From positions 1 to 42,436 of the forward strand of contig NIVC01004546.1 of the NCBI GenBank assembly GCA_002269645.1: a stretch of DNA of 42,436 nt. Reading direction: 5' to 3'. The notes below the pieces were generated by a model. That model ran no database searches, had not been told where the DNA came from, and saw only the letters and a program-made list of their open reading frames with translations. Numbering within the stretch: the first letter of the stretch is position 1; the number at the start of each line of letters is the position of its first letter. This document shows positions 1-42,436 of this stretch, piece by piece. The translations under genes were made by a program, and so were the position numbers. Source of the DNA: Macrostomum lignano (lineage: Eukaryota).

Positions 1-921
1 TCAACTTTGTACAAGCCTTCGGACGGCGCAGGCCACGCATCGGCGCCTAAGCCTCCTGGAGCGAGAGGCAAATATTTGCACTTTCTGTTTGGCAATACAG
101 CCTCGTACTTTTCAGTTAGCTGACTCCCTTTGTCTACCACGTCTTTTCCCACAGACTATCATAACCGTTAATTTACCAAAGACATTTTAGCTACCCTGTT
201 CGCTATGTTAGTAAAAATATAAGTTCAGCTCGCGGCTTCAGCCCTTCACCTCTGCTTTTCTTCTGATTCCTTACCCGCTAACCGCTTGTTCTTATATTAG
301 TTTATTGTCAACTTCGACAGACGTAGTGCCACCTACAAGTGGGAAAATTCCCCCTCCTCTAGTTAACTACGGGGCTATACCAAATGGTGAGATATCAGGA
401 GTAACTTTCACGTCATTCATGCCCAAGTCATTTAAGACAGTCGAGATGGGAAACGCTATAGATTCTCCGAGAAAACTGCTAGAGGCTTTCGCTATATCTT
501 CAAGAGTTTATGAAGAACGTCAGTAAAAAAGCAGGCCTTACTAAGGTGTACACCAACCACTGCATATGGTAGGTAGTTTGACCTGTGCTTTTGCCCATCA
601 TATTCATAATGTTTCTCTGAGAGCACATTTGCATCTCGACTAATCTTTTCTTAACCTCTAAAGTAACTAGAGTGTGTGACCTGGATGCCATGGCCAGACT
701 ATCCAGGAGATCTTGCTAATCACTGGGCAAAAGTGTGAGCGAACTGCTAAGCGCAACTTATCGAGGCGTCGTGATCGCAGTTTGTATAGGGCATTTCTGG
801 CTGTGGATCAGGCGCTGAATCATACAGTTTCCGAAGCTAATGAGACTGTTCACCTAGCTCGTCCAACCACAATAAGCGAGGCTACGCTGGAGGAATGTGT
901 GGATGTTTATCAAGAGCATGT

Positions 922-991
922 GCGCACTACGTTTGGCGCACTACGTTTGGCGCACTACGTTTGGCGCACTACGTTTGGCGCACTACGTTTG
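922..991. repeat. 14-bp tandem repeat x5
   Basis: Unit GCGCACTACGTTTG. Confidence 0.95.
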
Positions 992-1599
992 CAGGCTGCC
1001 CCGTCAAAGAAGATGAAAGTGACCATTGGCGGCAGTCTCAATCTGATCGACATTCTTTTTGAGTGACGTAACTGTGTAGGCCGGGTATTAACTGATTTAC
1101 ACACAATTGCTTTGTTGAACAGTTTCCCGGAGTTTTGCTAGCATCGAAAAATAAATTTTACCCTTCGTTATTGTTTAACTTGCCGTTGCGTAACGTCTAA
1201 AATGACATTAAAACGCATCCCAGGCGCGTGTTATTGTCACGAAAAAGTACATAGCCATGCACGGAAAGTCTCCACTCCTATATAACAGTTTCATAGCAGT
1301 CGAGCATTTCAACGCATCTAATCGGCTTCTCAATCGAGCGAGGCCATGCAGCTATGCAAGTTATGCGGGGGGGTAGTTATTCTTAAGGCTTGAAGGCATT
1401 CTGCTGTGCAAAGAGAGGCAGGAGGAGCCTTCCCTTGTTCTTAGATGAGTTGGGAGGAGGTTATGGCGCCAGTGACCCAGCGGCTTCTCCGGCAAGGCTG
1501 TGGAAGGCTCCAAATAATCAATACGCAGTCATAAGGCTCCTGGGCAGGAGTCACGCGGCCTGCAATACCTCTGCTGAGGTTGTAAGAAATTCTTCAACC

Positions 1600-1800
1600 A
1601 GCAGCCTAACCTGCTGGATGAGATGAGCAGAGCAGCCGACCACGGAATCGCCCAACCGTAGACCTCTGCCATAGTATTCTTGCTGGAAACGCAGGCCCTC
1701 AAAATTCAATTGTTTTTTCTCAGTTTGGACTGTTGCTGAGGATAGCCCAAGCTATGCCCCCAAAATGATGAGTGGCATCAATCGATAATCCTGTCCATCC
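1600..1800 (-). pseudogene. Possible decayed Mutator (MULE) transposase fragment
   Basis: Broken frames give LSIDATH..GIAWAILSN..EKTIEF, PAF, NTMAEVYG and RLLCSSH (CxxH). Several stops and frameshifts; motif recognition only. Confidence 0.35.
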
Positions 1801-2671
1801 ATGTCAGAGACATCAGTAATTTCCACTCCAGATAGCATACGCTCGTATTTTATAAGTCCCTGGCCCAATCGATATCCATTTACGTCACTGTTGGTTATTT
1901 GATAGCCTCAAGCATGCCGAGACATTTAACTTCTCACTGCTCCAGTGAGCCGCCTTCTGCTTGGTAGGTGGTCTGCGAATCAAAGAGAAAAATTTAAAAG
2001 ATTAGGCTGCAGGATCAAAGGGCCAGCTCTGACTAAGATGGTGGCTCGTGTGAGGAGTTTTGTGTATGATTTCAGCTCAGGGGTTATGGAGGGAATGTTA
2101 CAACTCTTTTTGCTGCCGGTGCTTCTTTGAGCTCGAAGTAACCCTTATGAACTCATAGTATGGTCCTTGATGAAAAAACCAAGACGAACACTACCTATAA
2201 GCCACTTTGATTTTTGTAGTCAAATAAGAACCGATGTAGGAAAGCGTGTTGGACGTATAGGATTTATTAAGGTCGTGTAGGGTATAGTCGCAGAGAAACT
2301 TGATTTTTTCCAGAAATGCTTATAACAAAGATAATTTATAACAAGGAAAAGTTTTTTTGTTCTAAAAAGTACCGAGTTTGAAAATCTTGACAAGTTTGTT
2401 ACGTAAAAAGACTCTTGAATGCTTTACAGAAACAATTTTGTTTCAATTATCAATAAAACTTTTCTACCAATATTTAAAAGCTGGATATTATTTTTAAGAC
2501 AAAATAATAAATATTGTATAATTGTTTAGCAATAACAGCATTCGATTTTCTGACAACTTAACAAACAGACTACTCACTCAAAAAACACAGTTCAATTTCT
2601 TCAACGAGATCAAAGTTCAGCTCAGATAATTTTCCGTATTCATCATCTACCGCGGCCGGCTGCAGGCCTCA

Positions 2672-3960
2672 TCAAACCAGCTGAACCATAAGCCGAATGC
2701 TCTTCAGTGGTTCTGAGCTTGACGATGAGGCTGCACCTTTCCAAATCATGCCTGTTGAGTCGGATGCAGCGGAGTAGCGGAACTGGCCGGTCGGGTTAGC
2801 AATATAACAACTGTAGAACCACCAGCCGCCATATCCATAAGTATTAGAGCAGGAAGAGCTGCGATGATCGTTATCCCGGTCAGTGGTGGAGAACTGCATG
2901 CCTTTGTGGTAGGTCAGCGAGTCCGAGCTCATGTTTGAGTTGATGTACGAACCGAAGGTCATGGCGTAGTTGGTGCTGGCACCCGCCACGGTGAAGTTGG
3001 TGTACTCGCAGGCAGAGAAAACACCTGCCCAGGTCACAGCTTCCACTCTCAGAAGCCTGGGCGTGCTGCCCGTCAGCTCGTTAACTTTGCGAAGACCTGA
3101 AAGAAATCCAAGACAATCGAACAGAGGTTGCTTCAAATCGAATGTGGACTCACCAATCCAGAAATCAGAGCTGTCTCCAAATCCGTTCTCGTACTCAGTC
3201 CAGTTCCTGGCAAAGCTCACGTTGCCGCTGAGGCGCTGCAGAATCAGGTAGAATACCCTGTCGCCCACCATGTCTGCATGGAAAGTCAAAAAAAACATTT
3301 CTAGTAAGACAGTGTAGGCACTAGTTATGCAATGTCATGGGGTCTTGCGTGTAATCATGTTGTTCAGACAACAGTGCGGGGTGACTGCTGAATTTGTATA
3401 ATCCTCGAGTTCTCGCTAGAAAACAATTAGTTGCTACCAGTTTAAATAAAAATGAAATCGTGATGAAATCTGAGAACGGCATGAGGGCATTCGATCATTA
3501 TCTTAATTTAAATGGATTGGAGCTCAAACTCACACGGCTCCAGCCCGCCGGCAGTGCGCCGAAACACCTGGCTGCTGCCGCCAGCAGCTCCGAAGCTGGC
3601 ATTCCGCACGGCAGACAGCAGGCAGAGACCAGATTCCCGCACGAATGAGACGGCTGAGCACACCAGACTGCCCAGCAACTCGCACTTTATCGCGCAGTCT
3701 CTCTCATTGCGACCCGGCAGAGTTTTGTAGCCAGAGGTCGCAATCGGTTCGCTCACCTGCTGGATAGAGAACTCTGAAATTTCAGTTTGAGTTTTCGATG
3801 ACTTCGAAAATCACATGACTTTGATTGTTGTTGCAATTCGTTAGAGAGCGTGACGTGCTCGATTCCGCTTTACGAAGGTATAACACTGCTTACCTGCAGC
3901 CTGAGCCGCGATGAAGATCACTGATAGCGCAGTCGCCATCATCAACAATTTGCCGAACAT
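2672..3960 (-). CDS. Secreted fibrinogen-related domain (FReD) protein with an N-terminal PAN/apple-like module, about 283 aa, 4 exons
   Basis: Exons complement(3894..3960, 3534..3773, 3154..3273, 2672..3096), all GT-AG, phases consistent, 852 nt. Signal-peptide-like MFGKLLMMATALSVIFIAAQAA; CAIKC..CSAVSF..CLL PAN-like Cys pattern; FReD motifs LQRLSGNVSFARNWTEYENGFG, FWIG/GL, HKGMQFSTTDRDND, GGWWFYSC. Confidence 0.85.
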
Positions 3961-5661
3961 CTCCAGCCGCTAGTTGTGAGTTTCAATTGTCGAATGTAGG
4001 CTCTTGAGGTAGGGGATGTAGGAAAGTTTTCTCCTGTGGAAAGCCAGGAAACTGCCGCCGCCGCGGGACTCTAAAAGCCCTCCCAGCCGTGGAGCTTTGT
4101 TTATTTCCTTGTCGCCCCTGGCAACCACCAAGCATCCTCAGTAGGACCAGTAGCCTCCCCATTTCTCTCCTTCCCCTCCCCTCCCCTAACTTCTCTTTCA
4201 GTCCCAGACACCCCTCGGCCTGACGAGGGACAGACAGCTCATTATACTACTACCGCAGCAGTCCCAAAGCTTGGTGTCGCTGCTCTGAATTTACTTTGTG
4301 GAACCTGATCTCGATACTGCAGTTGGCACCCGTGCATTTTTATACAGAATTGTATCAATAGATAAAATTGTGCGAATTCCTTTAGTCAGTTTTCCCAATC
4401 CAAAGCCAGGTTAGGCTTTATTATTTGAAACTCAAATGAGCAATCTACATGTACATGTAGCAGCTACTTTACTTGTGAGGTTGGCATCCGGGTTGGTGTG
4501 ACATGCAAACATTGATCTTAGACTCTGATACTCTGCAAACCCTGATATTTAACACCAATACAGACGGGGCTGACTAAAGTTTTCCCAGTGCGCTCAGGTT
4601 TTGTGGACGCTGCAAAGTGGAGGATCTACTCGTATCTTAAATTAAATTTAAAGTAGACTTCTAAATCGTTATGCAGTTCATCAATCTAGCATCTAGTTTA
4701 TCAACAATTTCTTTGAATGTGAAAATATTATAAAGTTTACTTCTGACAGTTTTTTATCGCTTTTCCCAGTTTGAGATGTTTCATTTTTGATTTGCGAATT
4801 AAGACACCAAAATTTAAACGGTAATCTCCAGCGAGCAAGTTTTGAGCAAATCGAAGAACTGCTGAACGATAATTCTGGCTTATATATTTCCCAGTTCATT
4901 GGGAGATCCAAAAAGTAAGCGAATTAATTCCAATGCAGCTGTCAAGTGCACGCTGTCATGGCCAAACTCTGTTAAGCAGAGTTTGGCTTTTGAGTTAAGT
5001 ATATATAGGCGAGACTAGGCCAATACCATTATGGATGTCTCATCCATATGTCTCATGGATGCTTGTAAACACTTAGCTTGTTTGGCCACTGAGATGGTAA
5101 GGGCCATTCCATGGCATACATAGACATCAACTGTGACAATGGAAACTCCTATTTTGTATTTTTACCTCCTATTTAGGCAGACAAGAGCAATAACTTGAAT
5201 AAGCCTGAACAGTAGTTTGCTAGTAACCTGTATATTTAATAGCAGTAAGTAGGGAGCGAGGTGGAATTAGATTAGTGCTATGTCCACAGTTTTCAAATGC
5301 AAAGACATGTAAGCCTAGAGAGGGCATACTTCTTTCACCAATTGCCGCCTGCAAATGTCCGGCAGGCAAACGTCGGCTGGCAAACGTCCGGCAGGCAAAC
5401 GTCGTAGACCCACCGGAAATCGACGTTATCATTGGTTAAATGGATTCGTTGCCTGAACGGCACGGGGAACCTGCGAAATGCTGTGGCTCATTGAGTCATT
5501 GGGGAGTTGCTGAGATGCCAAGGCTCTTGGGAGGATTGCTAACAGTTCAAGGCTTACGGGGGATTGCTAAGATGCTAAGACTCACCCATGGAGTTGGATT
5601 AGGGGTTAGGGTCAGTTTTAGGGTTAAAAATTAGAATAATCGCCTAGAGAGAGCTAGAAAG

Positions 5662-5732
5662 CTAGCCTAGATATGACCAGACTGAACTGCTAATGTAGCG
5701 ACTTGGGTTCGAATCCTGATAGTGTAAACTTT
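5662..5732 (+). mobile_element. tRNA-derived SINE-like head, copy 1
   Basis: A-box-like TAGCCTAGAT, loop-like CTGCTAA, B-box GGTTCGAATCC 5706-5716; no acceptor stem; homologous to 41045-41112. Confidence 0.5.
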
Positions 5733-6670
5733 ATTATAAAAGCTTTTATTAAATGACTTAATAAAGGATTATGGCACTTAATGAGTAAAGGATTACTGCA
5801 CTAGATGAAAAAGGGATTATTTTACTAGCTTCATGCTATCTGGGAGGTGCTTACTAAGGGAATTGCTGAGATGCCAAGACTTACAGAGAAATTGCTCAGA
5901 CTGAGGGCAAATAGGATTCACGTAAATAATTTCTGTCCGAAATCGCGAAAAAGCAATCATGAAAATTGTGTTCAGCATAGAGATAATAAACTGTCTTAAG
6001 AGCAGGCTGACAGAATGTGTATTTAACTGTCAATATGATTACCAACTGTTTTATTTATCACTTAAACGGCCAATTCGCCATGTATAAAGCACACGGAGAA
6101 GCTGCTACTAAAGGCAGAAGCAAAGAAATTAATGTTGAAGTGGGGAACGAGAAACCAGCACTAGAGCTACTAGTATATTGGCTGCAGTTGAAAGAAGAAG
6201 CAGGCAAAGGCAAAAGAAATTGCGTCAAAACAGTAGGATTTCTTCTGCGACTCAAATTGCATTCATTGCCTTCGGTTAGAATTCCTCATTAATAATTTAT
6301 TAGAAAGAAAAGTTGATCGACAACTCAAGTCAGGGCTGACATCGTGACAGACAATTGCAGTAATTGAGAGTGGGGAGCATTCAATACACGCTGAAATTAA
6401 GTGCATTTTTATAGCCTGCTTAGAATTTAGTTACCATGGCAACGTTTTGTAACTGAGTAAACAATGCTTGCGATAGATTACTTACTATTTGATATTATTA
6501 TTATAAAAAGTAAAAGAGAGTAGCATAACAAGGTACAGAAGCTCAGCAAACTGAGTAGCAGAGGTGCCTATTTCATCAATAAGTTGCTTTTATAACCAAA
6601 CAAACAAACAGCTTAGGCTGGGGCATTGTGTTCCTGCAGTTCAGTGATGCGAGAGCTTGCCGGGGCCTGC

Positions 6671-9600
6671 CTAACCCCGGATACACTGGATCTGAAAATG
6701 ATGACGGCGTTATGAAATTGAAATTCTAAAAAATTTGTTTAAAAAGCAAAACTGCAGTTAAGAAATGTCAAAACTCAACACAAAACAACAATTTTTTGGA
6801 ATTTCAACTCGGAACTTTGTGCAAAACAATGGCACGAACTCAACATTAAACTGTACAATACAAGGCATTGACAAATTACCCAGCCTATTATTATAAGCCT
6901 GAGCTGCAGCTGATCTATCTGCAGCTCAGTTCATCTGCTCCTCCTCGGGCGTGCTTCGGGGAGGCGCCTCACTGACGGGCACCTTCATTATTTTCGAGTT
7001 AGTAATAAGTGAACGCGCGAGCAATAACCAGAGAGGATTATCTAGAGGAACAGAGGGGATCATCTGGAGGAACAGAGATTATTTGTAGGAACTAGAGGGG
7101 ATCATCTAGATGAACAGAGGGGATCATCTAGAGGAACAGAGGGGATTATCTAGAGGAACAGAGGGGATTATCTAGAGGAACAGAGGGGATCATCTAGAGG
7201 AACAGAGGGGATTATCTAGAGAACAGAGGGATTATCTAGAGGAACAGAGGGGATTATCTAGAGGAACAGAGGAGATTATCTAGAGGAACAGAGGGGATTA
7301 TCTAGAGGAACAGAGCCAGAGGGGATTATCTAGAGGAACAGAGGATTATCTAGAAGAACAGAGGGGATTATCTAGAGGCGACTTGCAGAATACGGAGGAT
7401 TATGTAAAGTTCAACAGGAAATGATACGGACCGATAAAATCAGAGCATTTGTAAGCCAGACAAAATCAATTTGCTCACCACATCGTCAATCTTGAGTATG
7501 CAGCGCACGGTCTCGGCGGCCAGGCTGACGGCACTGCTGCTAACCAGCAGAGGCTGCAGCACGCTCTCGTCCAGGATGTTGGTGATGGCGCCTTTGCGCA
7601 CGTTGATGCCGGCAGTTTTCTCGCCGTTAGCGTGGCGATTGCGCAGCTCGGTGACGGTCTGAATGGCATTGAGGCCGGCGTTCTCGGCCAGAGTGTAGGG
7701 GATGATCTCCAGGCTCTGGGCGAAGGCGCGGACGCAGTACTGCTCGATGCCAGCCAGGGTGTTGCTGTGGGCGGTCAGCTGCTGGGACAGCTCGATCTCG
7801 GGGCGCCGCCGCCGGGGATGAGCTGCCTGAGGAAGGAGATTTTACAGATTAAATATATAGCAAAAACGCTCACAGTACTACTGAGTCAGCTACTGGCTAA
7901 AGCTAAAAACTATCTAGATACATACATTACATGGTGCCGGTATAGTCAGAAGAAGGTAAAAAGTTGTTTTCAGCAATTAATGCTTCAAAACAGGTCTGTG
8001 TAATCATCATTATGACTAAAGCACCTCTCATCCAAAAACTCTTGGAATAAATAGTTGATCAGTAGCGCATTTAGAGTCAGCATAAATTCAGAATTTATGT
8101 CTGTTTTCAAGTTGAACATCAAAACAGGTCTGTATTAATCATCACCCGATGCGCTTTATTGCAAACACAAACAAAATGATTCAACTCACTTCTTCTTGAC
8201 GAGGCAGCGGATGACGCACAGGGCGTCGTGCAGCGAGCGTTCGGCCTCGTCCAGCACCAGCTTGTTGGAGCCGCGCACCAGGATGGACATGGTCTTGCCC
8301 TGGTTCTGGATGCCCGTCACCTGGGATATGGCAATTACAGAAGCGGAAGGGGATGCTTAAATCTCAACGGTTACCTGTTGTGTCTTCCGACAATTCAATA
8401 TAAAATATTGTACTATTATTAATTTATTTTCAGTGCAAGGATGAAAATCTGTTTCATAGATAGCGTCAAAACAGGTCTGTAAATGTCATCATTAGAATTG
8501 CCATTGTTCTCGGGCGGCCTGACCGCATATAAGGTGTCATGCTAACATTTCAAAATTTTAATATTATGTGAAATATACCCCATATTGCAGTCACTGTCAC
8601 TCCCCATATTGCAGTCACTGTCACTCCCCATATTGCAGTCACTGTCACTCCCCATATTGCAGTCACTGTCACTCCCCATATTGCAGTCACTGTTACCCCC
8701 CATATTGCAGTCACTGTCACACCCCATATTGCAGTCACTGTCACCCCCCATATTGCAGTCACTGTCACACCCCATATTGCAGTCACTGTCACCCCCCATA
8801 TTGCAGTCACTGTCACACCCCATATTGCAGTCACTGTCACCCCCCATATTGCAGTCACTGTCACACCCCATATTGCAGTCACTGTCACCCCCCATATTGC
8901 AGTCACTGTCACCCCCCATATTGCAGTCACTGTCACCCCCCATATTGCAGTCACTGTCACACCCCATATTGCAGTTACCGTCACACCCCATATTGCATTC
9001 ATACAACATGATTAGCCATTGAATCCACACCTTGGTAATCTTAGACGAGCCAGTTTGCACCTCTTCGACCAGTTCCGCAGTGCCCAGCATGTCCGGGTTG
9101 AAATGGTCCAGAGAGGCGATGGGCCGACAGTTGAGGGTCTTGCAGATGAACTCAACTTCGTCCCGTTCGATGTCCTTCACCACGAGGATCTTCATCTTGG
9201 CCAGGAAGTGCAGCGCCAGATCGTTGACAGCGTCGCGCAGGATGCTCTTCTGGATGAACAGCACATTGCAGCCGGCCTTCTTAATCTCCTTGACGATGTT
9301 CAAGATGTACATGCGCTCCTCTTTGAGCACGCGATCCATCTGGGTGTAGTCGTTGAGCACAACGGTATTCTCCATGTCAGTCTTTGGCGGCGAGATGCAG
9401 AACTGGATGAGGCCGATGCGGGCCTTCTCCATCCGGTGGACTCCGCCGCTAGACGAGCAGGTCTTGTGGTCCAGCAGCAGGCCGGGGATCATCTCCGTGT
9501 CCTCCACGGTGCCGCCGAGTTTCTTCACAACGCGGATGTCGTTCAGGCTGACGCTGTCCGGCCCGCCGCAGACGGACAAGACGGCGTTGACGGCGATTGG

Positions 9601-12600
9601 GGCGAGGACGCTAGAGTACTGCGACACCACCTTCGAGTTGAGCGAGGTAGACGCGATCTTCATCAGCATCTGCCTGTCAGTCATGTCCACCTGCAGGTTA
9701 AACGGGAATTATATGGGGTAACATATCAATGGATAAAATGGAACAGGGGTTGCTAGGTTACCTTGAGTCATGCTGGGTGGATGATCTTATTTTCTAATTT
9801 GTACTGACTGACCTTTAATTTCAATAAATGAGCTGAATCTCGATGCAGGACCTCCAATCGCACTGTATGATCTCCAATCGCACTGTATGATCTCCAATCA
9901 CACTGTATGATCTCCAATCGATCTTTATGACCTCCAATCGCACTGTATGACCTTCAATCGCCAAATAAGAACCCCGATCGCATTGTATGACCTCAAATCG
10001 CCATATAAGAACCCCAATCGCACTGTATGACCTCCAATCGCCAAATAAGAACCCCGATCGCATTGTATGACCCCAATCGAGCTATATAACCTCCAATCGC
10101 ACTGTACGACCCCAATCGAGCTATATAACCTCCAATCGCACTGTACGACCCCAATCGAGCTATATAACCTCCAATCGCACTGTACGACCCCAATCGAGCT
10201 ATATAACCTCCAATCGCAGTGTATGCCTTCGGTACGCACTTGTATGACCTTCACTTGCGCTATGTGACCTCTAATTGTATTTTTGTAATTGTAATTGTAC
10301 TTTTTTAATAAAATAAACTAATTTGACTAGCTATTATATACTAATCAAAGCTGGAGACTTGACCCGTACAGGCGTGGCCAGAGTGTCGAGAATGTTGCAG
10401 GCGCGTGCGGCGGCCCGCTGAAAGGACTCCGAGATGATGGTCGGGTGGATGCCCTTAGACAGCAGTTTTTGACTGGCCTCCAGCATGCTGCCAGCTAGCA
10501 CAACTACTGAAGTGGTACCGTCTCCGGCTTCAATATCCTGAGCTTTGGACAGCTCAACCAGCATCTTGGCAGCTGGATGGATCACCTTCATCTGCTTGAG
10601 GATGGTGGCTCCATCGTTAGTAATTGTCACCTCGCCCTTGCCTTCTTGGATCTGCAAATAGAGGATGCAGGAAGCAACTAATTAGTCGCAGAATTGCTTC
10701 ACAAATGGATATAAATGAAAAATCTCACCATCTTATCCATGCCCCGTGGACCAAGGCTAGTACGGATAGCAGAGGCCACAGCTAAAATTGAAAATTTAAT
10801 TAAATTTACTTAATACAGCTAATATTTAATATATTTTAGCTATGTAGCTTACCATTGGTAGAATATTAGAATATACATATACTATATATACTACTGAGAA
10901 ATAGAAAACTAAAGTGAAGGAGCTAAAATAGATCTCAAAGCTGACTTTTAAAATACTACTAAAGGCCATGACCTTTTAATCTTGAGAATGCCCACAACTA
11001 GAAGAAATATATGCAATACATATACTAGTAACAATAACAGTAATATATTTTTATATTTAATGCCTATTATATTTAGACTTACAATATATGTTGTTTGCTA
11101 TGCTTTATAAATGTAAAACAATTGGGTAAGTGACTAATGCCATAGTTTGGAAGGCAACATGTACACTAGGATTTCCCAGTGTATAACAAGGTCAAGGTTA
11201 GGATTGTGTACTGCTGTACACCAGAATGAAAATTGCTTCTATAGCTCATGTATGCGAATGTATGCCAATGAACTTTTTATTGCATAAAAATAAGCCAAAA
11301 TAAAAATTATAAATTAGTAAAATTTTTACTAAACTGTATAGAACTAGTTCATTTTAACTATTTTTGCTTTACTTTTATTTCTTGGAAAAGTTAAACCTAG
11401 TCTTTTATTTAGTTTTTCATTTGTTGTAAAAGGCTGGCTATTCTTTCTAATCAAAATTTTACTATTGTAACTATGTACATAGAGACTACACCAAATGTTA
11501 ACTTAATCATTTTTTATATGCTAATTGTGTAGATTGATTGGGACTCAGAACATTTGGTCCCATCTGCTGTCTTGAAAATCTTTATATGCCAAGCTATATG
11601 CCAAAAAGACATGCCAGGCCATAGTCCAGATCATTCTAGGTGCACACCTAAACGAAAATTGAATAATTATAAATGCACATCCAATAAATAAAAGGCTTAT
11701 TCCAATTCTCTATATTCCGTAGCCATTGAGACCCCAAAATTACCATATTCCTGTACTTCCCATAGCTGTAGCTGTAGGTTTAACAAAAAGTCTAGAAAAC
11801 AAAATATTTTGAATCTAAAATATAACCTAGTGCTTAAAAACTGCAAATTAAATTAGAAAATATAATAAACACTCTATAGCCTTTGTAAGATTATATTTTG
11901 TCTTTTTTCAGAGCAACAATACTTAATTGTTATTGAAAGTACTAATGCTAAACTTTTTCAAGAATATAACAGCAACTACCATATTTCTGTAGTCATAGCT
12001 GTAAGAGCAGCTAGCTACTATAGGTGTATCCATAGCTGCCATAGGCCAGGTTGTGGATAGTATGCATGTATGCCGGAACTTTTCCGGCATACAAAACAGC
12101 CACCTTAAGTCCTTGGGGTACACAATCGGCATACACAACCACTGGCGAACTTTGTTGGTATACACTATTGGCATACACAAGTAACACAGCCAGGCATACT
12201 TTTTTGGCGTACAAATTTTGGTGAATGAATTTATGTCATGTATGAAAATTATAATATAAATTAACGTTTTTACGTAAAGTAAAGGAAAATTTGTATCGTC
12301 AGTGATAAACTTTTTGCTTCTTTGAAATTAATAATAAATAACCAGCAATGTTGTGCCCCCTTCAGGGCGGCCAATAAGAAAGGGACAAAATTTAGTAATT
12401 TGAATGAATTAGAAAAATATGCTTTAAAAGCTACAAAAATTTAGTATCATACTAATATACAATCACCCCATTTGAGTAAAAATATCATGGACAAAGATAT
12501 TTGCTATGAATCTCTTTTTTTCTAAAACTAACAAAAGTACACAATAAAAAAACCTTCACAAAAAGTAGCAGCCATTTTCTAGATGGCAAGCCTCCCCCCC

Positions 12601-15575
12601 AGACAGCAAGCATCCCCCCAGATAGAAAGAATCTGCTAGATAGTAAGCATCCACCAGATAGCAAGCATCCCCCAATAGCAAGCATCTACCAGATAGCAAG
12701 CATCCCCTAAAGCAAGTATCCCCTTGAAAGCAAGCATCCCAGCGATAGCAAGCATCCCCTGATAGCAAGCATCTCTCAATAGCAAGCATCCCTCAGATAG
12801 CAAGCATCCCCCAGATAACAAGCATCCCCTAGATAGCAAGCATCCCCCAGATAGCAAGCATCCCCCAGATAGCAAGTATCCCCCCAAAAGCAAGCATCTC
12901 CCAATACAGAGATATATAGATAGATAAGATAGATAGATAGATAAATAGATTGATAGATAGATAGATAGATGATAGATAGATAAGATAGATAGATAGATAG
13001 ATAGGATAGATAGATAGATAGATAGATAGATAAGATAGGTAAATATAATTTTGCTGCATTAGCAGTCCAGTCTGTTTAGGTCTAGGCTGGCTTTCATTGA
13101 AGTTATAAATGAATTTGTTGCATTCAACCAGTGAGTTTTTTCTCTAGCATTCTTATAATGCATTTCAAGTTGAATAGTTTGCTTGACTTTTGCAAAAAGC
13201 ATGTTTTTTGAATATTTAATCCCTTTAACATGGAGCAATTTTTTAGCCAAGATGCATGCACCATCACGGGAAAATTTCTGATCAAACAATGCAAATTTGA
13301 AGAAAATTGGTCTAGCCATTTTTTCTCTAATTGATTGCATACAAACAAACAAACAAACAAACAAACAACTCATTTTTAGTATATGGAGAAATTAGTTTAA
13401 TTTTTTGCTAAGAGTATTAATTTTGCATCATATTTTTTTTAGGATTAACTTAAGTTTGTTTAAATTGAAAATATTCATAATATTTTAAAATTACTTTTTC
13501 GTACAAAGCCTTTCTTAGAAAACTCTACTCTGAAAACCAAATTACGTTTTTTAGGAATTTTTGGCATACATTTTATTTTTAACGCAACATTTTGTTTTTG
13601 GCATACACTGGCATACAAAGGGTTGACAGTCGTTTTGTCTGCCGCCAGTTTGTCTGCCACCCTTTCATCTGCAAGAATATGATACAGTCGTTTTGTCTGC
13701 CAACGAATAGTAAAGTTTTAATAAGTGTAAATATGTCAGTTGTTGTCATTAATTTGAGATTTGAGATATTTGAGATAACAGTGATTAAGATATTGGGATC
13801 ATTTCTTAGTAGTAATGACTTAAACGAGTAATTTTTGAATATTTTTGTTTATATTTAATAAACTACACAATTGAACGAATTCAATGCATTTTCATCATGA
13901 TATGGCATGACGCCATACTATCTCTTAACCATCTCAAAGCTTCAAAGCTCAAAAGCAATTAGTCGAGTTAGAATTTATTTTACTTATTATAAGTAAGTTA
14001 CACACGCACAAATTATAAATCCCATTTACAGCTCACTACGTAGATTCAATTAAAGCTTATATACGAATAATTGTATTTCTTGGAAACATTGCGATAAGCA
14101 AAAATAAAATACATAGACTACATCTAATTCTAAATCTGAAAATTACTAGTAAATTCTACTTATTAAAAATAAACTATTAATTAATTTCAGCCATTTATAA
14201 AACTTATTTTGCTACTTATTTTAAAAAGTCATTTTGTCTGCTGGCAGACAAAAAGGCGGCAGATGAAATGACCACGCACCGTACAAAGTCCTTGATGACC
14301 AAATTTGGTCTGGAGTACACAGATACATGATCTGCACATTGGGCCATAGGCACCTATTTTACCATATTTGCCATAGGATCCTGTAGCCATAGCTATGGCT
14401 ATGGCAGAACACTAAATAATGTACTCTACTAAGTTCTATTGAATGTTGGAATTTTCTGGCATACATGTATACTATTCAGTCTAGCAACAATGTTCTTACT
14501 TTTTTAGCATATATCAGGATATATCCCAACATACATGATAGCAGATACATTGTGTCAAATGATATATTTTTGTATTGACATACAAACCTAATATAAAAAT
14601 AAGATCTTGTCATTTTTTCTGGCATTAAACTTGGTATACACTAATAGTAATACACAATCTAAACTATGGGACTTATGATAGACATTTTTTTAGAAATTTA
14701 TATGCAAAGTTGAGTGACCTCAACTAAGAATAAAGAAAAAAATTATTTATTGATATACCATTGCAAATATTAAATTTTTCTGGCATTCTATATTACACTT
14801 ATGCCATGGTAAGATAGGGAATTTATAAAAGTTATATATATTTTAAATATAAATATTACAAAGATTAAACAACAAATGAATTATAAGTGTTGATAACTTT
14901 TAATATCTTAATACTAATATAACCCTTTTTTGTCCTAGACCTAAGTTGTAGATGCTGCTATTATAGTTTTGCTTTATTTTGACGAGTTGCATTCTTAAAA
15001 GTATAGTATTAGGAAATTAGGTTGCCTCTCAAAAAATTCTGGATAAGTGCCTGCACCCTGCACTACAGGGGCAGACCAAGGGGGGGGGGGGCCAATGGGG
15101 GCCATGGCTCCCCCTCAGCTCTGCCAAAAAATCCTTGGATGTATACAGTATACAGTAGATGTATTACAAAAGAATGGGCTTAGGATATTGGTACCCTAAT
15201 TGCAGCTCTGGCCTGACCAGACGTGAGGCTTGCCCCCCCCCTCGATAAAATCCTGGGTCCACCCCTGCTGCACTATTCTGTAGAGGGGCTAGTAAAAAAT
15301 ACACTGTAATGTAATAAAATTGTACTGAGTCATATTGAGTGCTGCTTAATATTGAGTGTTACATAAAGTTAATATTCAAAATTTAATGCACTTAATTCGT
15401 TAACCCCACGAACTAGGCACGAAGCGAAATAAAAATGTTTTGCCAATACAAAATACAACTTACACTTTGCCGCCACAATGTTGCTTTCACGAATTTGTGA
15501 TGGCTTGCTCCTTCCTTCATAATCTGCCTTAGATTGTTTTGCAGGTGCGGTTGATTTTGCGGCTGCTTTGCTCAT
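6671..15575 (-). CDS. CCT4: T-complex protein 1 subunit delta (chaperonin CCT4), about 535 aa, 7 exons; apparent 1-nt frameshift in exon 6
   Basis: Exons complement(15464..15575, 10729..10781, 10370..10651, 9031..9690, 8190..8320, 7479..7826, 6671..6691). Motifs [79 protein letters not shown]. The last exon (IQCIRG*) is inferred from a strong cattttcag acceptor and is less certain. Confidence 0.95.
7029..7378. repeat. 22-bp minisatellite, CCT4 last intron
   Basis: Unit TCTAGAGGAACAGAGGGGAT(T/C)A. Confidence 0.95.
7942..8018 (-). ncRNA. SNORD25: Box C/D snoRNA, SNORD25/snR56-like, copy A (CCT4 intron 5)
   Basis: C box ATGATGA 8010-8004; guide CACAGACCTGTT complementary over 12 nt to conserved 18S AACAGGUCUGUG; D' TTGA; C'-like TGCTGA; D box CTGA 7949-7946; terminal stem TAGTCA/TGACTA. 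Confidence 0.8.
8064..8155 (-). ncRNA. SNORD25: Box C/D snoRNA, SNORD25/snR56-like, copy B (CCT4 intron 5)
   Basis: C box GTGATGA 8145-8139; guide ACAGACCTGTT 8133-8123; D' TTGA 8122-8119; D box CTGA 8080-8077; flanking stem AGCGCAT/ATGCGCT; internal hairpin CATAAATT-cag-AATTTATG. Confidence 0.78.
8425..8497 (-). ncRNA. SNORD25: Box C/D snoRNA, SNORD25/snR56-like, copy C (CCT4 intron 4)
   Basis: C box ATGATGA 8492-8486; guide ACAGACCTGTT 8480-8470; D' TTGA 8469-8466; D box CTGA 8433-8430, about 110 nt upstream of the 3' splice site. Confidence 0.78.
8577..8997. repeat. 24-bp minisatellite, CCT4 intron 4
   Basis: Unit CCCCATATTGCAGTCACTGTCAC(T/C/A). Confidence 0.95.
9850..10270. repeat. 20-bp minisatellite with 39-bp dimeric variants, CCT4 intron 3
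   Basis: CTCCAATCGCACTGTATGA(T/C); dimer CCCAATCGAGCTATATAACCTCCAATCGCACTGTACGAC. Confidence 0.92.
12588..13038. repeat. 18-bp minisatellite grading into a (GATA)n microsatellite, CCT4 intron 1
   Basis: GATAGCAAGCATCCCCCA at 12588-12903, then GATA at about 12908-13038. Confidence 0.92.
13120..13370. repeat. Dispersed repeat (about 220 bp) followed by (CAAA)n; inverted copy at 40638-40850
   Basis: Reverse complement aligns with 40638-40850 (shared GATCAGAAATTTTCC, CATGCATCTTGGCTAA, GTTAAAGGGATTAAATATTC, AAGAATGCTAGAGAAAAAACT). Confidence 0.85.
13620..14281. mobile_element. Candidate non-autonomous DNA element with imperfect compound inverted ends
   Basis: Left GTCGTTTTGTCTGCCGCCAGTTTGTCTGCC versus right (reverse complement) GTCATTTCATCTGCCGCCTTTTTGTCTGCC; TACAAA occurs on both flanks; outermost bases are degenerate. 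Confidence 0.45.
15066..15267. mobile_element. Non-autonomous hAT-like MITE, 202 bp, in CCT4 intron 1
   Basis: TIRs CAGGGGCAGACCAAG / CAGGGGTGGACCCAG (reverse complement of right end), with G-runs; perfect 8-bp TSD CTGCACTA at 15058-15065 and 15268-15275. Confidence 0.85.
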
Positions 15576-16327
15576 TTTTAATTGATATAATGGGTAAGTG
15601 GATACTTATGAATAATCTGCGCAATGCTCAGCTTGTGAATATGAATGACCACTCAACACGAATGCCAATGTAAAATACAGTTGTCAAAGCATTTTCAGTG
15701 TAATTGAATTAACAAATTTTTTATGGTTAATCTAAAATAATATGAAGACAAAGTATTCGTTTTCCCAAATTAGGTAAATTGTTTTTTTGTTCTTTATCTA
15801 AGAAGACTTAGTATTATTGTGTCTGGCCAGATCCATCGTTGTATTGTACTCTAAACGAACCATTTTAAAGTAATTGTGCAAAACACTTTATTATTCATAA
15901 AATCATAGCATCATTGGTTTCTTATGCCGATGCTGTTACCACCTGGATGCAAGGACGACCTTGATTTGTCTTCTTAAAACTAAAAATGTAAAATTGGTAA
16001 TGGTCCTTATAAATGAAATCCAACTCGACACGGTATTTACGAGAGCTAATGCAGTGCGTATGCGTATACATTGTATATAACATAAAACACTTTTGAAATT
16101 ATTTTAATGTCCAAAAATAGTATAGAAAAACATATTAATCAATTTGCGAAAATTTCATTAAACTTTATGCCTTTCTCAATCTACACGTAGCTGTGGTTGA
16201 AAAATCCTAACAATAAAATTCATGCAGTGTCTACCTTTATATACATTTACATATATGTAAATTTACGTCTACAAGTACATGTAATTGTGACTTATTAGCA
16301 CGAATTTAAAATTTCCGGCACCTACTG

Positions 16328-16785
16328 GTGCGCTACCGCGGCACAAGTCGCTGCCCGAGGAGAAGGTTCTCAAGACGAGGAAGCGGGCCTGCCTATCGGC
16401 TTCATCCGGCTGCTGGAAGTTTGCCAAAGTCCAAGTCCCAAAGTCCCAAAGTCCCAAAGTCCAAGACCAACCAGTTCGGGTCGACGCCGCATGTCGTTCT
16501 TCTGCCACCTGTCCAAGAGTCACCGCTCTGCCCTGTGCGCGCCCTGCGGTCTCACCTGCACCAGTCACCAGCCAGCGACTCAAGGACGCCGCTTTTCGGC
16601 TACGGCCACGGAGGCGAGCTCTCAGCCAGCCAGCTAACATCAGCTGCCTTCGTGCGTGTCTATAGCTGCGTCCAGCGAGGGGGTGCCAGCTTCTGCCTTC
16701 AAATTGGCTTGTAAAAGACTCGGACATTCGGGTCTTTGGAGGCTGAAGATCGGACGCCGTTTTTCTGCCAGGCCTATCCTGTCTC
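16328..16785 (+). pseudogene. Degenerate tyrosine recombinase of a DIRS/Ngaro-type retrotransposon (or Crypton)
   Basis: Motifs SKTNQFG, LCPVRAL, PLF, YS..QRGGASF..QIG, then after a frameshift IRVFGG*RSDAVF (W codon changed to TGA at 16744). A short CCAAAGTC tandem interrupts it near 16425-16465. Confidence 0.75.
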
Positions 16786-17211
16786 ACCGCTAGCGCTCCA
16801 CTTCTTTATTTGCTTCGCAGTTGCAGGCAGCATCCACCTAACTCTGCTTTCCCGCTTTTACTCCTTCCTTTCCACTTTGTTGGGGTTGGGATCCGCTTTC
16901 TCGGCCACTGCCAGCTTTTTCGCAACCGCTCTGACTTGTTTGGCTCCTTCGGGCCCGTCGCAAAAAACGAGTCACAATTCTGCGATACAATAAAAGAGCG
17001 CATAAAAGTATAATAAAGTACAGAGAGTAGCATATAGAAATTTTTGTAAGTAGAGTTATCCAATAGGATATCCCTGCGCCGTCACAAACTAAAAAATAGG
17101 ATGTACCTTTTGTACTCGTAGATAATGCTTTGTAGGAATAACTACCATTAGATATTCAAAATTACATGTACCATCGGTGACACACTACATAACTATAGCT
17201 GATAATGTAAA

Positions 17212-20200
17212 TCAGTTCTGATCCAGAAGCTCCTGCTGATCATCTTCGGCGAGCTGAGGAGAGCAGAACTGTGACTCGACTGTGTACAGGCCGGCCACTC
17301 CACAGTGCCTGGCATTGATGAGAGCCACGAAGTTTCTGAGCCGGTAGATCTCGGCGCAGTCGGTGAACTCGGCCAGCAGGATGTGCGTGAAGGAGCAGCG
17401 GGACACGGCCCGGCGGTAGAAGCTGATGCGCCTCAGGCTGGACAGCTGGCGCGGTTGCAGGCTGCGCAGGATAAACTCGGCGCCGCTCCATTGGCGCCAG
17501 TTGGCTTCGAGTTGTTTAGCGTTGCCTAGCAACCGGCAGCTGACAACGATGTAGGCCGAGGCTGGCGACAACGGGCGTCGGCAGCGGTTGGAAGCGCCGG
17601 CATCGTTCGGGTCCATCCAGATGGTGTGCAGCTCGCTGAAGCCGCCTGAGCATTCGGGTGGTGCATTGATGGAATGAAACCAAGCTTGGGGTGTCCAGAG
17701 AGCAATTATTGAGTGTCTATAGAGTGATTCTTGGGGTGTCTAGAGAGTGATTATTGATCAGAGAGTGATTATTGAGGTGTCTATAGAGTGATTCTTGGGG
17801 TGTCTAGAGAGTGATTATTGATCAGAAAGTGATTATTGAGGTGTCTATAGAGTGATTATTAAATCTCCAGAGAGTGATTATTGAGTTTCTATAGAGCGAT
17901 TATTGGGGTGTTTATGGAGTGATTATTTTGGGTGTCAATAGAGTGATTATTGGGGTGTCTATAGAGTGATTATTGGGGTGTCTATGGAGTGATTATTGGG
18001 GTGTCTATGGAGTGATTATTGGGGTGTCTATGGGGTGATTATTGGGGTGTCAATAGAGTGATTATTGGCCATCCAATATTTACACATGCATGCAAGAGGA
18101 TCGCTCACCTTGATGATGCACCTGGTTGTCACCGTGACCTTCCCGAATCACCTTCACCCAGGTCGGGTCGTGAATGAAGTTGCTGGTCGGCGGCTGCACG
18201 TGTAAAACCGAGTAGCTCAGGTAGGGAAATCGGTCTGGGGGAGTGAGATGAAGAGATGACCAGGTCTTGGTTACCAAAAATATAAACTGGAAAGTGATTC
18301 TAGGAATAGGAGAGTGATTCTAGGAATTAGATAGAGATTCTAGGAATTAGAAAGGGATTCTAGGAATTAGATAGAGATTCTAGGAATTGAATGTGATTCT
18401 AGGAATTAGAGAGTGATACTAGGAATTGGAGAGTGTTTCCAGGAGTTAGAGAGTGATTCTAGGTATTGGAGAGTGTTTCCAGGAATTGGAGAGTTTCCAG
18501 GAATTGGAGAGTGATTTCAGGAATTGGAGAGTGTTTCCAGGAATTAGAGAGTGATTCCAGGAATTGGAGAGTGTTTCCAGGTATTGGAGAGTGATTTCAG
18601 GAATTGGAGAGTGTTTCCAGGAATTAGAGAGTGATTCCAGGAGTTAGAGAGTGTTTCCAGGAATTAGAGAGTGATTCCAGGAATTGGAGAGTGTTTCCAG
18701 GAATTGGAGAGTGATTTCAGGAATTGGAGAGTGTTTCCAGGAATTAGAGAGTGATTCCAGGAGTTAGAGAGTGATTTCAGGAATTGGAGAGTGATTTCAG
18801 GAATTGGAGAGTGATTTCAGGAATTGGAGAGTGTTTCCAGGAATTAGAGAGTGATTCCAGGAATTGGAGAGTGTTTCCAGGTATTGGAGAGTTTCCAGGA
18901 ATTGGAGAGTGATTTCAGGAATTGGAGAGTGTTTCCAGGAATTAGAGAGTGATTCCAGGAGTTAGAGAGTGATTTCAGGAATTGGAGAGTGATTTCAGGA
19001 ATTGGAGAGTGATTTCAGGAATTGGAGAGTGTTTCCAGGAATTAGAGTGATTCCAGGTATTGGAGAGTGTTTCCAGGTATTGGAGAGTGTTTCCAGGAAT
19101 TGGAGAGTGATTTCAGGAATTGGAGAGTGTTTCCAGGAATTAGAGTGATTCCAGGTATTGGAGAGTGTTTCCAGGTATTGGAGAGTGTTTCCAGGTATTG
19201 GGGAGTGTTTCCAGGTATTGGAGAGTGTTTCCAGGTATTGGAGAGTGTTTCCAGGTATTGGGGAGTGTTTCCAGGTATTGGGGAGTGTTTCCAGGTATTG
19301 GGGAGTGTTTCCAGGTATTGGAGAGTGTTTCCAGGTATTGGAGAGTGTTTCCAGGTATTGGAGAGTGTTTCCAGGTATTGGGGAGTGTTTCCAGGTATTG
19401 GAGAGTGTTTCCAGGAGTTAGAGAGTGTTTCCAGGAGTTAGAGAGTGTTTCCAGGAGTTAGAGAGTGTTTTCAGGAGTTAGAGAGTGTTTCCAGGAGTTA
19501 GAGAGTGATTACAGGAGTTAGAGAGTGTTTTCAGGAGTTAGAGAGTGATTATGGGAATAAGAGAGTGATTCTAGAAAGTGGACAATGATTCTAAGAATCT
19601 GATAGCAACCTCTTGCTACAGGCCAATATCATCAGGTAGTATTAATTTTTTCACAAACCGAATGGCTCGACATTTTTTAGCAGCAGCCCGTTGAGAAACT
19701 GCGGATGCAGCTCCATCACTTTGGACACGTGCTGAAAACCCTCTTGAAAGGTGCGAAAGCTCGGAGGCGGAGTGATGGTCTCGAAGAAATTGAATATAAA
19801 GTACAGGTTGTCCGATGATGTTGGAGTCTGGCTTTCGTGCTGAGGGATTCATGAGAATTGAGCTTTACGAGTTGGTTCAGTGACTCACAAGGAGGTTTGG
19901 AGGGAATTCTTAAGGGGAGTTGGAGGGCGATTCTCATGGGGGTAAAACAGGCGATTCTCAAGGGCGTTTGGAGAGTGATTCTCAGGGGAGTTTGGAGGGC
20001 GATTCTCAAAATGGTTAGAGGTAAATGTACATGGCAGTTCCTAATAGAAATTATTGGTTTCCCAGAGGAAACCTTGCTCACCGAAAACGTGACCTTCTTT
20101 GCCATCTGTCTGGCAGCGTCGATTCTCCAGAGACGCTCGTTGTCGCCGCCGCTGGAGCCGTCCTTGGAGCCGCTGTCGCCTCCGCTACCAACCGGCAGCA

Positions 20201-20298
20201 TTGTTGATGCTCTTCTGCCCTGGTGCTGTTGCTGGTTTCTGTTTGTCTTTCTGCTTCTGCCTCGACCAAGAAACGGTCGGCATTTATGTACGCAGTAG
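17212..20298 (-). CDS. Uncharacterised protein, 5' end unresolved (recalls the animal DUF7153-type family; unverified)
   Basis: Phase-consistent GT-AG exons complement(20082..20298, 19659..19731, 18109..18234, 17212..17645) give ...HVSKVMELHPQFLNGLLLKNVEPFDRFPYLSYSVL...QGGFSELHTIW...LEANWRQWSGAEFIL...LRRISFYRRAVS..FTHILLAEF...ARHCGVAGLYTV. GC3-rich codons. Start is either ATG 20201 or an upstream exon near 20340-20700. Confidence 0.7.
17690..18066. repeat. 23-bp intronic minisatellite
   Basis: Unit AGAGTGATTATTGGGGTGTCTAT. Confidence 0.92.
18295..19575. repeat. 20-bp intronic minisatellite, about 1.3 kb, with variant blocks
   Basis: Unit CCAGG(A/T)ATT(G/A)GAGAGTG(T/A)TT. Confidence 0.95.
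19878..20010. repeat. Degenerate about 24-bp intronic repeat
   Basis: GGAG(G/A)G(C/T)GATTCTCA(A/G)GGG..TT(T), about 5 copies. Confidence 0.7.
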
Positions 20299-21190
20299 CT
20301 GGGGAAGAACGGGAAGGAATCCCAGTTCGTGTGCTTTTACTGCTGCCTTAACGAGTCCAGGGGAGCGGGTCTGACACAGGAGGAGGAGGAGCACACTTCC
20401 CTCAAACGATTCCATAGTCTGGCTCTGGGCACATGGCAACTAAGAGTGCTCACACCTTGAGTCCTGAGCAGAGTGGAACAACTGCTGATTTTTAGGGAGA
20501 ATTGAAGCAATGCTTCACTTATTTGGCTTAGGCTTGAATTTTCCACCCAGGAGAAAATAAAGGGGCGTTGCCGGCTGCAAATCTCTGCTTCTATTGCACG
20601 TCTGCCCAACCCCTTCCTCATTCTGACTGTAGTACTTGGCGAGATCCGCTTTAGTTGCACAAAAATCCCCGCCGAGCTCCCGGCTCCACAGCTCGCTGCT
20701 CAGCAGAAGGGGGGATTTTTCTCCCCTAAAGACCGGCAGGCAGACTGAAAGACCAGTTTGAACGGATTTAAAAAAATAGAGAATGAAAAGCAGCCCTCGC
20801 ACACAGGCTGATTTTGTAATCTTCATATTACAATTCTGGATGGAGTAAAACTTGGCATACTACTCACTCAGTGCCGTGTTCAGTAGCGTCTCGTGGTTCA
20901 GAATATTTAGATTTTTAGAATATCTTTTACAAGAAATTCAATTAAGAAAACAGAAATAAAAAACTATTTTAAAAATTGAAACAATAAAAAAATGTCAAAG
21001 TACATGCGCTGGTGAGGGACAGTGGAACGGAGCTTTGGTTTACAAACGACAGGCTTTCATGTACTCATAAACAAAGCATTACTCATACATCAATGCAGTT
21101 TTTGCTGTGAGGCGAAAAAGTCCGGTTTCAGATTTTTCTAAATAATTCTGACCACAATAAAAACGAAAGCTTAATTGGGAAAAATTTAAG

Positions 21191-21436
21191 TTGGGAAAAC
21201 ACTGCAGGCCAAGCCAGAAATCCCAAATTGTGAGATTTCCAATAGGGAAAACTGCAGGCTAAGCCAGAAATCCCAAATTGGGAGAATTACAATAGGGAAA
21301 ACTGCAGACCAAGCCAGAAATCCCAAATTGTGAGAATTCCAATAGGGAAAACTGCAGACCAAGCCAGAAATCCCAAATTGGGAGAATTCTAATGGGGAAA
21401 ACTGCAGACCAAGCAAGAAATCCCAAATTGGGAGAA
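21191..21436. repeat. 50-bp tandem repeat x5 downstream of the TTC12 stop
   Basis: GGGAAAACTGCAG(A/G)C(C/T)AAGCCAGAAATCCCAAATTG(G/T)GAGAATTCCAATA. Confidence 0.92.
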
Positions 21437-21495
21437 CTTAGTTTGGAAAAAGTATACGGAAGATTTGAAAATTTGGGGAATTCAAAAAGGGGAAG

Positions 21496-24400
21496 TTACA
21501 GTTTGATATTATTACAGGTGATGACAGAGTTGAGGATATTAATCCCATCCAGCTGTCCCAGCCGCTCCCTGTGGCCGTGGTGCGCCTGCGCCAGCTTGCC
21601 GCACAGGATGGCGCAGTTGGCCTTGGCCTCGCGCTCGCGGCAGTCGCGCATGCGGCAGAGCAGCAGGCGGACAATGTCGGTGCGGGCCAGCAGCTCGGCA
21701 GCCGCCGTGTCCTCGATGCAGTGGCTCAGGCAGAGCGCCGCGTTGCCCAGCAGGCAGTCGGCCCGCGAGTGCAGCAGCTCCAGCAGCAGCTCCAGCCACT
21801 GCGGATCGTCGCCTACTTGGCCGCGCGCCTCCGGCTGGGCCGCCAGCACAGCGGCCAGGACGCGCAGAACCGAAGCTGCGCACGGGTGGTCCGGGCTGGC
21901 CAGCACGCGCGCCGACAGGCCAAGCAGGCTTGGCGCCCAGCTACCGGCGCCGATCTGGCGCGCCAGCTCTACTGAGCGCGGCGCCAGAGTGGCCAGCAGC
22001 GCCAGGCTAAACTCGCGCAGCTGCGGCGCCACGGACGGCCGGCTGGCCAGGCGCAGCGCCATCTCCCCCAGCCTGACGGCGGCGCCGGACACGGCCGGGG
22101 TGGCCTCCAGACTGGCCGAGGCGAGCAGGGCGGCCACTTCGGCCGCGGCCGACTGCTGCAGCTGCGGTGGCGGATTGGATTGACCAATTCACACCTGGCC
22201 TGACCCAGCTCGAGCAAAGTCGACTAATTATGAAACCCAACTCAAAAATCCAAGCTTGACCTGATCTGACCCAGACTGACCCAACCTGACTCAGAATGAC
22301 CCAACCTGACCCAGACTGACCCAATCTGACTCAGAATGACCCAACCTGACCCAGACTGATTTAGAATGACCCAACCTGATTTAGAATGACCCAACCTGAC
22401 CCAGATTTACCCATCCTGACTCAGCAAATCTGCTCACCTCGCCCCCGCAGTCCTCCTCTTTGTCCGGCGCGTACCGCTCCAAGGCGGTGCAGCAGGCGGT
22501 CATGAAGGCCCGCCTTGCGGCGGCGGCCTGCCGCAGAGGCCGACAGCCGGCCATCAGTCGGCGAAGCGCTTCAACGGCCAGGCAGAAGGCGGCCAGACTC
22601 TCCGAGGCGCCGGCGGACACCAACGATTCGCCGGCCTGGGCGATGCCAGCCAAGGCGTTCGGCGCCGCCCGCTCCAGCCGCTCCCGCAGCCGGACGCAGC
22701 CGGCCAGCTGGCTGAACAGGTGCGCCGCGGCCAGCGCCGTCTGGGCCGCCAGGCGCTGAGTCTGGCGCAGCAGGGCAGCCACCAGACCGGCTGGTTCGGC
22801 GCAGCAGCCGCAGAGGCGGTCGCAGGCGAGCTGCCCGATCTTCGACAGGGCGTCCAGCGCAGCCTGGCGAGCATCCGAGGCGGATGGCGAAGCGCCGTTG
22901 AAAGCGACAACATCGACAGCGCGGGCGGCGAGCTGGCCGGGCTTGCTCAGCTGGGCCAGCTGGTGGCAGTTCTCAGAGTCCTCCTTGGCCACGGCGGCGG
23001 CGAGAGTCAGCGAGGCGGTGAGCAGGTCCAGCTGCGGAGAGGGAAGGTCGGACCTGATCGTATCGCATGACCTGGCTTTGGCCTAACCCTCTTCGTGACC
23101 TTAATTGACCTAACTATTTTCGTGACCTTAATTGACCTAACTATTTTCGTGGCCTTATTTGACCCAACTATTTTCGTGACCTTATTTGAACCAACTACTT
23201 TCGTGACCTTATTTGACCCAACTATTTTCGTGACCTTATTTGACCCAACTATTTTCGTGACCTTATTTTACCTAACCATTTTCCTGACCTTATTTGACCA
23301 TTTAAACATTTTCGTGACCTTATTTGACCTAACCCTTTTTGCGACCTTATTTGACCTAACCATATTCGAGACCTTATTTGGTCTGCCTATACCTTTGACC
23401 TTATTTGACCTTGGATATACTATACTTCTGAGACTTTTCTACCTGGTTATTAAACCCTACATGTCTGACCCCATCCCAGTTTGTGACCTGAAGCGAGGAT
23501 ATCTCGTACCTTATGGTATCTAACTTGACCTAACCGTATCTGTGACCTTATCTGACCCGACAATATCTGTGACCTTATTTGACTCTGCAATATCCATGAC
23601 CTTATTTGCCGCGACCCTAATCTGGATAAACAATGCCCACCTGAGCATCAGTCATGCTCTCGAGCGGAACGGCCAGCGTAGTGACCACCACCTGCTGCTT
23701 ATTCAGCAGGCTGAAGCCGCTCTTAGCTCGGAATAGGGCGCGCTCATTGGCGCCAACTAGCAGCGCGGCGAGGCAGCGCATCCCGGCGGCGTAGTAGGCG
23801 GTCGGCTGGTCGCCCCTGGCCAGCCGGTAGATCAGCATCTCCACTGAGTTCCCTCCGCCGCTGCTGAACTCCTCCAGGGCGCGAGCTTCGGCTTTGCGAG
23901 CCGCCGACAGCCGGTCCAGGTCGGCCAGGCAGCGATCGGCGTGGCCGGGAGCCGCGTCCGAACAGGATGACATTCGGCTGTAGGCTTCGCGGGCCTCGGA
24001 CAGCCGGTTTAAACCGGTTAGAGCCTTGGCCTTGGATGGCGGTTGAGAAGCTCTTTGATTTAGCCGCCTGGGTGAACATTCTTATCTATTCTACTCTCTC
24101 CGGTAGATCTCACATCTATTCTACTCTCTCCGGTAGATCTCACATCTATTCTACTCTCTCTGGTAGATCTCACATCTATTCTACTCTCTCCAGTAGATCT
24201 CACATCTATTCTACTCTCTCTGGTAGATCTCACATCAATTCTACTCTCTTCAGTAGTTCTCATATCTATTCTACTCTCTCTGGTAGATCTAACATCTATT
24301 CTACTCTCTCCAGTAGATCTCACATCTACTCTACTCTCTCCGGTAGATCTCACATCTATTCTACGCTCTCTGGTAGATCTCACATCTATTCTACTCTCTC

Positions 24401-25719
24401 TGGTAGATCTCACATCTATTCTACACTCTCTGGTAGATCTCACATATATTCTACTGTCTCTGGTAGATCTCACATCTATTCTACTCTCTCCCTGGTAGAT
24501 CTCTCATCCAACTTTCTGGTAGATCTCACACCTATTCTATTCTTTCTGGTAGATCTCACACCTATTCTATTCTTTCTGGTAGATCTCACACCTATTCTAT
24601 TCTTTCTGGTAGACTTTACATCTATTCTACTCTCATCGGGACCCTCACAGCTAAAATTCACCCAGGTTCGATTGCGTGGCGCGGCCACATAAATTTGCAG
24701 GCTCAGATCTGCAACGCACCTGGTGAAAGAACGGCTTGGCGCATTTCTCTCTGGTTAGGAAGATGGCAGCCTCGGCGTCCGCCAGCGCCTCCTCGAAGCG
24801 GCCCTGCTTGACGTAGCAGTTGGCTCGGTTCTGATAGAGCAGCTCAAAGTCTTTCGCGATGGCCAGGCCGCGGGTGTAGCAGTCCACGGCCTGGTCATAA
24901 TTGGCCAGTTTGAATTGCGCATTGCCGCGGTCTTTCCATTCAGCTGCTCGGCGCCGATTTCGTTCGCGCCTGTCAGCGCGCTCGGCAGCATCGCGCTCAA
25001 TCTCGCGCATGAAAGCTGCCGACTCGGCGGCATTGGCTACAAAAAAATAAGCAATAGCAGACAACACTACTGTGAGTAGAATTTGAATTCAAATGAAAAA
25101 TACATTACATACCTGATGCATTTCCATTTGATGAGTCTTTTGTGATTACTGTCCTGTTGGTTTCTGAAGTGATAAGGGTGATGTTCAGTTTGGATTGTAA
25201 AGGAACTGAAAAATTCAATGATGCATTTATATATAGAGCAGGAATATGCATAAGGATTTATAATGTTATACCAAGATTCATAGCAAGATTAACAAAAGCT
25301 TTTATGATTCTAGTATAATAGTATAGCATCTGGGTCACAATCTTGGTAGAAATATATATCAAAAGCAAATCATAGGTCTTGATAATTATAGCACAGGCCT
25401 AGCTAAGAATTTTTAGGGAAGATCATTTAGTGCTTTAATGATTAGACACTATTTTACAAAGATACAACAAGAAAAATAGACTATCTATAGTTGCAAAGTA
25501 TAGAAAAGATAATAATATTAATACTTTTCAATGGAATTTAGATAAATTACATTTAAAACATATATACTTACTTGTTCTCAGATCCTCAGACCCATCTTCA
25601 AGTTTTTTTAACAATTTGTCAGCAGCATCAAGTGTTGTTGGATCATTCGATGTTGCAAGTTGCTTGATGCACTCTGAAACATCTTCAACTTTTTTAAGAG
25701 CATCAAGTTCTTCTGTCAT
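21496..25719 (-). CDS. TTC12: Tetratricopeptide repeat protein 12 (TPR + armadillo-like repeats), about 721 aa, 6 exons
   Basis: Exons complement(25572..25719, 25113..25163, 24720..25036, 23641..24030, 22438..23031, 21496..22161); an alternative exon-4 donor exists at 23692. LKKVEDVS N-terminus, NRTVI, FMREIERDAAER, TPRs (KDRGNAQFKLANYDQAVDCYTRGL; LYQNRANCY; KPFFHQ|AKAL), C-terminal LLGNAALCLSHC, NCAILCGKLA, HRERLGQLDGINIL. Confidence 0.85.
22255..22425. repeat. 20-bp minisatellite, TTC12 intron 5
   Basis: TGACCCAACCTGAC(C/T)CAGA(C/A). Confidence 0.9.
23090..23610. repeat. 27-bp minisatellite, TTC12 intron 4
   Basis: TTTCGTGACCTTATTTGACC(C/T)AACTAT, decaying toward 23600. Confidence 0.9.
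24083..24635. repeat. 30-bp minisatellite, TTC12 intron 3
   Basis: TCTATTCTACTCTCTC(C/T)GGTAGATCTCACA. Confidence 0.95.
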
Positions 25720-27123
25720 TCTCTAGCATGCATATAATTTTGGTACAATGGTATTGATTAAAAACAATGAAATTAAGGCCAAGGTGGGGCAACAGCAAAG
25801 CTTTTTAACTTAATTTTCAGCACAGCACAGGCGGGACTAAAATTGGGGAAAGGCAACTAATGGATCGAGATTCAAGATATGCCAGTGAACTGAGATCGTT
25901 GCCTTTCAAAGGTTTTCTGAAATAAGTTTTTATTTTTATTTTAATTTAAACCACAACCACTATACTGATATCATCAAATAAAGCCAATCAATGCTTGTTG
26001 GACCAAAGTGTGATGAAAAATATATCTTAAAAATAAGAACCCTGCCACGTTCCTGTAAATATGCATTGTCAAAATTAAGTAGCACTTTAACAATATTTAA
26101 CAATTTTATTGTTTAAGAGCTTTTGCATAAATTTCCTAATAAGAATAATTTTTGAATGTAACGTAGAATACTTTTTGGTGAATAATATTTGTATCGATTA
26201 AAAGTTTTCATAAAATTTCAAACAATATATTTTCTAAGAACTGAGGCTGCATTTTTCTTTAAAAGACCCGACGTCCCGACCGAAGCAATGTTGCTAAGCA
26301 GCACTGCTCTGTTGAAGCACATTAATAATCAACTATCGTATGTGTTAGTGCTTATCAATCCGTTTTAAATCAGGGCTGTAGATAATTTAACGGCTTATTG
26401 AACTGTATATATTTCAATTGACCATTGGCATTGACATAAGTCCATAAGCCATAAAAGGCATAACTAACCATAGTCAGTCCATGTTGCTGTAAGCTCTATC
26501 TATTATTGCTATAGCCATAAGTATAAATTAAATTGCATCTTTTACAACTTTATTATTTTTATAATAATAGCTAGGCCTACATTTAATTTACCTACTATTG
26601 TCTATTTCTATATTATACATTGACACATTGTGTCCTAGAAATTTTCTGGAATAGAACAATATTGTGTCTCACAACAACAAGACTCAATTTGTTGTGCCTT
26701 TATATTATTTTCTCAGAAGTACCTTCAACCAGCCAAAAATAAATAGACTAGGCTCTTTTTATTCATTTTCTAACTTAAACAATGTCAAGAAAGAAGTCAA
26801 TATTGCCATGGGGTATTTTGCTTCATTTTGGATTTAGAGTCTTAAGAAGAAGACTTGCATCAGGAGAATAGCATAGCATACATTAAAATAAAATTTTGGA
26901 AAACAATTTGTACATTTTCTATATGCCATTTGAGTGCACAATTTTTATGCCCTAGTTTTAAAAAAGTTAAAAACTATATAATAGAAATTAAAGTCAAACA
27001 TTTAAAATTCTAACTTCTAAGTTACTCATAGATTAACAAATATTAGTAATGTATTTTATGATGAATTTGCTATATCTGCCAAAAATTTTATTTGCCATAT
27101 TCTTTAAGAAACTTAGATTAGGA

Positions 27124-27384
27124 CCTGATTGCAGCGCATGGGCATTTTGGCGGACGGCGTCCGGCGCGGATCTAATACGGCGCGGCGCGGCGATTAGTAC
27201 GGGGAGCGGCGATTAGTATGGCGCGGCGCGGTACTAATTAGATGCCGAGGCATTTAGGCTTGATAAGACAGTCATAGTTAATTGTTAATTTTGCTTTAGG
27301 GTTTCTTTCACAGGTAAGTCATTTCACAGCGTGGCGCAGGTTGTGTAGGCGTCTGGCGTACTTAAGCCATGCGCTGCAATAGGG
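27124..27384. mobile_element. MITE, 261 bp, between TTC12 and ALDH1L
   Basis: 18-bp TIRs CCTGATTGCAGCGCATGG / CCCTATTGCAGCGCATGG (16/18 identical, inner 14 bp perfect); 8-bp TSD GATTAGGA at 27116-27123 and 27385-27392; GC-rich interior in an AT-rich context. Confidence 0.8.
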
Positions 27385-27737
27385 GATTAGGATATATTGT
27401 AATTGTATCAAGTATATTAGAAATCCTTGTATGCACTAGAATTCTCCATGGTATTTATAGAAGACACCTTTTTTCTTATTATAGCTTTCAAATAGATATC
27501 TATTAAACATATATAGATAACTATTTAAAGTTCAATACAATAATGTTTGTATTATATGCATATATTACCGGCTTTAACTAATTAGTAACTACTGACTACT
27601 TAATCAAGAAAAGCACTTATCAAAAATACCATCTAAAGTTTTTTTGAGTCAATGCTTTTGATATATGATGATAGATATAGTAATCTGCATACTTTTATTT
27701 AAAAAATTTTCAGTCAGTCTCTACTTAGAATCCAATT

Positions 27738-30700
27738 ATGAAGATTGCAATCATTGGACAAAGTGCTTTTGGTGCTGAAGTGTTTAAACTATTGCAGTCA
27801 AAAGGTTATGAAATTGTTGGGGTATTCACTATTTCTGATAAAGGTGGAAAAGAAGATATTCTTGGTGAGTTCCAATATTGGTATAAAAGTTTGTAGTTGT
27901 GTGTTTGACATGCGATGACCTTTTATAACCATTTTCGTTGTGATGGTAACAAATTTCTTCGCAGCTCAAGCCGCCGCCGCTGCAAATGTGCCCGTGTTCA
28001 AGTATGCCCGCTGGCGAGTCAAAAACCAGGTTTGAGATTTGTGGGAGATGTCAGATGAGCCGTCCGCTATGGCGTCAGGTTGGCTGGGAGTTTTTGGGTG
28101 TGTCATGAAAGTGAAGAATCTCATGGGGTGTGAGAACGTGAAGAATCTCATGGGGTGTGTCATGAAAGTGAAGAATCTCATGGGGTGTGAGAAGGTGAAG
28201 AATCTCATGGGGTGTGTCATGAAAGTGAAGAATCTCATGGGGTGTGAGAATGTGAAGAATCTCATGCTGTGTGTTATGAAAGTGAAGAATCTCATGGGTA
28301 GTGAGAACGTGAAGAATCTCATGGGGTGTGAGAACGTGAAGAATCTCATGGGGTGTGAGAACGTGAATAATCTCATGGGGTGTGAGAACGTGAAGAATCT
28401 CGTGGGGTATGAGAACGGGAAGAATCTCGTGGGGTGTGAGAACGTTAATAATCTTTTGGGGTGTGAGAACGTGAAGAATCTCATGAGGTGTGAGAACGTG
28501 AAGAATCTCATGAGGTGTGAGAACGTGAAGAATCTCATGGGGTGTGAGAACGTGAAGAATCTCATGGGATGTGAGAACGTGAAGAATCTCATGGATTATG
28601 AGAACGTGAAGAATCTCATGGGATGTGAGAACGTGAAGAATCTCATGGATTATGAGAACGTTAAGAATCTCATGGGGTGTGAGAACATGAAGAATCTCAT
28701 GGGGTGTGAGAACATGAAGAATCTCATTGGGTTTGAGAATTATAAAACACATTGAAGTTTTAAGCCCTTCATCATGTTTCTTGTCAATTGTTAATTCTTC
28801 CAGTAATTATTGTATTATTCATTAATACTCGACATAAATATTGGTCAAATTTCCGCACACAGGTGATCCCGGAGATATTCGAAGAGTACAAATCCCTTGG
28901 CGCCGAGCTGAACGTTCTGCCGTTCTGCTCCCAGTTCATCCCCATGGAGATAATCAATTACCCGAAGCACCAGAGCATTGTTTACCACCCGTCCATACTG
29001 CCAAGGCACAGAGGTGCCTCCGCTATCAACTGGTAAGGCGTCCTGCAGCTCACAATTTAAATTGATTTGTTGGGGCATCTCATGATAATCTCCTTGGCAA
29101 CCGCACACAGGACGCTAATCCATGGCGATGAAATCGGCGGGTTCAGCATATTCTGGGCGGATGACGGGCTGGACACGGGGCCCGTGCTGCTGACCAGGGA
29201 GGTGAAGATCGAGCCTGATGACACGCTGAACTCGCTGTACAAGCGCTTCCTCTTCCCCGAGGGCGTCAAGGCCATGGTGAGCCGGTCGGTCTGTGGTGTG
29301 GGGGGCATCGTAAACCAGGAATATCATAAACCCGAAATATCACGAACCCGAAATATCACGAACCCGAAATATGAATATCACAAACCAGAAATATCACAAA
29401 CCCGAAATATCACAAACCCGAGATATCACAAAACCTGAAATGTCACAAACCAGAAATATCACAAACCCGAAATATTACAAACCCGAAATTTATTACAAAC
29501 CAGAAATATCACAGACCCGAAATATCACAAACCAGAAATATCACAAACCCGAAATATCACAAACCCGAAATATCATAAACCCGAAATATCACAAACCAGA
29601 AATATCACAAAACCCGAAATATCACAAACAAAAAATATCACAAACCAGAAATATCACAGACCCGAAATAACATAAACCCGAAATATCACAAACCCAAAAT
29701 ATAACAGACCCGAAATATCACAAACAAGAAATATCACAAACCCAAAATATCACAGACCCGAAATATCACAAACCCGAGATATCACAAAACCTGAAATATC
29801 ACGAACCCGAAATATCATAAACCCGAAGTATTACAAACCCGAAATATCACAAACCAGAAATATCACAGACCCGAAATAACATAAACAAAAAATATCACAA
29901 ACCAGAAATATCACAAACCCAAAATATAACAGACCCGAAATATCACAAACAAGAAATATCACAAACCCGAAAATATCACAACCCGAAATATCACAAACCT
30001 GAAATATCACAAACCCGAAATATCACAAACCAGATATCACAAACCTGAAATATCACGAACCCGAAATAACATAAACAAAAATATCACAAACCAGAAATAT
30101 CACAAACCCGAAATATCACAACCCGAAATATCACAAACCCGAAATATCACAAACCCAAAATGAAATCACGAACCCGAAATATCACAAACCCGAAATATCA
30201 CAAACCCGAAATATCATAAACCCGAAATATCACAAACCAGAAATATCACAAAACCTGAAATATCACAAACAAAAAATATCACAGACCCGAAATAACATGA
30301 ACCCGAAATATCACTAACCTAAAATATAACAGACCCGAAATATCACAAACCCGAAATATCACAAACCCGAAATAACATGAACCCGAAATATCACAAACCT
30401 AAAATATAACAGACCCGAAATATCACAAACCCGAAATATCACAAACCCGAAATATCATAAACCCGAAATATCACAAACCAGAAATATCACAAAACCCGAA
30501 ATATCACAAAACCGAAATATCACAAACCCGAAATATCATAAACCCGAAATATCACAAACCAGAAACATCACAAACCCGAAATATCACAATCCAGAAATAT
30601 CACAAAACCAGAAATATAACAAACCCGATTCGATTCTCGGAACAATTTCTGTCCTTGAGCAAGAAGAAACTTAGCTCTGCATTGCTTCAGTTCACCCAGC

Positions 30701-33700
30701 TGTAAAATGGGTTCTGGGATAATTGAAGGTGTTTGGCGGCCCCCCCCCTTCGAGCTTATGATGAAAAAATTGCCTTTCGGAGTTGTAGTTTATCCGCTAA
30801 ACTTTGTCCAATCTTTTTCAAGTACAAAGTGTCCTTATTGTCGTATATAATTTTCTCAATATTGTACTTTGAATAGCGTCTGCTTGTAATAATAAGTTCA
30901 AATTAACTGAGAATTTTCTTCAGTCTATTACCAGACTGCAAACTAGTTATAAGAAAACTGGTTGGTCTGGGGCTTGATACATTTGTAATAACAGAACCAA
31001 AAAGTTATCAGTGGATTTCGCCAATTGGACAGCTCCATAGCTACTTGCGTGGCTGCGAGGTCAGAGTTGTTTGCGGCAGAATTAATGAACCGGCTGAAAT
31101 CGAACCAACCGGTTTCAACTGGTTTTGTTTTTTGTTTGCTCGCCGTGTTTAACTAGCAGTTTAGAACCGCTGTGTGCGCCTTTCTATTGGGTCCTAGATA
31201 AGTTGGGCAAGCGAAACCGGCTGGCCGGGTCACGTGATCTCGGCTAGCTGCCCTGCCTGTTACCGCACGCACTGGAGTGGCCACACCCCCTTCTTAGCGA
31301 GAGATATTGTAAATAAGATAGAGAGCCAGTAATCTAGCTCGTAGTTTGGTGCTGGAATTCTTATACGAATTTTAGAATCTTAGTCATTATTTTATTCTTA
31401 AAAGTCTTAAAGTCTTATTAAATATAGGTCTAACTACGAGCGTAATTTATTGCTTATTGAGATTTTTGGTTTCTGGAGAAGCATTTTGTAACGTGTCTCG
31501 GTAATAACTCCCTAATCCTTAGTGTTTAAGTCCTAACTCCCAACTCCTAAATCCTTATCGCAAAATTTCAAACCCCAGACCCACCAAAACTAGAATCCCA
31601 ACTCCCAAAACTAGAAATCCCAAACTCCCAGAACTAGAAATCCCAAACTCCCAGAACTAGAAATCCCAAACTCCCAGAACTAGAAATCCTAAACTCCCAG
31701 AACTAGAAATCCCAACACACATAACTAGAAATCCCAACTCCTAGAACTACAAATCCCAACTCCCAGAACTAGAAATCCCAAACTCCCATAACTAGAAATC
31801 CCCAACTCCCAGAACTAGAAATCCCAACTCCCAGAACTAGAAATCCCAACTCCCTGAACTAGAAGTCCCAACTCCCAGAACTAGAAATCCCAACTCCCAG
31901 AACTAGAAATCCCAGCCTCCTAGAACTAGAAGTCCCAACTCCCAGAACTAGAAATCCCAACTCCCAGAACTAGAAATCCCAACTCCCATAACTAGAAATC
32001 CCAAACTCCTAGAACTAGAAATCCCAACTCCCAGAACTAGAAATCCCAACTCCCAGAACTAGAAATCCCAAACTCCCAGAACTAGAAATCCCAACTCCCA
32101 GAACTAGAAATCCCAACTCCCAGAACTAGAAATCCCAACTCCCAGAACTAGTAATCCCAACTCCCAGAACTAGAAATCCCAACTTCAGGACTAAAAATCA
32201 TGGCAACACATGGCTAGAAATCCCATTGATAAAAATGCCACCACTTCCTGTCGAGTATAAGTGAAATCCCACATCTCCAGTAGCGCCTGCTCCCCATCAA
32301 ATTCGGCAGGGCGAGGCCGTGGACCAGATCGCGGCCGGCTCGGCCCCCAAGCTCGTGCAGCCAGCCGAGGGCGCCACCTACGACCCCAAGATGACAGCGG
32401 AGCTGGCGAAAATCGACTGGGCCACCACCGGAGCCACCGCCGTCCAGCTGCACAACTTCATCCGCGGCTGCGACCGAGTGCCCGGAGCCTGGGCCCTGGT
32501 GAATGGCGAGCGGGTCAGCCTGTTCGGCAGCCGCCTGGTCCCCGCCGGCCAGCTGCCCACCGCCGCTGCGCCCAACCCCGGCCAGGATCTGCTGATTGAA
32601 GGCTACGCCGACGGTGGCCGCAAGCCGCCGCTGACGCACGCGGACGGCCTGCTGCTGTTCGGCCTCGATGGCAACTGCGTCAGCGTGGCGACAGCCCGAC
32701 TGGAAGCGTCCGGCAAGACTGTACCGGCCAAGCAGCTGGGGCTGTCGCCCGACCAGGTGGGCGGTGGATGTCGATTTCAGTACACACTACAATCCAATAT
32801 CTCGTACTTATTAGTCAATCTAAATTTAAATCCGCTGTCTCGTCCCCGGCCAATGTACATTTGAACTTGAAATCTCGTCCCCGACCAATGTACATTTGAA
32901 CTTGAAATCTCGTCCCTAGCCAATGTACATTTGAACTTGAAATCTCGTTCCCAGCCAATGTACATTTGAACTTGAAATCTCGTCCCCGACCAATGTACAT
33001 TTGAACTTGAAATCTCGTCCCTAGCCAATGTACATTTGAACTTGAAATCTCGTTCCCAGCCAATGTACAATTGAACTTGAAATCTCGTTCCCAGCCAATG
33101 TACATTTGAACTTGAAATCTCGTTCCCAGCCAATGTACATTTGAACTTGAAATCTCGTCCCCGACCAATGTACACGAGCCTGAAATTGCCTTTAAACCCA
33201 CAGGCCGCGGCCGGAGTGTCCAACTTGACTGACGCGGAGTCGGCGATGAAGCCGGAGCTGCAGCGCATCTGGCGAGGCATCCTGGCCAGGGAGGGCGACT
33301 TGCCCGACGATCTGGACTTTTTCAAAGCTGGCGCCGGCTCCATGGACGTCACTCGTCTGGTTGAAGAGATAAAAAATTCGATTCAAGTGTCGCTTAGCAA
33401 CGAGGAGGTTTACATGGCAACCACGCTGGGTGAGCTGTTTGCGCTGATTGTTCAACGCAGCCGGGCCGGAGCCGACGGTGCCGGCAGCTTCCAGTACGAC
33501 GCGGTGCGCCTGCAGGCCAACGGCATGGAGGTGGCCTTCCCGCGCCAGGCCTTCATCAACAACCGATTCGTGGATGCGGCCAGCAGCAAGACCAGCCCCA
33601 CTGTTAACCCGTTCACCGAGGAGGTGAGCGCTGCAGCCTCCCAGATCCTCAGGCTGTACCCAGGACAACCTTCCAGACCCTCAGGCTGTACCCACCAACC

Positions 33701-36268
33701 TCCCAGACCCTCAGGCTGTACCCACCAGCCTCCCAGACCCTCAGGCTGTACCCACCAGCCTCACAGACCTTCGAGTGAACACCTTGAAGCAGCAAAGCCA
33801 TATAGCATCATCCCACTCTGCCAACAGGTGATCTGCGAAGTCGCCTTCTGCGGCAAGGCCGACGTTGACGCCGCCGTGGCCGCCGCCTCTGCGGCCTTCC
33901 ACTCCGGCGAGTGGGGCCGCATGAACGCGCGCGACCGCGGCCGTCTGATGTTCCGCCTGGCCGACCTGATGGAAGCCCACAAGGAGGAGCTGGCCACCAT
34001 CGAGAGCCTGGACTCCGGCGCGGTGTACACCCTGGCTTTGAAGACTCACATCGGCATGTCGATCGATTCGTTCCGCTACTTCGCCGGCTGGTGCGATAAA
34101 ATACACGGCCAGACAATCCCGATTAACCACGCCAGGCCAAACCGCAATCTGACCCTCACCATCCGGGAGCCCATCGGGGTGTGCGGCATCGTCACGCCCT
34201 GGAATTACCCGCTGATGATGCTGGCCTGGAAAATGTCCGCCTGTCTGGCTGCCGGCAACACTGTGGTAAGATTTTTTATCATAGCTCGTATCTAGTTTAT
34301 TTTTTGACTGGTCGACACTACTTAAAGTAGGCAAGTCGAGAATATGTGTGTTGTTTTTTGTGTCACCGCGTCAAAAATTCACTGTTTTTGTTTGCAGATT
34401 CTCAAACCGGCTCAGGTGACCCCGCTGACCTCTTTGAAGTTCTGCGAGCTGGTCGCCCGGGCCGGTTTCCCACCCGGCGTGGTGAACGTCCTGCCCGGCC
34501 CCGGCGCCGCGGTTGGCCAGTCGATTGCCGAGCACCCGGAGGTGCGCAAGCTGGGCTTCACGGGTTCAACTCCGGTCGGCCGCACCATTATGGCTGCCTG
34601 CAGCGCCAACGTGAAAAAGTGCAGCCTGGAGCTGGGCGGCAAGAGTCCCCTGATTGTCTTTGCGGACTGCGAGTTTGCCAAAGCAGTCAAAATGGCCTGC
34701 AACGGGGTGTTCTTTAATAAGGGCGAGAATTGCATTGCGGCCGGCCGCCTGTTTGTGGAGGCGTCAATTCACGACCGCTTTGTGGAGGCCGTCAAGGTTG
34801 AGGTGGGTTTGGACTGACCAGAACTGCCTGCTTTGCTGGGCCGGAATAGAAGCTGGTGGGCAGGCTTGGGTGGGGGTACAAGAGACAAAGAGAAGAGGAA
34901 AGCTACAGGGTGAGAAGAGGGTGACTACAGATGGTGAGGAGGGTAGCTATAGAGGGAGAAAAGAGTAGCTATAGAGGGAGAAGAGGGTCACTACAGAGGG
35001 GGAAGAGGGTCACTACAGAGATACAAGAGGGTTAGCTACAGAGGGGAAAGAGGGTAGCTACAGAGGGGGAAGAGGGTCACTACAGAGGGGGAAGAGGGTT
35101 ACTACAGAGGGGAAAGAGGGTCACTACAGAGGGGGGAGAGGGTTACTACAGAGGGGGAAGAGGGTCACTACAGAGGGGAAGAGGGGGAAGAGGGTCACTA
35201 CAGAGGGGGAAGAGGGTAGCTACAGAGGGGGAAGAGGGTCACTACAGAGGGGGAAGAGGGTTACTACAGAAGGCTTGCACGAAGAAGTAGATTAGGATTG
35301 AAATTGTTCCAGTTAAAGGAAATATGAGAGTCACGTGACCGATGGCGAACCCCGGCCTGATTGCTCCCGTCAGATCGCGAAGATGCGCATCGGCGATCCT
35401 TTGGACCGGGCCACCGACCACGGGCCGCAAAACCACCGGGCGCACCTGGACAAGCTGCTGGAGTACTGCCAGCGCGGCGTCTCCGAAGGCGCCAAGCTGG
35501 TCTGCGGCGGCCGCCGGGTGGCCGGCCTGCGCGGCTTCTTCATGGAGCCGACGCTGTTCACCGGGGTGCAGGACCACATGCACATCGCCCAGGAGGAGAG
35601 CTTCGGGCCCGTGATGATCATCTCCGACTTTCCCGACGGCGATATAGACGGAGTGCTGAGCCGCGCCAACGCCACGGAGTACGGCTTGGCCTCCGGCGTG
35701 TTCACCCGCGACATCTACAAGGCGCTGCGCGTCTCCGAGCGGATCCACGCCGGCACCGTGTTCGTGAACACCTACAATAAAACTGACGTGGCCGCGCCCT
35801 TCGGCGGATTCAAGCAGTCCGGCTTCGGCAAGGATCTCGGTTAGTCTTGACAGTTCACTATAGTACATATCGGTGGGGTCATTTGAGGTCACGGCTCTTG
35901 TCATTCATGTCGGCGGAGTGACTTCAGGTCACGGCTCTCTGGTACAGTCATTTAAGGATTGCTGTTATGGTCACCTACTTTGAGTGCGTTTTGACAGTTC
36001 ACTATAGACGTATTGATGGGGTCATTTGAGGTCACGGTTCTCTAAGTTCATTTAAGGATACGTCGATACGATGCAGCGTATCGGATGTTTTCACAGCTAC
36101 GTTTGTGGAGTCACGTCAGGACACGGCTCTCTGGAGGGTCATTTAAGGACACGTTTAGATTTCTTTAGGGACATTGTTAGGGACTACAATGCACAATTAA
36201 TCGATATTTCAGGCGAGGAGGCACTCAACGAGTACCTGAAGACAAAGACGGTCACTATGGAGTTTTGA
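27738..36268 (+). CDS. ALDH1L1: 10-formyltetrahydrofolate dehydrogenase (ALDH1L1/L2 family), about 919 aa, 10 exons
   Basis: Exons 27738..27864, 27965..28029, 28863..29032, 29111..29276, 32310..32756, 33204..33623, 33828..34265, 34398..34802, 35374..35839, 36213..36268 (2760 nt, all GT-AG, in phase). [12 protein letters not shown] start, hydrolase [10 protein letters not shown] and DDGLDTG, carrier-domain [66 protein letters not shown]1 versus L2 orthology not resolvable; no mitochondrial presequence seen. Confidence 0.96.
28090..28738. repeat. 27/30-bp minisatellite, ALDH1L intron 2
   Basis: GAAGAATCTCATGGGGTGTGAGAACGT and a 30-bp GTCATGAAAGT variant. Confidence 0.95.
29315..30627. repeat. 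16-bp minisatellite, ALDH1L intron 4 (5' part)
   Basis: AAACCCGAAATATCAC. Confidence 0.95.
31575..32185. repeat. 22/23-bp minisatellite, ALDH1L intron 4 (3' part)
   Basis: AACTCCCAGAACTAGAAATCCC. Confidence 0.95.
32836..33174. repeat. 35-bp minisatellite, ALDH1L intron 5
   Basis: AATGTACATTTGAACTTGAAATCTCGT(C/T)CC..(G/A)CC; period 35 (32852, 32887, 32922...). Confidence 0.95.
33645..33772. repeat. 30-bp repeat x about 4, ALDH1L intron 6
   Basis: CCCAGACCCTCAGGCTGTACCCACCAGCCT. Confidence 0.9.
34905..35270. repeat. 22-bp purine-rich minisatellite, ALDH1L intron 8
   Basis: CTACAGAGGGGGAAGAGGGT(CA/TA/AG). Confidence 0.93.
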
Positions 36269-37589
36269 GCTATCCGCTGTCAGAACTGGTTCCACCAACT
36301 CAAACTCTCAAATGTTTTTGTCTTAATCTTGGTTTTGCTCTGCTAAACATTTTCTTCCCTTGTTGGTTTGCATGATGTGTATCATTTTTCGCCAATTTCA
36401 TAAATACGGTTTGCCCCCGAGTTTAAGTCCTCGTGTCCATAGGTTTCGAAGTTGGTTTTTTACGCTTGAGTTATTTTTTCCTTTTTATTGTTTAAGTAGT
36501 CGGTTTCGGCAGTTAGCCATCGTGTGTCCCAATCATACCACTGTTAGTAGCTTGATCGGCAAAGTTCTTGAATATCGCCTTTATATTGTTTTACTGCAAT
36601 ATTAACAATAGCTACACCATTGCAAGTCATGCATCACGAACCCAAAACGCATCTTCAATAATGCCGCATTATGACGCTCTCGTCCATTGGTTGCTAGGCT
36701 GAATTACATCACTAAAACTGGCTGAATCATGCTCGAATGAATAAAAATTTCAATACGGACTTGATAAATAATCGAAAATTCAGGATGAATCATTTTTGCT
36801 AATCACATAAATTTTTGTTTCTAAGAATTTATATTCATTTGCACATAGTCCTACTAGCGTGGATCTTTTAGTAGCATAGTTTGTATGTGAACCGAATAAA
36901 TATAGTTTAGCAAAATTTAGCTAGAGAGCTAATAGTTTAACCGCAGTGTAACTTTTCTTAGAATTTCCGGCTTTTCAGCCTTGTTTCTAAGAAACGCTCT
37001 TAGATCGCCCCGGATTACTCCATTAGCGGCTGCAGTCCGCATTCGTTAGTAAACAGGGCTAAGCAAGCTGGCTGAGTGGAAAATTTCACTTTTCACTTTA
37101 AACAGGAAGTTTACAAACTAAGGCGCTTTGAACGCTTCGTCTGATAAACTGCTGGTTCGGCTGCCTATTAATGGCCATTCTTAAGCCTCTGCAGTTTTAA
37201 CTGGCAATTTATCAGAGTCGCGGGGGCGGTGGCTGGCCTGTCAAAGGTCAATAATTGCTGTAGCAGTGACCACAGTATGCATTGCATAAATATCTTTTTT
37301 CTAGCTCGTGTGGGCGTAAGGGCTGAACTTTCGCGAGTTTGACACCTGCTTCTTTGCATTTGCTTTTGCAATTTGCTTGCATCTCGATTGCTGCATTTAT
37401 TAACTATTCAGCCGTTTACATTCCAACTTCCCCATCTAAATAGCGCTTCAATATATCACTGCCTAATGAGGAACCTGGGGCAGACATTTCGAGGTTTGAA
37501 TCCCTTTACACTGGGTAGCTTATTCTAAATTTTGTGCTTGGATAGTTTTGCTTGTAAAGTTCTTTCGCTTCTGCATTAAAGTTCTAGGT

Positions 37590-38117
37590 GTCAGGGATGT
37601 TTACATTTTCGGGATGGTTAGGTTGTCGGGATGTTTAGGTTGTCGGGATGTTTACTGTGTCGGGATGTTTACTGTGTCGGGATGTTTACTGGGTCGGGAT
37701 GTTTAGGGTGTCGGGATGTTTAGGTGTCGGGATGTTTACTGGGTCGGGATGTTTACTGGGTCGGGATGTTTAGGTGTCGGGATGTTTAGGGTGTCGGGAT
37801 GTTTAGGTGTCGGGATGTTTACTGTGTCGGGATGTTTAGAGTGTCGGGATGTTTAGAGTGTCGGGATATACAGTTTGATGTTTAGGTGTCGGGATGTTTA
37901 CTGTGTCGGGATGTTTAGGTGTCGGGATGTTTACTGTGTCGGGATGTTTAGGTGTCGGGATGTTTACTGTGTCGGGATGTTTAGGTGTCGGGATGTTTAC
38001 TGTGTCGGGATGTTTAGGTGTCGGGATGTTTACTGTGTCGGGATGTTTACTGTGTCGGGATGTTTAGAGTGTCGGGATGTTTAGAGTGTCGGGATATACA
38101 GTTTGATGTTTAGGTGT
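37590..38117. repeat. 16/17-bp minisatellite
   Basis: TGTCGGGATGTTTA(GG/CTG/GAG). Confidence 0.95.
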
Positions 38118-38794
38118 TGTGACGGGCAGTTCTAAGGTTTAGGTGTCTTGTGAAGTTGGTCCTGTTACGCACCGTTAAATCAGACGTGCAGCTCCGAACA
38201 GAATGGCAATTATGTCCCCATCTGCTGCGGGATACTGGCTGGAGCATGAGTCGCCCTCTCCCCTGCCTACGTGTTTCAGGCACCCCACCCACGCATTGAT
38301 GCAGATTCTGACGGGAGACTGCAGCGCTCACCCGCCGCCGCCACTCTAAACACAGATTTCTCGCTTTTCCGTGCGAAAGAGCACGGCAGCGCCTGAGCCA
38401 GTCCAGCATGCTGCGCTGGGGGTTGGGGGCTTCTCCAGTCTATGATGGCGAGCCCGTGAGAGGCGTTTCTCAAGTCTGGAATTCGAACTCTAGCTGCACA
38501 TAAGAGCAGCGGGTGGGGTGGGAGGGAGTCAAATGTGTGCCGCTACTTGTACTCCAGTTTCGTGGTTTTCTGTGGGTTCTGTAGCGGGTTCTGTAGGTCT
38601 GTCGGTTTCCCTAAACAGCTGCTCGTGGAGCGGATGTGCTCAGAAGCGTGATTCGGCAGTAGTTCGAAATTTGCTGGTTTTATAAGCTGATTCCATGAAA
38701 TATTACGCCAAAAAATATGAAGCGAGCTATCCGTCTACATTTATGTTGTCTAACTGAAACCACTCAACACCTTTGAGTCAAACTCAAAAACTCA

Positions 38795-38940
38795 ATGTCA
38801 CTGCAGGCAAATATCACTGCAGGCAAATGTCACTGCAGACAGATGTCACTGCAGGCCAATGTCACTGCAGGCCAATGTCACTGCAGGCAAATGTCACAGT
38901 GGAGTGGGTGAACTGCAGGCCAATGTCACTGCAGGCAATT
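38795..38940. repeat. 16-bp tandem repeat
   Basis: AATGTCACTGCAGGC(A/C). Confidence 0.9.
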
Positions 38941-40080
38941 GTGAGCAGGTACTCGTAATTGTCGTTGAACCTGATTCGACTGTCTACTTTTTTCCGAAGC
39001 TGGTTAACAATAGAACATACCAAAGCGGGGATACTATTACCCACCTGACAACTGTCACGAACACGAGGCTAACTTTTTTTGCGCACCTTCTCAAACAGGA
39101 ATCAAGTCCCCAGCCCTCCGGACCGTCGAGATATTCAACGATTCTGCCAGAAGGTTGGATTTTCCTATAAGCGCTATAGTGTATTCAGTACACTCCTGTG
39201 CGCCAATCAGCACAGCGCCTCAGTGCCGCCTTGCAAAGCCTTCTAATTTCATCAGCACGTCGACCGGATGTGTCTGCATCAGCTCTGACTTCGTTGGTCA
39301 CTGGCCTGCATCCAGGCGGAGCTTCTGAACCTTCAACAGGTGGCATCAGGTGACTATATGGACACCCTGACACCTCAACCCTAACCCTAATCTAAATCGT
39401 GGGCAGTCAAATGTACATGTAGGGCTTCCAGCTGGTGGACACCGAATCATACTGCCGACAGGCGATGCAGGAGATGCTGCATGCTGCTGACACTGGCGTG
39501 TGCCCAATACCGCCCTGCGAGGACAGGCCTGCTGTGACGCCACCCAAGACCTGTGACGATCCGACAGGCTTTCCGCATTGTAGCGAAATTCAAGCTGAAA
39601 TTTGGCCCATGCAGCAGCGTCTTTCTGTTCGTGCGCCTGCATGCAGTCCTGCTGCTTGCTTTTACAGAGTTCACCCACTGCAACCAGCCATCATTTCTCA
39701 TGCAGTTTCGGCCTGAAACCAGACAACCCTGCAGAGCTATAGATCTGATCCTGCTTTTGAGCGAAAGCAGACCAACAATGCCAGTTTGGAGTGTGCAAGT
39801 TTAAAAATGCTCTGCAGGCTGGCTTCAAATCTGGTTTGCTGTGATGAGGCGCAAACTGCGCCAAAAAAGGTACTCGGATAAAGCAAGGAGAGTCTTGTGT
39901 AGCGAAGCTCTGGTGCACGGATTTAGAAAGCTGATATCCGTAATTTGTGCAAATGAAAATGCACCAGCGCAGAAGCAGCAGTAGCCGGTAGCAAAAATCC
40001 CTTTTTCAATTTCTTAGAACTAAATAACAAATAAACCCCGTTTTGTGGGACACTGCTTGCACAGCCCCGTGCACGTGGGT

Positions 40081-40363
40081 AGGGGGGGGGGGGACGTGTC
40101 CCCATCCCCTCAGTAAAAGCTATGGTGGGACATCATGGCTCATGCCAATGCTTTGCCCCCCCCACCCACCCAACCTTGTGATGGAAATCAATCATTTTGC
40201 TTCAGGGCGACAAAATATAGCGCCTGTGGTGCCAAAATGAGTGCCCGCGACGCCAAATGAGCGCAGACAACAATGATAATGAAATAATAAAAATAATGTA
40301 CAACTGTACATGTAGAATTCTTGGCTTGTCCTCCCCCACCAAAACATCCATGGAGAGGCCCCT
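40081..40363. mobile_element. Probable hAT-like MITE with damaged left TIR
   Basis: 8-bp direct repeat ACGTGGGT at 40073-40080 and 40364-40371; termini AGGGG.../...CCCCT, with G/C runs near both ends. Confidence 0.5.
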
Positions 40364-40637
40364 ACGTGGGTATGGGTAAGATTAAAACTTATTTTCTCTT
40401 TGTCACTTTCACACTCCCTAAGTCCCTAACAAAATGAACTGACCGCGCGCTAACAGAACGGGCAGGGGAGTGCAGTGGCGCATTCTTTCCTAACAAAAAT
40501 ATCTTGAAAGTCAAAAAATCATTTTCACCCCTAGCCTGGACTTCGACGAGACTAAGAATAAGAAGTACTTTCCTAGTGAAAGGAGAAATCCTATATACTA
40601 AAAATGAAATGTCTGTAACTAACTAGCTATGCGATAG

Positions 40638-40850
40638 ATTTCAGAAAAAATGGCTCAACCGATTTTCTTCAAACTTGCACCATTTGATCAGAAATTTTCC
40701 TGGCACGGTACATGCATCTTGGCTAAGAAATTGCTCAATGTTAAAGGGATTAAATATTCGAAAAACATGCTTTTTGCAAAGGTCAAGCAAAATTTTCGAC
40801 TTGAAATGCATTGTAAGAATGCTAGAGAAAAAACTGACTGGCTGAATTCC
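40638..40850. repeat. Dispersed repeat, inverted homolog of 13120-13340
   Basis: Same alignment; the two track ORFs (13059-13373 and 40650-40883) give near-identical peptides. Confidence 0.85.
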
Positions 40851-41044
40851 GATTGTGATAAAGATTGCATCACAACAAGTTGAAAACAGTGTCAAAGAAA
40901 TGCACACACGACTTGAATGAAATTGCGTAACCATATTGCCAACTTAAATTGAGACTGATTCTGGCTGACTGAGAAATTGATTATGTCATAACTTTTTACT
41001 CTAACTAACTTGCTGTAAGAATTGAATTATAAGGGCCACAATTC

Positions 41045-41112
41045 ATAGCCAAGATGCGAACAGACTGGAATGCTAATGTAGCGACCTGGGCTCGAATCTT
41101 AGTAGTGTAAAA
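41045..41112 (+). mobile_element. tRNA-derived SINE-like head, copy 2
   Basis: TAGCCAAGATG...CAGACTG.AATGCTAATGTAGCGACCTGGGCTCGAATC..TAGTGTAAA is collinear with 5662-5732. Confidence 0.5.
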
Positions 41113-41879
41113 AGATTTTTTTATCAAAACACCTTAAAAATACAAAACTGCTAAACATAATTGTTGTGTATGGACTTTTGGTTTAGCAAATGCACTAATG
41201 CTTCCCTTCTTTTGTATTCGGCATTGACTATTAATTTTTTACCTTTATGTTAAGACAAAATAATTAAATGTCCAACTGCGGCACTCTACTACAATATTGT
41301 TCCCTGTATTATTATATGCTACTATACGAGCGTACATGTAGTTGCGTCTCAAAATCATAAATTTTTGGTTGCTTTTGGACAAATATCTTCTTTTGCTTGA
41401 ACTTTAACTTTAACTTTCCCTTTAACTTTATAGTTCGAAATTAATTCAACAATAAACTGCATCTTTCTTCTGTGCCATTGTTAGTACATGAAAGTTGCTC
41501 TAGTGGTCGCTACAGAGTGCTACAGACTGAGTGAGTGCGCTATTTATTCCATGGTCAGCTCAGCTGACCATGTTCGGCAGGAAAGGAGCTGCAATTCTGC
41601 GCCTCACTGGCCATAGACTACCAATTTTTTTTCTTGTCACCTTCTATTCTATGGCTATGGTCAGCTCTGCTAGCCACCCGGCATCTAAGGGTTAAGAGCC
41701 GAAGGCTAACAGTATTACAAAGGGCAAACAAGACGTGCGCCGGCTAGAGGCAAATAAAGCTTGTGAACAGCTCGTATTTTAAATAATGCTTCTTTGACTT
41801 GACTTTGATGTCAGATGGTAGCCTGGAGGCAATAGTCGGTATAGAAGCAGAAGAAGAGGACATAACAATAATAGAAGCG

Positions 41880-42436
41880 CAATGTCAAACATAGAAGAGC
41901 CACCATGTCGAACATTAAAGAGCCAACATTTCGAATATAAAAGAGTTACCATGTCAAACATAAAAGAGCCACCATGCCAAACATAAAATAAGCACTATGT
42001 CTGACATATACGTGACTCCATGTCAAAGATTAAAAAGCCACCATGTCAAACATAGAAGAGCCACCATATCAAACCTAAACGAGCCACCACGTCTAATATT
42101 TAAGAGCCACCACGTCTAATATTTAAGAGCAACCATGTCAAACATCAAAAAGCCACTGGATAAAACATAAAAGAGTTACCATGTAGAACAAAAAACAGTC
42201 ACGATGTCGAACATAAAAGAGCCACCATGTAGAATATTAAAGAGCCACCATGAAGAACATTTAAGAGCCACCATGTCAAACATTTAAGAGCCACCATGTC
42301 GAACATTAAAGAGCCACCATGTCAAACGTTAAAGAGCCACCATTTCGAACATTAAGGAGCCACCATGTCAAACATATATGTGACTTTATGTCAAACATTA
42401 AAGAGCCACCATTTCGAAGCATTAAAGAGCCACCGT
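41880..42436. repeat. 23-bp minisatellite running off the window end
   Basis: AAAGAGCCACCATGTC(G/A)AACATT. Confidence 0.92.

Follow-up and report, generated by a model that had tools for sequence, protein, structure and literature searches.

The introns of the Macrostomum lignano CCT4 gene raise the question of whether three short cassettes within them encode box C/D snoRNAs, which RNAs these would modify, and how two of them could be released from one and the same intron. The window, i.e., the whole stretch of 42,436 nucleotides that was analysed, carries CCT4 (TCP-1 delta, T-complex protein 1 subunit delta) on its minus strand (6613–15575) with seven coding exons running from 15575 to 6613, and splicing of these exons yields a protein 100% identical to a UniRef entry of M. 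lignano. The UniRef cluster of this protein has 8 members, and the partly duplicated genome holds further CCT4 copies. The preliminary description had placed the cassettes on the CCT4 sense strand within 7942–8497, two of them in one intron. All three are present there on the minus strand of the window, copy C in intron 4 (9030–8321, 710 nt, GUGUGG...UCCCAG) and copies B and A in intron 5 (8189–7827, 363 nt, GUGAGU...CCUCAG). Intron 4 also holds a minisatellite with a 24-nt unit at about 8565–8990.

Each copy, with all of its elements on the minus strand, combines a C box of the form RUGAUGA with a D box CUGA, and box order and spacing are canonical, with 65 nt (A), 69 nt (B) and 63 nt (C) from C box to D box. 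Copy A (about 8015–7942, ends approximate) consists of the C box AUGAUGA (8010–8004), the guide ACAGACCUGUU (7999–7989), D' UUGA (7988–7985), a C'-like UGAAAA (7972–7967), the D-guide region (7963–7950) and the D box CUGA (7949–7946), and extends to 8025–7933 if its 6-bp external stem GGUGCU/GGCACC is included (5' arm 8025–8020, 3' arm 7938–7933). Copy B (about 8150–8073, ends approximate; 8155–8064 with its external stem) has the C box GUGAUGA (8145–8139), the same guide ACAGACCUGUU (8133–8123), D' UUGA (8122–8119), a C'-like motif (8109–8104) and the D box CUGA (8080–8077), together with a second, inner CUGA at 8091–8088. A self-hairpin, AUAAAUU-CUG-AAUUUAU (8098–8082), occupies the place where its D guide would be. 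Copy C (about 8497–8426, mature ends approximate) contains the C box AUGAUGA (8492–8486), the guide ACAGACCUGUU (8480–8470), D' UUGA (8469–8466), a C'-like UGAAAC (8456–8451) and the D box (8433–8430). The external stem proposed earlier for copy B is real (AGCGCAU/AUGCGCU, 7 bp, 5' arm 8155–8149, 3' arm 8070–8064), while the stem of copy A and the lack of one in copy C had been overlooked. Fold z-scores of the external stems, which sit 4–9 nt away from the boxes, are −3.6 for copy A and −3.9 for copy B; copy C shows no terminal or external stem (fold z = +0.6).

The 15-nt block of guide plus D' (ACAGACCUGUU and UUGA) is 100% identical in A, B and C, whereas their 30-nt flanks share 27–50% identity, which is the random level. 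The motif ACAGACCTGTTTTGA occurs three times in the 42,436 bases, always within a cassette and on one strand, against an expected 0.08 occurrences, and none of 100 shuffles reached three occurrences even when two mismatches were allowed. Boxes and guide blocks that stay intact while the flanks are random are not what neutral relics would show.

The 11–12 nt directly upstream of D' UUGA, ACAGACCUGUU, are predicted to base-pair with AACAGGUCUGU, a universal segment of 18S rRNA, and the predicted duplex with AACAGGUCUGU(G) comprises 11–12 contiguous pairs in register. Complementarity to 18S rRNA, and to U6 snRNA below, was judged on the universality of the segments, with the RNAs of other species as reference. 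In cmscan alignments, the flatworm ACAGACCUGUU-UUGA falls in register with ACAGACCUGUA-CUGA of yeast snR56, so that the UUGA serving as D' in all three copies is aligned with the yeast CUGA; both this D' and C' (UGAAAA or UGAAAC) are degenerate. Because the register is shared with snR56, the same 18S G would be located at D'+5. The D'-linked guide core ACAGACCUGU for this G (human position 1490) is identical in sequence and register in A, B and C. Published work assigns SNORD25 to 18S Gm1490 and treats snR56, snoR19 and U25 as equivalent for this 18S Gm, the yeast site being Gm1428; together with the cmscan register, this bears out the earlier claim of a U25/snR56-type guide for the same G. 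We infer expression of the snoRNAs, their RNP assembly, the methylations and the processing route along the following lines. The copies would be transcribed within the CCT4 pre-mRNA and released from the spliced introns, and fibrillarin, Nop56, Nop58 and 15.5K/Snu13 would assemble on the C/D and the degenerate C'/D' motifs. The G opposite the fifth guide nucleotide, equivalent to human Gm1490 and yeast Gm1428, would then be 2'-O-methylated, with A, B and C probably redundant for this 18S site.

SNORD25, snR56 and Arabidopsis snoR19 resemble the flatworm copies in having the antisense ACAGACCUGU linked to D' in the same register, the same predicted target G and the same size class, and members of the family are intron-encoded in animals. 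They differ in their D' (CUGA, versus UUGA with a degenerate C' in the flatworm), and human SNORD25 is hosted by the non-coding SNHG1, unlike the flatworm copies in the protein-coding CCT4. The flatworm set also stands out by the number of copies (three, of which two occupy the same intron) and by scores below the Rfam gathering values. The top Rfam matches of A, B and C in cmscan are snR56, snoR25, DdR1 and snoU25; the snR56 model gives 39.1 (A), 27.3 (B) and 27.2 bits (C) with a gathering score of 54, and the snoU25 model 15.8–20.7 bits with a gathering score of 50. In the match of copy A to snR56 at 39.1 bits, guide and D' are in register.

Similar cassettes were found in the CCT4 genes of other lophotrochozoans. 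There are ten U25-like cassettes in Aplysia californica (one plus nine in one intron), two in a single intron of Lottia gigantea and three in Lineus longissimus, while the CCT4 loci of Lingula, Helobdella, Dimorphilus, Bugula, Ridgeia and Limulus and three further CCT4 contigs from ENA contained no U25-like cassette. These cassettes agree with those of the flatworm in family, host gene, sense orientation and the presence of multiple paralogs, and both molluscs carry several copies per intron, as does flatworm intron 5. The host introns, on the other hand, differ in every lineage (at about 56/210/301, 122/170, 491 and 369/413 in amino acid coordinates of M. lignano), the molluscs have CUGA and Lineus has CUGC or CUGG as D' instead of the flatworm UUGA, and in each of the 15 comparator cassettes, unlike those of the flatworm, the stem adjoins the boxes directly. 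In the literature searched, we found no publication on the CCT4-hosted cassettes of Aplysia, Lottia and Lineus, nothing relevant on CCT4 as a snoRNA host, and no annotation or study of M. lignano snoRNAs.

From these 15 cassettes (10 of Aplysia, 2 of Lottia, 3 of Lineus, no flatworm copy included), we built a profile HMM anchored on the boxes; a MAFFT alignment had displaced the C boxes. Applied to the 42-kb window, the profile picked out precisely A, B and C, with nhmmer E-values of 3.6e-6, 3.3e-5 and 2.1e-4, respectively, and a next best match at E = 6, a test that is only partly independent because the profile cassettes had themselves been found via the guide motif. Recovery of the flatworm copies by a mollusc/nemertean profile indicates that CCT4 is a conserved lophotrochozoan host of the family. 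A covariance-model hit had been named beforehand as a check on the family assignment, and none is obtained at the gathering score, either in the window or at the Aplysia and Lottia loci. This condition is too strict: even Aplysia copies with the human/yeast-type CACAGACCUGUA-CUGA reach just 35–39 bits. Because such canonical copies also remain below the gathering score, the threshold is insensitive for spiralian members, and its result does not indicate absence of the family.

One might still regard the cassettes as copies of some intronic repeat, for instance a piece of a transposon or an element used in splicing, whose likeness to a C/D cassette is accidental. The window is rich in intronic repeats, and the missing gathering-level match would fit this reading; it is nevertheless highly improbable, given that the copies are identical only in their functional boxes and guide and not in the flanks, that box order and spacing are canonical, that the guide can pair in the proper register with a known methylation site, and that three other species have homologous cassettes with terminal stems in introns of CCT4. 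The three cassettes are thus, with high probability as judged from their sequences, paralogous box C/D snoRNA genes that are encoded in introns and belong to the U25/SNORD25-snR56-snoR19 family; their description as paralogous guides of U25/snR56 type holds, since the spiralian profile finds all three and the snR56 register is kept. The three copies are new members of an already known family, and nothing here overturns current understanding; as a finding, it is fairly ordinary. They would be among the first family-assigned snoRNAs of M. lignano, a model for regeneration and stem cells. The family keeps to CCT4 in at least three lophotrochozoan phyla while shifting introns and multiplying within them, and the same snoRNA sits in the non-coding SNHG1 of vertebrates, which makes it a clean case for work on snoRNA mobility and host-gene fidelity.

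The arrangement in intron 5 bears on how the RNAs would be released. B and A lie there in the same orientation, so that two snoRNA genes share one intron, and a spacer of 66 nt on the minus strand (8011–8076) separates the D box of B from the C box of A. The preliminary description had presented such a two-snoRNA intron as an exception among animals. The arrangement is there; it is less exceptional than assumed, with two copies of the family in one CCT4 intron of Lottia and nine in one of Aplysia, and these arrays show that the flatworm is not alone in having introns with several copies. Intronic clusters of Drosophila and plants likewise yield more than one snoRNA from a single intron, against the one-per-intron rule of vertebrates; the Drosophila clusters described are mainly of the H/ACA type, whereas the flatworm intron combines two C/D paralogs within 363 nt of a protein-coding gene. 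Counted from the D box end up to the final base of the intron, the distance is 119 nt for copy A and 109 nt for copy C, close to the 110–115 nt given before. That this is a typical position stands in part: the vertebrate optimum for the distance between snoRNA and 3' splice site is about 70–80 nt and is exceeded, while the 3'-most Aplysia copy, at 113 nt, is comparable to the flatworm copies at 109–119 nt.

Copy C, with no stem and 109 nt from its 3' splice site, would presumably be processed by the usual debranching and exonucleolytic trimming. If both snoRNAs are to be obtained from one excised intron 5, a cut would have to occur in the spacer between the external stems, at about 8063–8026. 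B and A most likely need one such endonucleolytic cut in the single-stranded linker of about 38 nt, after which each would be trimmed back to the snoRNP. A route without endonuclease, which we consider rather doubtful, would deliver one snoRNA per intron, chosen by the first snoRNP to form, or a stable B-spacer-A RNA, or would make use of a cryptic internal exon. It is favoured by the lack of a recognisable endonuclease site in the sequence and by the predicted fold of the entire intron, which nests B and A in one larger structure. Intron 5, however, has no donor- or acceptor-like signals inside, which also rules out a hidden micro-exon dividing it, and the one-intron arrays of Aplysia (up to nine copies) and Lottia (two) keep their boxes and terminal stems; multi-copy arrays could hardly stay intact if each intron never released more than a single copy. 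Release of both copies by a cut in the linker is, for us, the preferred route, and the CCT4 arrays allow one to ask how animals release several C/D snoRNAs from one intron.

The redundancy of the copies invites the suspicion that not all three work and that the set includes one or two decaying duplicates without stable expression, with copy B as the prime suspect. A, B and C would all serve one 18S site, the D-guide region of B is a self-hairpin with an inner CUGA, that of A is a degraded version of the one in C, two of the ten Aplysia copies already lack an intact C or D box, and an exonucleolytic pathway of the vertebrate type would deliver no more than a single snoRNA from each intron. Against this, the C and D boxes are intact and the 15 nt of guide and D' identical in all copies in spite of random flanks, and it is copy B that has the strongest external stem. 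We therefore judge partial decay of the set to be unlikely and take all three copies to be probably functional as 18S guides.

The preliminary description had further suggested that each copy could have gained a second target through its D-linked guide. This applies to copy C at most; copies A (decayed) and B (self-hairpin) have no credible second target. The second antisense element of copy C, UCAUCCUUGC (8435–8444, minus strand, guide positions 2–11 upstream of the D box), forms a perfect 10-bp Watson-Crick duplex with the segment GCAAGGAUGA of U6 snRNA (human G67–A76), with A70 at D+5, as derived from the published human and C. elegans U6 sequences. Just 2 of 5000 shuffled guides reached 10 bp on U6, and the other 14 natural D guides of the family (12 from the mollusc and nemertean cassettes plus A and B) reached 7 bp or less. 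The window contains no U6 gene by Rfam search, and the searched literature gave nothing relevant on a flatworm U6 sequence. In public metagenome and viral contigs, the dual-guide pattern (18S plus U6) had no match; the 5' half common to the copies had three matches in metagenome contigs, which is about the chance expectation, and none of these was in CCT4. The U6 guide is absent from the Aplysia, Lottia and Lineus cassettes as well as from the metagenomes and is thus without support from cross-species conservation.

For the D guides in general, we assembled an 18S test set of 122 loci from contaminated prokaryotic and viral assemblies, retrieved with the 18-mer of the 18S target; 111 of them carried a second universal 18S motif, and they represented 93 distinct types. 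Matches to the rRNA of these types were found for the D guide of A in 6 of 93 (shuffle mean 11.3), for that of C in 6 of 93, and for that of B in 3 or 2 of 93, depending on whether the outer or the inner D box was read; none of the guides beats its shuffled controls. The D' control, at 93 of 93, is circular because the loci had been retrieved using the target sequence. A candidate site in LSU rRNA for copy A, AAGAAGGUGAAC (10 Watson-Crick pairs and one GU), is unlikely since in most eukaryotes the nucleotide to be methylated is U (34 unique loci with T against 3 with A). Neither A nor B has a D guide with a target above shuffle expectation, and the guide of A aligns to that of C as a decayed version; A and B may have lost a second guide or never possessed one.

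Copy C may be regarded, tentatively, as a candidate dual guide for the 18S G and for the internal stem-loop of U6, where the A equivalent to Am70 would be methylated. Slightly the better reading of copy C, in our estimate, is that it has a single target, the U6 match being a coincidence and the D-linked regions of the family being orphan spacers in general. The 12 mollusc and nemertean D guides and those of flatworm A and B, all at 7 bp or less on U6, argue for a single target, as do the failure to find the pattern in metagenome or viral contigs and the fact that a single target is known for human U25 and likewise for yeast snR56. Ten base pairs are moreover minimal, being the least that is usually held to be functional. 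What the single-target reading has to leave to chance is the rarity of 10-bp matches among shuffled guides (2/5000), the start of the U6 match at guide position 2, as in functional guides, and the placement of a known methylated residue, one of eight in a 107-nt RNA, exactly at D+5.

According to published work, eight residues in the 107 nt of U6 are known to be methylated, and Am70 is a real, snoRNA-dependent modification, recently tied to spliceosome assembly and to the installation of m2G72. No guide for Am70 appears in reviews; in humans none was known for decades, and SNORD23 has been proposed only recently. The element proposed for SNORD23 is linked to D' by its description, which sets it apart from the D-linked element of copy C. 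As a dual guide, copy C would act in the manner of SNORD7, SNORD8/9, SNORD10, SNORD67, SNORD94 and the proposed SNORD23, as an intronic nucleolar C/D snoRNA that pairs with U6 and places a known methylated nucleotide at +5; what sets it apart from these is that its U6 element is joined to an 18S guide of the U25 type and is apparently lineage-specific. Flatworms would in that case have reached U6-A70 methylation through recruitment of a duplicated rRNA guide, the repeatedly duplicating U25 family in lophotrochozoan CCT4 would naturally supply guides with new specificities, and copy C would offer a genetically tractable handle on U6 Am70 in a laboratory model open to transgenesis and RNAi.

There is a precedent for one snoRNA combining an 18S target with a U6 interaction in SNORD16. 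A parallel to the flatworm set is provided by CD19 and CD41 of Neurospora crassa, paralogs whose D' guides are directed at 18S Gm1423 and which have been equated with snR56, snoR19 and U25. They share the D' guide while only one of them has a D-box guide, a pattern like that of the flatworm copies; their second target is a 26S site and not U6, the candidate for copy C, and they obey the one-snoRNA-per-intron rule, from which flatworm B and A depart.

The large exon adjoining the three box C/D snoRNA cassettes (copies A, B and C) matched T-complex protein 1 subunit delta, and conceptual splicing of the window's exons yielded a 492-aa protein with 100% identity over its full length to the Macrostomum lignano CCT4 of UniRef, the next-best animal proteins reaching only 72-76%. 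When the UniRef protein was mapped back to the window, CCT4 was resolved into seven coding minus-strand exons spanning 15575-6613. Intron 4 (9030-8321, 710 nt, minus strand) holds a minisatellite of 24-nt units together with copy C, and intron 5 (8189-7827, 363 nt, minus strand) holds copy B followed by copy A. The mapping bears out the preliminary description in placing all three copies on the CCT4 sense strand and in numbering the intron of A and B as intron 5. The D boxes of copies A and C lie 119 and 109 nt from the ends of introns 5 and 4, respectively, the C box of copy B lies 44 nt from the 5' splice site of intron 5, and the spacer from B to A measures 66 nt. At a run of four Cs in exon 6 (GCGCCCCGAG; 7795-7812, minus strand), the frame is one base short relative to the otherwise 100%-identical CCT4 protein (...GGGAP/EIELS...), which reflects either an error in assembling the homopolymer or a paralogous copy of the gene that is broken.

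All three copies share the layout RUGAUGA, 4-6 nt, ACAGACCUGUU, UUGA, 9-16 nt, UGAAA(A/C), 13-23 nt and CUGA (minus strand, 7780-8560), and their element coordinates were verified by script. On this strand, the C box, the 18S guide upstream of the D' box, the D' box itself and the D box occupy 8010-8004, 7999-7989, 7988-7985 and 7949-7946 in copy A, 8145-8139, 8133-8123, 8122-8119 and 8080-8077 in copy B, and 8492-8486, 8480-8470, 8469-8466 and 8433-8430 in copy C. The 42,436-base window contains three occurrences of the 15-mer ACAGACCTGTTTTGA versus 0.08 expected, always within A, B and C and on one strand, and 0 of 100 shuffles gave three occurrences, even allowing two mismatches. External stems flank copy A (GGUGCU/GGCACC; fold z-score -3.6) and copy B (AGCGCAU/AUGCGCU; -3.9), and none was found for copy C (+0.6). 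The 15-nt block of guide and D' box is 100% identical across the copies, and the 30-nt flanks on each side share 27-50% identity, the random level for AT-rich intron sequence. Because identity is restricted to the boxes and the guide, the copies bear the signature of old duplicates that purifying selection on function has maintained; a recent segmental repeat does not fit this pattern. A conserved internal hairpin is also possible in each copy, in which the 3' end of the guide and the D' box (CUGUUUUGA) are complementary to the C' region ((U)GAAA(A)CAG), with arms at approximately 7994-7985 and 7971-7964 (A), 8128-8119 and 8108-8102 (B), and 8475-8466 and 8455-8450 (C) on the minus strand; it would need to open before the target binds.

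At gathering thresholds, Rfam reported nothing in the whole window. After rerunning the search in E-value mode for the three copies, the best matches of each were guides for the same 18S site (snR56, snoR25, Dictyostelium DdR1 and snoU25), with snR56 scores of 39.1 (A), 27.3 (B) and 27.2 bits (C) against a gathering score of 54. In the snR56 alignment, the flatworm ACAGACCUGUU-UUGA stands in register with the yeast ACAGACCUGUA-CUGA, and the three copies would therefore select the same G as snR56. According to published assignments, human SNORD25 (U25), which is hosted by SNHG1, directs methylation of 18S Gm1490, and snR56, Arabidopsis snoR19 and U25 all address the homologous G, which is Gm1423 in Neurospora.

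A comparison with CCT4 loci taken from public assemblies of further animals revealed U25-like cassettes in three spiralians, every one on the CCT4 sense strand. The mollusc Lottia gigantea (L132 7596-7868) carries two copies, both in one 672-nt intron, whose guide-D' sequence CAUUGACCUGUU-CUGA forms 8 bp, one U-U mismatch and 5 more pairs, with the same G at +5. The second mollusc, Aplysia californica (L133 7750-17568), carries ten copies with CACAGACCUGUA-CUGA, like human and yeast, one in the intron after aa 122 and nine in a single 9.1-kb intron after aa 170, two of the latter with a broken box. The nemertean Lineus longissimus (L136 2689-4857) has three copies in separate introns, with CUGC or CUGG as D' box. 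Terminal stems were present in all 15 of these cassettes. No U25-like cassettes were found in the CCT4 loci of Lingula, Helobdella, Dimorphilus, Bugula, Ridgeia and Limulus (one locus per species) or in three metagenome CCT4 contigs. Each lineage uses different host introns (approximately aa 56/210/301 in Lineus, 122/170 in Aplysia, 491 in Lottia and 369/413 in Macrostomum, in M. lignano coordinates), so conservation extends to the host gene but not to the intron. Our literature search found no description of CCT4 as a conserved lophotrochozoan host of the U25/snR56 family or of this family moving between CCT4 introns, and no snoRNA work on M. lignano.

The Aplysia copies scored 35-39 bits with snR56, the same as flatworm copy A, and the Aplysia and Lottia CCT4 loci gave no gathering-level Rfam match either, so a sub-threshold score is uninformative for A, B and C. 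We built a box-anchored profile HMM from the 15 mollusc and nemertean cassettes alone, themselves collected via the guide motif. Its matches in the window were precisely copies A, B and C, at E = 3.6e-6, 3.3e-5 and 2.1e-4, and the match ranked after them had E = 6. Judged by these sequence comparisons, the three copies are additional members of the known U25/snR56/snoR19 family. A C/D-like cassette of 73 nt that shares both the guide and the unusual UUGA D' box with the flatworm copies (AUGAUGA...CACAGACCUGUU-UUGA...CACUGA) was seen at about 400-480 on the minus strand of a 1.4-kb metagenome contig (L128, SDBU01242723.1), in which no CCT4 exon was detectable.

CCT4 is a strongly expressed housekeeping gene. 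For cassettes of this anatomy, complementarity, conservation pattern and homology, established snoRNA biology predicts that A, B and C would be transcribed together with CCT4, assemble with Snu13, Nop56, Nop58 and fibrillarin, and be released from the excised introns. Because B-spacer-A would remain after trimming at the two ends of intron 5, two mature RNAs would most simply arise by one endonucleolytic cut in the ~38-nt linker between the external stems of A and B; a search of intron 5 for internal splice signals of a hidden exon detected none. In Lottia and Aplysia, single introns hold intact arrays of two and nine copies, respectively, which speaks for routine release of more than one copy per intron in these animals. 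Clusters of snoRNAs within introns are known in plants. They also occur in Drosophila, where most are of the H/ACA type.

The preliminary description had suggested that each copy could have gained a new target for the guide upstream of its D box, of which a U6 candidate in copy C is what stands. In the published C. elegans and human U6 sequences, which are identical through ...CCCUGCGCAAGGAUGACACGC..., the segment GCAAGGAUGA and UCAUCCUUGC of copy C (8444-8435, guide positions 2-11) are perfectly complementary, giving a Watson-Crick duplex of 10 bp in which D+5 is human A70 (C. elegans A65). Of 5000 shuffled guides, only 2 gave 10 bp anywhere on U6, and none of the family's 14 other natural D guides, from four species, exceeded 7 bp; allowing for other RNAs and guides implicitly considered, we roughly estimate the chance of a 10-bp in-register match on a known Nm site at ~1e-3. 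The methylation U6 Am70 is well established; it depends on LARP7, is guided by snoRNA and promotes m2G72 installation. Reviews give no guide for it, and SNORD23 has been put forward as one on the basis of chimeric eCLIP, via a D' element. Against a role of copy C in U6 modification, 10 bp is the minimal length, the element is missing from every other family member, and the dual-guide pattern had no matches in metagenome and viral contigs. On balance, copy C could tentatively be a dual guide for the 18S G and U6 A70, a reading we consider possible and somewhat short of probable. We found no published description of this possible U6-A70 guide. The D region of copy A is alignable to that of copy C (UUUU[U/C]A[-/U]CCUU...CUGA) and has the look of a decayed form of the latter, and that of copy B is a self-hairpin of 7 bp containing an inner CUGA. 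No outgroup copy carries the U6 guide, which may have been gained by C or lost from A. Neurospora provides a documented case of the same pattern, with paralogs sharing a common D' guide and a second guide in only one. The CCT4 host fidelity, the intron moves and the possible U6-A70 guide are of interest to snoRNA specialists and leave the general picture unchanged.

With respect to rRNA, the suggestion of new targets did not hold: no D guide of A, B or C exceeded shuffled controls among 93 distinct rDNA types (duplexes of at least 10 bp starting at guide positions 1-3). These types came from 122 loci drawn with a universal 18S 18-mer from contaminated prokaryotic and viral assemblies. An LSU match of copy A (AAGAAGGUGAAC) was rejected as unlikely, since it depends on a minority variant, U being present in most loci at the nucleotide to be methylated (34 vs. 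3). The D-linked regions of one Lineus cassette (Llon_1, L136 2689-2744) and one Aplysia cassette (Acal_9, L133 17006-17063) matched 27 and 25 of the 93 types, respectively, over 10 bp or more, exceeding the other copies, and may be second rRNA guides or reflect U-rich composition. A eukaryotic 18S rRNA segment was present in over 120 prokaryotic assemblies and MAGs (L004-L123, GTDB representative genomes). Since a second universal 18S motif accompanies it in 111 of the 122 fetched loci, these public prokaryotic assemblies are contaminated with eukaryotic rDNA.

Long minisatellite arrays occupy many introns (7040-7380, 8565-8990 and 9800-10250), the second, with the 24-nt unit CCCCATATTGCAGTCACTGTCAC(C/A), lying directly upstream of copy C in the same intron; further arrays are located at about 19.0-19.4, 23.1-24.7, 28.0-28.75 and 32.8-33.2 kb. 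Inspection of ORF translations by eye suggests that the neighbouring genes encode a fibrinogen-domain protein (2672-3298, minus strand), a TPR protein (~24651-25067, minus strand) and a multi-exon, ALDH1L-like 10-formyltetrahydrofolate dehydrogenase (~29.0-35.9 kb, plus strand).
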